A DNA stretch of 64,000 nucleotides from an uncultured bacterium (lineage in GTDB: Bacteria; Patescibacteriota; Minisyncoccia; UBA6257; GWB1-50-10), in assembly GCA_963713955.1 (NCBI GenBank), contig OY970216.1, positions 570,252 to 634,251 of the forward strand, given 5' to 3'. Positions 1 through 64,000 of this stretch are shown piece by piece. Position numbers and translations under genes: made by a program. How positions within the stretch are numbered: the first letter of the stretch is position 1; every line of letters starts with the position of its first letter. The notes under the pieces were generated by a model. The model worked only from the letters and a program-made list of their open reading frames with translations, had not been told where the DNA came from and did no database searches.

Positions 1-559
1 CAAAGTGACATACCTCCACAGCGACGTCGAAACACTGGACAGGATACGAATTCTCACAAAGCTCAGAAAAGGTGACATCGACGTCCTTGTGGGCGTGAAT
101 CTACTTCGCGAAGGATTGGACCTGCCGGAAGTGTCACTCGTGGCTATTTTGGATGCCGACAAGGAAGGATTTTTAAGAAGCGAGACGTCACTCATCCAAA
201 CGATTGGGCGCGCCGCAAGGAACGCCGAGGGTGAGGTTCTCATATACGCCGATAATATCACGGGCTCGATAGAGCGGGCGGTGAAAGAAACCGACCGCAG
301 GAGAAAACTCCAGATCACCTACAACAAAAAACACAACATTACGCCGAAGACAATCGTGAAGGAGATAAAGGATATTCTGCCGACGGAGGAGATCCTCGAC
401 CTCGAAACAAAGCCGCTCCCGAAGTCTAAGACGACACTCGAAAAGCTCATCAAACAGAAAGAACGGGAAATGAAAGAAGCGGCGGAACGTCTCGATTTTG
501 AATTAGCCGTGATCCTCCGGGACGAGATCAGGGTACTCAGCAAGAAAATAAAAAAATAA
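1..559 (+). CDS. uvrB: Excinuclease ABC subunit B, C-terminal part; the gene begins upstream of the window
   Basis: The translation shows the helicase C-terminal motif (QTIGRAARN) and the terminal UVR domain ([21 protein letters not shown]). The ORF is open to the window edge. Confidence 0.85.
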
Positions 560-646
560 CCAATCGGCGTCCCAGCGAATTCCTCCTTTCAGAACCGCGG
601 TTCTCTTGCTCCAGCGGCAAGAGCCCGCTGCTTCTCAGCGAAAAAT

Positions 647-690
647 CCGCCTCTGCCGGCTGGCAGAGCGGCGGAACCAAGCTTTTTCGC
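647..690 (+). terminator. GC-rich hairpin (ccgcctctgcc...ggcagagcggcgg) followed by a T-run; candidate uvrB terminator
   Basis: An inverted repeat at 647-674 is followed by ctttttcg. Further palindromes lie upstream at 590-640. Confidence 0.35.
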
Positions 691-732
691 TTCCGTAAGC
701 TTCTTCAAGAAGGAATTCGCTGGAACTAAGCA

Positions 733-761
733 TCAAAACTGCAAAACAAATCGTATATAAT
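733..761 (+). promoter_or_regulatory. Sigma70-like promoter for hpf; the -10 TATAAT at 756-761 lies only 6 nt upstream of the ATG, so the transcript is probably leaderless
   Basis: The sequence tcgTATATAATtagtgtATG is present, with no Shine-Dalgarno sequence between the -10 box and the start codon. Confidence 0.35.
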
Positions 762-767
762 TAGTGT

Positions 768-1100
768 ATGAAAATAAACATTGAGAGCACGGGACTAGAT
801 TTGACGCCGTCGATAAAAACCTATATAGAGAGCAAACTGATACCCTTGGGGAGGATCATCAAGCGATTCGAAACGAAAGGGGAAATAACCGCATTCGTCG
901 AGGTGGGACGTTTCACCAAGCATCATAAGCACGGCGACGTTTTCCGAGCTTCCGTAGACATAGACCTGCCGGGGAAAAAACTCTTTGCCGGGAACGAGAA
1001 TATCGATCTCCGGACTGCCGTTGATGAGATTAAGAACAAGATCAAAGATGATCTCCAGAAATTCAAAGAAAAAACAGTGGACCAGAGCAAAAGAAAATAG
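768..1100 (+). CDS. hpf: Ribosome hibernation promoting factor / ribosome-associated inhibitor A (YfiA/HPF family)
   Basis: A 110-aa protein that begins MKINIES...IKTYIE..L and matches the sigma-54 modulation protein fold family. Confidence 0.8.
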   Translation: MKINIESTGLDLTPSIKTYIESKLIPLGRIIKRFETKGEITAFVEVGRFTKHHKHGDVFRASVDIDLPGKKLFAGNENIDLRTAVDEIKNKIKDDLQKFKEKTVDQSKRK

Positions 1101-1278
1101 TCTTGGCTTTGACTCCCGCCAAGTTTAGTACTAAACTGGCTGCATACCCTCTCAGGAAGCGAACCGAGGGGTAAATTGCGCTATGACCAACCCCGCACCA
1201 AAACGAGCGCTGCGTTTGTGCGGCTGCCGTCGAAGCGATACAAAGGCACTCATTTGGTGACGGGGCAGGTAAAATCAT

Positions 1279-3801
1279 ATGAAGGATAAAATCATTATTA
1301 AAGGGGCTCGTGAACATAATTTAAAAAACATAAACCTGGAAATTCCCAGGGACAAAATGATCGTCATGACGGGGCTTTCGGGATCCGGGAAATCGTCCCT
1401 GGCGTTCGACACGATCTTCGCCGAGGGACAGCGTCGGTACGTCGAATCACTCTCCGCCTACGCCCGGCAGTTCCTGGGCCGCCTCGACAAGCCGGACGTC
1501 GACGAAATCGAAGGGCTTTCGCCCGCCATCTCAATCGATCAGAAACATCACTCGGCGAACCCGCGTTCCACCGTCGCGACCATCACGGAAATCTACGACT
1601 ATCTCCGCGTCCTTTTCGCGCGCGTCGGCGTCCCACACTGCCCAATCTGCGGACGCGAAATCAAGAAAATGACACAGGAAGAAATCGTCGACATTGCTGT
1701 CCAGATATATAAGGAAACCAAGGACAAGCGTAATATGGTAATCTTGGCGCCTGTCGTAAGAGGCCGAAAAGGGGAATATTACCAAATGCTTTACGATTTC
1801 CTGAACGCCGGATTTTCTGAAGTCCGGATCGACGGAAAGCTTATGAGTCTCAGGGAACGGATTGACCTCAGCCGCTACAAGCAGCACTCGATCGATCTCG
1901 TTGTTGACCGGATACCGGCCGCCCTTGACTTCAGGAGCAAGGAAAACCGCCTCCGTCTTGCCGAAAGTGTCGAAAACGGCCTCAAATACGGCAACGACGT
2001 CGTGACCATCATCACGGACAAAGAGGTGTCCCTCTCCGCGAAATACACGTGCCCGAACGACGGATTCTCCTTCCCGGAAATAGAGCCGCGGCTTTTCTCG
2101 TTCAACAGTCCTTTCGGAGCCTGCGACACGTGCCACGGCCTCGGCGTCGAAAATCCCTGGTCGGAGAAAATATGCCCGACATGCCTCGGGAAGCGGCTCA
2201 AAGAGGAAAGTTTGAACGTCTTGATAGACGAAAAAAATATCGCCGAAGTGACCGCTTTTTCAATCGACGACTCATTCAACTTCTTCACGAAACTAGAAGT
2301 GAAGCTCAAAAAAAACGAGAGTTCGCTCGCCATCGCCGAAGTGCCGATGAAGGAAATCAAAAATCGCCTGAAGTTCATGATCGACGTAGGGCTTGAGTAT
2401 CTCACGCTCGACCGGAAGGCCGGCACCTTGTCCGGCGGCGAATCCCAACGAATCCGGCTCGCTTCCCAGATCGGATCGCGCCTCGTGGGAGCGCTTTATA
2501 TCCTCGACGAGCCGACCATTGGGCTCCACCAGAAGGACAACGCGAAACTTATTCAAACCCTCAAAAGCCTCCGCGATCTCGGAAACACCATCATCGTCGT
2601 CGAGCACGACGAAGAAACCATACGCGAATCGGACTACCTCGTGGACATCGGCCCCGGTGCCGGCATCCACGGCGGGAAGATCGTCGCCCAGGGACCCATC
2701 CCCGAAGTATTGAAAGATAAAGGACAAACTTCTCTGACCCTGGATTATCTAAGAGGTAAGGAATTCATCGGGGTCCCCAAAACAAGGAGAGCGGTCCCGA
2801 GGACTCACGAATATCTGAGAATTCAGGGCGCCACGGAAAACAATTTGAGAAACCTTGATATCGAGATCCCGCTTCGGAGATTTTCCCTCGTAACCGGCGT
2901 TTCCGGCTCAGGCAAATCGACACTCGTCTACGACGTGCTCTTCAAGAATTTGTCCAACAGGTTCAACGGATCGCATTTCAAGGCGGGGCAGTGCAAGGGA
3001 ATAACGGGAACGGAATACATCAATCGCGTCATCAATATTGACCAATCGCCGATCGGGCGCACGCCGCGTTCCAATCCGGCCACGTATGTCGGCGCTTGGG
3101 GACCGATCCGTGACCTCTTCGCTTCGACGCCCGACGCGCGGGTCCGAGGGTACAAACCGGGGCGGTTCAGCTTCAACGTCCGAGGCGGCCGGTGTGAGAA
3201 TTGCGAAGGCCACGGCGTGATCGCGATCGAGATGCACTTCCTCCCGACCGTTTATGTGACCTGCGATGTCTGCAAGGGCAAGCGTTTCGACCGGGAAACA
3301 CTGGAGGTCGAATACAAAGAGAAAAATATTTTCGACGTCCTCGAGATGACAATCGAAGAGGCAACGAAATTCTTTAATGACATTCCCTGGGTCTACGACA
3401 AATTGAAGATATTGAACGAAGTCGGCCTCGGCTATCTCAAGCTCGGCCAGTCAGCGACTACCTTGTCCGGCGGCGAAGCGCAACGAATCAAGCTCGGCGC
3501 TGAACTCGGCAAACGGGACACGAGGCGCACGCTCTATCTTCTGGATGAGCCGACGACCGGTCTTCACTTCGCCGACGTGAAAAAACTCATTGAAGTACTC
3601 CAGAAACTCGTTGAGCGAGGAAACACTGTCGTCGTCATCGAACATAACTTGGATGTCATAAAAACGGCCGATTGGATCATCGACCTCGGACCCGAAGGAG
3701 GGGAAAAAGGTGGCCGTCTCGTCGCCGCGGGCACCCCCGAGGCAATAACCAGGAAAGTCGGCAGTTTCACTGGAGAGTACCTGAAAAAAGTTTTAAAATA
3801 G
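1279..3801 (+). CDS. uvrA: Excinuclease ABC subunit A, short form of 840 aa
   Basis: Two ABC ATPase modules are present ([15 protein letters not shown] and VSGSGKSTL, with the signatures [12 protein letters not shown] and [11 protein letters not shown]). Zinc-finger cysteines are present (CPICG, CxxC). An SD sequence precedes the ATG. Confidence 0.9.
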
Positions 3802-3807
3802 ATAGGT

Positions 3808-4668
3808 ATGGTAAAACCTAAAACGATAGGTTTGGCGCTGGGGGGTGGGGGAGCCAAGGGACTAGCTCATATCGGCGTCTTGAAGACACTCCTCAGGGCC
3901 GGATTCAAAATCGATTACCTCGCAGGCACAAGCATGGGATCCCTTATCGGCGGGCTCTACGCCGCGACGGAGGATATCAACTTCATAGAAAATCTGTTCC
4001 TTGAAATAGCAGAAAAATATGCATTCCACCGGAAGCATTTGCGAAAGAAGGGTGGCATGTTTTTTAAGGACGAGAAGATCGTAGAGGAACTCCTCTCCGA
4101 GAAAATAGACGGCCTTGATATCAAAAACACGAAAATCCCATTTAAGGCCATTGCGACTGACGTCAAGAAAGGTGATGAAGTGGTGATGGAAAGAGGGAGC
4201 CTTGTTGAAGCCATCAAAGCGAGTTCCGCCATGCCGGTTGCCTTCAATCCCGTCGAGATAGACGGAAGACTTCTCATGGACGGCGGATTCGTAAATCCGA
4301 TTCCCGTGGACGTCGTGAAGGAAATGGGAGCCGAATTCGTAATCGGCGTCGACGTCTCAAGCAAGTGGCCAAACATAGAGGAAGAAAGTTTCTCGATCCA
4401 CGGAATCAAATCGATCATCATCGACGCATTCTCAGCTCTGGAATATCAGGTAGCCAAGGAGAGAATCAAGAGCGCCGATTTCATGCTCCACCCTGCAATC
4501 CTGAGCTACCACTGGGATGATTTCCGACTGGCGGAAGAAATAATAGAAAAAGGAGTGAATGAAACGGCGAACAATATCGGCGAAATAAGAGCGGCAACCC
4601 ATTATCCCAAGCCGGTGAAAAAACCTCTCCAAAGTTTTATCGATTTCATCTCAGGAAACGACTACTGA
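3808..4668 (+). CDS. Patatin-like phospholipase
   Basis: The oxyanion-hole motif GGGGAKG and the nucleophile elbow GTSMG (GxSxG) are present, and a catalytic Asp occurs in the DGG motif. The gene ends with TGA. Confidence 0.8.
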   Translation: MVKPKTIGLALGGGGAKGLAHIGVLKTLLRAGFKIDYLAGTSMGSLIGGLYAATEDINFIENLFLEIAEKYAFHRKHLRKKGGMFFKDEKIVEELLSEKIDGLDIKNTKIPFKAIATDVKKGDEVVMERGSLVEAIKASSAMPVAFNPVEIDGRLLMDGGFVNPIPVDVVKEMGAEFVIGVDVSSKWPNIEEESFSIHGIKSIIIDAFSALEYQVAKERIKSADFMLHPAILSYHWDDFRLAEEIIEKGVNETANNIGEIRAATHYPKPVKKPLQSFIDFISGNDY

Positions 4669-4672
4669 GGCG

Positions 4673-4830
4673 CAAGCAGCTGATACGTTCTTCAGACACG
4701 CGTCGGTCCGCCCCAGCCGGCGGACCACGCTCGACCTCGTCCTCACTCTTCTGCCTTACTGGCAGAAACCATGCCCGCTCGGACTCCGCACGGTCTTCAA
4801 AACATATCAGCTGCTTGCTTTTTTATTTTT
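4673..4830 (+). repeat. Structured intergenic element: a 14-bp perfect inverted repeat (gcaagcagctgata / tatcagctgcttgc) encloses a 118-nt GC-rich segment and ends in a T-run
   Basis: The repeat arms lie at 4673-4686 and 4805-4818. Inner perfect hairpins are ggtccgcc/ggcggacc and ctgcc/ggcag. The element is followed by ttttttattttt. Confidence 0.45.
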
Positions 4831-4847
4831 AAAGGGAAAAATTATAG

Positions 4848-6077
4848 ATGATGAAATTGTACGAAAAGCTGCCCGATACTCCCGGTGTCTACACCATGGA
4901 AGACGCCAGCGGCCGGATTCTTTACATCGGCAAAGCCGTCAATTTGAAGCGGCGAGTTTCGAGCTACTTCCTGAAGCCGCACGATGCGCGGATTGAAAGT
5001 CTCGTGAAAGAGATTAAGAAAATTGATTTTAAGAAAACCGACACCGCGATTGAAGCACTCATCCTGGAGTCAGAACTGATAAAAAAGCACCAGCCGCCGT
5101 TCAATGTCAAGGAAAAGGACGACAAGAGTTTTCTCTATGTCGGGATAACCACGGAGAAATTTCCTCGCGTCCTCTTAATCCGCGGCAAAGACATCGGCCA
5201 AACAAAAGAGTTCAGGGTCGTCCACGGGCCATTCACGTCCGCTTCGAGCATTCGCGAAGCCCTCCGGATCATAAGAAAAATCTTCCCGTACGCGACGCAT
5301 CCAGAACCCAAGAGATCACAAGTGAGGGCTTGCTTCGACTACCAAATCGGCCTTTGCCCGGGAACGTGCATCGGCGCGATCTCGCAGAAGGATTATATGA
5401 AAAACATCAGGAACATCGAACTTTTCTTCAGTGGAAAAAAAGAAAGGATCATCAAAAATTTGGAGCGCGAGATGAAAACGGCGAGTAAGATGTTGAATTT
5501 CGAGCGAGCGGGGGAATTGAAGCGCCAACTTTTCGCTCTCCAACACATTCAGGACGTTGCAGTCATCAAGGGAGACGAGATATCCGATACTCGAAATTCG
5601 AAATTAGAAGTTAGAAATTCCACGAAGCGGATAGAGGGTTATGATATATCGAATATCTCGGGTACTTCGGCCGTAGGCTCGATGGTCGTTTTCACCGACG
5701 GGAAACCAGACAAAAAAGAATACCGCAAATTCAAGATACGAACCGTTCTCCAACCGAACGATTTCGGGATGCTCCGGGAAGTCCTAGAAAGACGCCTGAA
5801 AAGAATTCCGCCGGCTGGCGGATGGCCGTTGCCCGACCTGTTTCTGATAGACGGCGGCAAAGGGCAAGTCAGCGCCGTGAAGAGCGTCATCCGAAAGGCG
5901 GGATTAAAAACGCCCGTCGTCGGGATCGCGAAGGGCCCGGAACGGAAGCGGAACGACATCGTGGGAAAGATTCCCGACTTCACAGATCTCCAAACACTCG
6001 TAAAAGTACGAGACGAAGCTCATCGCTTCGCCATCACCTACCACAAGAAAGTGAGGGAATATAATTTCCTGAAATAG
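4848..6077 (+). CDS. uvrC: Excinuclease ABC subunit C, short form (GIY-YIG + UVR + endonuclease domains; no C-terminal HhH domain)
   Basis: A GIY-YIG motif (GVYTMEDASGRILYIGKAVNLKRRV) is present. A UVR domain follows (FERAGELKRQLFALQHI), then the EndoV-like region (IEGYDISN). The protein is 409 aa, whereas canonical UvrC is about 600 aa. Confidence 0.8.
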   Translation: MMKLYEKLPDTPGVYTMEDASGRILYIGKAVNLKRRVSSYFLKPHDARIESLVKEIKKIDFKKTDTAIEALILESELIKKHQPPFNVKEKDDKSFLYVGITTEKFPRVLLIRGKDIGQTKEFRVVHGPFTSASSIREALRIIRKIFPYATHPEPKRSQVRACFDYQIGLCPGTCIGAISQKDYMKNIRNIELFFSGKKERIIKNLEREMKTASKMLNFERAGELKRQLFALQHIQDVAVIKGDEISDTRNSKLEVRNSTKRIEGYDISNISGTSAVGSMVVFTDGKPDKKEYRKFKIRTVLQPNDFGMLREVLERRLKRIPPAGGWPLPDLFLIDGGKGQVSAVKSVIRKAGLKTPVVGIAKGPERKRNDIVGKIPDFTDLQTLVKVRDEAHRFAITYHKKVREYNFLK

Positions 6078-6079
6078 GT

Positions 6080-6418
6080 TTATCCCCGCCGGTACTCCGC
6101 GAGGGATTTTTCAACTCTTTCTTTGACTTTCCCGATCGTCTCTGCCGAAACTTTCTCGCTCGGCACCAACTGAGTGTCCAGCTCCGTTTCGATGCTCACC
6201 ATCAACCGCTCCACATATTCACTGCCAAACCCCCGCACGCGTTCCAGCGCATCCACCACCATTTTATTCAATTCCTTCCCGACCACATCAGGATCAACTC
6301 CTGCCTCCAAAGCTCCACGGTAGTTCTTCATAAAAGCCTCAATGAGATCCTGTGAAATCTCATCGGGAGAAACCGCTGGTTCTTCAAGGCTCTCGCTAAA
6401 ATTACCCTCCCTGCTCAT
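6080..6418 (-). CDS. Hypothetical acidic protein (112 aa)
   Basis: A clean ORF with no recognisable motifs. Confidence 0.35.
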   Translation of the reverse strand: MSREGNFSESLEEPAVSPDEISQDLIEAFMKNYRGALEAGVDPDVVGKELNKMVVDALERVRGFGSEYVERLMVSIETELDTQLVPSEKVSAETIGKVKERVEKSLAEYRRG

Positions 6419-6457
6419 AACATTTTTATTGTATCACTATTTCAAAGCAAGAGCAAC

Positions 6458-7546
6458 CTAGAGCACTGGTTTATACTCCTTCTTCCTAAAAAAGTAACCC
6501 TCAAGGGAATATCCGTCGTACCCGTAGAAGATGTAGGCGATGGGGATTCCAATGAGGATAAGATGGGGCCACACGATCTCTCCGAAAAAAATCAAGGAAA
6601 GCGTGAGCCAAAAAAGGAAAAAAAGCGACGTGAAACGAATCTCGAATCCCAGGATGAAAAAGAGACCGATGAGGAGTTCGATAATGGCTGCACCGAGGAC
6701 GAGAAAGTGCGGTTCGAAACCGAGAATCTTATCGAGGTGGTACTCTTGAACAGTAAAAAGCGCCAGATTGTTGTGGATGATCTTGGCGTACGCGGAGGCG
6801 TAGATAAGCGCGACGCCGAAAAGAACGCGCAGAATCGCGAAACTACGGGGGACCAGGTACTGCTTGATTTTAGAAAACCAAGTTACAGTCGTTGGTTTTG
6901 TGTTCTTCACTTTTCCATGCTGAGCGGTGAAATGAGCATCAAGGCTCAAGCCGTGAGCGCCAAGGACGAGGAGAACGATGATCTCACCAAGATAATTCAC
7001 ATACGTGAGCATATAAACGCCATGGAACCAAATGGTAAAACCGAAGATTACGAGGGCGACGAAAGCAGCCGGTCGAACCCAAAGACCGATGATAGCTAAA
7101 ATTCCGAGAATGGCGAATATAACCGTTACGACGCTAGAAAACTGTCCGAAGGTGGATGACAACGGCAGTTCGGGTCCGAAGGTTGCTTGGTAATAAGCGC
7201 AAGCGAGGAAAGAAATGCCGATGGCCAGTCGAGCAATGAATGGCGCATATTTCTTTATCTTCATAAAAATCGGACTGAGCCGGCGCTCGAGAAAGCGCAG
7301 GGTTGAAATGAAGAAAACGCAGAAGATAGTGAAAATCGCGATGAAAGCCCAAAAGACGAATTGATGCAAGTTCTGAATAGCGACATCAAGGAGACTAAAC
7401 GAGGGCGCGTCGACAGCCCGCACAATTGATGAGGAGGAGAGGACATACACCTCGTGCGCGGAAGCAGCGGGCGCCAAAAACAAAAAGAGCATCGTCATGA
7501 ACGCTGCCCCCCCGAAGCAAATAAACAATCGTCTTTTCCTTCCCAT
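6458..7546 (-). CDS. Polytopic membrane protein, DoxX-like
   Basis: The protein has about 9 predicted transmembrane helices and an N-terminal signal-like segment. The C-terminal half resembles DoxX/DoxD-family membrane proteins. Confidence 0.4.
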   Translation of the reverse strand: MGRKRRLFICFGGAAFMTMLFLFLAPAASAHEVYVLSSSSIVRAVDAPSFSLLDVAIQNLHQFVFWAFIAIFTIFCVFFISTLRFLERRLSPIFMKIKKYAPFIARLAIGISFLACAYYQATFGPELPLSSTFGQFSSVVTVIFAILGILAIIGLWVRPAAFVALVIFGFTIWFHGVYMLTYVNYLGEIIVLLVLGAHGLSLDAHFTAQHGKVKNTKPTTVTWFSKIKQYLVPRSFAILRVLFGVALIYASAYAKIIHNNLALFTVQEYHLDKILGFEPHFLVLGAAIIELLIGLFFILGFEIRFTSLFFLFWLTLSLIFFGEIVWPHLILIGIPIAYIFYGYDGYSLEGYFFRKKEYKPVL

Positions 7547-7610
7547 CTCTTTCCATTATAAACCATAAAATTTTTGACAACAGGGGAAAACTCTGGTTCA
7601 ATAAGGCGTC

Positions 7611-9458
7611 ATGGTAACCGAACGGAAAGATATCAGAAATATCGCAATAATAGCGCATGTCGATCACGGCAAGACTACGCTGGTTGACGCGCTTTTGAAG
7701 CAGTCCGAAGGGTTCAAAATGAAAGGGGATGCACCCCAGGACCTCATCATGGATTCGAACGAGCTGGAACGGGAGCGGGGAATCACCATATTTTCCAAGA
7801 ACGCCGCGGTGCACTATAAAGGCGTGAAAATCAACATCGTGGACACGCCGGGCCACGCCGACTTCGGCGGGGAAGTGGAGCGCATTATGCGCATGGTGGA
7901 CGGCGTTTTGCTTCTCATCGACGCCAAGGAAGGCCCGATGCCCCAGACGAAATTCGTGCTCCGGAAAGCGATCCAAGCGGGACACAAGGTAATTCTCATC
8001 GTGAACAAAATCGACAAGCCGGACGCACGCCCCGAGTGGGTTTTGAACGCCACGTACGATCTATTCATAGAACTCGGCGCGACGGAAGAACAGATAGAAT
8101 TCCCGGTAATTTACGCTTCGGCGATCAAGGGCAAAGCCGGATTAAAGCCTGATCTCGACGGGATGAAGGACGTGGAGCCCGTTTTCGACGCCATCCTTTC
8201 GTATATTCCGGCCCCCGCGATCGACGATTCGAAACCTCTCCAGATGCTCACCGTGAACCTCGTCTACGACAATTACAAAGGTAAGGTCGCCGTGGGACGC
8301 TTGTACTCCGGAACCTTGAAAAAGGGGACGACCGTGGCCCACATCACGCGGAACGGAGAAATCAAGAAAGAACAGCTGAGCGCTGTCATGCTCTTCGACG
8401 GCCTCGCCCGCGTGGACGTGGATACAGCCGAGGCGGGCGACATCGTGGCCGTTGCGGGAATTCCCGACATTTCGATCGGCGAGACCATCGCCGATTCAGA
8501 AAACCCCGTCGCACTCCCCATAATCAAGATCGACGAACCGACGATAAAAATGACGTTCAGCGTGAACACTTCGCCATTCGCCGGCCAAGACGGAACCTAC
8601 ACGACTTCGAGAAACATAAAAGAACGGCTGGAGCACGAGCTCGAGACCGACGTCGCGCTTTCCGTGACCCCGACTGACTCCTTCGACCGCTGGGTGGTTG
8701 CCGGGAGGGGGGAACTCCATCTTGCCATCCTCATCGAGAAAATGCGGCGGGAAGGATTCGAAATGGAAGTTTCGAAACCGCAGGTTATTTTTAAGGAAGA
8801 TCCATCAGGCGGCGGAGGAAAAAAACTCGAGCCGATCGAACTCGTCTCGATAGAGATTCCAGAGGCTTATTCCGGCACGATCATAGAGATGATGGGCAAA
8901 CGTCTAGGAATCATGAAGGATATGAGAGTTGACAATGGAACGGCCTTCATGGATTTCGCGATCCCCACGAGAGGTCTCATCGGCATACGAAACAGGTTCC
9001 TAACTTCAACCAAAGGAACGGGAATCATGAACAGCATCTTCCTGGGATATGAGCCGTATAAAGGTGACCTGAACAGCGAGGAACACGGCTCGATCGTGAA
9101 TACCGAAATCGGAACGACCAACAACTACGGCCTCGTGGCCGCCCAGGGGAGAGGAAAGCTCTTCGTCGAAGCCGGCATCCAGGCCTACGAAGGGATGGTA
9201 GTAGGCATGAACGCCAAGGCGGGCGACGTCCTCGTGAACGCCTGCCGGACGAGAGAACTCACCAACTTCAGGGCCAAGAATGAGGGTCTTCAGGACCAGC
9301 TCGAAGTGCCTCTGAAACTAACACTTGAGGATGCTTTGAACTACATCGGCGATGACGAATTGGTTGAAATAACGCCGAAAAACATACGGATCCGGAAGAT
9401 GTTTTTGACCGAAAACGAGAGAAGGAAGGCAAGAAGAGAGGAAAAAGACCGGCAGTGA
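7611..9458 (+). CDS. typA: Translational GTPase TypA/BipA
   Basis: The N-terminus reads IRNIAIIAHVDHGKTTLVD with the G-motifs DTPGHADF and NKID. The length of 615 aa is typical of BipA. Confidence 0.9.
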   Translation: MVTERKDIRNIAIIAHVDHGKTTLVDALLKQSEGFKMKGDAPQDLIMDSNELERERGITIFSKNAAVHYKGVKINIVDTPGHADFGGEVERIMRMVDGVLLLIDAKEGPMPQTKFVLRKAIQAGHKVILIVNKIDKPDARPEWVLNATYDLFIELGATEEQIEFPVIYASAIKGKAGLKPDLDGMKDVEPVFDAILSYIPAPAIDDSKPLQMLTVNLVYDNYKGKVAVGRLYSGTLKKGTTVAHITRNGEIKKEQLSAVMLFDGLARVDVDTAEAGDIVAVAGIPDISIGETIADSENPVALPIIKIDEPTIKMTFSVNTSPFAGQDGTYTTSRNIKERLEHELETDVALSVTPTDSFDRWVVAGRGELHLAILIEKMRREGFEMEVSKPQVIFKEDPSGGGGKKLEPIELVSIEIPEAYSGTIIEMMGKRLGIMKDMRVDNGTAFMDFAIPTRGLIGIRNRFLTSTKGTGIMNSIFLGYEPYKGDLNSEEHGSIVNTEIGTTNNYGLVAAQGRGKLFVEAGIQAYEGMVVGMNAKAGDVLVNACRTRELTNFRAKNEGLQDQLEVPLKLTLEDALNYIGDDELVEITPKNIRIRKMFLTENERRKARREEKDRQ

Positions 9459-9496
9459 TATAATCAGGTAAGTAGCATAGAAAGGAGGGAAAAGAT

Positions 9497-9766
9497 ATGA
9501 AAATATCTTTTCGCATGAATCGCAGCAGGTTGGAACAGATCTTAGAAATAAACGAGGCGGCAACATCGATAGAAGACCTGATAATAAAGGTCAACAGCCG
9601 CGTGGCTAGTAATTTCTATCGCAATGACCTCCTCTTGTTCGACTTCGACAACACGGGAGTAAAAACGGAAGGGGAAGAGATAAAGATAACCTTCGTAGTT
9701 ACCACTTTTTCCAAAGCCGTTTTCCACTTCATCGCCGGAAAGATCAGAGAATTGTTTCCAGCCTAA
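9497..9766 (+). CDS. Hypothetical protein (89 aa)
   Basis: A strong SD (aaaggaggg) precedes the ATG. A 9-bp hairpin (agagggctt/aagccctct) lies after the stop. Confidence 0.4.
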   Translation: MKISFRMNRSRLEQILEINEAATSIEDLIIKVNSRVASNFYRNDLLLFDFDNTGVKTEGEEIKITFVVTTFSKAVFHFIAGKIRELFPA

Positions 9767-9810
9767 AAGAGGGCTTGTTCTAAACCAATAAGCCCTCTAA
9801 AATATAGTGA

Positions 9811-10566
9811 ATGTCCATTTATTACACAGCCCAGAGAAAAACGAGAATATTCGATCCGGCGGCGAAAGAACCGTTCCTGATATCGCGGAGCGGGATAGAA
9901 CTCTTCATGGAATGCCCCCGCTGCTTTTACCTGGATAAGAGAAAAGGCGTCGCGCGGCCGAACGGGTTTCCGTTCAGCCTGAACAACGCTGTCGACGCAC
10001 TGTTGAAAAAAGAATTCGACGTCCACCGGACCGCCGGATCTAAGCATCCTCTTGTGAAGGCATACGGCATCGATGCCATCCCGTACGCCGACGAAAGGCT
10101 AGAAGAATGGCGCGACTCGCGAACGCGAGGCGTAAAATTCGTCCATGAGCCGACCAATCTCGCCATCCACGGCGGGATCGACGACGTCTGGGTGAACCCG
10201 AAAGGGGAGCTTCACGTCGTCGACTACAAAGCGACATCAAAGAGCGGGGAAGTGAGTTTAGATGCAGATTGGCAGATATCGTACAAGCGCCAGGTGGAAG
10301 TGTATCAGTGGCTTTTCCGACGGAACGGATTTAAGGTGTCCGATACTGCGTACTTCGTGTATTGCAACGGCAATGCCGACAAGGAGGCTTTCGACGGCAA
10401 GTTGGAATTCGACGTGAAAATTATCCCGTATGACGGGAATGATGAATGGATTGAGAAGGCTTTGAGCGACATAAAAAAATGCTTGATGGCCGATAATATT
10501 CCCGACCCAGACCCGGATTGCGATTACTGCAAATACCGATTCGCCATGCATAAAGTGGAAAAATAA
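9811..10566 (+). CDS. PD-(D/E)XK nuclease-superfamily protein, Cas4/RecB-like, with putative Fe-S cysteines
   Basis: The RecB-nuclease motifs are present: GGIDDV (D), VVDYK (D/ExK) and QVEVYQW (QxxxY). An N-terminal CPRC and C-terminal C...CDYC give a Cas4-like cysteine arrangement. No CRISPR context is present. Confidence 0.5.
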   Translation: MSIYYTAQRKTRIFDPAAKEPFLISRSGIELFMECPRCFYLDKRKGVARPNGFPFSLNNAVDALLKKEFDVHRTAGSKHPLVKAYGIDAIPYADERLEEWRDSRTRGVKFVHEPTNLAIHGGIDDVWVNPKGELHVVDYKATSKSGEVSLDADWQISYKRQVEVYQWLFRRNGFKVSDTAYFVYCNGNADKEAFDGKLEFDVKIIPYDGNDEWIEKALSDIKKCLMADNIPDPDPDCDYCKYRFAMHKVEK

Positions 10567-10880
10567 AATGAGACCTCGACCCAATCTACCTCGACGAATT
10601 GACAAGAGAGAAAGTTCTATTACAATATACTATTCAAGCACCTTGATTTTTTAATTTTTAGGAGACTGCCCAGACACGACGACATAACTCTCTTTTCCCC
10701 ACACCCGAGAAGAGAACCTCCGTCTGCGGCAGTCTCAAATTTCTGGAGAAGGCTCCAGAACAGAATGGTTGAATCTAGATCAAAATTGACCGACCATCCT
10801 GGAGCCCCACTCCCTTTCTTATAAAACAACTCTCACCCTTGTGGGAGTTTCGTTTTTTATTGTAGAATGACGAGGTATTT

Positions 10881-10952
10881 TGCCGGGTCGTCTAGTGGTA
10901 GGACGTTTGGCTCTGAACCAGAAAACTGGGGTTCGAATCCCTGCCCGGCAGC
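10881..10952 (+). tRNA. tRNA-Gln, anticodon CUG
   Basis: A cloverleaf can be read by eye. The acceptor stem is tgccggg/cccggca, the D-arm is gtcgtctagtggtaggac, the anticodon stem is tttgg/ccaga with loop cuCUGaa, and the T-arm contains GGTTCGAATCC. CCA is not encoded. Confidence 0.8.
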
Positions 10953-11004
10953 TAATACCACGACACTCGCTACTCTAATGTAGCGGGTGTTTTGGTATCT
11001 AAAT

Positions 11005-11026
11005 TGTCGGCAGGGATTCGAACGGG
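11005..11026 (-). repeat. Inverted partial copy of the tRNA-Gln 3' end (15/15 nt, ggcagggattcgaac)
   Basis: The segment is the reverse complement of tRNA positions about 10931-10945. Confidence 0.55.
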
Positions 11027-11116
11027 AGTGGGGTAGGGAAAACATCTGGTCTCCCTTGGCGGAAATATTAAAACCGAGGGGTTTAAAAACAGCGATTTGC
11101 TGTATAGCGAATCGCC

Positions 11117-11142
11117 GTTGTTCGACTCCCTGCCCGGCAGCT
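11117..11142 (+). repeat. Direct partial copy of the tRNA-Gln 3' end (gttcgaCtccctgcccggcagct, 22/23 identical); looks like an attachment-site remnant
   Basis: It compares with tRNA positions 10930-10953. No 5' half is present that could make a second tRNA. Confidence 0.6.
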
Positions 11143-11192
11143 GAGGTGTTTTTAGTGTGCAGACCGTTTTCTGCATGTGCTAAACTTAATCT

Positions 11193-11927
11193 ATGAATCC
11201 CAAAAAAGATGCATACGGTCAGGAGATACTGACATATCTCAATAAAAAGCCTTCGTATGAGATCGTTGAAAGGGAAGACGGTTTTGTCGGACTATCCGGC
11301 GGGGTAAAGAACTATTTCGCCGATTTCAAGCATTGGCCCGAGTGGCAGAAGCAGGGTATCAAGTTCGCCAAGGGGAGAGTATTGGATATCGGAACCGGTG
11401 CCGGGAGAGTCGCTCTGTACCTCCAGAAAAAAGGCCACAAAGTGACGGCAATAGACAATTCACCACTTGCGATCCAAGTATGTAAGAGAAGGGGAGTGAG
11501 AGATGCGAGGGTTCTTCCTATCGAGAAGGTTGGCGCATTCAAACCAAGTACATTTGACACCGTCGTCATGTATGGAAACAATTTCGGTTTGTTCTGCAAT
11601 TTCAAAAAAGCAAAAACTCTTCTCAGGGAACTCCATAAGATCACGGCACCCGCTGCCCTGATTATTGCGGAAAGCAACGATCCGTACGAAACCAACAATC
11701 CGGTTCACCTCGCGTACCACAGACTTAATCGAAAGCGTGGCCGGATGACGGGACAAACAAAGCTTAGGATACGGTTCAGAAACTACATCGGGGATTGGTT
11801 TGACTATCTCCTCGTATCCAGACAGGAAATGAAAGATATCCTCAGGGGCACTGGCTGGAAAGTGAAGAAATTCATCGGTTCCGGCGCACATATGTACATA
11901 GCAGTCATTGGAAAGGATAAGAATTAA
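11193..11927 (+). CDS. Class I SAM-dependent methyltransferase
   Basis: Motif I is VLDIGTGAGRVALYL, and a post-I acidic residue follows (TAIDNSP). Confidence 0.7.
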   Translation: MNPKKDAYGQEILTYLNKKPSYEIVEREDGFVGLSGGVKNYFADFKHWPEWQKQGIKFAKGRVLDIGTGAGRVALYLQKKGHKVTAIDNSPLAIQVCKRRGVRDARVLPIEKVGAFKPSTFDTVVMYGNNFGLFCNFKKAKTLLRELHKITAPAALIIAESNDPYETNNPVHLAYHRLNRKRGRMTGQTKLRIRFRNYIGDWFDYLLVSRQEMKDILRGTGWKVKKFIGSGAHMYIAVIGKDKN

Positions 11928-11928
11928 G

Positions 11929-12267
11929 ATGATCACCTACGACGATTTTGAAAAAGTAGATATGCGCCTTGGAAAGATAGTGGAAGTCGAGGATCTTAAG
12001 AAAGCCAGGAATCCGTCTTTCAAGTTGAAAATAGATTTCGGTCCGGAGATTGGCGTCAAGACCTCAAGCGTCCAGGCTGTCGGCGCGCACATCAAAGAAG
12101 AACTCCTGGGGATGTTGGTCATCTGTGTCATCAATTTCTCGCCGAAAAGGGTTGCTGACTTCGATTCGGAAGTTCTGACGCTTGGATTCAGGAACAGTGA
12201 GGGAACCGGCTGGGTACTTATAACCCCATCAAAAAAATCAGTCAAAATTGGCGACAGGTTAAAATAG
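11929..12267 (+). CDS. tRNA-binding protein, CsaA/Trbp111/EMAP-II-like OB fold
   Basis: The protein begins MITYDDFEKVDMRLGKIVEVE and contains KIDFGPEIGVKTSSVQ, which resembles the MetRS C-terminal tRNA-binding domain. The ORF track starts 21 nt earlier, at 11908. Confidence 0.6.
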   Translation: MITYDDFEKVDMRLGKIVEVEDLKKARNPSFKLKIDFGPEIGVKTSSVQAVGAHIKEELLGMLVICVINFSPKRVADFDSEVLTLGFRNSEGTGWVLITPSKKSVKIGDRLK

Positions 12268-12289
12268 CCGCGCGGCTAGAAAATTTACC

Positions 12290-12787
12290 ATGGTAGACCC
12301 AAACAGTGCCTATGAAAAGTTAATAAATCTGCTGGATAGCAACCACGTTGAATACAAGCTGTTCTCCCACAAGGAAGCATTGACCTGGGAAGAACTGGCT
12401 GAGGTGCAAAAGGAAACCGGCTTCTTCGGAACGGAGATGAAATGCATGGTCCTGAAAGCTGGTGATGATTTTATCGTCTATATAACCCTCCAAGGGAAGC
12501 GATTAAATTTCGATGCGATCAAGGAAAAACTCGACGTAACCAAGGTTCGGTTATCCACCCCGGAAGAATTGAACGAACATTTTGGTGCGAAGCCAGGCTG
12601 CGCCTATCCCTTTGGTTTCGACAATCAATACGACATCTACATTGATCCCGAAATCTATAAACAGGAATGGATGCTCTTTAGTCCTGTTTTCCCGAATAAG
12701 ACTGCGCAGGTCAGGGGATCGGATTTGAAGAAAGTGTTTGATTCTCTTGAAAATAAAGTGGAAGAGGTTACGGGATTTAATCAATGA
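12290..12787 (+). CDS. YbaK/ProX-family aminoacyl-tRNA deacylase (trans-editing domain)
   Basis: A 165-aa protein containing the motif GAKPGCAYPFG, within the YbaK-family size range. Confidence 0.6.
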   Translation: MVDPNSAYEKLINLLDSNHVEYKLFSHKEALTWEELAEVQKETGFFGTEMKCMVLKAGDDFIVYITLQGKRLNFDAIKEKLDVTKVRLSTPEELNEHFGAKPGCAYPFGFDNQYDIYIDPEIYKQEWMLFSPVFPNKTAQVRGSDLKKVFDSLENKVEEVTGFNQ

Positions 12788-13539
12788 AAATAATTTCCTG
12801 GAACGTTAACGGGTTGAGGTCAGTGTATCAGAAGGGATTTTCCGCTTGGCTTGGAAAAAGTAACGCTGACATTGTTTGCCTTCAGGAAATAAAAGCGCAG
12901 GAAGGGCAAATCCCTACGGATTTACTTTCATTTAAGAACTATCATCTCTACATCAATCAAGCCCAGAAGAAAGGCTATAGCGGAGTTGCGGTATTTACGA
13001 GGGGGAAGCCCTTGAAGGTAAGTTATAAGTTAGGTCTGCGTCGTTTTGATAGTGAGGGGAGAATGATACAGCTCGAGTACAAAAACTTTATCTTAGTTGC
13101 GCTTTATATGCCCCACGGGGGAAGGTTTAAGGAAAATCTCCCCTACAAATTGGAGGCCTATAAAAATCTGTTTAATTGCCTCCGTAAACTGAAAAACAAG
13201 AACATCATTCTGGCGGGAGATTTTAACGTGGCTCATGAGGAAACTGACCTTGCGAGGCCGGATTCGAATAGAAACAACATCATGTTTACGCCAGGGGAAA
13301 GGAAGAAAATAGACATGTTGATGGAGAGCGGCTTCACGGATACCTTCAGAAAGTTCCACGGGGGAGGTGGCCACTACACTTGGTGGCCATATATGGCGAA
13401 TGCTCGTGAGAGAAACCTTGGATGGAGGATTGATTACATATTTACCTCCAGTCCGATCTCGAGAAGAGTTAAAGACGCCTTTATCTTAGATAAAGTACAT
13501 GGCTCAGACCATTGCCCTGTAGGGATAGATTTGTTGTAG
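12784..13539 (+). CDS. xth: Exodeoxyribonuclease III / AP endonuclease
   Basis: The N-terminus reads MKIISWNVNGLRS...DIVCLQEIK. The C-terminus contains SDHCPV. The start overlaps the upstream stop by 4 nt. Confidence 0.85.
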   Translation: MKIISWNVNGLRSVYQKGFSAWLGKSNADIVCLQEIKAQEGQIPTDLLSFKNYHLYINQAQKKGYSGVAVFTRGKPLKVSYKLGLRRFDSEGRMIQLEYKNFILVALYMPHGGRFKENLPYKLEAYKNLFNCLRKLKNKNIILAGDFNVAHEETDLARPDSNRNNIMFTPGERKKIDMLMESGFTDTFRKFHGGGGHYTWWPYMANARERNLGWRIDYIFTSSPISRRVKDAFILDKVHGSDHCPVGIDLL

Positions 13540-13559
13540 TTGTGTTAAACTGAAAACAT

Positions 13560-14108
13560 ATGAAATGCCCCAGGTGCAAAAGGGAAATGATAAAAAGGGT
13601 GAAAGATGTGAGTTATAACTTGAGAACTGGCAAACAGTACAGCAGGACTGTGTATTTGTGCGAGAAGGATGATGTGTGGTGGGCCAGGGTGGAAATTCCG
13701 AATGGAAAGATGACCAAGAAAGCCACGGGGGAGAAAGGAATCATAAAACACATAGAATTTTGGGTTTTTGATTTGAAGCGATCAATGAGATTCTATAAGG
13801 GTATTTTCAAACTTATTCACTGGGATCATGTCGAGAAAAACGCTTTCAGTAACGGCCAAACAAAGATCTACTTTATTGAGCAGAAGGTAGAACCCCAGAG
13901 AACGGTCGGCCCCAGGCATATATGTTTCTTGGCTGATTCGTGTGAAACCGTCGATGAGATTGCCCGGTTTTTGATCAAGAACAAAAGCGATATTATTCGG
14001 GGCCCCCTTGAGTACCAATACAGAAATCGGATCTCCTACACTATAGATTTCAGGGACCCTGACGGATATGTTATAGAGGTAGCGACCAAGTCGGTCATCC
14101 GGCATTAA
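13560..14108 (+). CDS. VOC/glyoxalase-bleomycin-resistance-fold protein with an N-terminal zinc-ribbon
   Basis: The N-terminus carries a zinc-ribbon (CPRC...C). VOC beta-alpha-beta-beta-beta modules follow (HIEFWVFDL, GPRHICFLADS, IDFRDPDGYVIEV). Confidence 0.5.
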   Translation: MKCPRCKREMIKRVKDVSYNLRTGKQYSRTVYLCEKDDVWWARVEIPNGKMTKKATGEKGIIKHIEFWVFDLKRSMRFYKGIFKLIHWDHVEKNAFSNGQTKIYFIEQKVEPQRTVGPRHICFLADSCETVDEIARFLIKNKSDIIRGPLEYQYRNRISYTIDFRDPDGYVIEVATKSVIRH

Positions 14109-14116
14109 ACCTTGAG

Positions 14117-14914
14117 ATGAAACGGGAGGACTACATAAAAGCAATTCAAACCTTTGAACCGGTCTTTTTCGATGCTGGTAAGTTAGCGGTGGAATTGCAA
14201 AAAGGTATTGTGCCAAAAACGAAGCTCGGTACGGGGGTGCACGACATAGATGTGGTGACGGATGCGGACACCGCGGTCCAGGAAATGGTTCTATCAGCTG
14301 CGAGCAAGACCATATTGTCAGAGTGCCGCCTCGTGGCCGAAGAAGATACGGAATCAGTCGGCAAATTCAATCCAAACGGAGAATTTTTGTTCGCCATTGA
14401 CCCAATCGACGGAACACATCGGTACGCTGAAGGTGGCCAGATTTTTAGTCTTATAGTTAGCCTTCAAGCCCCGGGTTTACCCATCTACACCTTTGCGCAT
14501 TATCCCGCCATCAGATGGACTCATTGGTTCATTGGCAACACGCATCGCGAAGAAGGACAGAAACCCGGAATATCAATTAAAAGAACAGATAAGGCGATCA
14601 CGTATTCGTATGGTGATCCAAAGAGTAGAGTATCTGATTTAGAAATCCAGAAGATGAAAACCAGGGGTTATGACTTTGTAGACAAGGAATCACTAACTTC
14701 CGATTGCGGTGCGACGACTACCCTCCTCGCCGGAGTGGTTGAGGGATACTATTGCGAAGATCCTCTTGCCGTCGATGGATTAGTTGGCATGCATTATGGC
14801 CTGGCACATAATTGTGAAATTCACAGTACCTTGCAGAAAGAATGGCCGAAACCTGGGTTTGGCGGCATTAGATACTCTGGCTATTATTTTGTTATTCGAG
14901 AGGGGAAGAATTAA
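14117..14914 (+). CDS. Inositol monophosphatase / CysQ-family phosphatase
   Basis: The metal-binding motif AIDPIDGT and an upstream acidic cluster (EED) are present. Confidence 0.65.
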   Translation: MKREDYIKAIQTFEPVFFDAGKLAVELQKGIVPKTKLGTGVHDIDVVTDADTAVQEMVLSAASKTILSECRLVAEEDTESVGKFNPNGEFLFAIDPIDGTHRYAEGGQIFSLIVSLQAPGLPIYTFAHYPAIRWTHWFIGNTHREEGQKPGISIKRTDKAITYSYGDPKSRVSDLEIQKMKTRGYDFVDKESLTSDCGATTTLLAGVVEGYYCEDPLAVDGLVGMHYGLAHNCEIHSTLQKEWPKPGFGGIRYSGYYFVIREGKN

Positions 14915-15009
14915 GACAAATAGGGTGGGTGTTAATGCTAGTTTATGCCCTTAAGCAATTCCCGACACCTTCCAGCGCGCCGAGCTGAAGTATTTTTTAT
15001 CGCGCCGCG

Positions 15010-15029
15010 CAGACCGAAAGGTCTGTTTT
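15010..15029 (+). terminator. Rho-independent terminator (cagacc-gaaa-ggtctg-tttt)
   Basis: A 6-bp perfect stem with a GAAA tetraloop and a T4 run lies downstream of the 14117-14914 gene. Confidence 0.45.
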
Positions 15030-15068
15030 GGCAACCTAATTCCAAGCTATTGGGATATTACGATGCTG

Positions 15069-15097
15069 TTGACATCAGTGCTGTTTCGGTATATAAA
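15069..15097 (+). promoter_or_regulatory. Sigma70 promoter for rnc: TTGACA, 17-nt spacer, TATAAA
   Basis: The sequence ttgacatcagtgctgtttcggtatataaat matches the consensus closely. It lies about 50 nt upstream of the rnc ATG. Confidence 0.5.
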
Positions 15098-15145
15098 TCA
15101 CAACAGAAACTTCACTTAACTAACCTCTCAAAGGAAGGAGACAAT

Positions 15146-15847
15146 ATGAGAGACTTTATTGACTGTGAAAAGAAACTGGGCGTGGAGTTTAAGAACAAAG
15201 AACTCCTCAAGAATGCTTTTACTCACCGTTCGTATGTCAACGAGGTTAAGGGATTAAATACGAGGCACAATGAGCGCCTGGAGTTTCTCGGGGATGCAGT
15301 CCTTGAACTTATAGTAAGGGAATACCTTTACACGGCATTTCCCGAAAAACCCGAGGGTGAGCTTGCCGCCATCCGTAATACGCTTGTGGGTATGGAAATA
15401 CTCTCCGGTGTTACCCGTCGTTTGGAGGTAAGTGAGTTCCTGCTCACTTCAAATGGTGCCATAAAAGAGGGGGAACGCGCCTTGAGGACCATACTCGGCA
15501 GGCTCTATGAGGCCATCGTCGGTGCAATATACCTTGATCAGGGATATGAGACAGCGCAAAACCTCGTCTATGAGACTCTCCTGCCCGAACTCAAGACAGC
15601 CATTAACTTCCGCGACGCCAAGTCCTTTTTCCAAGAAGTAGCCCAGGCGTTGATGAAAATCACGCCGCACTATGAGCTCCTTAAGGAAGAAGGGCTCGAC
15701 AATAAGAAATGCTTTGTCGTCGCAGCCTGCTTAGGTGAAGAGCAAGTCGCGACCGGTGTAGGCACCTCCAAGAAGGAAGCAGAAACCAGAGCAGCGGAAG
15801 CCGCCCTGAAAGTAAAGGGTTGGCTTAACAAAATACCAGTCGTCTAA
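15146..15847 (+). CDS. rnc: Ribonuclease III
   Basis: The RNase III signature ERLEFLGDAVLEL is present, with a C-terminal dsRBD. An SD (aaggaaggag) precedes the ATG at 15146. The ORF track start at 14945 is upstream read-through. Confidence 0.85.
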   Translation: MRDFIDCEKKLGVEFKNKELLKNAFTHRSYVNEVKGLNTRHNERLEFLGDAVLELIVREYLYTAFPEKPEGELAAIRNTLVGMEILSGVTRRLEVSEFLLTSNGAIKEGERALRTILGRLYEAIVGAIYLDQGYETAQNLVYETLLPELKTAINFRDAKSFFQEVAQALMKITPHYELLKEEGLDNKKCFVVAACLGEEQVATGVGTSKKEAETRAAEAALKVKGWLNKIPVV

Positions 15848-15866
15848 CGACGGTAACTTTATTCAA

Positions 15867-15910
15867 GCCCCCGTTCGTGTCATCGATTTGACCGGCGGGG
15901 CGCTTTATTT
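15867..15910 (+). terminator. Hairpin (gcccccg...cgggggc) followed by ctttatttt; candidate rnc terminator
   Basis: The feature begins 20 nt after the rnc stop. Confidence 0.4.
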
Positions 15911-15911
15911 T

Positions 15912-16800
15912 CATGAAGGGAATACTTTGATAAGGGTATCCCTAGTCAATTGGCGCAAAGGTTAACGACTTTTTGAGGTAGTTCCTGGGGTTTTGAAACA
16001 ATTCCGGTGAGGAAAATCTGACGGAAAATTCCCTCACGTAGTCAGGCATCTTCTCCGCGGTCACGTGATGGTACATTCTCCTCACGAATGTCCTGAAGTT
16101 CCCGAACATCCCCTCGATCTCGGAGGTCTTCCCGAACTCCCATTTAGCATGGATGTCCCGTTCGTGTCTCACTGGCCACCATCTCTCGATGCCCCGGTAT
16201 ATGGCTGCCCCATCGGTATGGAGCCTCGCCCTCGGCTTCACGTACTCCATGAGGAACCGAACCGCTTCTGCTCGGTCAACCGACTTCTCGGGCAAAACCA
16301 CGTACGCGACCTTTCTCGAGCGCTCCTCTTTCCCCATGATGAGTGACCAGCCCTTGCCGTATGCCTCATCGAGCTGCACGATCCGTGAGAGAATATCATG
16401 GTTTTGAGGCAGGTGTTCCCGGAAGCGGTCGTACCAGCGACGGATGGCCATCTCGGAAAGCCCCGAGAGGTTCATGGCTTGAACAACGGGTATCTTTTCG
16501 CACCACGCCCAGAGGACGAGCCACCACGTCTCAAGCGGGAGCTTCAGATCGCTTAACCAGGTGTATGAGAGGAGGGTGAACCTTCTCCGACATCGGGGGC
16601 ACCAGTACCGATCCTTCTCCTTCCAGACATCCCGGTACCGACAGCGGGGACAGTACACATTCTTGCCAAAGAGCGTTCTCCGGAGAAACTTCCTGATCTG
16701 GGCTTCCGACGGTATTTGATTCAATTGGTACATATCCTTCATGGTATGCGATATGCGCCAACATGATTAGAGTACCCCTTTGATAAAACCTTGACATATT
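15912..16800 (-). mobile_element. IS1595-family insertion sequence; boundaries not resolved
   Basis: The extent is set around the transposase CDS. Flanks show short palindromes (gggaatac/gtatccc) but no clear terminal inverted repeats that I can see. Confidence 0.3.
15942..16742 (-). CDS. IS1595-family (ISXO2-like) transposase
   Basis: An N-terminal transposase zinc-ribbon is present (CPRCRYRDV...CPRCRRRF). DDE-type region motifs follow (QLDEAY, LHTDGAAIY, EIEGMFGNFRTFVRRMYHHV). Confidence 0.75.
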   Translation of the reverse strand: MKDMYQLNQIPSEAQIRKFLRRTLFGKNVYCPRCRYRDVWKEKDRYWCPRCRRRFTLLSYTWLSDLKLPLETWWLVLWAWCEKIPVVQAMNLSGLSEMAIRRWYDRFREHLPQNHDILSRIVQLDEAYGKGWSLIMGKEERSRKVAYVVLPEKSVDRAEAVRFLMEYVKPRARLHTDGAAIYRGIERWWPVRHERDIHAKWEFGKTSEIEGMFGNFRTFVRRMYHHVTAEKMPDYVREFSVRFSSPELFQNPRNYLKKSLTFAPID

Positions 16801-16884
16801 CACCGAAAGGTGGTATTTTATTTACACGCATATTTACTTTTTAATATTAGCTGAAAACTTAACCGAAAGGAGGGATAAGCAGAC

Positions 16885-17784
16885 ATGAGATTGGAATGGA
16901 GTGAAATGCTTGTGATTGCGGCTATTAGAGAGCTTCATAGGACTGGAGTAAGGATAAATTCCAATTACATCCAGGAACACTACAGGAGTTTGTACAATGC
17001 TGCAGTGTGGCGTTTCGGTAGTTGGGGCGACGCAGTTGAGGCGAGCGGATACAGTTATGCAAAGATTCTCGCACTCAAGCTACTTCGCCATCCGAAATGG
17101 AGTAAACAAATTGTAATCTCGAGAATAAGGGAACTCCATGAATCCGGTGAAAAGCTGAACTCGAATTATATCCAGACACACCACCAATCTCTCTACGGAG
17201 CTGCTATTAGATACTTCGGGAGTTGGGGGAAGGCCGTTAAAGCCGCTGGGTACGATTATGGTTCGGTCCGGGTTCGGAAACCTTTTCGTTCTTGGACGAA
17301 GGACAAAATTGTGAGTGCCATTAAGACCAGGTACCGGAAAGGATTGCCAATCAACACAATGGCAATCTACTCACAGGATCGCGGTCTTTATAGCGCGGTC
17401 AGACGTCATTTTGGGAAAGACGGTATGAAGAAAGCTCAAAAAAAAGCCGGCTTCAATCCGCGAGATTTAGATCCCAAGAGAATATGGACTTCTAAGAAGG
17501 TGTTGCGGGAAATAAGGAGATTGAAAAAACTTCATGTCCCGCTCTACCACTTTTATCTTCTGAATCACGGTTACCAAAGCTTGACCTACGCCGGAGTAAG
17601 GCTCTTCGGCAGCTGGAGAAAGACAATCAAAGCCGCCAGACTTGATTACGATCGTATTAAAGCGGTCAGGAATCATTTCTGGAATAAGGGGCGAGTGATT
17701 GTAGAGATCAGACGTCTTGCCAGAAAAGGTGAGCGCCTGAGTTCGAAACACATCCACCTTACTGTGATGGATAGGTTTCTTTAG
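16885..17784 (+). CDS. Tandem-repeat protein (about 5 degenerate repeats of roughly 62 aa); C-terminus replaced by IS sequence
   Basis: The repeat consensus is W[ST]Kxx[IV][IV]xxIRELHxxGxx[IL]NSNYIQxHxxSLYxAA[IV]RxFGSWxxAVxAAGY, and resembles homing-endonuclease-associated helical repeats. The last 7 codons lie inside IS copy 1. Confidence 0.5.
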   Translation: MRLEWSEMLVIAAIRELHRTGVRINSNYIQEHYRSLYNAAVWRFGSWGDAVEASGYSYAKILALKLLRHPKWSKQIVISRIRELHESGEKLNSNYIQTHHQSLYGAAIRYFGSWGKAVKAAGYDYGSVRVRKPFRSWTKDKIVSAIKTRYRKGLPINTMAIYSQDRGLYSAVRRHFGKDGMKKAQKKAGFNPRDLDPKRIWTSKKVLREIRRLKKLHVPLYHFYLLNHGYQSLTYAGVRLFGSWRKTIKAARLDYDRIKAVRNHFWNKGRVIVEIRRLARKGERLSSKHIHLTVMDRFL

Positions 17785-17824
17785 ACAGTCACTCGACAAG
17801 TTTTCTCGTCGTTTTTTCATTCTC

Positions 17825-18607
17825 TCACACTGCTATCTTCTCTGCAAACACCGAAGGCGGCATCCTGAGAGCGGAGTGGATTCTTGTATGGTTGTACTCC
17901 CAAAGCGTTCGGTAGATCTCCGCCACAAGTTCCCCTAAGGATCTGAACCGATTAGGATCGCCAAGATCCATTTTGAATTTTCCGTAGAAAGATTCTTGGT
18001 ATCCGTTCTCCCACGGCGATCCGGGGCGTGAGCGGGAGATGGTGATGCCGTAGCGCTCAAGCATAGCGATGAACGCCTTCGCTTCGTATTCCCTCCCGTT
18101 GTCAGAATGGAAGATCACGGGTCGCGGGCAATGGAAGAGCGCGTTCGCCAGAGTTTGGATGGTGAGCGTCGATCCCTTCCGGGTCGCCACATGAACGCCC
18201 ATCAGTTGCCTCGTAAACAGGTTAAGGATCGTTGATACGTACAGCTTCTTCCCGTGAAAGACAAGCTCCGTGAAATCCGTCGCCCAGACATGGTTCGCAT
18301 ATGATGGCATAATGCCGAGGAGGAGGTTCGGGAAGTGCCGTTCCGCCTTGGATTTCCTGTATTTTCTCCCATGCCTGCGGTAGGGCTTGATGCCGTAAAT
18401 CCGCATGACCCGTTGCGCTCTCGGTCTGCCGATGCCGAGCGCAATCGCCAGTCGGCGTGAGCCGTATGAGGGATGCTCGTGAAGCACCTCCTCCGTCCGG
18501 ACCTTTAATGCCCAATCCTTCTTGTCCTGCGTTGCGACGTAATAGAGCGATGAGCGCGAGACACCCATGGCGCGAGCCAGGGCGGATACGTTCCTTTCCC
18601 TGCTCAA
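17825..18607 (-). CDS. IS3-family transposase OrfB (rve integrase core, DDE)
   Basis: The rve-core segments WATDFTE, FHSDNGREY and SPWENGYQESF are present. Confidence 0.85.
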   Translation of the reverse strand: MSRERNVSALARAMGVSRSSLYYVATQDKKDWALKVRTEEVLHEHPSYGSRRLAIALGIGRPRAQRVMRIYGIKPYRRHGRKYRKSKAERHFPNLLLGIMPSYANHVWATDFTELVFHGKKLYVSTILNLFTRQLMGVHVATRKGSTLTIQTLANALFHCPRPVIFHSDNGREYEAKAFIAMLERYGITISRSRPGSPWENGYQESFYGKFKMDLGDPNRFRSLGELVAEIYRTLWEYNHTRIHSALRMPPSVFAEKIAV

Positions 18608-18867
18608 TTCTTTTTTTGGGTCTGGGACAGCTTGATCGTGAGTTCACCGATCACTTCGAAGAGTTCCTGATTCTGTTTCTTTAGGCGATTGATTTCTCCC
18701 CAGGAGGGAGCGCTCGTGGCACCGGCGCCGAGCCATCCATACACGGTTGTCTCGTGGACGCCTGCATCTTTTGCCGCTTCTGCGACGGAGACGCCTTCTT
18801 CCTTCACGCGGCGGACAATCTCCGCTTTTACCTCTTTCGCTACCCGATATCCTTTTTTGTTAGCCAT
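18604..18867 (-). CDS. IS3-family transposase OrfA (HTH)
   Basis: An 87-aa protein with a helix-turn-helix and leucine zipper. It ends at the A_AAA_AAG slippery site. Confidence 0.8.
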   Translation of the reverse strand: MANKKGYRVAKEVKAEIVRRVKEEGVSVAEAAKDAGVHETTVYGWLGAGATSAPSWGEINRLKKQNQELFEVIGELTIKLSQTQKKN

Positions 18868-18921
18868 GACACAATGGTAATTTGTTCCGACCTTTGTGTC
18901 TAAATTTTCCTATCCGGAACA

Positions 18922-19134
18922 GTCGCCGAAGACCCAAACTATCTTCAGCTCTATCTGAGAAAGGTCTCAAAAGATCAAATTGGAATCGGTCTCACCTACC
19001 AGATACCGGAGGGCAAGGATGTCAAAACAGCTCAGGGGGAGTATTTTGACAAAGTCTCCGACTATCTTAAGCGGAACTTCGGGAACGATCTTGTGGGCTG
19101 GGATATGGCGGCCACCGTTCAACTCGTCAAATAA
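18922..19134 (+). pseudogene. 3' remnant (70 codons) of a gene truncated by IS copy 1
   Basis: The frame is open from the IS boundary to the TAA at 19132-19134 (...GWDMAATVQLVK*). It has no start codon. Confidence 0.4.
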
Positions 19135-19169
19135 ACAATAACAGTCGAAAAAGGACTGGAACTAGAAAA

Positions 19170-19205
19170 CCTGCCGATATGGCGGGTTTTCTACTTTTAT
19201 ACAAC
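19170..19205 (+). terminator. Hairpin (cctgcc-gatat-ggcggg) followed by a T-rich tract
   Basis: The sequence is aaaacctgccgatatggcgggttttctacttttat. Confidence 0.4.
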
Positions 19206-19316
19206 CCCCACCTTTCAGAACTATAAATGTAATAAGTGCGGCGAGCTTTCTAACATCTAACTAGAAGCCTTATAATTTCACTGGTATTACTCATTAAAAA
19301 GAGTTATCTTTTTGTT

Positions 19317-19823
19317 ATGGCGGAAAATAATGCTGCCTTTATTGACAGTAATAATCTTTATCAGGCGATCAAGAAGCTAGGCTGGAAACTAGATTATTTG
19401 AAATTTAAGACATATCTCTTAGAGAAATACAAAGTTAGAAATGCTTATCTATGTATTGGATACCTACCTCAGAATCAGGCAATGTATACCAACCTACAAC
19501 AGAGGGGTTATATTCTCGTTTTTAAACCAGTTTTAACACTCAAAGATGGCACCACGAAGGGTAACTGTGACGCCGATCTAGTTCTAAGGGCTATGATTGA
19601 ATATCCTAATTATGATAAAGCGGTGATCGTGGCCGGAGACGGAGATTATTATTCCTTAATCGATTACTTGAAATCTAAAGATAAACTGGAGCAAGTTCTG
19701 ATTCCAAATGAGTTCAGGTATTCAGCACTATTAAAAAAGGTCAATGACGAACACTTAAAATACACTTCTTTCATAAGTAGGTTGAGAAATAAGTTGGAAT
19801 ATTTTAGCACTGAAGCCTCATAA
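19317..19823 (+). CDS. NYN-domain (LabA-like PIN-fold) protein
   Basis: The acidic residues are arranged as in PF01936: IDSNNLY, GNCDADLVL and VIVAGDGDYYSLIDYL. The gene lies in an AT-rich islet. Confidence 0.65.
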   Translation: MAENNAAFIDSNNLYQAIKKLGWKLDYLKFKTYLLEKYKVRNAYLCIGYLPQNQAMYTNLQQRGYILVFKPVLTLKDGTTKGNCDADLVLRAMIEYPNYDKAVIVAGDGDYYSLIDYLKSKDKLEQVLIPNEFRYSALLKKVNDEHLKYTSFISRLRNKLEYFSTEAS

Positions 19824-20112
19824 AAATGAAAAGGGCCCCAGAAGGATTGAACCCCAAGGGAGCCTTTTCGTGGTGATACAATATAAATATACACCCCCTC
19901 CTATTGGGAAGTCAAAAGCCGAACGAACGGCTGCCTGTGGATAACCGATAACCCAGCGATTTCTCCTTTATTAACAGCATTCCAACATTGTCCCACTCGG
20001 AGAGCTGGATGCTATAGCGCAGCATATCAACGTATGTAAGCATGGCATAGGAAAAAGAGTAAATCCCGCATAGACCGAAATCTAGCGGGATTTATCGGCA
20101 ATGTAGATATAC

Positions 20113-20997
20113 TCATTCTGTTTCTTTGAAGCCTATCATAACCAGCCCCTTGTGCTCGGTCATAAATCTATTGTCCGGCTGAATCTTTAAAAGTTCTGTT
20201 CTCAGCTCATTTTCAAAATCTTTCAGGCGATCCACGAAAAGACTCTTTGCCGCATAAGAGGTGGTAAATTGTTCGGCGATCACCTCATCAACCGTCTTCA
20301 CGACCGAGGGAAAGAAATAATTGAATTTTTCTATTCGCTTGAAGCCAGCTTCCCGAAGATAAACGTCGAAAGATTTCTCGGGAGCTTTGAATTTTCCCTC
20401 TGTCGTTCTCCGCTCGGGCCCAAGATATTTTTTAATAACCTCAACGATCTTCCGTTCCCAAGCGGTGGGTGCATTGGTCCAAATGCTCTTGCCGCTCAAG
20501 ATCACTACGGCTCCATCCTCCGTCAAAAGCTTGTGGCTCAAAGAAAGCACCTTCTCTACATCCAGCCAGTGGAGAGCTTGAGCAAAAACCACACACTTGA
20601 ACCGACCCAGTTTATCATCCAAATCTTCTGCCCTACTCACGATCCACGTAACATTGCTGACTCCTAAATCTCCAGCTCGCTTTTTAGCCTCCTTGATCAT
20701 ATCCCCACTCGCATCTACGGCAACAATCTCATTAAAATATTTGACGAAAGGAAAAGTGGATCTACCGTCACCACACCCTATATCCAGCAAGCGCTCATTC
20801 CCGGCCAGATGGAGTTTCTCCGCAATGGTTCGGATGGTCTCTTCGGGGTACTCTCTACGATACTTAGTATAGGTTTTTGCCACTCCGGGAAATAAGTCCA
20901 TGGTTAAACTATAATCCAAATGCTCTTTACCGTCGACGAGTTCAAGAAGACATATGAAGAGGATAGGATGGAGATATCCGAGTTGGAATTGCCGCAC
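20113..20997 (-). CDS. Class I SAM-dependent methyltransferase
   Basis: Motif I is LLDIGCGDGRST, followed by VAVDASGDMI. A downstream hairpin (aaatcccgc/gcgggattt) on the minus strand looks like a terminator. Confidence 0.7.
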   Translation of the reverse strand: MRQFQLGYLHPILFICLLELVDGKEHLDYSLTMDLFPGVAKTYTKYRREYPEETIRTIAEKLHLAGNERLLDIGCGDGRSTFPFVKYFNEIVAVDASGDMIKEAKKRAGDLGVSNVTWIVSRAEDLDDKLGRFKCVVFAQALHWLDVEKVLSLSHKLLTEDGAVVILSGKSIWTNAPTAWERKIVEVIKKYLGPERRTTEGKFKAPEKSFDVYLREAGFKRIEKFNYFFPSVVKTVDEVIAEQFTTSYAAKSLFVDRLKDFENELRTELLKIQPDNRFMTEHKGLVMIGFKETE

Positions 20998-21169
20998 CCA
21001 GCAATTATGTCCTCCTTGTTTTCTGGTTCTCTTTATCAGAAAATGATCTTACGAGTTCACTGAACGGTAAAAGTTGAGTAAGTCCACACGTTCGAACAAC
21101 GTTCAAGCTCCGTAGCAAATCAAATTCAACATCAATAATTTAATAAAGAAAAATCAATATCAGATCTTT

Positions 21170-21595
21170 TTGTTTGCTTGCCCCGCAAACCTGCCTTTTA
21201 GTTTCGCAATACATCCATGGCTCGTGGTCAATCGCAAGGGAGTGATCTCGCGGTGGGAGGTCTCTGCCACAAAATGGCAACGCATCATGTGTTGGGGTCA
21301 CCTAAACAAGGATTTGTTTCCGCCATTTCAGGGAATAGGAATATTTCCGTTTCTACGAACGTTTCACTGGAAAGGTAAACTGCTGCGTTGTATAGAAGGA
21401 GATGAAAAATCGCTAGCGGCGCAGATGGTTGAGTTCATTGAGCAATCCGATAAAATTTATCCGTACAGCCAGACGTACTCTCTCATTGGACCAAACAGCA
21501 ACACCTATGTGCAGTGGATTCTCAATCACTTTCCACAATCGAACATGCGTTTGCCGTGGAATGCGCTTGGAAAGAATAAAATGCCTAAAAATTAG
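21170..21595 (+). CDS. Hypothetical protein (141 aa)
   Basis: An ORF with no confident family assignment. The GTTCGAAC motif lies upstream. Confidence 0.35.
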   Translation: MFACPANLPFSFAIHPWLVVNRKGVISRWEVSATKWQRIMCWGHLNKDLFPPFQGIGIFPFLRTFHWKGKLLRCIEGDEKSLAAQMVEFIEQSDKIYPYSQTYSLIGPNSNTYVQWILNHFPQSNMRLPWNALGKNKMPKN

Positions 21596-21692
21596 GCAAT
21601 TTCTTTCCCTTCTATTATCGTTCGAAAATCGTCCAAGCCAGCCACAGTCAGCGCAGTACCGAGGGAAACCAAAGAGGATCGAGTCCCTCCGA

Positions 21693-22313
21693 TCAAAATA
21701 CTATTCCTAACTTTCTAAGTTTACCCTCTAAATCTTCCTGTCCTCGAAAGAGTATCGTCATCATCCCAACCTCTCGGGCTACTGCCACATTTCTCTCTGT
21801 ATCATCAACAAATAGACATTCCTCTGGCTTCGCACCTAATCCTCTAAGAGTCAGCTCATAGATCCTCTCATCGGGCTTAGCGAGTCCTGAATAAGCAGAA
21901 CTCACCATCACGCGGAAGTAATCGTCGAGTTTGTACTTTCCGCGTTTGAAATCGAACCATTCCTTACTAGTGTTTGTGAGAGCCGCCAGCTCATAATGCG
22001 GCTTCAACTTGGAGAGTAAATCCAACATACTCTCAATCGGCTTCTGGCACTTTCTCCAGAGTTCTTTTGCGCGTTCAATGTCGATAACCCGAGTACCGGC
22101 TGTTTTGAGGAATATTGTCCAGAATTCATCCTCGGTTATCTGACCGATACGGAACTGAGGCCATGCAGCATTCCATCCTCTTTTCATGTCGTCAGGGGAG
22201 ATGCTAAAGCTAGCAGTGTATACATCATATTGTTCAGAATCACCATGATACCAAACGTCGTCATCTGTTAGAATCACATTTCCGAGATCAAAAATTATTA
22301 TTTTTGGAGGCAT
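21693..22313 (-). CDS. HAD-superfamily hydrolase
   Basis: Motif I is IIFDLGNVIL (DxG), and motif IV is FVDDTERN. Confidence 0.7.
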   Translation of the reverse strand: MPPKIIIFDLGNVILTDDDVWYHGDSEQYDVYTASFSISPDDMKRGWNAAWPQFRIGQITEDEFWTIFLKTAGTRVIDIERAKELWRKCQKPIESMLDLLSKLKPHYELAALTNTSKEWFDFKRGKYKLDDYFRVMVSSAYSGLAKPDERIYELTLRGLGAKPEECLFVDDTERNVAVAREVGMMTILFRGQEDLEGKLRKLGIVF

Positions 22314-22567
22314 AACTACGTTTCAACTTTAAGGGCCAGGGTCTAATTTATTATACACGGGGACCGGTTGATCCTGAAAAGAGATAGTGAGTAGTAGAGT
22401 GGGGTAGAGGATTACACGTTAGCGTATTCTTTCAAATCGGGGATGTGAATATACTCATTTTGCCGTTGTATAATAGTTCTAACGCTGTTTACAACGTGCA
22501 GCTAAAAAATACTCATCTGAAAACATAAAGCCCCACAACGAAGTGGGGCAATGTGATTCCGAATCGA

Positions 22568-22859
22568 TTACAATCTCTTGAACAACGCCAGTTTTTCGCC
22601 CTGGAACGTATCGAAACCCAGACCCTTAAAGAGATGGGGACGACCGGTGATCGCAAAAATCTCCTTGATGTTTCTATTCTTCGCAAGGGCAAGACATTTG
22701 CGTACCAACTGAGTTCCTATCCCGGACCCATGGTATTCTTTGTTCACCGCCAAGCTTCTAACTTCAGCAATTCTCTTGGAATAGATATCAAGGGCGCAGC
22801 AACCGATAATCTTGCCGTCTTCAACCGCAACAAAGAAACGGTTTATGGACGGAATCTCG
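22568..22859 (-). pseudogene. GNAT N-acetyltransferase fragment (ArgA-like C-terminal domain), 5'-truncated by IS copy 2
   Basis: The acetyl-CoA motif is present (LAVNKEYHGSGIGTQLV). The ORF's 5' end runs into the IS terminus at 22860. Confidence 0.55.
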
Positions 22860-22913
22860 TGTTCCGGATAGGAAAATTTAGACACAAAGGTCGGAACAAA
22901 TTACCATTGTGTC

Positions 22914-23177
22914 ATGGCTAACAAAAAAGGATATCGGGTAGCGAAAGAGGTAAAAGCGGAGATTGTCCGCCGCGTGAAGGAAGAAGGCGTCTCCGTCGCA
23001 GAAGCGGCAAAAGATGCAGGCGTCCACGAGACAACCGTGTATGGATGGCTCGGCGCCGGTGCCACGAGCGCTCCCTCCTGGGGAGAAATCAATCGCCTAA
23101 AGAAACAGAATCAGGAACTCTTCGAAGTGATCGGTGAACTCACGATCAAGCTGTCCCAGACCCAAAAAAAGAATTGA
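22914..23177 (+). CDS. IS3-family transposase OrfA
   Basis: Identical to the OrfA at 18604-18867. Confidence 0.8.
   Translation: MANKKGYRVAKEVKAEIVRRVKEEGVSVAEAAKDAGVHETTVYGWLGAGATSAPSWGEINRLKKQNQELFEVIGELTIKLSQTQKKN
23165..23171 (+). promoter_or_regulatory. Programmed -1 ribosomal frameshift heptamer A_AAA_AAG at the OrfA/OrfB overlap
   Basis: The sequence cccAAAAAAAGaattga places the slippery site 2 codons before the OrfA stop. OrfB is in the -1 frame. Confidence 0.6.
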
Positions 23178-23956
23178 GCAGGGAAAGGAACGTATCCGCC
23201 CTGGCTCGCGCCATGGGTGTCTCGCGCTCATCGCTCTATTACGTCGCAACGCAGGACAAGAAGGATTGGGCATTAAAGGTCCGGACGGAGGAGGTGCTTC
23301 ACGAGCATCCCTCATACGGCTCACGCCGACTGGCGATTGCGCTCGGCATCGGCAGACCGAGAGCGCAACGGGTCATGCGGATTTACGGCATCAAGCCCTA
23401 CCGCAGGCATGGGAGAAAATACAGGAAATCCAAGGCGGAACGGCACTTCCCGAACCTCCTCCTCGGCATTATGCCATCATATGCGAACCATGTCTGGGCG
23501 ACGGATTTCACGGAGCTTGTCTTTCACGGGAAGAAGCTGTACGTATCAACGATCCTTAACCTGTTTACGAGGCAACTGATGGGCGTTCATGTGGCGACCC
23601 GGAAGGGATCGACGCTCACCATCCAAACTCTGGCGAACGCGCTCTTCCATTGCCCGCGACCCGTGATCTTCCATTCTGACAACGGGAGGGAATACGAAGC
23701 GAAGGCGTTCATCGCTATGCTTGAGCGCTACGGCATCACCATCTCCCGCTCACGCCCCGGATCGCCGTGGGAGAACGGATACCAAGAATCTTTCTACGGA
23801 AAATTCAAAATGGATCTTGGCGATCCTAATCGGTTCAGATCCTTAGGGGAACTTGTGGCGGAGATCTACCGAACGCTTTGGGAGTACAACCATACAAGAA
23901 TCCACTCCGCTCTCAGGATGCCGCCTTCGGTGTTTGCAGAGAAGATAGCAGTGTGA
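23174..23956 (+). CDS. IS3-family transposase OrfB (rve)
   Basis: Identical to the OrfB at 17825-18607. Confidence 0.85.
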   Translation: MSRERNVSALARAMGVSRSSLYYVATQDKKDWALKVRTEEVLHEHPSYGSRRLAIALGIGRPRAQRVMRIYGIKPYRRHGRKYRKSKAERHFPNLLLGIMPSYANHVWATDFTELVFHGKKLYVSTILNLFTRQLMGVHVATRKGSTLTIQTLANALFHCPRPVIFHSDNGREYEAKAFIAMLERYGITISRSRPGSPWENGYQESFYGKFKMDLGDPNRFRSLGELVAEIYRTLWEYNHTRIHSALRMPPSVFAEKIAV

Positions 23957-24018
23957 GAGAATGAAAAAACGACGAGAAAACTTGTCGAGTGACTGTCTAA
24001 AGAAACCTATCCATCACA

Positions 24019-24171
24019 ATCAGAGAGTCTCGTGGAATCTCTTCCCTGAGCCAGGAGCTGGGAGGGGTTCAAGACCAGGACGACGGCGGTCGCTAAGACG
24101 GCAAGGATCGCGATCACGACAAGGAGCTCGATCAATGTAAAAGATTCTCTGCTTCGGGAGTGGAAATTCAT
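24019..24171 (-). pseudogene. 5' fragment of a type IV pilin/pseudopilin-like gene, truncated by IS copy 2
   Basis: The minus-strand ATG at 24171 gives MNFHSRSRESFTLIELLVVIAIL..., which is a prepilin-type N-terminal cleavage/methylation motif. The frame runs into the IS end. Confidence 0.5.
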
Positions 24172-24189
24172 CTATTCAATTATAACATT

Positions 24190-25056
24190 TCAGTTGATGG
24201 TCTGGGGATTCTTGCCTTCTACCTGTATCTCCTTTAGCTTTAATTTCCCACCGATAATCTCCGACTCAAGCAGTTTGGTTCGTTTTCCGCCGATAATAGA
24301 CCATGTTCCCGGCTCCGGATTCAAACCGCGGATTTTTCTGTCTATCGCGACAGCAACGTCGCCGCCACCTTTTTGCGCTTCTTCCAAATCGCTCTCGGAG
24401 ACAAAAGCATCTTCGGAAGTAAACTTCTTGGTGTACGTCGCTTTTGACTCATCCTGCGCCGTCGGCTCTATCTCACCGCTCAAAAATCTCGGAATCGTCT
24501 CAATAAGCAAGTCCGCCGAAAGTTTCGCCAGCTTGTCGTGCAAAGTACTATATGTCTCTCTACTTTCTACTTGATACTTTCTACTCGCTACTATCGCCCC
24601 GTGATCCACTTTTTCATCCATGAGAATCAGCGTCGTGCCGGTTTCCTCGTCGCCGTTCAAAATAGCCGCCTGGATCGGAGTTGCACCGCGGTATTTGGGG
24701 AGAAGGGAAGGATGAACGACGATGATACCCTTGGGAAATAGTTCAATGACTCCTTTTGGGATTATTTTCCCGTAGGAGGCGAGGACGGCAAAACTGGGAC
24801 GGTCAGTATCAGGTAGCGAGTATAAAGTATTAAGTATGTCCTCGACTTTTTCCGGCTGAAGGATTTTGATACTACTCTTTATACTTTCTACTTGATTCTC
24901 TATACATAATTTGACGGGCGAGGAGGTCATGATTTGCTTTCGCCCGATCGGCCGATCGGGATTCGTGATAACGAGCGAGGGCGACATGCCGGCATCAATC
25001 AACCGCTCCAATATCACGGCGGAGAATTCAGGTGTCCCAAAGAATACATAGTTCAT
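24190..25056 (-). CDS. fmt: Methionyl-tRNA formyltransferase
   Basis: The N-terminus reads NYVFFGTPEFS. The formyl-transferase motif HPSLLPKYRG and the C-terminal domain are present. The gene lies downstream of def. Confidence 0.85.
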   Translation of the reverse strand: MNYVFFGTPEFSAVILERLIDAGMSPSLVITNPDRPIGRKQIMTSSPVKLCIENQVESIKSSIKILQPEKVEDILNTLYSLPDTDRPSFAVLASYGKIIPKGVIELFPKGIIVVHPSLLPKYRGATPIQAAILNGDEETGTTLILMDEKVDHGAIVASRKYQVESRETYSTLHDKLAKLSADLLIETIPRFLSGEIEPTAQDESKATYTKKFTSEDAFVSESDLEEAQKGGGDVAVAIDRKIRGLNPEPGTWSIIGGKRTKLLESEIIGGKLKLKEIQVEGKNPQTIN

Positions 25057-25084
25057 AGATCGGGGATATGTTTATTCATTCCAA

Positions 25085-25624
25085 CTACTCGCTACTGATT
25101 ACCGGTACTTCAACCTTGTGCAGTGCCTTCGCCTTGTCGATGAAAACCTTGCCGTCCAAGTGGTCAACCTCGTGTTGGAACACTCTCGCGAGGAGCCCCC
25201 ATGCTTTTATCCTTATCTTCTTGCCATCGGCATTCTGGCCGTCGAGAACCACTCGGTAGTGGCGCTCAACCGGACCGAAGGTCTGGGGCACGCTGAGACA
25301 CCCTTCTTCCATTTCCTCGACTTCTTTGGAAAGTTTCGATAAGACGGGATTGAACACGGCGTAAAATTTCATATGGCCCTGATCGTCCGGAACCTGCGCG
25401 ACAAACATGCAATAGGGGAGACCCACCTGATTTGCTGAAAGTCCTATGCCGTCAGCTTCCCTCATGATCTGCCTCATTTCCCTGACGAGATTTTTTACTT
25501 CCGTTTTGGCATGACCTGAAAAATCGAAAGGCTGGGTTCCAGAACGCAAAAACTTCTCGTCGTTCTTGTCGGCAACCTCCAAAATCCTGTGCTTGTTATT
25601 TGTCTCCATCTTTTTTATTCCCAT
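25085..25624 (-). CDS. def: Peptide deformylase
   Basis: The three deformylase motifs are present: GIGLSANQVG, EGCLSVP and HEVDHLDG. Confidence 0.85.
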   Translation of the reverse strand: MGIKKMETNNKHRILEVADKNDEKFLRSGTQPFDFSGHAKTEVKNLVREMRQIMREADGIGLSANQVGLPYCMFVAQVPDDQGHMKFYAVFNPVLSKLSKEVEEMEEGCLSVPQTFGPVERHYRVVLDGQNADGKKIRIKAWGLLARVFQHEVDHLDGKVFIDKAKALHKVEVPVISSE

Positions 25625-25868
25625 CGAAAAGAACTCTCATGAAATAAGCTCCCTTGTTTTTCACGTTCTTATTCCCGGCAACCCGCTTTGCGAGGCTCAA
25701 AAGTTCTCCCTTATCCCGCTCTTTGGCCAGCTTGATGTACAATGCCTTATGCTTCAAATCGCTTAAAATGTCAGCCAGCATGAGGCCCGTATCCTGGAAT
25801 TCTTTGTACACATGGCCTTTTTTTCCTCTTTCCTTGAGCTTCTCAAGGTAATTATCATCGAGAGCCAT
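25596..25868 (-). CDS. Hypothetical lysine-rich protein (90 aa)
   Basis: An ORF that overlaps the def start by 29 nt. It has no recognisable motifs. Confidence 0.3.
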   Translation of the reverse strand: MALDDNYLEKLKERGKKGHVYKEFQDTGLMLADILSDLKHKALYIKLAKERDKGELLSLAKRVAGNKNVKNKGAYFMRVLFDGNKKDGDK

Positions 25869-25898
25869 TGAAGAAATTATATGCTACAATTCGGTTTG

Positions 25899-26468
25899 AT
25901 GACAAACGCGCGGCGGCTTTTCGTGAGTGTGAAGATTCCGGAAGAAATAAAGCGGGAAACGGCACATATTTTGAACTCGGTGAAATTGCCCCAAAAATTC
26001 GCCGCAAGATTCCTACCGGAGAAAGGCTGACACCTGACGCTCCTCTTCCTGGGATCCGTCGCGGAGGCAGATGTTCCGCTCGTGACCGAGGCTGTCGAAA
26101 AAGCCGGACGGACGACGGGAGGAAAGGGCATAGGGATAAATTTCGAAGAGATCACTTTCGGACCGGAGGGGAAATTCAAGAGAATGATTTGGCTCACAAC
26201 CAGCAAGGAAACAAGCGTCCTCCTCGGCAGAATGAAAAACGAACTGAAAAAGAATCTCGGCGAAAAAGGAATCGGATGCGAGGAAAAGGAAAGAGAATTC
26301 GACGGACACGTGACACTCGCGAGATTCCTGCCGGCCGCGCCGACCGAGCTGCCGGACGTGCGGCAAAGCGTTCTCTTCCGGTTCCGGGCCGGTAAGATGT
26401 ATCTCACGGAATCGCACCTCAGCCGCTCCGGCGCCGAATACGAAGACCTCATGGAGGTTGATTTATAA
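25899..26468 (+). pseudogene. thpR: RNA 2',3'-cyclic phosphodiesterase / 2'-5' RNA ligase (LigT/ThpR, 2H family) interrupted by one in-frame TGA
   Basis: The ATG gives MTNARRLFVSVKIPEEIKRE...FLPEKG. An in-frame TGA follows at 26028-26030, and then HLTLLFLG (first HxTx motif) continues through FDGHVTLARF (second HxTx motif) to a stop at 26468. Both catalytic motifs are intact. Confidence 0.6.
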
Positions 26469-27723
26469 GGGAATTAAATTAGAATGTAAAAGGATGAAAA
26501 ACAAACCGCGCATTTTGAGAACAGCCCTCATCACCATCTCGATCGCCGTCTTCGGGGCCGTTTTGTTTTACGCAGGCTTGAGACTTGGAACTTCAGGATA
26601 CTCTGGACCGGAGTACTCATATTCGATACCGCCGAATGGCACAAGTACACTCCTCGGCGGCGATTTCTCGCTCTTCTGGGATGCGGTGCAACTCGTGAAA
26701 GAAAAATATTACGATCCATCAGCTATCAACAACAACGAAATGCTCTACGGGGCTATCAACGGGGCTGTGGGATCGCTCGGCGATCCCTATTCGGTATTCT
26801 TTTCCCCAAGCGACTCAACGAAATTTGACCAGGACCTCTCCGGCAGCTTCGGAGGCATCGGAGCTGAGATAGGAACCAAAAACGGCCAAATAGTCGTTGT
26901 CGCCCCCCTCAAAGATACACCGGCTGACGAAGCCGGGCTCCGTGCCGGGGATGAGATACTGAAAGTGGACGGCACTTCAACGATGAACATGACGCCGGAC
27001 GATGCCGTGAAGATCATACGGGGGAACATCGGGACAACCGTCAAGCTTCTCGTCATGAGGGATGGATGGAAAGAAGCGAAGGAATTCACCCTGACGAGAG
27101 TCTTGATCAGCGTCCCGACGCTCGACTGGAAAATGATCGACGGCGACATCGCCTACGTACAACTCTATAATTTCAATTCCAACGCCGCGTCCAAGTTCTA
27201 CGACGCGGCTCTCGGAGCCCTCACGGGGCGCGCGAAAGGAATGATACTGGACTTGAGAGACAACCCGGGAGGGTTTCTGGATGCGGCTCAAAACATAGCC
27301 GGCTGGTTCCTGAACCGCGGAGACACAATCGTCACGGAAAAATTCAGGGGGAACGCTGAGCAATCTCTCATCGCGAACGGCAATGAAGCCCTTGCCAAAA
27401 TGCCGACTGTGCTCATCGTGAACGGCGGATCGGCATCGGCTTCTGAAATTTTGGCTGGCGCCCTCCGGGACGACCGGGGAGCGAAGCTCGTGGGCGTTCA
27501 AACCTTCGGCAAGGGGAGCGTGCAGGAGATAGAAGACCTGCCGGGAGGTTCCTCCATGAAGATTTCAATAGCCGAATGGCTGACGCCCGAGGGGACGACG
27601 ATCAATAAGATCGGCCTGAAACCCGACTACATCGTCCCCCTGACTGATGAAAACATCCAAAATAAGCAAGATCCGCAACTCGACAAGGCGATCGAAGTAT
27701 TGAAAGCGGAAATGGGACAATGA
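26458..27723 (+). CDS. ctpA: Carboxyl-terminal processing protease (S41 family, PDZ domain)
   Basis: An N-terminal transmembrane/signal segment is present. The PDZ domain reads GIGAEIG...[13 protein letters not shown]. The S41 region contains [13 protein letters not shown] and the [11 protein letters not shown] motif. Confidence 0.8.
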
Positions 27724-28157
27724 AGGTGATCCTCCTTAAAGACGTTATGGGTCTCGGGAAGAAAATGGAAGTGAAAAACGTTTCCGACGGGTACGCGAGA
27801 AATTTCTTGCTTCAAAAAAAGTTGGCGATACCAGCAACGCCGGACGAACTCAAGAGGCTCGAGAAACAGATGAGCGACGTAAACGCCAAGCGCGAGAAAC
27901 TCGTCGCCGATTTGAAGGTGAAAGCTGATCAAATAGAAAAGCTGGTTTTTCCCTTTAGGCTGAAAACGGGGGAGAAGGGAGAAGTATTCGGGGCCATTCA
28001 CGATAAAGACATAGAAGGGAAGCTCGCCGAGGCCGGGTTCGGCCATGCAACGGTGGAATTAGAAAAGCCGATAAAGATCATCGGCGAAACGTCCGTAACG
28101 GTAGACTTGGGAGAGAAAATAAAGGCTCAGGTGAAGATTATCGTCAAGCCGGAATAA
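27720..28157 (+). CDS. rplI: 50S ribosomal protein L9
   Basis: The protein begins [25 protein letters not shown] and is 145 aa long. Confidence 0.85.
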
Positions 28158-28422
28158 TATTCACCACTTTGACGGTTTTCTTCGATCCGTCGAAGCTGGT
28201 TTTCCTTTTACTCGCGAATTTCACCTTGCCGCTTTTGACTGAATAAAGGGTATCGTCTCTGCCTCTTTTGACATTGGTGCCGGGGTAATATTTCGTGCCG
28301 CGTTGTCTTACCAGTATGTCTCCAATTTTTGCCGTCTCGCCGTCAAAAAGCTTGACGCCCAAGCGCTTCGATTCCGATTCTCTTCCCAGTTTTGTGGATC
28401 CTTTTGCTTTGGTATGTGCCAT
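28144..28422 (-). CDS. rpmA: 50S ribosomal protein L27
   Basis: The N-terminus reads [24 protein letters not shown], and the protein is 92 aa long. Confidence 0.85.
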
Positions 28423-28468
28423 AGATCGTTAAAGTTGTAAAATTAATAATAATCGAAAAGAGGGGATT

Positions 28469-28636
28469 ATGTCAACGATTTATCACAGAATCAAGAATTG
28501 GCTCGTGGAGCAGAAGGGGTGGATCACGCTCTGGGCGATAGCCGTTGTTCTTGTTCTGCTAAGCTTCGGTCTCGGCTATCTTCTCGGCAAGAGTGATAAC
28601 CCGGCGCCGATCATCATCGAGAAACATTCAAATTGA
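28469..28636 (+). CDS. Small membrane protein (about 55 aa); below the ORF-track size cutoff
   Basis: A strong SD (aaaagagggga) precedes the ATG. One transmembrane helix is predicted (WITLWAIAVVLVLLSFGLGYLLG). Confidence 0.3.
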   Translation: MSTIYHRIKNWLVEQKGWITLWAIAVVLVLLSFGLGYLLGKSDNPAPIIIEKHSN

Positions 28637-29242
28637 TTTTTTGATGTCTCTTATAAGCTCCGGGAGCCTTCCCTGGAGGAAGTGTCCTCGGGCGGCAAAT
28701 GTCCTCCTAGTCACCATCTTCAACGCCTTCTCGTATTTTTCCGAATCGACAAAAGGAACCAACGGATCGTCCTTGCTGTGGTAGATGAAAATCTTTCCTG
28801 CCTGCCCCGAGAATCTGTTCAAGCTTTTCGGCAGCTTGAAATCGGCCAGTGAATAAGAACTGTCGCGATTTTTATCGTCGTAGGGAACCGCTACGAGAAA
28901 AGTGGCCTTTATCTTTTTAGGGAACTCATTTTCGGATAAATATTTAGCCAGGAATATACCTCCCAGCGAATGGCCGACCAAGATCGCATTCGTCCTCAGG
29001 TGGGGAACAAATTTATCGAACCATATTTTCCATTCCCGGTATTTAGCGTTCAAGCTGTTTGGCATCCGGGGCGCGATCACTTCGAACCTCTTGCCGAGTG
29101 CTTTGCCCAAGTTTTCCTTCCAATTCTTTTTCCGATGCCGGTATTCTTCGAAATCTATTTTCCATTTCTTGAGAAATGAAATGTATCCCTCGTACGTATC
29201 AAACGTACCTCCGCCGTGAATGACGACAACCTGCCTTTTCAT
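28628..29242 (-). CDS. Alpha/beta-hydrolase-fold serine esterase
   Basis: The nucleophile elbow GHSLGG is present, and the N-terminus reads VVVIHGGG. The protein is 204 aa. Confidence 0.55.
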   Translation of the reverse strand: MKRQVVVIHGGGTFDTYEGYISFLKKWKIDFEEYRHRKKNWKENLGKALGKRFEVIAPRMPNSLNAKYREWKIWFDKFVPHLRTNAILVGHSLGGIFLAKYLSENEFPKKIKATFLVAVPYDDKNRDSSYSLADFKLPKSLNRFSGQAGKIFIYHSKDDPLVPFVDSEKYEKALKMVTRRTFAARGHFLQGRLPELIRDIKKSI

Positions 29243-29246
29243 GCAT

Positions 29247-30050
29247 TTATACTACGCTTTCCGCGCTGTAGCGGGCAATGAGACCAGTCTTGATAGCTTT
29301 CCGATAGATACTCAAGAACAGGAGATACGCGAGGATGATGTAAACGGCGGACAACGCCAAGCCGCCGATAAGTGTCGGTACCGAGAGCGGCCCACCCTCA
29401 ATGAGCGCTCGGACGCCCGCGAAAACGTATGACGGTGGGAGAAGCCAGCCCACATGCTGCATCCAGAGCGGAAGAACGCTCAACGGATAGAAAACGCCGA
29501 CGAAAGGGGAAAGAAGTGCCGGGATAGGCCAAATGAACCACTCTGCTGACGGCCCCCACCGGAGGACGATGGAGATTCCCACGAGACCGAGGGCGATCCC
29601 AAAGAGGAAGAGGATTAGAACGAAAAGAGCGAGGAATGCGCCGTAAACGGCCATGGAAAATCCGAACGCTAAGCTCGCCAAAAAGAGCATCACGACAAGC
29701 GCGAGAATACTTCGGCCGATACTCACAAAAACCAAGCCGCTCACGTATTCGGACACCCGGAGCGGAGAAGCAAAGATATTCAAGAAATTCCGCGACCAGA
29801 CGTCCTCAAAGAAGAGCATCGTTACACCTTGCATTGCTTGCGTCGAAAAATCCCAGAGGAGTACCGCCCCGATGAAAACTGCCATGAAGCTGAAACCGCT
29901 GCCCGTCATGCCCGCCAAGTACTTGCTGATGAAACCCCAAAGCGTGATGTCGACGACGATCCAGATGAAAATCTGAATGAACCGCGTGCCGGTGCCACGG
30001 ATGAGGTAAACCTGGCGGAGAACGACGGCGTAAATTCTTTTCCAGTTCAT
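29247..30050 (-). CDS. ABC-2 family transporter permease
   Basis: A 6-TM protein that lies 4 nt downstream of the ATPase gene. Confidence 0.65.
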   Translation of the reverse strand: MNWKRIYAVVLRQVYLIRGTGTRFIQIFIWIVVDITLWGFISKYLAGMTGSGFSFMAVFIGAVLLWDFSTQAMQGVTMLFFEDVWSRNFLNIFASPLRVSEYVSGLVFVSIGRSILALVVMLFLASLAFGFSMAVYGAFLALFVLILFLFGIALGLVGISIVLRWGPSAEWFIWPIPALLSPFVGVFYPLSVLPLWMQHVGWLLPPSYVFAGVRALIEGGPLSVPTLIGGLALSAVYIILAYLLFLSIYRKAIKTGLIARYSAESVV

Positions 30051-30054
30051 GTGA

Positions 30055-30801
30055 TTATACCGATTCCAATATCAACGGCTCTCTCGCGACCGCGATGAAA
30101 AGCTCCTCGAGGTTTTTCTTGCCGTACTGGCGGGGAAGCTTTTTCGGGTCTCCTTCCATGAGGATTTCACCGTGGGAAAGAAAGAGCACCCGATCGCAAA
30201 CATCCGTCACCTCGTACATGTTGTGAGATGTCCAAAGGACACCCGCCGTATTCTTGGAAACGTAAGTTCGTATCTTCTCGCGGATGATTTCGGCCGTCGA
30301 AGGATCAAGGGAAGAAGTTGGTTCATCGAGAAGGAGAAGACTCGGATCGTTCAGCATCGTCTTCGCCAAATTTACCCTCGTCTGTTCGCCCGACGAAAGG
30401 ACGCCGTATTTAACGTCTCTGAACTGATCAAGATCAAAATCACCCATGACATCCTTTATCTTTTCTTTCAAATCACGCACGCCGTAGATGAGACCGAATA
30501 TCTTGAGATTCTGATACACCGTGAGGTTGCCCGGCAGCTGCGCGTAGACCGCGGCGAAGTTGGTTAAGGAAAGTGCTTCACTCCGGTCACTCGCAATGTC
30601 GCGTCCGCCGATCGTAACCGACCCCTTGGTGGGTTTCAAAACGCCGAGAATCATATCGATTGTCGTCGTTTTTCCAGCACCGTTCGGCCCCAAAAGCCCC
30701 ACGATCTCCTTCGAGTGCACGACGAACGAAACACCCCTTACGGCTTCGGTCTTGCCGTAATTTTTACTCAGATTTTCTACCTCCAATATGGAACTTGCCA
30801 T
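30055..30801 (-). CDS. ABC transporter ATP-binding protein
   Basis: Walker A is GPNGAGKTT. The signature LSSGEQTRV and Walker B LLLDEP are present. Confidence 0.85.
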   Translation of the reverse strand: MASSILEVENLSKNYGKTEAVRGVSFVVHSKEIVGLLGPNGAGKTTTIDMILGVLKPTKGSVTIGGRDIASDRSEALSLTNFAAVYAQLPGNLTVYQNLKIFGLIYGVRDLKEKIKDVMGDFDLDQFRDVKYGVLSSGEQTRVNLAKTMLNDPSLLLLDEPTSSLDPSTAEIIREKIRTYVSKNTAGVLWTSHNMYEVTDVCDRVLFLSHGEILMEGDPKKLPRQYGKKNLEELFIAVAREPLILESV

Positions 30802-30979
30802 CTCAATGTTTCCATATTATCAGAACCGGCTTCATTTCCAAAGGGTAAAAAATAATCCGAAGGGTTACCCGCTCGACTTGACTCGGAACCCATATAAGTA
30901 TTTTAATCAAGGAAGAATCTTTCGGCAGAGTCTCGTAACTCGTAAAATGGATGTATTAACCAATAAAAAGAGGTGAACA

Positions 30980-31414
30980 ATGACACCGTCGTCGCAGGTT
31001 CTGGAAGAAACCGCCGTTGTTTCGCGGTGGTACTGGAAAACGGATTTTTCTGTATGCGAGAGGCCGCCCTCGTTTCAAATCGAACGGTCAGGCATTATGG
31101 AAGTCATTTCCGTAGCCTCCATGCGTGGATCAGAATTCAAGAAAGGGAGAATTCTCGTCACGGTCGGGCGCGATAAAATGGACGAAACGGAGGAGCACTT
31201 CGAAGAGGCATGCCTGATCGTTCTCACTTCCAACAACAAGATTCTCTCCGGCGTACACTTGGATTCTGGAGGTAACTTGGAATTCGAGTTTAACAGGGAA
31301 AGAGTGCGTGATGAGGATGCCGCAAAAGAGGTGTTCGTCTTCTCGAGATCAATGACTACTGGGGGTCGGGGAGAAACATCGACCCCAACTGAATTTTTGG
31401 ACCACGGCTTTTGA
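30980..31414 (+). CDS. Hypothetical protein (144 aa)
   Basis: An SD (aagaggtga) lies 6 nt before the ATG. Confidence 0.4.
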   Translation: MTPSSQVLEETAVVSRWYWKTDFSVCERPPSFQIERSGIMEVISVASMRGSEFKKGRILVTVGRDKMDETEEHFEEACLIVLTSNNKILSGVHLDSGGNLEFEFNRERVRDEDAAKEVFVFSRSMTTGGRGETSTPTEFLDHGF

Positions 31415-31478
31415 TACACAAAAGTCGTGGTCCTAAACATTTTTAGAGCCTACGTATGGAAGCTATCCCCAGAATCTA

Positions 31479-31512
31479 TGGCTTCCCGCTCTCCCTAAGG
31501 AGAGCGGGAAGC
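31479..31512. other. Perfect 15-bp stem hairpin (ggcttcccgctctcc-ctaa-ggagagcgggaagcc) with no adjacent U-tract
   Basis: Seen directly in the sequence, in the intergenic gap before the 31577 gene. Confidence 0.5.
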
Positions 31513-31576
31513 CGAATTAAAGCCGCTTGGCCAGTTTGATATAATAAAAGAGTCGAAAAAAAACCTAACTAATTCT

Positions 31577-31906
31577 ATGTCCAAATCTTCAAAGTTCATT
31601 ATATGGGTCATCATCGCCGTCGTGGTCGTCGGCGGCGTGATCTGGCTCGCGGGTCGATCCAGCAATCCGACTCAGCCGACGACGGCGACGAACGGGGGAA
31701 CAAGCGCGCCGACAACCGGCAACACTCCGAACGCTCCGGAAAACGTTTCCGGCAACTCAAGCAGTCAGACACCGCCGACTGATACCTCAGATGCCGCTCT
31801 GAACCAGGATCTCTCAAACCTGGATAGCCAGCTGAACGGTCTCAACGCTGACGCATCCAGCGTCGACCAAAGCTTGAACGACCAGCCAGTCCCGCAAGGT
31901 CAATAA
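31577..31906 (+). CDS. Membrane-anchored low-complexity (S/T/N/P-rich) surface protein
   Basis: An N-terminal transmembrane helix is followed by TQPTTATNGGTSAPTTGNTPNAP. Confidence 0.45.
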   Translation: MSKSSKFIIWVIIAVVVVGGVIWLAGRSSNPTQPTTATNGGTSAPTTGNTPNAPENVSGNSSSQTPPTDTSDAALNQDLSNLDSQLNGLNADASSVDQSLNDQPVPQGQ

Positions 31907-31927
31907 AAGTCGATTAATCTAACTCAA

Positions 31928-32734
31928 ATGAAAAATCAAAAAGTAATCTCATTAGTGATCGTCCTTACCGCCCTCACGGCGTTCGGAAGCGCCTTGCTGG
32001 CTTTCGCCCAAACGACCACATCGGCAACCATGACTACAACGACCACCGGCGGCCGCAATCTCACACAAAGGCTCCAAAACATCGTGACCCGCGCCGACCA
32101 GGAAATCAATCGGCGGATCACGGCACTCGACAACCTAGCCTCGAAAATCAGCTCGATGACCAAGATATCCGACACGGAGAAAAGCAATCTCGCTTCATCT
32201 ACCGAAGCACAGATAAGCGAGATGAACGTCTTAAAAGCAAAAGTCAGCACCGATTCCGATTTAACTTCTCTTAAATCCGATGTTCAGTCAATCGCCAAAT
32301 CCTACCGCATCTACATGCTAATCATTCCGCAGGGGACCATAACGGCCGCGGCCGACCGCGTCATGGATGTGGCGAGTTCTGTACAGGCGATTGCCGTAAA
32401 ACTTCAATCGAGGATTTCCGAAGATCAATCCGCCGGCAAGGACGTAACGGCAATCCAACCGGCGCTTTCCGACCTGAACGCAAAGGTGAACGATGCCGAA
32501 ACGCAGGCGCAAGCCGCTACATCCGAGGTAACCGGCCTCACGCCTGATAACGGCAATACGACCCAAATGCAAGCGAACACCGCGGCGCTCAAAGACGCGC
32601 GCACAAAAATCCAAACCGCGATGAAGGATTTGCAAACCGCCCGCAAAGATGCCGGTACCATCGTGCAAGGACTGAAAGCGCTCGAAGGGAACGTTTCCCC
32701 GACAACGCCTCAAACGACGACACCCCAAAGTTAG
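31928..32734 (+). CDS. Secreted coiled-coil protein with a threonine-rich linker
   Basis: A signal peptide is predicted, with a TTTSATMTTTTTGG linker. Heptad-like Q/A/K-rich repeats follow. Confidence 0.45.
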   Translation: MKNQKVISLVIVLTALTAFGSALLAFAQTTTSATMTTTTTGGRNLTQRLQNIVTRADQEINRRITALDNLASKISSMTKISDTEKSNLASSTEAQISEMNVLKAKVSTDSDLTSLKSDVQSIAKSYRIYMLIIPQGTITAAADRVMDVASSVQAIAVKLQSRISEDQSAGKDVTAIQPALSDLNAKVNDAETQAQAATSEVTGLTPDNGNTTQMQANTAALKDARTKIQTAMKDLQTARKDAGTIVQGLKALEGNVSPTTPQTTTPQS

Positions 32735-32758
32735 AAGCCGAATTATTCTCTAACAAAA

Positions 32759-32786
32759 ACACCCGCCAGAAGCGGATGTTTTTTCA
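32759..32786. terminator. Bidirectional rho-independent terminator between the convergent 31928-32734 gene and cspA
   Basis: The sequence is cacccgccagaagcggatgtttttt. Its reverse complement is catccgcttctggcgggtgttttt. A-tracts and T-tracts lie on both sides. Confidence 0.5.
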
Positions 32787-32795
32787 GGGATTGAG

Positions 32796-32993
32796 TTAGG
32801 CGCGCCGCACGTTCGTGGCAGCCGGGCCCTTGTCGGTATTGACGATCTCGAAGGCAACGGCATCGCCGACCTTCAAATCATCAAATGTGACTCCCTGCAA
32901 CTCCTTGGAGTGAAAGAAGAGATCCTTCGCCTCGCCTTCGCGAGAGATGAAACCGAATCCTCGATCCATGAGTTTTGCAATTTTTCCGTCCAT
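32796..32993 (-). CDS. cspA: Cold-shock protein (CspA family)
   Basis: The RNP1 and RNP2 motifs are present (KGFGFI and LFFH). The protein is 65 aa. Confidence 0.85.
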   Translation of the reverse strand: MDGKIAKLMDRGFGFISREGEAKDLFFHSKELQGVTFDDLKVGDAVAFEIVNTDKGPAATNVRRA

Positions 32994-33084
32994 TTATTTG
33001 CTTACTTTATTCAGAAACTCGACGAGATTTCCTAATCGCATTGTCGTGATGGTATCAGATAAAAAGTATTTTGTCAAACAGCAA

Positions 33085-33113
33085 TTGACTAATCGCTAAA
33101 TATAACTTATAAT
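33085..33113 (+). promoter_or_regulatory. Sigma70 promoter: TTGACT, 17-nt spacer, TATAAT
   Basis: The sequence is ttgactaatcgctaaatataacttataat, about 90 nt upstream of the 33200 ORF. Confidence 0.45.
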
Positions 33114-33199
33114 ATAAGCCTAAAGCAGCACTGGGTTTTTTATTCCATTCCAGAAAGAAATAAAAAAATCCATTTGAAAACAGAAAAAAGGAGGTCTAA

Positions 33200-33448
33200 A
33201 TGCTACAAGGATGGCCGACGAAGGGGACAATGCGGAAATGGTCGGAAGAGAGGATAAAGGAGCTTATTGCTCAGTTCACTCCCACCGACCTTAGAAATTT
33301 GGGATCCATGCTCGCAAGGGATCTGAAGAAAAATCCTGAACAAATTCTTCTTTCCATTTTCGAGAGTTTGGGTCATGAGAAAAAGAATACCCAACTCCTG
33401 ATATGGATCAGCCTACCTAATAGGCAAGCTATGCCGTCAATTTTCTAA
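33200..33448 (+). CDS. Hypothetical protein (82 aa)
   Basis: An SD (aaaaggagg) precedes the ATG. Confidence 0.35.
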   Translation: MLQGWPTKGTMRKWSEERIKELIAQFTPTDLRNLGSMLARDLKKNPEQILLSIFESLGHEKKNTQLLIWISLPNRQAMPSIF

Positions 33449-33602
33449 TGGTAAGTTTGTAGCGGTTGTCCCACGGCACGCGAAATCTGCCGCAACGCTT
33501 TTGGTTTGCGCCGCCGATGAAATCCACGTTGGTAATCTTAGTGAACTTGGACCGATAGATCCTCAAATTAATGAATGTAAAGACCTGTAAAGACCCCCAA
33601 AG

Positions 33603-34412
33603 TTAAGACACTTTTTCGACAAGTTTCTGGTAGCGATTCGAGAACAGTGCAGGCGGCATCCTGAGGGCGGAGTGGATTCTCCGGTGGTTGTAGTCCCAGA
33701 CCAGGCGATGGATCTCGTAGACCAGCTCTCCCAGCGATTTGAACCTCTCCGGATCGCCCAGATCCACCTTGAACTGGGAGTAGAAGGACTCCTGGTAGCC
33801 GTTCTCCCATGGCGATGACTTCCTCGATCTCGATATCCTGACGCCGAGGTTCAAAAGAGCTCCGGTGAAGATCCTTGAGCCATACTCCCTTCCGTTGTCC
33901 GAGTGGAAGATGTTGGGTCTCGGATGATGTTCCGCCGCGGAGAAGAGTGCCTGGAGGACCAGAGGCACCGAGTGGGTATTCATCACGGCCCAGCCCACGA
34001 TCTCCCTCGCAAACAAATCCATCACGGTGGCGAGATACAGGAACTTCCCTTGGTACGGGATGTACGTGAAGTCCGCCACCCAGATATCGTTCAATCCTTT
34101 GGGGAAGTTCTTCTGAAGGAGATTGGGATACAGGATACTCGAGAAGCCCGTTTTCCTTGGCCTTCTGCCCCTTCTCCGATATGCCTTCATCCCGAAGAGC
34201 CTCATCACCCGTTGGGCTCTTTTTTTGTTGATCTTGAGCTCCAAAGCCACTCTTCTGAAGCCGTATGAAGGATGGTCTCTCAAGACTGATATGATCCTTT
34301 CCTTGAGCGACCAATCCTTGGGCGATTGTTTCGAGACATAGTAGAGGGAGGCGCGGGAGAGGCCGAGTTCACGGGCAAGTTCCCACTTCGTCTTCTTCTG
34401 CTTTTTGATCAA
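33603..34412 (-). CDS. IS3-family transposase OrfB (rve)
   Basis: The rve-core segments WVADFTY, FHSDNGREY and SPWENGYQESF are present. Confidence 0.8.
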   Translation of the reverse strand: MIKKQKKTKWELARELGLSRASLYYVSKQSPKDWSLKERIISVLRDHPSYGFRRVALELKINKKRAQRVMRLFGMKAYRRRGRRPRKTGFSSILYPNLLQKNFPKGLNDIWVADFTYIPYQGKFLYLATVMDLFAREIVGWAVMNTHSVPLVLQALFSAAEHHPRPNIFHSDNGREYGSRIFTGALLNLGVRISRSRKSSPWENGYQESFYSQFKVDLGDPERFKSLGELVYEIHRLVWDYNHRRIHSALRMPPALFSNRYQKLVEKVS

Positions 34413-34666
34413 CGCTTTTTTTGAGTGCGTGAGGAGGCCAGGGTGAGCTCGCCCACGAGGGCGAGGAGCTCTTCGTTCTGGCGCTTGAGGCGGACGAGTT
34501 CACCGATCGTGGGGGTGCCTTTCACGCCCCTTCCCAGCCAGTTGTATATGGTGGCGGGATTCAGACCGTGTTCCTTGGCGGCCTGGACGACCGGGATCCC
34601 TTCCTCCTTGATTCTCTTCAATATCTGCTCCTTCACCTCGGGAGCAGTGCGATATGTTTTCTTCAT
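34409..34666 (-). CDS. IS3-family transposase OrfA
   Basis: An 85-aa HTH protein, about 50% identical to the other element's OrfA. Confidence 0.75.
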   Translation of the reverse strand: MKKTYRTAPEVKEQILKRIKEEGIPVVQAAKEHGLNPATIYNWLGRGVKGTPTIGELVRLKRQNEELLALVGELTLASSRTQKKR

Positions 34667-34796
34667 GACACAAGGGTATATTGACTTCGACCTTTGTGTC
34701 TAATATATGGGGGTCAGGCCATTCATGACAAATTCATTATATCATAGCTATCTCCCTGTCAACAGTTCTTCTTCCCGTAACTTGTCCAGGAAAAAA

Positions 34797-34820
34797 GTTC
34801 GAACATCGTCCACTACTGCG
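34797..34820 (+). promoter_or_regulatory. Conserved upstream motif GTTCGAACATCGTCCACTACTGCG (copy A)
   Basis: The motif is 22/24 identical to 35746-35769 and related to 21090-21112. Each copy lies 25-60 nt upstream of a small island gene, and a TATAAT box follows. Confidence 0.4.
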
Positions 34821-34862
34821 TTGTGCATAATTTTATCGGAGAATTATTGTATAATTACAGTT

Positions 34863-35714
34863 ATGAATGCTTACGAGCGTCTTAAAATGCCAATCGTATT
34901 TTGCACGGCGGTTGTTGTCTTTATTCTGCTCTTATTCGTAATCCCCCCGAAGTTTATATCTCCCGATTTAGGAAACACCGTTTTAACAATTTCCACATTT
35001 CTTTTTGGAATTATCGCTGGATTCTTTATCGTCGTTACCACAACTGATTACAACACACTTAAAAATCTTGCAGCCTCAGAAACGGGTGGGCTTATTGCCC
35101 TCCATCAGGATGTTCTTATGTACGATAAAAGTTCTGCCACCCGCTTAGAGGAGTTGATTGATGGATATATCCGGAACGCCTTTGACACGGAACTCATTAA
35201 CTCTGCGCAGCACGTCACTCCCGATTTCGATCAAATTAAAAAATTGGCTCGAGAACTTCCTATAAAACAGGAACTCTCTTCGATCCTGCAAGAGATCCGA
35301 ATCACGATGGATGACCTTATTAAGGTCCATCAGGATGAGATTGTATTAGAAACCCGAACCGTGTCTGCATTCCAATGGTTCGTCTTAATCATTCTTTCGG
35401 CCCTCCCCATTGTAACTATGTACGGCTTGAGAACAGGAGGGTTATTTTTTGATATCGTAACCGTCGCTTTTTCGAGTATGGTGGTATTGATCTTATTAAT
35501 CATTCGGGCCATCGATCTCTATGTCTGGAATGAAGAAACGTTTAGTTTCGATATTTATGAAGAAGTGTTGAAATCTATTGGTAAACTTCCCTATTACCCC
35601 AAGGAGTCAATCGAAAAGAGAAGAGTCCATCCTCGAGAAAATGAATATCGTGTTGGTGTATTAGATCCAATTTCACAAAACATGAGGCGGAAGATTGAGA
35701 TAGTTAAAAAATAA
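34863..35714 (+). CDS. Hypothetical polytopic membrane protein (284 aa) in an AT-rich islet
   Basis: I start the CDS at ATG 34863 (MNAYERL...). The ORF track start at 34707 lies inside the IS. At least four transmembrane helices are predicted. Confidence 0.45.
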   Translation: MNAYERLKMPIVFCTAVVVFILLLFVIPPKFISPDLGNTVLTISTFLFGIIAGFFIVVTTTDYNTLKNLAASETGGLIALHQDVLMYDKSSATRLEELIDGYIRNAFDTELINSAQHVTPDFDQIKKLARELPIKQELSSILQEIRITMDDLIKVHQDEIVLETRTVSAFQWFVLIILSALPIVTMYGLRTGGLFFDIVTVAFSSMVVLILLIIRAIDLYVWNEETFSFDIYEEVLKSIGKLPYYPKESIEKRRVHPRENEYRVGVLDPISQNMRRKIEIVKK

Positions 35715-35745
35715 GCTGTTTTCAATAATCTATTAACAAAATCGT

Positions 35746-35769
35746 TCGAACTTCGTCCACTGCTGCGCA
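35746..35769 (+). promoter_or_regulatory. Conserved upstream motif GTTCGAACTTCGTCCACTGCTGCG (copy B)
   Basis: See copy A. It lies upstream of the 35795 gene, and a TATAAT box follows. Confidence 0.4.
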
Positions 35770-35794
35770 TGCCAAGAGTGTTATAATAAAAGAT

Positions 35795-35977
35795 ATGAAG
35801 AAATATCCTCTTTGGATTTATGTCGTGGGTGTCGTCGTTGTACTCGCAATCGTTAACTACATTGTGTGGCTCAGGGGCGGCACAGGCGAGTTTGAAGCGG
35901 TAAAGATACTTTCATTGGGATTCTTGCTGGGGATGCTCGCGATGTATATCGCCGTGCATATTTACCGGTACAAATAG
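35795..35977 (+). CDS. Small membrane protein (60 aa, 2 TM)
   Basis: The ORF encodes two hydrophobic helices. Confidence 0.35.
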   Translation: MKKYPLWIYVVGVVVVLAIVNYIVWLRGGTGEFEAVKILSLGFLLGMLAMYIAVHIYRYK

Positions 35978-35990
35978 GGGGCTTCTTTCG

Positions 35991-37409
35991 TTACAGAAGC
36001 CCATCGGTGTGATTCGCGATCGTGCCGGCGCCCATCATGACGACGACGAACTTCGGCGTTGCACCCTTCGCGCCTCTCGCGGAGAAAGGATGCATAATAT
36101 CATGAAGAACCTTTGGGAGCTTTTGGTAGTCGCGGCAAAACGTGACGTTCAGGTTCTTATTCAAACGTTCCACTCTCTTCGCCAAACTCTCAGATGTGTA
36201 CGCTTTACTTATCTTATCCCGTCCGGCCACTTTATACGTCGGCATGAGGATGAGGTAATCGGCTTTGTCGAACGCGGTCGTGAATTCCCTGAAAAGATTC
36301 TGCAAGCGCTTCGCCTGATGTGGCTCGAAAACGCAGATTATTTTATGGTTGGGGAACTTCTCGCGGAAGGCGGAAAGCGTCGCATCGATCTCCGTCGGAT
36401 GGTGAGCGTAGTCGTCGTAGACGGGGACCTTGGTTTTCTTACGCCATTTGACCGAGCCGATTTTCATTTTTCTCACGTTCAAGTCGCCGCGGTACTCAAA
36501 CCGGCGCCAGGCGCCCTCGTAACCGTGGAGGGCTGCAAGGGCGAGATCTTCGCCTATGCCGAGTTCCCTCGCGAGGACGAGAACGGCAAGGGCATTCATC
36601 AAATTGTGTTCGCCGGGAATCAAGAGAGTTTTTTTGAGCTTGGATTTTAGATCCGGACGATCGGCGAGCGAATACCAAACAACATTCACGGATTTTTCCC
36701 TCGCCGCCCTTTCGATTTCTTTTTTGAGCTTCAAAAGATTCCCGTTGTCCTTGTTCACAAAGAGCGTCCCGCCGAGTTTCATGTTACCTATGAACTTCAG
36801 GAAAGACTTTTCAACATTCTCGAAACTTTTATAGAAATCCAAGTGTTCCTTGTCGATATTCGTGATGATGGTGAAAGTAGGGGAGTAGTTCAGGAAGGCG
36901 GCTTTCCATTCGTCGGCTTCGAGGACGAGATAATCCTTCCGCCCCAGGCGGAAGTTCGTGTCGCCGAACTCCTTGAGCTTGGTGCCGACAATAACCGTCG
37001 GATCAAATCCGGCTTTCATTAAAACCAAAGACAAGAGGGAAGTGGTTGTGCTCTTCCCGTGGGCCCCGGCGACGGCGAAGGTCTCGTATCCTCGGGTAAG
37101 CTCTCCCACAGCCTCCGGGTAGGAGTAAACGGGGAGGCCTCGCTTCCGGGCCTCCAGAAGCTCCGGATTCCCGCCCGGGATGGCATTATTATATACAACC
37201 AGGCCTATTTTCCTCTCCAGATTGCCCTTTTTATGGCCTATTTTGACCTTTATGCCATCTTTCTTGAGTTCCTGGGTTATTTTACTCTCAGCCATATCGG
37301 AGCCAAAAACAGCCCAATTCTGGGCCTTGAACCACCTGGCGAGGGAGCTCATACCGATGCCCCCGATACCTATGAAATAGACGCTTTTTTCATTGATGTG
37401 GTCGAACAT
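35991..37409 (-). CDS. murC: UDP-N-acetylmuramate--L-alanine ligase
   Basis: The N-terminal Rossmann motif VYFIGIGGIGMSSLA and the Mur-ligase P-loop GAHGKSTTTS are present. I place the likely start at MFDH. Confidence 0.85.
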   Translation of the reverse strand: MFDHINEKSVYFIGIGGIGMSSLARWFKAQNWAVFGSDMAESKITQELKKDGIKVKIGHKKGNLERKIGLVVYNNAIPGGNPELLEARKRGLPVYSYPEAVGELTRGYETFAVAGAHGKSTTTSLLSLVLMKAGFDPTVIVGTKLKEFGDTNFRLGRKDYLVLEADEWKAAFLNYSPTFTIITNIDKEHLDFYKSFENVEKSFLKFIGNMKLGGTLFVNKDNGNLLKLKKEIERAAREKSVNVVWYSLADRPDLKSKLKKTLLIPGEHNLMNALAVLVLARELGIGEDLALAALHGYEGAWRRFEYRGDLNVRKMKIGSVKWRKKTKVPVYDDYAHHPTEIDATLSAFREKFPNHKIICVFEPHQAKRLQNLFREFTTAFDKADYLILMPTYKVAGRDKISKAYTSESLAKRVERLNKNLNVTFCRDYQKLPKVLHDIMHPFSARGAKGATPKFVVVMMGAGTIANHTDGLL

Positions 37410-37685
37410 GGAACTAGGGATTAGGGATGCGAGATATAGAAGGACTAACAAGCTATAGGATACTCCGGAAAAGGCAGAAATTCCAGAGGGTTGTCATAAT
37501 AAGAGGCGACAGAGTGATCCTGCCGCCTTTTCTCCAGCTTACCACCTGTCGCACAATGACTCTTTTACGCTAGATGTACCCAATGTGAAATATAACATAA
37601 TACTAATGGATCAGAGCATGCCCTTCTCGCGATTTCCGAAGACAACCGCGAAAAAGATTCTCCACTACGAATTTTTCCGATCCGA

Positions 37686-38066
37686 TTACAAGTGAGAAAG
37701 ACCCACCTGAAGAAGTTTTATGATAATCTCCCAAATCCAGATGATGAGATTGACTACGGCTTTGATGATGTCCGAAAGACTCACACCGGTATTTGCCGCG
37801 AACCAATTGTTCAGACTTTGCCACAAATTGCCCAGTTGATTCAGAATGTCGCCCCCGTTAATGTTAACGGAGCTTGGTGGGCCGCCCGCCGTGTTGAGCG
37901 AGCCCCCAGGCGTATTATTTATGTTTATCTTACTTAACGTATTCAAAAGATCGTTGACCGGCTGGGGTAGATTCTGCTGCGAAACATTCGGCACGGACGA
38001 CTGAGCTCCCGCCGCGAACGGCACCAAGGTTAAGAGCACCGCCGCAATCGCTAATTTTTTATTCAT
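37686..38066 (-). CDS. Secreted hypothetical protein (126 aa) with a C-terminal hydrophobic helix
   Basis: A signal peptide is predicted (MNKKLAIAAVLLTLVPFAAGA), and the body is N/S/G-rich. Confidence 0.4.
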   Translation of the reverse strand: MNKKLAIAAVLLTLVPFAAGAQSSVPNVSQQNLPQPVNDLLNTLSKININNTPGGSLNTAGGPPSSVNINGGDILNQLGNLWQSLNNWFAANTGVSLSDIIKAVVNLIIWIWEIIIKLLQVGLSHL

Positions 38067-39417
38067 GTAGTGTAAATCCCGTATCCGGCAAATAACCCAT
38101 TGGATCTACCGTGACTCCCACCGGTACCAGGCCATTTGCCGGGGGTATTGATTTAAGCTCAAGCTCGGGTGTGTAATAGACTCCAAGATGAAGATGAGGT
38201 CCGAAAGCGTAGCCAGTATTCCCGGAATAGCCTATGAGCTCTCCCCTCTTTATTATATCACCCACCTTTACAACTTGGCGAGAAAGATGTGCATAAAGTG
38301 TCGTGAGGTTATTTTCGTGGTTTATCAATATGTATTTACCGTACTGGTACCGCCTCCACCGGGACGTCCCCTTGTCGTTGTTATCAGCCCTTAGCACCAC
38401 CCCATCGGCAGCCGCATACACTGGCGTGCCGATACTGACGCCGAAATCGACGCCGGTGTGGAAATCGGTTTTGTAAGCTCTCTCGGCAAACTTGGTATAT
38501 CCATACCCCTGCGTAATGATCACATTTTCAACTGGGAAGGACAAAGTGCTGTGTATTTCCGAAGGTAAGAGCTTGGGATTGAATGAAGCCCGTAACTTGC
38601 TTTCTATCCCTTCTATGACTTGCGATATCTCGAGTTGCTGTTCATCGAGCTGATCCATCTGGCTTTGATAAACCTGTTCCTGATTCTTCGTCTCGGTGAG
38701 GACGGCGTTTTTCTCCTGCTTCTGATCCTGCAAGATGTTTTGGGTATTGGCCAAGTTGATTTCTTCCGCCTGCTTTTGCTGTTTTTGCTGGCTTGCCTCG
38801 GTTACTTTCTGTCCCAACGAATCCTGGAGATCGGCGAGCTCGGACAAACTGTCGACGAGCGATTTGTTCAAAAGATACGCCGAGTTGGTTTTGCTGACCG
38901 AATCCGACAGGGTGTCACTGCCAAGAATCGTAAAGAGCGGGCTTTCATTGTCCGCTTGTTCCACCTCGACCATCAGCTTCGCGATGACTTGCTTCCGCTG
39001 GGTTATTTCATCCTGTATACTCGCGATACTTTCATTCGACGATTGTATCTCGAGGCCGAGTTCTTGCGACGTGAGTTGATTCGCCTGTATCTGGAGGTTC
39101 AGTTGGGAAATCTGATAATTCAGACTCTGGACTTCCTGACTCAGTGAACTTTTAGACTGGCCTATCGCGTCGAGTTTGTCCTGCAGGGCCTGCTTTTGAG
39201 CTTCTATCTGCTTCATCTCCTGGCTTTTCTGCTCTATCATCTGCTGTAATGTCGTGACGTCGGTCGTCGTCGCGGACGACGTGGCGCTCGACGCCGCGGC
39301 GCTTTGGGAAACGGTTTGAGCTTTGACCCGCCCCGCGAGTGCCGGCAAAAAAGCGATCAGCAAGAATGTCAAGAGGATCCCGCTGGGACAAAAAAATGTA
39401 AGGCTACTCTTATTCAT
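38059..39417 (-). CDS. M23 (LytM) family peptidase with an N-terminal coiled-coil (EnvC-like)
   Basis: A signal peptide and a long Q/E/L-rich coiled coil are present. The C-terminal LytM motifs are HTGVDF...HLHLGVY. Confidence 0.75.
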   Translation of the reverse strand: MNKSSLTFFCPSGILLTFLLIAFLPALAGRVKAQTVSQSAAASSATSSATTTDVTTLQQMIEQKSQEMKQIEAQKQALQDKLDAIGQSKSSLSQEVQSLNYQISQLNLQIQANQLTSQELGLEIQSSNESIASIQDEITQRKQVIAKLMVEVEQADNESPLFTILGSDTLSDSVSKTNSAYLLNKSLVDSLSELADLQDSLGQKVTEASQQKQQKQAEEINLANTQNILQDQKQEKNAVLTETKNQEQVYQSQMDQLDEQQLEISQVIEGIESKLRASFNPKLLPSEIHSTLSFPVENVIITQGYGYTKFAERAYKTDFHTGVDFGVSIGTPVYAAADGVVLRADNNDKGTSRWRRYQYGKYILINHENNLTTLYAHLSRQVVKVGDIIKRGELIGYSGNTGYAFGPHLHLGVYYTPELELKSIPPANGLVPVGVTVDPMGYLPDTGFTLHE

Positions 39418-40844
39418 TTCTCGGATTTTTCGAGAGAATCCAATTTCTCCAGAGCCTTCTCTATCCTCGACAAGGATTCCTCCTTGCCCAGAATATAGAG
39501 TATCTCAACCGGGCCGGGCGAAGCGTCTTTGCCGGACAAAGCAACCCGGAGCGGCCACAGCACCTCTCCCCTGCCTCGCTGATCGGCGACGGACATGACG
39601 TATTTCTCGACGGCCTCCTTCGACCACAATTCGTGGTTGGGAATGCCTTTCACAACGCTCGCGACGAAACTCAAGTTGTCGGCTATCGCGGCACTCGGCG
39701 CTCCCTTCCAGATCAAAAGCGGAGCCGGATATTCCGGAAGCTCGAAGAAAAATCCGGCGAGACTTTTCAGATCGGACAAACGCCTCAACCGCTCCTTTTC
39801 GATACCGATCACCTTGACAAGCTTCTCCTTGTCGCGAAGCCAGGCTACAGGAACGAAGTCCACTGTCCTTTCCAGCAAAACTTCAGAAGGCAGATTTCTC
39901 AAATAATAGGAATTCAGCCATTCCAGCTTTTCCGGATTGAACACAGCGCCGCCTTTCTGGACTTTCTTGAAACTGAAATCGGCGACCATTTCCTCTCGCG
40001 AAACAACTTCCTTGTCGACCGTGGGATGCCATCCCAAAAGAACCATGAAATTCAAAAAAGCCTCCGGGAGATACTCCTGATCCTTGAAATCCTTGAGGGA
40101 AGCATCCATATACCGCTTCGAGAGTTTCTTCCGATCGGGTCCTAAGATGAGCGGCAGGTGGGCGTAAATCGGCGTTTCGAATCCCAGTGCTTCCTGCATG
40201 GCGACCTGCTTCGGGGTGTTCGAGATATGATCTTCACCTCGGATGACGTGGGTGATTTTCATATCGTGATCGTCGACCATGTTGGCGAAATTGAAGAGCG
40301 GTTCTTCCAGGCCCTTGGCTATGATGACGTCGCCCAAAAGATCCAGATCGAACGTCACCTTGCCCCGTATGAGATCAGTGAAGGAAACCGTGTGCGATGG
40401 CATCCTGAATCGTACGACGTGCTTCTCGGTTTTCGCTCTTTTCTCGGCGACGCCCTTCGGGATCGACCGGCATTTGCCGCTGTACTTGGGCTGGAGACCT
40501 TGGCTCAACTGCGCTTGCCGTTCCGACTCCAATTCTTCGGGAGTGCAGAAACAAAAGTACGCCTTATTCTCGTCAATAAGGCGCTCAAGATATTTTTTAT
40601 AGAGGGGGAGGCGTTCGCTTTGCCTTTCTATTTTCTCATCCCACTGAAGACCAAGCCATTGTAACCCGTCCACGATGCTTTCCTCGTACTCTTTCCGGGA
40701 ACGCTCTTTGTCGGTATCCTCAACGCGGAGAAGAAATTTTCCGCCCTCGTGCCTTGCAAAAAGCCAATTAAAAAGCGCCGTCCGGGCATTTCCCAGGCTG
40801 AAGTATCCCGTTGGCGATGGGGCAAATCTGACCCTAACCGGCAT
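39414..40844 (-). CDS. gltX: Glutamyl-tRNA synthetase
   Basis: The N-terminus reads RVRFAPSPTGYFSLGNART with the HIGH-region motif and the KMSKS-like motif KLSKR. Confidence 0.9.
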   Translation of the reverse strand: MPVRVRFAPSPTGYFSLGNARTALFNWLFARHEGGKFLLRVEDTDKERSRKEYEESIVDGLQWLGLQWDEKIERQSERLPLYKKYLERLIDENKAYFCFCTPEELESERQAQLSQGLQPKYSGKCRSIPKGVAEKRAKTEKHVVRFRMPSHTVSFTDLIRGKVTFDLDLLGDVIIAKGLEEPLFNFANMVDDHDMKITHVIRGEDHISNTPKQVAMQEALGFETPIYAHLPLILGPDRKKLSKRYMDASLKDFKDQEYLPEAFLNFMVLLGWHPTVDKEVVSREEMVADFSFKKVQKGGAVFNPEKLEWLNSYYLRNLPSEVLLERTVDFVPVAWLRDKEKLVKVIGIEKERLRRLSDLKSLAGFFFELPEYPAPLLIWKGAPSAAIADNLSFVASVVKGIPNHELWSKEAVEKYVMSVADQRGRGEVLWPLRVALSGKDASPGPVEILYILGKEESLSRIEKALEKLDSLEKSEK

Positions 40845-40902
40845 ACCTAAATTGTATCCCGGGCAAGCCCTTTTGTCACTTTGATGCCCTATTCTCCCTC
40901 GA

Positions 40903-42042
40903 TCACTTTTTCCCCGAACATAAGAGTAGAATATCCTTGGCTATCAAGTCCGCCGCATCCGGCTTTGCGAAAACCTTGGCGGCGGCGGACATTTTCTCGT
41001 ACGTCCCGGCATCGCCCAAGATATCCTTGAGTTTCACGAGCACCACGTTCAGTTTCAAATTGTCTTCTTCCACGACGACGGCTGCTCCCGTCGCGGCATA
41101 CGCGTACGCGTTGATCTTCTGGTGGTTGCCGGCGGCTTCCGGCAACGGGACTAAAATCGAAGGCTTCCCAAAAAAGGCGGCTTCGAATATTGATGCCGAT
41201 CCTGATCTTGAAAGAACCACGTCCGCCGCCGAATAAGCGGTTCGGAGCCCCTCCGTATCAAAAAATCCAACGAGTTTATACCTCGAGGAATAGAGCGAGC
41301 TCATTTCCCGCGAGAGAGACTCGGTGAGAAGTTTCGCTTCCTCGAAATTCGCTGGGCCGACCTGGTGGTAAATCTGATAATCCTTGAGGAGCGCTTCGAA
41401 GTTGTCAAAGATGAACTGATTGATCCGCGTCGCGCCCTGGGAACCGCCCATGACGACGATGAGCGGAAGACTTTTGTCAAACCCGAGCTTTCCCTTCGCG
41501 TCGTCCTTCTGAAGCGGCATCCCGGTCCAGGTTTCCCGCACGACCGGATTCCCGACGAGGTTCACTCGTTCCCGTTTCTTGAAATAAGCGCGGCATTCCT
41601 CGAAGGAGATCTCTATCTTCTTCGCGAACTTCCCCGACACGCGCCCGGTAAGCCCCGGCACCGTATCCGACTCATGAATCACGACCGGAATCAGATAAAA
41701 CCGCGCGGCGAGAACGATAGGCAGGGCCCCCGGCCCGCCCTTCGAAAAAACGACGTCGGGCATGAGGAAATACAATTTACAAAGCGCCTGGACGAGACTC
41801 AAAAAAAACTTCGGGATGTCCACGAAGTTGGACAGGGAAAAGTACCGGCGGAGCTTGCTCGAGATGATCGGTGAAAACCGGATGTTCCTTTCCGCGAATT
41901 CCTCCTCGTACCGGTCTTTTGGCCCCACGTAGACGAGTTCCACTTCTAGATCGCCGCTCAATCTCGCGAGCGCATCGGCGACGGCAAGGAGAGGATACAC
42001 GTGTCCCCCGCTCCCTCCCCCCGTCAAAACGATTCGTTTCAT
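40903..42042 (-). CDS. murG: UDP-GlcNAc:undecaprenyl-PP-MurNAc-pentapeptide GlcNAc transferase
   Basis: The N-terminus reads LTGGGSGGHVYPLLAVA. A GT28 C-terminal domain is present. Confidence 0.85.
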   Translation of the reverse strand: MKRIVLTGGGSGGHVYPLLAVADALARLSGDLEVELVYVGPKDRYEEEFAERNIRFSPIISSKLRRYFSLSNFVDIPKFFLSLVQALCKLYFLMPDVVFSKGGPGALPIVLAARFYLIPVVIHESDTVPGLTGRVSGKFAKKIEISFEECRAYFKKRERVNLVGNPVVRETWTGMPLQKDDAKGKLGFDKSLPLIVVMGGSQGATRINQFIFDNFEALLKDYQIYHQVGPANFEEAKLLTESLSREMSSLYSSRYKLVGFFDTEGLRTAYSAADVVLSRSGSASIFEAAFFGKPSILVPLPEAAGNHQKINAYAYAATGAAVVVEEDNLKLNVVLVKLKDILGDAGTYEKMSAAAKVFAKPDAADLIAKDILLLCSGKK

Positions 42043-42078
42043 CTTTCTTATTCTACAACCAAAAAGCGGCCGTGAGAA

Positions 42079-42804
42079 TCATTCCAGCTCTCCCAGGAAA
42101 ACCTTTTCAAGAATGCCACTCCCCGTAAGAGAATCAGGGCTACCCTCTTTAATTACCTTCCCTTTATCCATCACGTAAGCTCTGTCGACTAACTTCAGCA
42201 ACGATTTGATATTATGTTCTACGATGATGATCGCCGTCTTGTGCCGTTCGTTGATTTCTTTTATCCTCTCGAAAACCTCAACAACCACTTTCGGTGCCAA
42301 TCCAAGTGACGGCTCGTCCAGAAGCAGAACCTTGGGATTAGTCACCAGCCCCCGCGCCAAAGCCAACATTTGCTGTTCACCGCCAGAGAGCATTCCTGAT
42401 CTCGTCTTCCGCTTCCTCTTCAAAATCGGGAAGGTGTCCATTACTTCCTCCATCCGGCGCTTCAGCTCCGCCTTGTCACCGACGCTAAATCCGCCAATCT
42501 CTAAATTTTCCTCAACCGTGAGATTCGTAAAGACACGCCTTCCTTGGGGAACCAACGCTACACCATAGAGCACCAGCTTATACGGCACTGGCACAATCGG
42601 CTGCTCGTGGAATAGCACCTGACCTGACGAGATCGGCGCTAAACCAAAGATTGCCTTTAAAACAGTTGACTTTCCTGCGCCATTCGGACCCATGAGGGCT
42701 ACCATCTCCCCCTCATCGATGGCGATCGAGACTCCATCCAGCGCTTTCACCCCACCGTAATGAACCTGAACATCCCTCAGTTGAAGAAGAGTTTCTTCTT
42801 TCAT
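42079..42804 (-). CDS. livF: Branched-chain amino acid ABC transporter ATP-binding protein LivF
   Basis: Walker A is GPNGAGKST. The signature LSGGEQQML is present. It is the last gene of the liv-type operon. Confidence 0.8.
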   Translation of the reverse strand: MKEETLLQLRDVQVHYGGVKALDGVSIAIDEGEMVALMGPNGAGKSTVLKAIFGLAPISSGQVLFHEQPIVPVPYKLVLYGVALVPQGRRVFTNLTVEENLEIGGFSVGDKAELKRRMEEVMDTFPILKRKRKTRSGMLSGGEQQMLALARGLVTNPKVLLLDEPSLGLAPKVVVEVFERIKEINERHKTAIIIVEHNIKSLLKLVDRAYVMDKGKVIKEGSPDSLTGSGILEKVFLGELE

Positions 42805-43532
42805 TCTCCGAGATACGCTTCTATAACTTCTCGACGTTTCAACACTTCATCCGGTTTTCCTTCAGCCAAAAGCTTCCCGCTGTCCATGACGATGATGTAA
42901 TCTGACAACTCGCGCACTAATTCCATGTTATGTTCAACGAGAACCACGGTCTTACTCTCAGTATGTAATTCCCTCAATATCGACATCACAACCTTAACCA
43001 TCTCGGGGAAAAGCCCCGCAAACGGCTCGTCAAAAAGAAATATATCTGCATGCATTGCCAGCGCACGGGCAATTTCCAAGAGTTTTCTCTGGCCATAGGA
43101 ACAATTCACAGCGAGTTCGTGCCGCTTTTCCCACAGCCGAACTTTTTTTAAAAGTTCCTCCGCCTGCGACAAATGAAACTTCGTGTGCTTAGTCATAAGC
43201 GCTGGGAACACCGCTCGCTCCGTCAAGACGACAAGGATATTATCCAATACCGTCATCTGATTGAAAAGCCGCACCTCTTGAAACGTCCGGGTGATCCCCA
43301 ATGATGGAAGCTCGCGCGACGGAAGCCTTTGAAATGTTTCGCCCCCGATTACGACAGCACCGCCGTCCACTGGCCATATACCCGTCAAAACGTTGATAAG
43401 CGTCGATTTACCGCTCCCGTTAGGGCCTATGACACTCGTCACGCTCCCCTTCTCAAATGAGAGAGAAAGATTATCCACCGCGTGAACCCCCTTAAAGTAT
43501 TTTTCCAAATTTTTTGTTTCAAAAGCTTTCAT
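42801..43532 (-). CDS. livG: Branched-chain amino acid ABC transporter ATP-binding protein LivG
   Basis: Walker A is GPNGSGKSTL. A 4-nt overlap links it to the flanking genes. Confidence 0.8.
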   Translation of the reverse strand: MKAFETKNLEKYFKGVHAVDNLSLSFEKGSVTSVIGPNGSGKSTLINVLTGIWPVDGGAVVIGGETFQRLPSRELPSLGITRTFQEVRLFNQMTVLDNILVVLTERAVFPALMTKHTKFHLSQAEELLKKVRLWEKRHELAVNCSYGQRKLLEIARALAMHADIFLFDEPFAGLFPEMVKVVMSILRELHTESKTVVLVEHNMELVRELSDYIIVMDSGKLLAEGKPDEVLKRREVIEAYLGE

Positions 43533-43536
43533 GGTA

Positions 43537-44421
43537 TCAATCGTTAATCGCTCTGTTCCACTTAAACTCCCCCAACAGCCCTTGCGGTCTGTACAGCATG
43601 AAAACGATTAAAAAGATGCCGTACAAAAGCTGACGCATCTCGGCAGCGATGTCTTCCGAAAAACCGACAAACCGAAGTGCCTCCGGCAAAAAGGTGAGGA
43701 CGAATGCTCCCAAGAGCGATCCGTTCAAATTCGCCGCACCACCCAAGATCACAATGGAAAAAATGAAAACTGATTCCATGACATCGAATGAAGATGGTGC
43801 GATGAAAGTGAGGTATGACGCGAAAAGCGATCCCGCAATCGAGGCAAAAAGAGCCGCGATGGTGAAAACCGCGAGTTTGTAATGTAAGGTATTGTAACCA
43901 AAAACCGATATGGCTTTTTCATCCTCGCGTATGGCCTTCAAGGTTCTGCCGAAAGACGAGGAAACTATGAACCGACAGGCAAAATACGAAACGACAAGAA
44001 TGAGAAGGCACAAAATGAGGAAGTTATTGGTGGCAGAAAAATCAAGTCCGAAGATGGCGGGGCGCGGAATACCTGGGATACCCAAAGGACCGCGCGTCAG
44101 CGACTGCCAGTTCGTGAAAACGGCAGTCAAAATGAGATTCATGCCTATCGTCCCCAGAACATAATAATCCCAGTTCAGGTTCCGCAAAACTCTTCCTACC
44201 AGATATGACACTATTCCTGCAATCACCATTCCGGTGAGGACGGAAACGAAAAAGTTTGCGTGATAATCGACCGTTAAAATCGCCGTCGCGTACGCTCCAA
44301 TGCCGAAAAATGCAGCGTGCACGACAGACACGAGTCCTGTATAGCCGACCACCAAATTTAAACTCATCGCCAGTATGGCATAAATACAGAACAAGATAAG
44401 GATATTGATCAGGTACGGCAT
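43537..44421 (-). CDS. livM: Branched-chain amino acid ABC transporter permease LivM
   Basis: A polytopic permease positioned between livH and livG. Confidence 0.75.
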   Translation of the reverse strand: MPYLINILILFCIYAILAMSLNLVVGYTGLVSVVHAAFFGIGAYATAILTVDYHANFFVSVLTGMVIAGIVSYLVGRVLRNLNWDYYVLGTIGMNLILTAVFTNWQSLTRGPLGIPGIPRPAIFGLDFSATNNFLILCLLILVVSYFACRFIVSSSFGRTLKAIREDEKAISVFGYNTLHYKLAVFTIAALFASIAGSLFASYLTFIAPSSFDVMESVFIFSIVILGGAANLNGSLLGAFVLTFLPEALRFVGFSEDIAAEMRQLLYGIFLIVFMLYRPQGLLGEFKWNRAIND

Positions 44422-45300
44422 TTATTTTTTCGATACGCCTTGTAGAATCCCTTGCGGACGGAAGATGAGAAACAAAACAAGGAGCCCAAATGCTATAGCC
44501 GGTTTCCATATGGCATTTATCTTCCAAACACCGAAGTTTTCGGTGAACGCGAGAAGGAATGCTCCCAGAACTCCGCCGTAAACGTTGCCGATACCGCCGA
44601 CGATCGAAGCCGTCGCTGCCTCAAGAAGGAAGAAGAATCCCATCGTCGGGAAAATGCCTACGTCGAACCCAACAAGAATACCTGCGAGTCCCGCGATAGC
44701 ACCGCTCACGAAAAACACAATGGAGATAACACGGTTGCTGTTAACGCCCATAATTCGGGAAACCTCCTCGTCATCGCTCACCGCCCGTACAAGTTTGCCG
44801 AATTTGCTTCGCTTAAGGATAACCGCCAAACACACAAAAGCCAAAAGAGCCACGATGAGGGTGATCGCTTCCACCAAGGTGATGGAAGCGCCAAGAACCG
44901 TATAAACCGGCGGAAGAAAGTCTTGACTTACCAAACTCTGATACTGCGAGGTGAAAAATATGGCGATTGCCGACTCCAAGAGAAGCATGAGTCCGATCGA
45001 TGCTATGACATGCACGGTGCTCGCCGCTCCTTGCCGGCGAAGTTTCTTGAATATAAGAACATCAGAGAGATACGACACGACCCCGGCACCAACGATTGCC
45101 AAGAGAATCCCGAGCCACAAGGGGAGGGCGTACTGCCGGCAAAATAAAAACACGAGATACGCGCCGACGGCCGCAGTGGCGCCGTAGGCCACATTTAAGA
45201 ATTTCGTAATGCCGTAGAGAAGATTAAACCCGAGAGTGAGAATAACGTATACTGCCCCGGCAATCACAACGTTCATCACCAACTGATTCAAAAAACCCAT
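44422..45300 (-). CDS. livH: Branched-chain amino acid ABC transporter permease LivH
   Basis: A polytopic permease. Confidence 0.75.
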   Translation of the reverse strand: MGFLNQLVMNVVIAGAVYVILTLGFNLLYGITKFLNVAYGATAAVGAYLVFLFCRQYALPLWLGILLAIVGAGVVSYLSDVLIFKKLRRQGAASTVHVIASIGLMLLLESAIAIFFTSQYQSLVSQDFLPPVYTVLGASITLVEAITLIVALLAFVCLAVILKRSKFGKLVRAVSDDEEVSRIMGVNSNRVISIVFFVSGAIAGLAGILVGFDVGIFPTMGFFFLLEAATASIVGGIGNVYGGVLGAFLLAFTENFGVWKINAIWKPAIAFGLLVLFLIFRPQGILQGVSKK

Positions 45301-45395
45301 ATATTTATATTCTATCGAACTTCGAAACGCGAAACAAAGGCACCTTCCGGCGTAAAACCAGAGAGCTCACAAGAACTAAAGCTCCTCCATAATCC

Positions 45396-46535
45396 TTACC
45401 GACTCAACTCTTCGAGTTTCCCGTTCATGAACTCCTTTACGATGAACTTCGCCGTCACATCGTCGCCATTCTGGTCTAACGTATAAGTATCCGCAATCCC
45501 CTTATAGGTGAAGTTATTTTTCAATGCCGCGTTTATTTTCTCACTATCCATTCCGACATTCTGTATGATCGTCGCTAATGCTTTGAGCACATCATAGGCA
45601 CGCGGCGCATAAATCATGAGCTGCTGCCCATTCGTTCTTTTTGCCATTTCATCGACGAATGCCTTGGGCAACTGTTCATTTGCGGCAACCGTGTAGAGAG
45701 CGCCGTCGGCAGCAGAGCCTGCCTCAGCCGGTATCTTGGGATCATCCCACGCATCGCCGCCCATGACTTGACTTTTAACTCCTATCTGCTTTATCTGCTC
45801 TAATCCCACTATGCTGCTGTCCGTATACGACGGGAAGTATATGACATCCGGATTCGCAGCTTTTATCTTCGTGATTTGAGTTCGAAGATCCTGTGCACCT
45901 TGCTGAAACCCCTCTTCGTCCACTACCTTCACGCCCAATTCTCCCAGCCGCTGTTTCACCACATCATGAAGTCCGACACACCAATCACTCAAACAATACA
46001 GAACTGCTACTCGCTTGGCCTTGAGAGTGTTAGCAATATATTCAGCCGCGAACTTCCCCTGGAAATTGTCAGAAGCGATGAAACGATATTTGTAATCACC
46101 GGCTGTCGTGATCTTCGGATTCGTCGAGCCGTAACTTATAATAGGAACGTGCGCTGCTTGAGCAATAGGAATCGTGGCTAACGTCTCTGAAGAACATAGC
46201 CCCCCGATAACGGCGACTACCTTGTCGACATTCATCAATTTATTAGCGGCATCAGCAGCGGCGGTTGGATCGCATTTACTATCCTCGGCAACGACCTCGA
46301 CTTGCCGACCGCCTATACCTCCCGCACTGTTTATTTCGTCTCTTGCAATCTGAACCGCTGCAAGTGAATTTTCACCCGGAGATGCTTCGTCCCCTGTCAG
46401 AGGTCCCAGGAAACCGACCTTAATGATGTTGCCCTGCCCTCCCTTATTGCTCACGCCATAGATTACGATCACCGCCACGACGACGACCGCGACGACGATC
46501 CACGCGATTATCCCCTTCTTCTTTGTTTGATCCAT
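45396..46535 (-). CDS. livK: Periplasmic Leu/Ile/Val-binding protein (LivJ/K family), membrane-anchored
   Basis: An N-terminal transmembrane anchor is followed by a type I periplasmic binding fold. It is the first gene of the operon. Confidence 0.75.
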   Translation of the reverse strand: MDQTKKKGIIAWIVVAVVVVAVIVIYGVSNKGGQGNIIKVGFLGPLTGDEASPGENSLAAVQIARDEINSAGGIGGRQVEVVAEDSKCDPTAAADAANKLMNVDKVVAVIGGLCSSETLATIPIAQAAHVPIISYGSTNPKITTAGDYKYRFIASDNFQGKFAAEYIANTLKAKRVAVLYCLSDWCVGLHDVVKQRLGELGVKVVDEEGFQQGAQDLRTQITKIKAANPDVIYFPSYTDSSIVGLEQIKQIGVKSQVMGGDAWDDPKIPAEAGSAADGALYTVAANEQLPKAFVDEMAKRTNGQQLMIYAPRAYDVLKALATIIQNVGMDSEKINAALKNNFTYKGIADTYTLDQNGDDVTAKFIVKEFMNGKLEELSR

Positions 46536-46603
46536 GATTTGAAATAATGGATTTGACGACTTTTACAAATTATATCACAACAACCCGCGGCGGCAATCGC
46601 CCC

Positions 46604-47122
46604 TCAATTTTGACCGGAATTCTTTCCCAAAAGCAATTCGACGATATGGGACATCGTGGGGGTGTACTTGCCGGGATTTTTTCTCACGTCTTCCCTCAAT
46701 TTTTCTCCAAGGACCCAGGCAATTTCCTCCACTTCGTCTTCCTGAATCTTGAAGTCGCTTAAGGGATGATCTAGCTTCAACGTGAACCACTGCCCGAAGA
46801 AATTATAACTAGAATGTGCTCTTTCCTTCGGGCCGATATCGAATTTGACGCCTTCTATCCCTAATTCCTCCTTCGCCTCCTTGTAGATGTTGTCTTCGTA
46901 CGTCTCTCCTTCATCGACCGTTCCCGCAACAGCTGGTCCCCACTTACCCGGATCGTGCTTCTTGGTGAATTTTCTCTGGGCGATCAGTACCTCGCCCTTG
47001 GAATTGGTTACCCAAAGCGCTGACACGCGATAGATGTCCTTTTTCGGATCTATTTCATCAAAGTCTTTATAACCGATGATTTCATCGTTTTCGTTTACGA
47101 CCGGAATTTTTGGCTTTTTCAT
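46604..47122 (-). CDS. NUDIX hydrolase
   Basis: The NUDIX box is GTVDEGETYEDNIYKEAKEELGI. Confidence 0.7.
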   Translation of the reverse strand: MKKPKIPVVNENDEIIGYKDFDEIDPKKDIYRVSALWVTNSKGEVLIAQRKFTKKHDPGKWGPAVAGTVDEGETYEDNIYKEAKEELGIEGVKFDIGPKERAHSSYNFFGQWFTLKLDHPLSDFKIQEDEVEEIAWVLGEKLREDVRKNPGKYTPTMSHIVELLLGKNSGQN

Positions 47123-47195
47123 GTTGGTTTTCCTTATTGTAATACAAAAATAGACAAGGTAAACCCGATTCTCATGAGCGAACTTCTAGTGCTCT

Positions 47196-48296
47196 CTACC
47201 TCCTCGAAATGTTCACGATGATGCCGGACATGGTCAAGAACACCGCGAGCGCGGTCCCGCCGTAGCTCGTGAAGGGCAGAGGAACTCCCGTGAAGGGCAG
47301 GAGACCCGAAACGGCAGCCATGTGAACAAATGCCTGGAGCCCTATGACGGAAACAAAGCCGACGACGGTGAGTTCAGCGAAGAGGTCCGAGGCTCGCTTC
47401 GCGATTTTGACACCCCGCCAGACGAACATCAAGAAAGCCATGATGAGAAGCGCGACGCCGACGAAGCCGAGTTCTTCGGCTATCACGGCGAAGATTGAAT
47501 CCCCCATCGGCTCGGGGAGATAGTGCAGTTTCGTCGTCGAGCGGCCGTAGCCTACTCCCCAGAGCCCGCCGGAGCCGATTGCAAGAAGCGATTGGTTGAT
47601 TTGGTACGTCTTGCCGAGCGTGTCCGACTCGGGATGGAGGAAACTAAAAACCCTCTCGAACCGATAGGGCGTCACAGCGACGAGGAGCGCAAGACCGAGA
47701 AGCCCCACGATGATGATGAAAGCGAGAGATTTCAACTTGGCTCCGGCGATGAGATACATGATAAGCGCCGCACTCGTGATGAGAATGACCGTCGTCGTCG
47801 CAGGCTGGAGAACGATGGGAACGATGACCAACATGAGAATCACGAGAAACGGCAGCGTGCCTTCCCGGAAGCTCTCCCGCCTCGCCGACGTTTTCGAAAG
47901 CCACGAGGCCATGTAAAGGATAAGCGCGATCTTCACAAACTCCGACGGCTGGAAACCGAAACTTCCGAGGTGGAGCCACCGGTCGGCTCCGTAGGCTTGG
48001 AAACCGAGAGGCGTGAAAACCAGAAGCAGGAACAGGATGCCGACGATGAGAAGATACAAACTCACCTTCTGCCAGATCTTGTAATCGAGGAAAAAACCAA
48101 GGAGAAAACCTACGAGGCCCGGCAAAAGTCCGAAGAGTATCTGATGGGTGAGGTAATAGAAACTGTCGCCGTACTGGGCTTTTGCCACGTCCGACGAAGC
48201 GGAGGTCAACATCACGAGCCCGAAAACCACGAGCACCGTCAAGAGAAATATAAAGACATAATCGGGGCTGGATCGTTTGGAGAGATTTTTACTCAT
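47196..48296 (-). CDS. ftsW: FtsW/RodA/SpoVE-family peptidoglycan glycosyltransferase
   Basis: A 10-TM SEDS-family protein. It sits in dcw-cluster context (mraY...ftsW...murG). Confidence 0.75.
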   Translation of the reverse strand: MSKNLSKRSSPDYVFIFLLTVLVVFGLVMLTSASSDVAKAQYGDSFYYLTHQILFGLLPGLVGFLLGFFLDYKIWQKVSLYLLIVGILFLLLVFTPLGFQAYGADRWLHLGSFGFQPSEFVKIALILYMASWLSKTSARRESFREGTLPFLVILMLVIVPIVLQPATTTVILITSAALIMYLIAGAKLKSLAFIIIVGLLGLALLVAVTPYRFERVFSFLHPESDTLGKTYQINQSLLAIGSGGLWGVGYGRSTTKLHYLPEPMGDSIFAVIAEELGFVGVALLIMAFLMFVWRGVKIAKRASDLFAELTVVGFVSVIGLQAFVHMAAVSGLLPFTGVPLPFTSYGGTALAVFLTMSGIIVNISRR

Positions 48297-49747
48297 CTTG
48301 CAGACTGACTTCCCAGAATCCGGCCGGAGAATTGCGGTTCCACTCTGCCTTCCTTCATGACCATCTTGCCGTTCACAAAAACATAAAAAGGTTTCTCGTC
48401 CTTGAAAACGACGACATCGGCGAAATACCCTTCCTTGATGAGTCCCCTCCGCTGGAGCCCGTATTTCCGAGCGGGCAAACTGGTAATCTTCTCGACCATC
48501 TTGCCCGACGAGATGATATCCCCGAAAACGGCGGGATTTTCTTTTTCGGCATCGTGGTAACTCAAGCTCAAGATTGAACTCCTGCTCTCCATGAGCTTGC
48601 TGAGCGTTTCCGTATCCACGCGATCGGAAAAAAGCGTCGCACGCATTTTCGTCAAAACAGCAAGATCAAGAAGTGCTTCTTCGGACGTTACGTTCCTCGT
48701 CGAGGCGAAATCCCTCATGTTCCTGCCCTCGAGGAACTTGAGCGGGCTCGGAGCCTCGGCGATCGTGAGGTTCTCGAACGCGATGCCCGCGAGATCGGCG
48801 AGCAACCGTTCCCTCAAGTGCTTGCTTTCCGCGGCCGCCGTGAGGTCCTTCAGGTTTTTTCCCTTGATCCACGCGGGGAGGAGATCGTAAATAGGCAACT
48901 TCACGAGCGGGCCCGGGAAAACGTCGAAACGCACGCTTTTCTCGGCTGAATTCTTCTCTATTTCCGAAACCGCCTTCACATATTGATCTTCAAAACCCCT
49001 GAGCGGCTGAAAATGATTGATCTCAATGTTCAGGTCGTGAGCTTTGGAAAGGGAAAGTATCTCTTCGGTGGACTCGACCGCTCTCCGTTCGTCCCTCAAG
49101 TGAAAGGCGAAAACGTTCTTGAAAACGCCGGCGGCATTCATCACTCTGAATATTTCGTCGGACGAAACGCCGTTCAAATACGGCTCCGACAAATCGAACG
49201 CGACGCCGAGCGCTCCCTCCCCGAGGGCGGACGCGATGATTCTCCCCAGGCTTTCTATCTCACCGTCGGTTAAATCCCTCCCCTCGTTTCCTACAAACGC
49301 GCTCCGGACCGTCGCGTACCCCACGAGGGTCCCGAAGTTGATTCCCACTCCCCTCCTCTTCAAAACGGAAAAGAAATCTTTTACGGATTGCCAGTCGGCG
49401 TTGAACTTTGAAGAATATATCGACTTCAAAAAAGAAACGGACTGGGAAAAAATGGGCGCTAAGGATACGCCGTTGCTCCCTCCGATCGCGCTCGTCACGC
49501 CTTTTTTGACAAGGTTCATGGAGTAGACGTCGTCCAGGATACCCCCTTCCCGTTCCGCTTCGAAATTGATTTCGACAAAGCCCGGAGTCACCACCATGCC
49601 CCTCGCGTCGACGACATTTAGCGAGTTCTTCTTGGTCGCCTTCAAAAGACCGGTTATTCTCTCTTCCTTGACGAGAATGTCCGTCTCCACTAGATCGGAG
49701 CCGTCTCCCTTGTACACCAGCCCGTTTTTTATGACAAATTCGTCCAT
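48293..49747 (-). CDS. Amidohydrolase-fold protein (D-aminoacylase-like), lacking the N-terminal HxH metal motif
   Basis: The N-terminus reads VIKNGLVYKGDG...VVDARGMVVTPGFVEINFEAE, where the expected PGFID-HxH is replaced by EINFEAE. A 4-nt overlap links it to ftsW. Confidence 0.45.
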   Translation of the reverse strand: MDEFVIKNGLVYKGDGSDLVETDILVKEERITGLLKATKKNSLNVVDARGMVVTPGFVEINFEAEREGGILDDVYSMNLVKKGVTSAIGGSNGVSLAPIFSQSVSFLKSIYSSKFNADWQSVKDFFSVLKRRGVGINFGTLVGYATVRSAFVGNEGRDLTDGEIESLGRIIASALGEGALGVAFDLSEPYLNGVSSDEIFRVMNAAGVFKNVFAFHLRDERRAVESTEEILSLSKAHDLNIEINHFQPLRGFEDQYVKAVSEIEKNSAEKSVRFDVFPGPLVKLPIYDLLPAWIKGKNLKDLTAAAESKHLRERLLADLAGIAFENLTIAEAPSPLKFLEGRNMRDFASTRNVTSEEALLDLAVLTKMRATLFSDRVDTETLSKLMESRSSILSLSYHDAEKENPAVFGDIISSGKMVEKITSLPARKYGLQRRGLIKEGYFADVVVFKDEKPFYVFVNGKMVMKEGRVEPQFSGRILGSQSAR

Positions 49748-49908
49748 CCCGTTAGAAATAGGACGCAGGCGCATTAAATTGCTTCTGCATCATTGCTTAT
49801 CAATTTTGACCCTTTACACATAATACATTTATTATTTTAAGCTATGCGTCCGCGATTTCTAACGGGACAGGTTTCGTACTTTCGCATGTTTTCGTAATTT
49901 CGTAAGTC

Positions 49909-50955
49909 CTATGCGAAGTGTGCCAAGAAAAACAAAACGAGGCCGATTGTGGTCGTAATGGCACTCACGATCCAGAATCGCATCGTGATCTGGCTTTCCG
50001 GCCACCCGAGTCCCTGGAAATGGTGATGGATGGGCGTCGAGAGGAAAATTTTTTTCTTTCTCACTTTCTTGCTTACCACTTGGATGATCACCGATCCGGA
50101 TTCGACGAGGAGAACGAAACTGAAAAACGGCAAGAAGAGCGAGGTGTCAGTCATGAGGGCGATGACGCCCAAGGTGATTCCCAAAGACATCGAGCCGGTA
50201 TCGCCCATGAAGAATTTCGCGGGATGGATGTTAAACCACAAAAACGCGAGGAGCGCTCCTATGATTGCCGCGATCATGGCCGACAGATCATACTCGTGCA
50301 GGATGAACGCGACGACGTCGAGAGCCGCGAAAGAAAAAAGAAAAACGCCCCCGAGGAGGCCGTCCAAACCGTCGGTTTCGTTCGCCGAGAAAGCCGTCGC
50401 GACGATGATAAAAATGAAGAAAGGGAGGTACCAAAAACCGATATCAAGGGATCCGATGAAGGGGAAGTAAACCGTGTGCCACCCGAGACGGAAGTAGAAC
50501 CATGAGGCACCCACGACCGCGACCAAGGTATAGAGCATGATCTTATACTTCATCTTGAGCCCGCCGCCGTGCGGCCCGATGCCCTTGATCCCCATGAGAT
50601 CGTCGAAAAGGCCCACGATTGCCGCGAAGATAAGGGCGAAGAGCGGCAGATAGGTTTCAGAGCGGTTCACAAAATTGATGTAATTGGCGAAGCCGTCGAA
50701 GATCTTCCCGAGAATCAGGAAAACGAGCGCGAGCGCGAGAACGGTCGCCCAGATGATGATTCCCCCCATGGTCGGCGTTGACGATTTGTCCTTGTGATAC
50801 TGATAAAAAACGGGGGCGCTTTTTTCGTCCCGGATGTTCGCCTTCCGCAGGTTGAACTTTTCCAAAAAGGAAAAAACGAACGGCGTCACGATAAGCGCCG
50901 CCACGAAAGAAAGGGCGAAAACTATGAGAACCCTGGTGGCGGAAAATACGATCAT
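49909..50955 (-). CDS. mraY: Phospho-N-acetylmuramoyl-pentapeptide transferase
   Basis: The GT4 polyprenyl-phosphate transferase motifs are present (VGLFDDLMGIKGI and NETDGLDGL). The protein has 10 TM helices. Confidence 0.8.
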   Translation of the reverse strand: MIVFSATRVLIVFALSFVAALIVTPFVFSFLEKFNLRKANIRDEKSAPVFYQYHKDKSSTPTMGGIIIWATVLALALVFLILGKIFDGFANYINFVNRSETYLPLFALIFAAIVGLFDDLMGIKGIGPHGGGLKMKYKIMLYTLVAVVGASWFYFRLGWHTVYFPFIGSLDIGFWYLPFFIFIIVATAFSANETDGLDGLLGGVFLFSFAALDVVAFILHEYDLSAMIAAIIGALLAFLWFNIHPAKFFMGDTGSMSLGITLGVIALMTDTSLFLPFFSFVLLVESGSVIIQVVSKKVRKKKIFLSTPIHHHFQGLGWPESQITMRFWIVSAITTTIGLVLFFLAHFA

Positions 50956-51090
50956 TATTCCTTCATTTTACCCCCACATCTCACGAGTATCAAACAATTT
51001 AGCAAAGAGGATCGGTAAGGCGAAAAAGTGGGTAAGACTTGGCCTAGCGGCCCGGAGCGCACACTTTTTCGGCTTGCCGAGCCTCCAAGT

Positions 51091-52014
51091 TCAAAACGCA
51101 TATGCCTTCGTGACCCACGTGAGCAAGTTGTCGAGGTCGTCGAACCGCGAGTCGCTCCCCAGGATTACGACCACCACCCTTCTCCCTTGAAATTCCAGAA
51201 TCGTCGCGAAATTCTGCTTGGCCAAGGGGGTAGTGCCGGTCTTTCCGCCCAGGAAATCCGCCCGGGAAGCTACGGGGTCGATATTCGAAACGACGTTGAT
51301 TCGCGAAGAATTCAAGGGTTGGATGTTCAAGGTCGTGAGCCTCGTCCAGGTAAAAATCTGCGGGTCGTTTTCCAAGATGTAGCGCATAAGGAGGTAAATG
51401 TCATGCGGCGTTCCTTCATTCGAATCGTCGAGGCCGGACGAATCGTAGATCACCATCTGGGTCATGCCGATCTGCTTCATTTTCTCCCTCGCTGCTTCCA
51501 AAAACTTGTCCTCACCCATGTATTCCTCGAACGCGGCGGCCGCCCGATTTGAAGATTCCATAAGCATGGTTTTCAGCAAATCTTCCGAGTTGTAAATCTC
51601 GCCCGCCTTGAGATCGCCGGCTTCCCCGTCAATGGCCATGGTCGACGTCGTGATGGGTATTTTCGCGCTGAGTCCCACGTCCTCGACCGCGACGACGGCC
51701 GCAATGAGCTTCGTCAAGGACGCCAGATGCCACATCTTATAGGTATTAAACCGGTAAAACGAGAAATTGTCGTCGAGCGATTCCATGAGAACGCCCTCGG
51801 CCGAGAGGTCCGGATCCAGGACGTCCCAGTTTCTCACGGGTATTTTCTTGACCGAAGAATCATAAACGGAAGTCGAAGAAGAGCTTTGGCTCGTCGTCGC
51901 GGTTGACGAGCTCGCTCCGCCGCCACTCCCCAAGCTGAACGCCGGGAGGACGAATTTGATGAAGGCGATTCCGGCAACGACGATCGCCGCGAAAATTACG
52001 AACTTTTTCGTCAT
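51091..52014 (-). CDS. dacA: D-alanyl-D-alanine carboxypeptidase (S11 family, PBP5/6-like)
   Basis: SxxK (ASLTK), SxN (SSN) and KTG (GKTGTT) motifs are present. A signal/TM anchor is predicted. Confidence 0.75.
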   Translation of the reverse strand: MTKKFVIFAAIVVAGIAFIKFVLPAFSLGSGGGASSSTATTSQSSSSTSVYDSSVKKIPVRNWDVLDPDLSAEGVLMESLDDNFSFYRFNTYKMWHLASLTKLIAAVVAVEDVGLSAKIPITTSTMAIDGEAGDLKAGEIYNSEDLLKTMLMESSNRAAAAFEEYMGEDKFLEAAREKMKQIGMTQMVIYDSSGLDDSNEGTPHDIYLLMRYILENDPQIFTWTRLTTLNIQPLNSSRINVVSNIDPVASRADFLGGKTGTTPLAKQNFATILEFQGRRVVVVILGSDSRFDDLDNLLTWVTKAYAF

Positions 52015-52619
52015 AATGTTTCTTCTTCCGATTCCATCCTCATTTCCTCAGTGGCAGCTTTCGTTTCCTCCGCGGCTTCCGATTTTTCGAAGCTCTGAAG
52101 GATGTTTTTGTATTTGCGGTACTCGGGCAAATCTTCCACGCTCGCGACGCCGAGATGTTTCAGGAAATTGAAACTCACGCTGTACTCGTAAATGTTCCTC
52201 TTCCCTTCCTGGAGCGATCGCATGATGAGGCCTCGGATGAGGAGACTCCTCAGAATGAACGTCGAATTCACCCCCCGAATGTAGTCGATGACTGATCTCG
52301 TGACCGGCTCAAGGTATGCGATGATGGCTGCGGTCTCAAGGGCCGCCGGCGTGAGTTCCTCCCTGAATTCTTCCTCCACGAGTTTTTTCGAAACCCAAGC
52401 GAGCGACGGCTTCGTCGCGAGCTGTATCTTCCCGTCGTTTCTCATGAGCGTGAGTCCCCCGTCCGCGTTGGCATCGAGTTTCTCCGCGAGTTTTTCCGCG
52501 AGGGCGGTGCATTCCTCTTCTTTCATGCTGAGGAGCTTCGCGGCCTTCCCAACCTCAATCGGCTCCCCATAATAGAAAAGGAGCGCCTCAAGTCCCGCCA
52601 TTTTTTCACCTTCATTCAT
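52011..52619 (-). CDS. scpB: Segregation and condensation protein B
   Basis: The N-terminus reads LEALLFYYGEPIEV, and two winged-helix repeats follow. Confidence 0.8.
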   Translation of the reverse strand: MNEGEKMAGLEALLFYYGEPIEVGKAAKLLSMKEEECTALAEKLAEKLDANADGGLTLMRNDGKIQLATKPSLAWVSKKLVEEEFREELTPAALETAAIIAYLEPVTRSVIDYIRGVNSTFILRSLLIRGLIMRSLQEGKRNIYEYSVSFNFLKHLGVASVEDLPEYRKYKNILQSFEKSEAAEETKAATEEMRMESEEETL

Positions 52620-52713
52620 ATACTTTTATCACTTAAAGATACGACAATAGTGTTTTGAGAGAACTCTCGCAGGCCCGGAGCGCACACTTTTTTGCCTCAC
52701 CAAATCTCCCGCT

Positions 52714-53412
52714 TCACAGCTTCGCTACCATTATATCTGAAAACCTCCCTTCTTGTTCAACCCTCACGAGCTGCTCCTTGATGAGGTGAAGGATGGCGAG
52801 AAAAAGCACGACCACTTCCTTCTTCCCACCGCCGCCGTGCAAATCGTTGAACCTCACCGGACTCTCCGCGAGGTGACTGAAGACTTCCTCTATCTTTTTC
52901 TTCAGGTTGATCATCTCGTTCCTGATTTTCACGACCGGCTTCAGGAACTTCTCCATCTCGGCGATGATCCTTTTCAAGGCCGTCTCGAAATCAGAGGCTT
53001 TGCACGATTTGGGAGGATAGAAGGACTGCGCCATCCCCTTTAAAAATTCCCGGGTCATCATAACCTCATTCGCTCGCCACATTTCCTTAATGTACACCTT
53101 GGCTTGCTTGAACTCCTGATAAACCTTGAGCCTTTTCTCCAAACCCTGAATGTCCTCCTCCTCTTCCTCGGACAAGACGAGGGACGGAAGCACGAACTTG
53201 GACTTTATGAGGAGCAACTTCGAGGCGACCGAGAGAAAATCGGCGATCACGAAATTGCCGGCTCCCGCTTCCTCGAGCTTGCCGAGATAATCGAAAAAAC
53301 CTCCCGTGACTTCCGCGAGGCTTACGGTCGTAACCTCCAATTTCTTCTCTTCGATGAGCTCGAGGAGCTTTTCCAGGGGCCCTTTATAGTATTCAAACGA
53401 CAGTTCGTACAT
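52714..53412 (-). CDS. scpA: Segregation and condensation protein A
   Basis: The N-terminus reads YELSFEYYKGPLEKLLELIE. I place the likely start at the MYELSF methionine. Confidence 0.75.
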   Translation of the reverse strand: MYELSFEYYKGPLEKLLELIEEKKLEVTTVSLAEVTGGFFDYLGKLEEAGAGNFVIADFLSVASKLLLIKSKFVLPSLVLSEEEEEDIQGLEKRLKVYQEFKQAKVYIKEMWRANEVMMTREFLKGMAQSFYPPKSCKASDFETALKRIIAEMEKFLKPVVKIRNEMINLKKKIEEVFSHLAESPVRFNDLHGGGGKKEVVVLFLAILHLIKEQLVRVEQEGRFSDIMVAKL

Positions 53413-53438
53413 GGACGGTAATATGATATAATAAATGT

Positions 53439-53816
53439 ATGAAACTGGACAGCGGCATAAAGAAGCTCTCACCCGTCTTCATCTTGCGCCTCGGCATCGG
53501 CTTCGCGTTCGTCTACGCGGGCGTGAACGCGCTCCTCTACCCCGTCATGTGGATGGACTTCATCCCCCACTGGGTCGGCGTGATCGTGCCGCCCGCGACG
53601 TTCCTCTTGGTTTATTCCATCTGCGAACTCATCCTCGGATTCGCCATCTTCTTCGGGAGATTCCTCGCGACCGCCTCGATGCTCGCGTTCTGGAACCTCA
53701 TGTTCATCCTCATCTTCTACGGCGTGAGCGACGTCACGTTCCGAGACTTCGGCCTCGCGCTCGCCTCCCTGGCACTTTTCTTCATCACGCTCAAGGAGAA
53801 AGAACAAAAATCCTAG
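53439..53816 (+). CDS. DoxX-family membrane protein
   Basis: A 125-aa protein with 4 TM helices and the DoxX-like LRLGIGFAFVYAGV N-terminus. Confidence 0.55.
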   Translation: MKLDSGIKKLSPVFILRLGIGFAFVYAGVNALLYPVMWMDFIPHWVGVIVPPATFLLVYSICELILGFAIFFGRFLATASMLAFWNLMFILIFYGVSDVTFRDFGLALASLALFFITLKEKEQKS

Positions 53817-54998
53817 ATGCTGAAAGCGGTTGTTTTCGATTACGACGGGGTGATCGTGGATTCTTTTCCCACGGTTTTTAATGTTTACAAAATAATGTGC
53901 TCCGAGTTAGACATCGAATGCCCCAAGACGATCAACAAATTCAGGCAAGTATACGGCTACACCAAGAAAACCGCTTACGAGAACTTGGGAATTTCCCCGG
54001 AAGATTACGAAAAAGCCGATTCCATATTTAAAAAGGAGGTAGTAAAACAAAAACCGAAACTCTTTCCGGGTATCCGCTCGGTCTTGGAAAAACTGAGTAA
54101 AGATTATCTCCTGATTCTCGCGACGTCGAACTTCGAGTCGGAGGCAATCCAAAAGTTAAAGAGGTTCAGATTGGAGAAATATTTCCCCTACGTCATCGGC
54201 AATAAATCAAGTGGTATATTCAGAAAAAGAGAAACCACGTTGGAATTGCTGAAGAAACTCAAAATCCGCAAAAGCGAAACGGTGTTCCTTGGAGACCGGG
54301 ACGTCGATTACGACGTCGCGAAGAGACTCGGCATCAGTAATATTTTGATGGTCGAGTACGGTTGGGGTTACAGTAACAAGAAAGAAGTTCTCAAGGGACA
54401 AAAACATCTGATAAGGAAACCGGTAGATATCCTGAAAGCGATTAAGCGAGTGGAGAAAAAGAACAGACCCTACGCCGTGGTTCCCTACGATCCCGGCTGG
54501 GTAGTCAAATTCGAGAACGAGAAGAAGATTCTCGCCGACATCTTTAAGAACAAAGCACTCGGTATAGAGCATATCGGATCCACATCCGTGCCGGGTGCAT
54601 GGGCGAAACCCCAGATCGACATTCTCGTGACCGTCAAGAACCTCGACGTCGTGAATGACGTGATCACGAAAAAGATGGAAAAGAAAGGATACACCTACGA
54701 ACCCAATTTCTTCACAACGCACGAAGAAAAATATTTTGCGCGCGACGCCGCGTCAGGCGAGCGCACGGTAAGCGTTCATATTCTCCCCGAAGGCGACCCG
54801 CAGGCGATCGACCACGTCAACTTCCGCGATTACCTGCGGATCCATCCCGAAGAGCGAAACCTCTATTCAAAAACAAAAAGAAAAGCCTATGAAAGCGGAG
54901 CGAACCGCATCGAATATCCCGAAAGAAAAAAAGAAGTCCTCGTGGAACTCCTCAAAAAATCGAAAGAGTGGGCAAAACGAAATAAATCAGCGCGCTGA
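53817..54998 (+). CDS. Fusion protein: N-terminal HAD-superfamily phosphatase joined to a C-terminal GrpB (UPF0157) nucleotidyltransferase-fold domain
   Basis: HAD motif I is VVFDYDGVIVDS, and motif IV is FLGDRDVDYDVA. The GrpB region reads VVPYDPGW...IEHIGSTSVPG...QIDILVTV. Confidence 0.55.
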   Translation: MLKAVVFDYDGVIVDSFPTVFNVYKIMCSELDIECPKTINKFRQVYGYTKKTAYENLGISPEDYEKADSIFKKEVVKQKPKLFPGIRSVLEKLSKDYLLILATSNFESEAIQKLKRFRLEKYFPYVIGNKSSGIFRKRETTLELLKKLKIRKSETVFLGDRDVDYDVAKRLGISNILMVEYGWGYSNKKEVLKGQKHLIRKPVDILKAIKRVEKKNRPYAVVPYDPGWVVKFENEKKILADIFKNKALGIEHIGSTSVPGAWAKPQIDILVTVKNLDVVNDVITKKMEKKGYTYEPNFFTTHEEKYFARDAASGERTVSVHILPEGDPQAIDHVNFRDYLRIHPEERNLYSKTKRKAYESGANRIEYPERKKEVLVELLKKSKEWAKRNKSAR

Positions 54999-55421
54999 CC
55001 GCATGCATCGCAGAGCCGCCGTGTATTTCTTTTTCAAGCGTTCCTGCACGTCTTTCTTCAAGCGCTTCAACCTCCGGGGGTCGAGATTATCCGCCAGGTC
55101 CGCCATTTTAATCCTCCTCGCAAGTTTGTCCTTTTTGACGCGATCAATGTACGCAAGATAATCTTCGTTCTCTTTGCGCGTGAGCGTCTGGAGCGTCCGT
55201 ATCAACCGAGTGCTTACGCCGAGCCTCCGAAGATCTTCAACTGTCGCATCCGTATCCTCGAGAATGTCGTGGAGCACCGCGACGATTTGTTCGTCTTTCG
55301 TCTTCATCCGCGCCATGACGCGCAAGGGATGGAAAATATATGACTCTCCCTCCTTGTCGACCTGGCCACGGTGTTTAGTGGCCGCAAAAATGATGATTTT
55401 CTCAAGTGATACTTTTCCCAT
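54987..55421 (-). CDS. HD-domain protein of the RelA/SpoT hydrolase type (candidate small alarmone (p)ppGpp hydrolase)
   Basis: The motifs ATKHRGQVDKEGESYIFHPLRVMA and AVLHDILEDT are present. Confidence 0.6.
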   Translation of the reverse strand: MGKVSLEKIIIFAATKHRGQVDKEGESYIFHPLRVMARMKTKDEQIVAVLHDILEDTDATVEDLRRLGVSTRLIRTLQTLTRKENEDYLAYIDRVKKDKLARRIKMADLADNLDPRRLKRLKKDVQERLKKKYTAALRCMRSAR

Positions 55422-55550
55422 CGAACTTTCATTGAAAACCATAACTTGGTAAAGGCAAGCTAAACACTCCTCGCGAAGGCTAAGACTTGCCCCTGTACTC
55501 ACAACTTTATTGTAGCACGGGGCTTGGGTATTCCGCCGGTGACATCGTGC

Positions 55551-56380
55551 TCACGCCAAGAGTATCAACCCGCAGATGATGCCCACAGCCACGAACACTT
55601 TGAGGAATCGGCCACTTTCCTTGAAGTAAAGGCCCCCCGACATTGTTGCAAAAAGTACCGCCCCGCCCCGCAATGTACTGATTATCACCGAGGGGACGGC
55701 GAAAGCGTAAGCAAATCCCCCAGCCGCTGATCCAATCCCGTTCGCGATAGCTTGGGTCAGAAAAACCGGCTTGAGGAAAAATCGAAAGGGATTCCCCCCG
55801 TTCTCCTTAATAGACATGAGGAGGAGAAAATAAGTAGAAATCCGGAAACGATGAGCTGCTCCGCGGCAACAGAGTTAAAGTGGTCAATGTCGTACTTATA
55901 TACCGTCAGCGTAACCACGGGTAAAACTGTGCTCAGGAGAAGCAGGATAATACCCTCCTTGCTGAACTTCTTCGATATGCTGACGAAAAACATAATCGCC
56001 GATATGATTCCCATCCCCGCGATCTCGGACAGACTGACGGAATATCCCATCGCGAGATCGGCGATGAGGAGGAGAGGAATGGTCAACGTCCGGACGAAAC
56101 CGAACGTACTGCGGTCGGATTTCGCCAATGTCTTGATAGTGATGTAACTCAATACTATTTCCACCACTATTCTCGGAAGGAGCGTCGGAAGCGATCCGAA
56201 AGAAAAATGAAAGGATCCGCTCACGGCGGCGCCGACGGCGTAGAAAACAATTCCAAACGGCAGCGTCAGGAGACCGGTAGTGAAAATGCCCACCCGGCGA
56301 GCGCCTATTTCGGCTTTCCCGATGGAGTTAGACACCTCACAGAAAAAACTGCTGGAAACGGCTAAAAGGAACCCAAGCAT
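55551..56380 (-). pseudogene. DMT/EamA-family transporter split into two overlapping ORFs (207 + 88 aa) by a frameshift
   Basis: The two ORFs are 55757-56380 and 55551-55817. Together they give about 10 TM helices. The overlap region is rich in homopolymers (A5, A5, C6). Confidence 0.5.
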
Positions 56381-56392
56381 AGTTGCATAAAA

Positions 56393-57388
56393 CTATCCGT
56401 GCCTTACTTCAATCACGTCCCCGTCCTGCACCACATAGTCCTTTCCCTCGAGCCTCAGCCAGCCTTTCTGCTTCGCCTGATGCCAGCCCCCTGCCTCTAA
56501 AAGCTTTTCCCAGCTTACCACTTCCGCCCGGATGAAATTCTTCTCGAAATCCGTGTGGATCACGCCCGCCGCTTGCGGTGCCTTCGTCCCCCGCTCGATC
56601 GTCCACGCCCGTGTTTCATCCTCGCCGGTCGTGAAGAAACTGACGAGATTCAGCGTGAAATATGCCGCCTTCACGAGGTTCGGCAATGATTCCTCGTCGC
56701 TCAAGTCTGCGATCAGAAATTCGAATTTCATGCCGCGGATCTTTTCCTTGACTTCCTCTTTCACGTCTTCCGGCTTTCCGTTCAAAAGGAATATCTGCTG
56801 CTTGGCTGTCAAAAGCTGGAGTTCTTTCATGATCGGCTCATCCGAGAGCGTAATGAGAAGCTCTCCCCTCCCGAGCATTTCCTTTGCTTTCTTCAGGATT
56901 TCCAGACTTGTTTTTGCTTGCTTATCCCCTCCGCGCGCGTCAGCCTCGAGTTTCGTCATCCTTTTTTCTACCGTGTCCAGATCCTTGAAAATCAATTCCG
57001 ACTCGATCGTGTCTATGTCGCGGATCGGGTTCACGTTCCCTTCCACGTGGACAATGTCGCCATTCTCGAAACACCGGACAATGTGGATAATGACCTGCAC
57101 GTTCCGGATATGCGATAAAAATTGGTTGCCCAAACCTTCCCCCTTGTACGCACCCTTTACGAGCCCCGCAATGTCGTAGAATTCGACGACGGCCGGGATG
57201 CGTTTTTTGGACCGGCTCATGTCGGCCAGTTTATCAACCCTTTCGTCCGGAACGGGAACAACGCCCACGTTCGGGTCGATCGTCGCGAACGGATAGTTCG
57301 CGATGTTCACCTCCTGTTTCGTTATGATCTTGAAAAGTGTGGACTTCCCCACATTCGGCAACCCCACGATCCCTATTTCTAGTTTCAT
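56393..57388 (-). CDS. ychF: Ribosome-binding ATPase YchF (Obg-like)
   Basis: The N-terminus reads IGIVGLPNVGKSTLF with the motif ATIDPNVG. A C-terminal TGS domain is present. Confidence 0.85.
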   Translation of the reverse strand: MKLEIGIVGLPNVGKSTLFKIITKQEVNIANYPFATIDPNVGVVPVPDERVDKLADMSRSKKRIPAVVEFYDIAGLVKGAYKGEGLGNQFLSHIRNVQVIIHIVRCFENGDIVHVEGNVNPIRDIDTIESELIFKDLDTVEKRMTKLEADARGGDKQAKTSLEILKKAKEMLGRGELLITLSDEPIMKELQLLTAKQQIFLLNGKPEDVKEEVKEKIRGMKFEFLIADLSDEESLPNLVKAAYFTLNLVSFFTTGEDETRAWTIERGTKAPQAAGVIHTDFEKNFIRAEVVSWEKLLEAGGWHQAKQKGWLRLEGKDYVVQDGDVIEVRHG

Positions 57389-57497
57389 GTGCTCTTTTCG
57401 GCAATTTTACCCTCCTTACAGAAGATTAACAAGTATGTTAAAGTATTTTTTTACTTCACCTTATAAGTTCTAGACGAAAGCTTTCGAAAGAGAGAAC

Positions 57498-57988
57498 TCA
57501 ATACTCTTTCAAAAGAACGGATTCCCCATTTTCGTCTCGTGTAAATTGCTTTGTCTTTAAAAATTTGATTTTAATTTCTTCTCCTTCATTGAAAAACCCT
57601 ACGATATTATCCTTACTGGCTTCGTTATAAAAACTCAGTATCCGATCGGCACTATTGAAAAGCTCCCATTGGTTGTCTATTCTCCCCGGCACGAACACAT
57701 TGTTTAAATCCTCCCCTTTACGTATCGTGTATATCAGGGTGCCTTTGTTGCTGTAGAGTTTGATTTCATCTATTGCTTGTATTTCATAAAGCTCCGAAAT
57801 CCATTTCCGTTTTACTACAAAATCCCTCCCCTGATTTTTAATTATGGCGTCAACCAAGAAATCGAAGCAGAAAACACAAATCTCCCTTGTCCAATTTAGT
57901 TCACCCCATTCAATATCATGATTTAGTACATATTTCCAGTCTCTAGCTTTGTTAATGCCAACTTTCGCAGTCAACTCCTCAAAGCGAT
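57498..57988 (-). pseudogene. 3' fragment of an AT-rich gene; its N-terminal part was replaced by IS sequence
   Basis: The ORF track entry 57498-58190 reads through the IS fragment. Only about 163 codons are native sequence, and they have no recognisable motifs. Confidence 0.4.
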
Positions 57989-58150
57989 TGTAAAGACCCC
58001 CAAAGTTAAGACACTTTTTCGACAAGTTTCTGGTAGCGATTCGAGAACAGTGCAGGCGGCATCCTGAGGGCGGAGTGGATTCTCCGGTGGTTGTAGTCCC
58101 AGACCAGGCGATGGATCTCGTAGACCAGCTCTCCCAGCGATTTGAACCTC
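57989..58150 (-). mobile_element. 162-bp terminal fragment of the second IS3-family element, interrupted by IS copy 3
   Basis: The fragment is 100% identical to 33586-33747. It begins with the TGTAAAGACCCCC terminal inverted repeat. Confidence 0.8.
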
Positions 58151-58204
58151 TGTTCCGGATAGGAAAATTTAGACACAAAGGTCGGAACAAATTACCATTG
58201 TGTC

Positions 58205-58468
58205 ATGGCTAACAAAAAAGGATATCGGGTAGCGAAAGAGGTAAAAGCGGAGATTGTCCGCCGCGTGAAGGAAGAAGGCGTCTCCGTCGCAGAAGCGGCA
58301 AAAGATGCAGGCGTCCACGAGACAACCGTGTATGGATGGCTCGGCGCCGGTGCCACGAGCGCTCCCTCCTGGGGAGAAATCAATCGCCTAAAGAAACAGA
58401 ATCAGGAACTCTTCGAAGTGATCGGTGAACTCACGATCAAGCTGTCCCAGACCCAAAAAAAGAATTGA
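58205..58468 (+). CDS. IS3-family transposase OrfA
   Basis: Identical to the other OrfA copies. Confidence 0.8.
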   Translation: MANKKGYRVAKEVKAEIVRRVKEEGVSVAEAAKDAGVHETTVYGWLGAGATSAPSWGEINRLKKQNQELFEVIGELTIKLSQTQKKN

Positions 58469-59247
58469 GCAGGGAAAGGAACGTATCCGCCCTGGCTCGC
58501 GCCATGGGTGTCTCGCGCTCATCGCTCTATTACGTCGCAACGCAGGACAAGAAGGATTGGGCATTAAAGGTCCGGACGGAGGAGGTGCTTCACGAGCATC
58601 CCTCATACGGCTCACGCCGACTGGCGATTGCGCTCGGCATCGGCAGACCGAGAGCGCAACGGGTCATGCGGATTTACGGCATCAAGCCCTACCGCAGGCA
58701 TGGGAGAAAATACAGGAAATCCAAGGCGGAACGGCACTTCCCGAACCTCCTCCTCGGCATTATGCCATCATATGCGAACCATGTCTGGGCGACGGATTTC
58801 ACGGAGCTTGTCTTTCACGGGAAGAAGCTGTACGTATCAACGATCCTTAACCTGTTTACGAGGCAACTGATGGGCGTTCATGTGGCGACCCGGAAGGGAT
58901 CGACGCTCACCATCCAAACTCTGGCGAACGCGCTCTTCCATTGCCCGCGACCCGTGATCTTCCATTCTGACAACGGGAGGGAATACGAAGCGAAGGCGTT
59001 CATCGCTATGCTTGAGCGCTACGGCATCACCATCTCCCGCTCACGCCCCGGATCGCCGTGGGAGAACGGATACCAAGAATCTTTCTACGGAAAATTCAAA
59101 ATGGATCTTGGCGATCCTAATCGGTTCAGATCCTTAGGGGAACTTGTGGCGGAGATCTACCGAACGCTTTGGGAGTACAACCATACAAGAATCCACTCCG
59201 CTCTCAGGATGCCGCCTTCGGTGTTTGCAGAGAAGATAGCAGTGTGA
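58465..59247 (+). CDS. IS3-family transposase OrfB (rve)
   Basis: Identical to the other OrfB copies. Confidence 0.85.
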   Translation: MSRERNVSALARAMGVSRSSLYYVATQDKKDWALKVRTEEVLHEHPSYGSRRLAIALGIGRPRAQRVMRIYGIKPYRRHGRKYRKSKAERHFPNLLLGIMPSYANHVWATDFTELVFHGKKLYVSTILNLFTRQLMGVHVATRKGSTLTIQTLANALFHCPRPVIFHSDNGREYEAKAFIAMLERYGITISRSRPGSPWENGYQESFYGKFKMDLGDPNRFRSLGELVAEIYRTLWEYNHTRIHSALRMPPSVFAEKIAV

Positions 59248-59297
59248 GAGAATGAAAAAACGACGAGAAAACTTGTCGAGTGACTGTCTAAAGAAAC

Positions 59298-60389
59298 CTA
59301 TCCATCACAGGGCGTAATCTTCAATCTCGGACCATCAGGTACTTCCTTATCGATGAGATCCCTCAATTCTTCGCCAGTCAAAGCGGAACCTGCGATATTG
59401 CCGCGTACGGTGAACAGTTTCCACACATCCCTCAACTTCGCCACCATAGCCATACCTCTTTCACGGCTAATTCCCTCAATGTCGAAATTTTTACCAAGGT
59501 AACGATGAAGCGTTGCCGGTGAAATTCTCTCTTCGCGGACCATTCTTGCTAAAAATTCCACCAGTTTTCGAGCATCGAGGTGATAACCAGGGTAGCGGTA
59601 AATATACAAATCTCTCCCTCTTCGATCCAAAGTTGGGATAGAATCGCCGAAGTCAAGGATTTTTGAGGCGGGAGTGAAAGCAATGGGATACTTATTGCCG
59701 TCAACCTCGACAGTCAAAGTGCTCTCAATGAACCTATCGATGATCACTCCGGTAATGTATCTGGCCTTCGTATTCCTCAAGTCTTCCAACATGTGACAAC
59801 TTATAAGCCCATAGCAAGCGGCGCTATGAGCGTGATGAGACGAAAGACTTTTAGACGAGGGTTCTTCTTCGTTGAGATAGAAAGGATCAATGCCGCACAT
59901 ACGCGAGCATCCAGGGAACACTTCGGTATAAGATTCACCGAGAGCACATAAGTATTCCTGAACGATGTCGGAGACTAGTCTGCCACCGTACTTGAATACA
60001 TCGAGTTCGCCAGCACCAGTTGGTACGCCGTCAGACGGGACAAGACGAATGCTAAACCATTCTTCTACGGGGGTTCCGTCGGCCGTTGAGTACATAACTT
60101 GAGCGGCGTAAATTGCCGACTTCACATCGAATTTATCAAGCGGCGGCCGGTCACCATAGATGTAATAGGACCCTCGCATGGAAAGCAAGAGTTCATAGAG
60201 AACATCATCTATCCATCGCTCGTCGTGAATACTTTTTATGCGGTATACGGAATATGTTTCACCGGGGGTTTGCCACACAGAAACAGGAGGAGGAAGTTCC
60301 TTGAGAAGCAATCTTATTTCGCGGGCATTAAGTTCCCGTGAAATGCTCTCTAGGGGATTTACTTCATTATCCAAGAATTTTATTTTCAT
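59298..60389 (-). CDS. Hypothetical 363-aa protein; third gene of the E1-like/nitroreductase operon
   Basis: A 9-nt gap separates it from the upstream gene. It has several Cys and His residues (CALGESY, GCSRMCG, SHHAHSAACYGLISCH). I recognise no family, and no clear YcaO motifs. Confidence 0.5.
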   Translation of the reverse strand: MKIKFLDNEVNPLESISRELNAREIRLLLKELPPPVSVWQTPGETYSVYRIKSIHDERWIDDVLYELLLSMRGSYYIYGDRPPLDKFDVKSAIYAAQVMYSTADGTPVEEWFSIRLVPSDGVPTGAGELDVFKYGGRLVSDIVQEYLCALGESYTEVFPGCSRMCGIDPFYLNEEEPSSKSLSSHHAHSAACYGLISCHMLEDLRNTKARYITGVIIDRFIESTLTVEVDGNKYPIAFTPASKILDFGDSIPTLDRRGRDLYIYRYPGYHLDARKLVEFLARMVREERISPATLHRYLGKNFDIEGISRERGMAMVAKLRDVWKLFTVRGNIAGSALTGEELRDLIDKEVPDGPRLKITPCDG

Positions 60390-60398
60390 GGCTGCCTC

Positions 60399-61499
60399 CT
60401 AAGATTCTTCAGACGAAATTTCGACCACTTCGTCAACAGGCACACGAGGTGCATGAGGTGGTCGTGCTGTTCGCCCTTCCAAGGAGTACCCAAGTCGAAA
60501 GATGACTGTCGGTCTCCCCTGTTTCCAGAGTCGCATTTTAAGAGCAGTGTTCAGAATTGGTTCTTCTACCATAGCAGCATGCACCGAAAGATCCAGTCCC
60601 TCGAGTTCCGCTAGGAGCGCACATCGCTCGAGCGATCTTCCAGCAGAAACCCAAGAGGAAGGTTTATCCTCTGATGCACCAATAATTCCAATGAGGGGCG
60701 CTGAGAGAAATGTTTCTCGATCGCCGGCAGGAAAGGCGTCCGCAAGGTACGTGTCAAATTGACCGTCACCTAAAAGTGCGCGGTGAACTTTCTCCGCCAA
60801 CTCGTCGTCGAAGTCAAACGTCGCGCCGGGCATACATCTTCCTTCGAGAGTATCGTTTGGGCGAAGGAAATTACCCAACTCGTTCCGGAATTTCGTTAAG
60901 GCAACAACGGCGTTATCGGCAGCATACTGTGCTTCCGCCATCATGCCGCGCGTAAACCGGTCGGTTACGGCACTGAATGAACAACCAAATCGGTTCACGA
61001 TTTTCTTCATCTCCTCAACGAGGTTTTGCGGTACCTTTCTCCCTTCGTCAAATCTCTTGCGGTTCATGCGTCTTTGTTTCATCGCATTCATAATTTGAAC
61101 ATCGGAACCACCTTTCATTGTGGGATCACCAACCTGCACCGTTACAAAGGGTAAGGGGTAACCTTCCGTGCAAAGAGGATATTTCACAGAGCACCAAGAG
61201 CCATAGTGATCAGCCGCCGTGAGAAAATTTTCAAGAGTGCAACCGATACTTATAGCCGCTTGGCGACCCGTTTTGTCAGATGCGGGCAACACGAAGCGCG
61301 AATCAAGACAGATGTCGATGGTGTTCGTCGCCGGACGGACGACGAAACTCCATGGCTGAGTGTTATGACTACTCGCTGCAAGAATCGCCCACGACACAAG
61401 GTGTTTCAGAAACCGCTCCTTCGAAACCGCTTCGGTCAACGGTTCTATCTGCCAAGCGGCATAGTTGGGAGTTCTGGGTGTTGCATCTTCACGAAACAT
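60399..61499 (-). CDS. Nitroreductase-superfamily protein, two-domain (SagB/McbC-like FMN oxidoreductase fold)
   Basis: The N-terminus reads AILAASSHNTQPWSFVV. The second half contains LSAPLIGIIGAS and VHAAMVEE. It overlaps the upstream gene by 11 nt. Confidence 0.6.
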   Translation of the reverse strand: MFREDATPRTPNYAAWQIEPLTEAVSKERFLKHLVSWAILAASSHNTQPWSFVVRPATNTIDICLDSRFVLPASDKTGRQAAISIGCTLENFLTAADHYGSWCSVKYPLCTEGYPLPFVTVQVGDPTMKGGSDVQIMNAMKQRRMNRKRFDEGRKVPQNLVEEMKKIVNRFGCSFSAVTDRFTRGMMAEAQYAADNAVVALTKFRNELGNFLRPNDTLEGRCMPGATFDFDDELAEKVHRALLGDGQFDTYLADAFPAGDRETFLSAPLIGIIGASEDKPSSWVSAGRSLERCALLAELEGLDLSVHAAMVEEPILNTALKMRLWKQGRPTVIFRLGYSLEGRTARPPHAPRVPVDEVVEISSEES

Positions 61500-62724
61500 G
61501 GCTAACCTCCTTCGCTATCGCACTTTGGTCGAAAAATGTTCTTTCCTGCAACTCAAATCCAAGCAATGCTAACCCAATGTGCCGGGCTAACTCCGCCCCA
61601 GCTTTTGTAGCAGTAGAACCTAATTGAGGTAACCCTTTGAACATAGGTTGAATCTCTCGGACCACGGGAGGCCGGTCGCGTAATACAGGAGAGAGCCCTG
61701 GAAGCATCAACTGCTTGAATTCCGGCACGCTCAAACAATCTGTACCGACGATAGCAAGAAAGAGTTCCATAAAATCTTCCTGCTTATGCGTTCTGTGCCA
61801 GCGATCCAGTTTCTCGAACAATTTATCGTCCGATATACTGTTCCCCATGAGCGGAGGTGAATTATCAAGATCAAACCGCTGGACATCGATCTGAAAACAC
61901 TGCCCGAGGTCAGAAACCATAAAAACCGGAATCCTGAAACGACGAGCTACCTCACGGATATGAATTTTCATATCAAGATCGTCCATTTCCTCGACAATGA
62001 TCGTCGCGGGAGGCTCATTGCGAGCAGGGTTACCACCCACAAAGTCCTCTATGTTGTCGATATGGACTCCTTCGTTATAAACTGAGAATGTCATAAAGGG
62101 ATCCATTGATTGCAGTTCAAATGCAGTCGCTTCAGCTTTATTCAAGCCCATTTGCCGATACGTCAAGGGAAGACGATTTGCATTCGAAACGTGAAACGTT
62201 TTCGCATCAGCCAGTTTCATACCACAGGGATGCAGGTCTTCAAAAAGCACGCGAGCGACGTTCCCACCGAGACTACACCCGGCAATTGCGACCACGGGCC
62301 TTTCGAACTTCTCCCGTACATCTCTCCACGACAGTCTCATCTCAGGATCCTGATAGAGCGTCTTATTTCTGACGTAGAACGAGAGTTGATGCCAGCGCGG
62401 TGGCGCATATCTCACCACATCTCCGTTCCGTGGATACCATACAGAGACCCCGTATGATACGTCGTCTCTCTTGGATTTGAACAATTCATATTCCTTCACG
62501 AAATCGTCTTTGAATTCGGATCCAGGAACCAAGTCTTCCAAAAGAGACTCCATGGCAAAAGGTGCCATATCGTAGTAATGAGAAGGAGAAACCTTTATTG
62601 TCTCTTCTCTTCCGTCACTGTCCTTGAGATGAATAGACAATCCAGTAGATGGACTGCCAGAAACACTATCCGGCTCCAAGATGACCGGTGCTCCGTCGTA
62701 CGCAGCGTACAGTCTTGTTTCCAT
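61489..62724 (-). CDS. ThiF/MoeB-family E1-like adenylyltransferase-fold protein with an about 150-aa N-terminal extension
   Basis: The Rossmann motif VVAIAGCSLGGNVARVL is present. The D-x-D-x-V-x-x-SNLNRQ equivalent reads KLADAKTFHVSNANRLPL. GLNKAEATAFELQSMDP and IPVFMVSDLG are also present. Confidence 0.65.
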   Translation of the reverse strand: METRLYAAYDGAPVILEPDSVSGSPSTGLSIHLKDSDGREETIKVSPSHYYDMAPFAMESLLEDLVPGSEFKDDFVKEYELFKSKRDDVSYGVSVWYPRNGDVVRYAPPRWHQLSFYVRNKTLYQDPEMRLSWRDVREKFERPVVAIAGCSLGGNVARVLFEDLHPCGMKLADAKTFHVSNANRLPLTYRQMGLNKAEATAFELQSMDPFMTFSVYNEGVHIDNIEDFVGGNPARNEPPATIIVEEMDDLDMKIHIREVARRFRIPVFMVSDLGQCFQIDVQRFDLDNSPPLMGNSISDDKLFEKLDRWHRTHKQEDFMELFLAIVGTDCLSVPEFKQLMLPGLSPVLRDRPPVVREIQPMFKGLPQLGSTATKAGAELARHIGLALLGFELQERTFFDQSAIAKEVSHVS

Positions 62725-62874
62725 AACTAACCTTCCTTTCTTTGTCTTGTGTGGAATATGTTTATGAATTATGAAATTGTAAACAAGGGTCTCATCCCAC
62801 TACTATAATTAGCGTGACACGCGGAACCGCGCTTGTCAAAACAAGCATCAATCAGAAAATGGTATAATTAACAA

Positions 62875-63285
62875 ATGCCGGACCAAACAATCATTTCACT
62901 GAACGGGGCGACGATTCTCATTGCGGAGGATGACGCACTCGTCTCAAAGCTGTACGAAAAGAAAATCGAACTCTCAGGAGGAAAACCGATCGTCGCGGTC
63001 GACGGGGAGGACACACTCAAAAAACTTGAGAGTACGAAGATCGATCTCATTCTCCTCGACATCAAGATGCCCAAAATGAACGGCTATGAAGTACTCCGGA
63101 GAGTAAAAAACAACCCGGCAACGAAGGACATCCCAGTCATCGTACTCACGAGCCTCGAAACCCATCCGGAATATCTCGAGAAAACAACGGGCATCAAAGT
63201 CGACGAATATCTCATGAAAGCCGATACGTTACCCGACGAAGTCATACAGAAAATATCCGAACACCTCGGCGAGAAAAAAGGATAA
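62875..63285 (+). CDS. Stand-alone response-regulator receiver domain (CheY-like)
   Basis: The acidic pocket reads IAEDD, the phospho-acceptor DLILLDIKMP, then VIVLTS and a conserved Lys. No output domain is present. Confidence 0.8.
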   Translation: MPDQTIISLNGATILIAEDDALVSKLYEKKIELSGGKPIVAVDGEDTLKKLESTKIDLILLDIKMPKMNGYEVLRRVKNNPATKDIPVIVLTSLETHPEYLEKTTGIKVDEYLMKADTLPDEVIQKISEHLGEKKG

Positions 63286-63483
63286 ATGAGGAAAGGTCGG
63301 GGTACGCTTTTTTTCAAATCAATGCCAAAAGCAAAAAAGAAAAAAACGACTAAAAAGACAAGGAAAGCCACGTCAAAGGCGGTATTGAAAAGCACGGCGT
63401 GCGATTGCGCCCTCGGCGTCTGCAGATGCAAGACCTGCGTCTGTACCTGCACCAACGGAAAGTGCAAGTGCGTCTGCAAGTAA
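63286..63483 (+). CDS. Small cationic Cys-rich peptide (65 aa): a Lys-rich N-terminus followed by 11 Cys in CxC repeats
   Basis: It is translationally coupled to the receiver gene (TAAATG). The C-terminus reads CDCALGVCRCKTCVCTCTNGKCKCVCK. Confidence 0.5.
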   Translation: MRKGRGTLFFKSMPKAKKKKTTKKTRKATSKAVLKSTACDCALGVCRCKTCVCTCTNGKCKCVCK

Positions 63484-63501
63484 CCGCTTCTTGTTTCAAA
63501 A

Positions 63502-64000
63502 ATGCAAAAAACCAGACTGGCGGTCGCGGGCGACGAAGGTTCCTTTTCCGAGGAAGCGGGGCTCGCCTACACCCAAAGAACCGGGCTCAAAACGAAGCTT
63601 GTTTTCGCGACTGACATGGAGGGCGTGCTTTCATTAGTCGAAAGGGGCGAGGTCAACTTGGGAATATTCCCGGTCGTGAACTCACGAGGCGGTCTCGTGC
63701 AAACCGCTTTCGAAGCAATGGGCCGCCATTTATTCGCAATCGTCGGCGAGGTCTGGCTCGACGTGCACCAATGCCTCATGACTCTGCCGACGATCAAGAA
63801 ATCGCAAATAAAGAGGATAGCGAGCCATCCCCAGGCGATTTCCCAATGCGAACGGTACCTCGCCAAAGAATTTAAAAACATGCCGCTCGAAGAGCGGGAA
63901 GACACGGCCAAGGCGGCGAGCGACTTGGCCTCCGGGCTTTTATCGAAAAGCACCGCTGTTATAGCCCCAGCCAAGTCTGCTCGCATCTACGGACTGAAAA
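63502..64000 (+). CDS. pheA: Prephenate dehydratase, 5' part; continues beyond the window
   Basis: The N-terminus reads RLAVAGDEGSFSEEA with TLPTIKKSQIKRIASHPQAISQC, matching the PDT domain. The frame is open to the window end. Confidence 0.7.
   Translation, partial: MQKTRLAVAGDEGSFSEEAGLAYTQRTGLKTKLVFATDMEGVLSLVERGEVNLGIFPVVNSRGGLVQTAFEAMGRHLFAIVGEVWLDVHQCLMTLPTIKKSQIKRIASHPQAISQCERYLAKEFKNMPLEEREDTAKAASDLASGLLSKSTAVIAPAKSARIYGLK

Follow-up and report, generated by a model that had tools for sequence, protein, structure and literature searches.

The 3′ end of the window (the whole stretch of DNA analysed, 64,000 nucleotides in length) holds a receiver gene, a small open reading frame (ORF) and the beginning of pheA. 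The receiver gene (62875..63285) encodes a single-domain protein of 136 aa (Pfam Response_reg, 3.3e-19), and its TAA stop codon is directly abutted by the ATG of a 65-codon ORF on the plus strand (63286..63483), giving a TAAATG junction with both ORFs in one reading frame. The prephenate dehydratase gene pheA (63502..64000, plus strand; Pfam PDT, 3.7e-36) starts with an ATG 18 nt after the stop codon of the small ORF and runs off the window. The position of the small ORF, its 65-aa sequence, the TAAATG junction and the 18-nt gap to pheA had been given in a preliminary description of this DNA, and each was confirmed on the sequence.

The CxC repeats that the same description had pointed out are also present, and six such triplets could be counted (CDC, CRC, CVC, CTC, CKC and CVC). 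With 10 cysteines, the C-terminal 27 residues of the ORF represent the maximum among all six-frame ORFs of the window; the next-best ORFs reach 7 cysteines in a stretch of this length, and 5–7 were obtained in 20 shuffled versions of the window. The DNA of the cysteine part contains short GCGTCTGCA repeats and was found to form no tandem array. At least five of the six reading frames are open over this TGC-rich stretch, and an antisense ORF of 131 codons (63084-63479, minus strand) covers the 3′ half of the receiver gene as well as most of the microprotein gene. These open frames, including the antisense ORF, are regarded as a by-product of composition and not as a gene.

The most likely coding sequence within the small ORF is 63322..63483 (plus strand), which encodes 53 aa followed by TAA (MPKAKKKKTTKKTRKATSKAVLKSTACDCALGVCRCKTCVCTCTNGKCKCVCK) and whose start was chosen by homologue alignment. 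The resulting microprotein (5.7 kDa), in which 10 of the 53 residues are cysteines (19%), consists of two parts. An N-terminal Lys/Thr/Ser/Ala-rich tail of 26 residues (63322..63399, plus strand), with a net charge of +11 and predicted to be disordered, is followed by a cysteine-rich C-terminal domain of 27 residues (63400..63480, plus strand) with 10 cysteines (37% of the domain), nine of which are invariant in the family. The domain follows the pattern C-x-C-x2-G-x-C-x-C-x2-C-x-(C)-x-C-x4-C-x-C-V-C-x. Neither a signal peptide nor a hydrophobic segment could be identified in the microprotein. The first 12 codons of the 65-codon ORF (63286..63321, plus strand; MRKGRGTLFFKS) are probably a 5′ untranslated leader or promoter and not coding.

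Homologues and selective constraint

HMMER, run in full against 1.84 billion representative proteins, returned three true relatives, namely P0017 (1.1e-7), P0018 (54 aa; 2.7e-7) and P0020 (71 aa; 8.8e-5), while the fourth protein of the list, P0019 (1378 aa, with nine matched stretches), is presumed to have matched the Lys-rich part through low complexity. P0017 is identical with an ORF ending at position 5114 of the metagenome contig L047 (MLKTKKQAVKTKPKRTIKKKKLVSQGIIKTSSCACARGVCACRECICTCTNGKCKCVCG), which was among the matches listed in a degenerate-DNA scan of metagenome contigs. Another listed match, L048, was rejected as an off-frame Lys-rich chance match within a HypF-like gene. When 5.8 billion clusters were searched with the family profile, three relatives at 1e-16 to 1e-22 and no other match were obtained, which gives a family of at least four members including the window protein, with three clusters in 5.8 billion. 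The word-indexed protein search with the 65-aa ORF gave no match, and the same index yielded the three homologues with the family profile. No relative of the microprotein was found in the viral contigs scanned.

Known families did not account for these proteins. Pfam returned no family at E <= 1 for the 65-aa ORF and none at E <= 10 for the three homologues, and NCBIfam returned none at E <= 1 for the 65-aa ORF. In the PDB, no chain was matched by the family profile at E <= 10, and a search with the single sequence gave chance neuraminidase matches only (E > 2). An exact-product look-up found neither the 65-aa nor the 53-aa form recorded as a called gene, and on the identical public contigs L001 and L002 the gene callers left the interval between the receiver gene and pheA empty. 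As judged by these searches, the family is very rare, previously unclassified and unannotated in this genome.

In the alignment of the four members, the 27-residue C-terminal domain is ungapped and each protein ends one residue past its last cysteine. Nine cysteines, G32 and V51 are invariant, and the tenth cysteine of the window protein (C41) is replaced by tyrosine in P0020. The N-terminal part ranges from 26 to 44 residues across the family and is variable in both sequence and length, low in complexity and usually strongly basic.

Codon comparison of the window gene with the L047 gene over 31 codons shows 7 identical codons, 14 with synonymous and 10 with non-synonymous changes, and the differences are distributed 7/7/21 over the three codon positions. 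All nine changes that separate the two genes in CTCTNGKCKCVC, the 12 codons ahead of the terminal residue, are synonymous. All six pairwise comparisons within the family give a pS of 0.52-1.09, which is near saturation, against a pN of 0.18-0.37. Saturated synonymous sites together with a low pN argue for a translated, constrained frame and hence for a real gene, and the pattern marks the small ORF as a genuine gene under purifying selection. The preliminary description had reasoned that an ORF lacking conservation would probably not be a functional gene; this one recurs in three homologues, in unrelated contexts and with nine invariant cysteines.

Start codon and leader motif

P0018 begins with MPTAKPKK, which aligns with MPKAKKKK at the second methionine of the window ORF (63322), and the alignment with P0020 supports the same start. 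In L049 and L051, two of the homologue loci, no ATG of the stop-to-stop frame precedes the methionine equivalent to 63322. A counterpart of MRKGRGTLFFKS was sought in the homologue alignment and is absent from all homologues. The real start is thus probably the second ATG at 63322, giving a protein of 53 aa, with initiation at 63286 being unlikely. Since the homologues point to this start, the contact between the receiver stop codon and the first ATG (TAAATG) is probably incidental. No Shine-Dalgarno sequence precedes 63322; however, a Shine-Dalgarno-like 4-mer is present in only 8 of the 53 long genes of the window, and its absence is therefore no argument against that start. In many genes of the window, a box resembling TATAAT lies 5-12 nt ahead of the ATG, the receiver gene being an example (tggTATAATtaacaaATG at 62858-62877), which suggests mostly leaderless or very short-leader mRNAs.

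A putative -10-like box, ATAAAT (63282..63287, plus strand), overlaps the receiver stop codon and the first ATG; the assignment is one of consensus resemblance only, and the box is not among the listings of our promoter scan. It is followed after 4 bases by the motif AAAGGTCG (63292..63299, plus strand), which is common to homologous genes and whose first base is here 30 nt upstream of the ATG at 63322. In L047 and L051, TATAAT is found at the position equivalent to ATAAAT, 5 bases before AAAGGTCG, and the motif itself (4907-4914 in L047 and 7963-7970 in L051) lies 28 and 38 nt before the respective start codons. Taken over the family, AAAGGTCG occurs 27-41 nt upstream of the microprotein start codon in three of the four loci, with G/T-rich and then T-rich sequence after it. 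A second site in L051, at about 3425, has the variant AAAGGTCA.

The motif is also found upstream of a second, unrelated family of small proteins, single-pass membrane proteins 114-119 aa in length, two of the three members having a Cys-rich N-terminus (sites at L001 18694-18701, minus strand, and L010 644-651). In this genome, a second Cys-rich small protein is encoded at L001 18313-18660 (minus strand), ~8 kb past the right end of the window, and consists of MQQKNDHPEGCKCPMCSGGKCEACGGCACGSCHCFMHGGC, a transmembrane helix and a Gly/Tyr-rich tail, in this order. It has no Pfam match, FMN_bind/ApbE/NQR-like genes lie alongside, and its orthologue in L010 (677-1036, 119 aa) is convergent and located beyond the end of the homology between L010 and the window.

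Overall, the AAAGGTCG 8-mer is about as frequent as expected by chance, whereas its position and orientation depart from chance. The six motif-bearing leaders were found to have no stable RNA structure in common. The motif may represent an operator or a transcription start site element, and the microprotein gene seems to be equipped with a promoter-like box of its own and a conserved leader motif. AAAGGTCG is present as well in each copy of an insertion sequence (IS) of this genome, 28-29 nt before orfA. Three copies of this element, which encodes an HTH_Tnp_1 plus rve transposase, are located at 17772-18921 (minus strand), 22860-24009 (plus strand) and 58151-59300 (plus strand) and are 100% identical over at least 1150 bp; a diverged fourth copy lies near 34695 (minus strand).

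Relation to the receiver gene, the ThiF-like operon and pheA

The receiver gene is part of a conserved cassette (window 59298-63285) which comprises genes for a ThiF-like protein, an Acg-family nitroreductase-like protein, an unknown protein (333-385 aa) and the receiver. The ThiF-like gene (61489..62724, minus strand) has 12 relatives besides itself, making 13 proteins in 5.8 billion clusters, and a scan of the genome collection with the ThiF-like protein gave no relative. At every fetched relative locus the ThiF-like gene is followed by the nitroreductase-like gene and the gene for the 333-385-aa protein, which has no Pfam match, and each of these loci also holds genes for a single-domain receiver and a histidine kinase, the latter being of the HisKA_7TM type in L003-L008 and a tandem HisKA/HATPase_c kinase in L009. 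In the window, tblastn found no histidine kinase; an IS copy occupies the kinase site of the relatives, which leaves an orphan receiver.

Translational coupling of the microprotein gene to the receiver gene, as proposed in the preliminary description, is not borne out, because the homologues align from the second ATG and because sequence homology with the nearest relative is lost shortly before the receiver gene ends. This relative, L010, is the closest one of the receiver/operon block, with 83% nucleotide identity over window 59311-63263; the homology stops just inside the receiver 3′ end (window 63263) and L010 has no microprotein ORF. The break indicates that the receiver goes with the operon and that the microprotein gene belongs to another synteny block. 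A receiver-peptide fusion by read-through of the single TAA, the two ORFs being in the same frame, was considered and rejected since related receivers end alike (135 aa in L010 and 130 aa in L003) and the homologues are free-standing.

The idea that the peptide is the substrate of the divergent ThiF-like/nitroreductase operon does not survive either. Eight operon loci were scanned for Cys-rich ORFs, together with tblastn with the low-complexity filters off, and only noise was obtained; a Cys-rich small ORF is absent from five distinct operon loci (L003, L006, L009, L010 and the L004/L005 variants). At the three homologue loci L047, L049 and L051, the neighbouring genes include no ThiF, nitroreductase, YcaO or radical-SAM gene. 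Moreover, the best NCBIfam match of the ThiF-like protein is the Rv1355c family (1.9e-32) and the nitroreductase-like protein best matches the FMN-binding oxidoreductases of the Acg family (1.9e-53; 182 bits, the cutoff being 199). The NCBIfam listing for the operon proteins includes no TOMM or SagB-type family, and no YcaO was found in the window's locus. By these matches the operon is of the Rv1355c/Acg type and not of the azole-forming (TOMM) type. Co-occurrence therefore fails in both directions, with the operon lacking the peptide at at least five loci and the peptide lacking the operon at three, and the substrate hypothesis fails with it. For the operon of ThiF-like, Acg-like and unknown proteins with its receiver and 7TM kinase, the neighbouring microprotein gives no ground for a peptide-modifying reading. 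On this comparison of loci, the microprotein gene has no functional connection with either the receiver gene or the ThiF-like/nitroreductase operon.

Our promoter/terminator scan placed no terminator-like site between the receiver gene and pheA (63286-63502), and pheA is probably co-transcribed with the microprotein gene by read-through. The 36 pheA relatives, all from uncultivated bacteria and most of them labelled Peregrinibacteria, Peribacteria, Gracilibacteria or Magasanikbacteria (Patescibacteria-group), have neither a Cys-rich ORF nor homologous DNA upstream, and blastn of the intergenic DNA gave chance matches of 12-21 nt only. Thus, pheA is not a conserved partner of the microprotein gene. 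A leader or attenuator peptide of pheA was rejected as well: there is no run of phenylalanines (the 65-codon ORF has only two, both within the 12 probably untranslated codons), neither a terminator nor an antiterminator is present, and the homologues lie away from pheA. Rfam at a permissive threshold gave nothing relevant, and the folding of RNA from 63270-63520 is not unusual (z = -0.8).

The homologues have other neighbours altogether, namely an HD-domain gene in L047, bPH_2 and small membrane protein genes in L049, and a Ser hydrolase/hemerythrin/Obg set in L051, where the microprotein gene lies 42 nt upstream of the hemerythrin-domain gene. Different neighbours at all four loci point to a stand-alone gene. 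No metal-homeostasis gene is consistently adjacent across the four member loci. Just past the right end of the window, an ArsR/SmtB-family HTH_5 regulator (101 aa) and an FMN reductase/flavodoxin-like gene (L001 11190-12049, minus strand) are located 1.1-1.6 kb downstream of the microprotein gene and convergent with pheA. The regulator is a candidate sensor of metals or redox state; its putative link to the microprotein gene does not recur at the homologue loci.

A metallothionein-like reading and its alternatives

On balance, we favour the reading in which 63322..63483 encodes, as a stand-alone gene, a cytoplasmic metallothionein-like protein of 53 residues that belongs to a rare new family. 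In the reducing cytoplasm, the nine thiolates would wrap a metal-thiolate cluster in the fashion of metallothioneins, the simplest stoichiometry being three divalent ions on nine cysteines (the Zn3Cys9 β-domain type) or several Cu(I) ions, and the protein would serve to buffer, store or hand on Zn or Cu (or Cd). The polycationic tail, predicted to be disordered, could hold the module on nucleic acids or on anionic membranes and surfaces. An independent metal-binding or nucleoid-associated micro-protein had been the second proposal of the preliminary description, and in the light of the sequence comparisons this would be the best remaining reading.

CxC motifs are typical of metal-thiolate proteins, and the metallothionein class is classically defined by a mass below about 10 kDa, a sequence rich in CxC/CxxC cysteines, few aromatic residues or histidines, and multi-metal thiolate clusters. 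The masses of the four members (5.7, 6.4, 5.8 and 7.8 kDa) are below the ~10 kDa limit; the numbers of aromatic residues are 0, 0, 0 and 1, and histidine is absent from all of them. Since the four proteins agree with the definition in composition but show no significant match to any curated family, we call them metallothionein-like and do not assign them to a known family. Structure prediction with AlphaFold2 from the four-sequence alignment gave a pLDDT of 53, which is of low confidence and uninformative as to the fold, with values below 50 for residues 1-19. When compared to human MT2 by hhalign, TACDCALGVCRCKTCVCT aligned to residues 11-27 (DSCTCA-GSCKCKECKCT) with 59% identity over 17 columns at a probability of 32%, an alignment which may be driven by composition alone and is a resemblance, not evidence of homology.

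A Zn3Cys9 cluster on exactly nine cysteines is formed by the mammalian metallothionein β-domain (PMC10243857). Like the β-domain of MT1/MT2 with its Zn3Cys9 or Cd3Cys9 cluster, the cysteine-rich domain is small and has nine conserved cysteines, mostly in CxC pairs 2-5 residues apart, with Lys and Thr between the cysteines and neither His nor aromatic residues, and the local pattern CxCA(x)GxCxCxxCxCT is found in both. In contrast to the mammalian proteins, the microprotein has a single domain instead of a β plus an α domain, and it has no match to Pfam Metallothio; unlike metallothioneins it also carries a polycationic N-terminal tail (26-44 residues in the family) and has a basic pI (8.0-9.8 in the family). 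The bacterial metallothioneins MymT and BmtA are reported to have a pI of 5-6 (PMC13519478). With SmtA/BmtA (Pfam Metallothio_Pro) and MymT the microprotein shares a bacterial origin, the 45-80 aa size class, a cytoplasmic location and richness in cysteine. MymT-type proteins use CxC motifs, whereas SmtA/BmtA reportedly have His ligands and a zinc-finger-like fold (Blindauer 2001, cited in PMC3447885). The microprotein has no sequence match to these bacterial proteins and differs from SmtA/BmtA in having no His; SmtA, BmtA and MymT have no basic tail, and in comparison to the bacterial metallothioneins no dedicated metal sensor is conserved beside the microprotein gene. Our literature search found nothing pertinent on metallothioneins in Patescibacteria or on Cys-rich small proteins in CPR bacteria, and no described bacterial counterpart of a polycationic tail joined to a nine-Cys module.

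The strongest alternative, which we nevertheless consider rather unlikely, is a microprotein that binds nucleic acids by means of a structural Zn cluster; a Zn3Cys9 knot with an H1-like polylysine tail would then act as a nucleoid or ribosome factor and not in metal storage. Zn3Cys9 clusters on nine cysteines are also known from CXC and pre-SET domains, and in MSL2 the module is a known DNA-binding domain (PMC3447885). The resemblance to the CXC/tesmin/MSL2 and pre-SET modules extends to nine invariant cysteines, richness in CxC and a possible nucleic-acid link, here through the basic tail, and the gene neighbourhoods of the family are housekeeping-like. In three of the four members the tail is strongly basic (+11, +12 and +11) and the cysteine domain itself carries a charge of +2 to +4, in line with such a role. 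However, P0018 has a tail of just +3 and a domain of -1, suggesting that a polycation-dependent role is not universal in the family, and the sequence of the tail is not conserved. In addition, the CXC/tesmin and pre-SET modules are eukaryotic, about 50 residues long and embedded in large proteins, whereas the microprotein has its nine cysteines in 26 residues with other spacing, and neither the ORF nor its homologues match Pfam CXC/tesmin (TCR).

It seems less probable still that the microprotein is an iron-sulfur or redox-active thiol protein, carrying an Fe-S cluster or acting as a sacrificial thiol/electrophile buffer in organisms lacking glutathione. Nine cysteines would be as well suited to an Fe-S cluster or a redox buffer as to a metal-thiolate cluster. 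The high thiol density is compatible with this, as are the hemerythrin-domain gene 42 nt downstream in L051 and the FMN reductase and ArsR-type regulator about 1 kb downstream in this genome, outside the window. Yet, the canonical ferredoxin motif CxxCxxCxxxC(P) is absent, and each of these links of context is confined to one locus and does not recur. The nucleic-acid-binding and the Fe-S/thiol explanations differ from the metallothionein-like one in physiological role rather than in basic chemistry.

There is very little to recommend a RiPP precursor or other substrate of the divergent operon, in which a Lys-rich leader would precede a Cys-rich core converted into thiazoles or otherwise modified. 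The microprotein gene does lie about 600 bp from the E1-like/FMN-oxidoreductase-like gene pair, its C-terminus is rich in Cys and Thr, and a short peptide with a Cys-rich C-terminal part is reminiscent of SCIFF/TOMM-type precursors. Against this, and besides the failure of co-occurrence and the family matches of the enzymes, no radical-SAM, YcaO or SagB-type enzyme is present at any of the four loci and the constant companion of the operon is the receiver, with a HisKA_7TM kinase, not the peptide. Conservation is also reversed with respect to most RiPPs, the 'core' being invariant and the 'leader' variable and unconserved. That the ORF is no gene at all, either a chance frame in low-complexity TGC/AAG-rich intergenic DNA or a pheA leader/attenuator peptide, is scarcely credible: the silence of the gene callers, the several open frames over the Cys region, the missing Shine-Dalgarno sequence and the position directly upstream of pheA are outweighed by protein-level conservation despite saturated synonymous sites, by homologues at loci without pheA, by the rarity of Shine-Dalgarno sequences here, and by the lack of a Phe run, of terminator or antiterminator, of an Rfam match and of an unusual RNA fold.

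A bolder extension of the metallothionein-like reading, to which we give only a small chance, is that the protein might be the first representative of a new class of bacterial microproteins that carry metal clusters, with a Zn3Cys9 or Cu-thiolate module tethered by polylysine to DNA, RNA or the ribosome. It would then be a metal- or redox-responsive nucleoid or translation factor of ultra-small Patescibacteria-type bacteria, co-regulated with the single-pass membrane protein through AAAGGTCG at the transcription start. If the metal-cluster reading is true, these proteins would constitute a metallothionein-like family that is not linked by sequence to SmtA/BmtA or MymT. Of its four member loci, at least two, the window and L051, belong to lineages of the Patescibacteria type, uncultivated organisms with reduced genomes in which metal and redox homeostasis is barely charted. 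The gene also illustrates how automatic gene callers can miss a conserved microprotein, as happened on identical public contigs.
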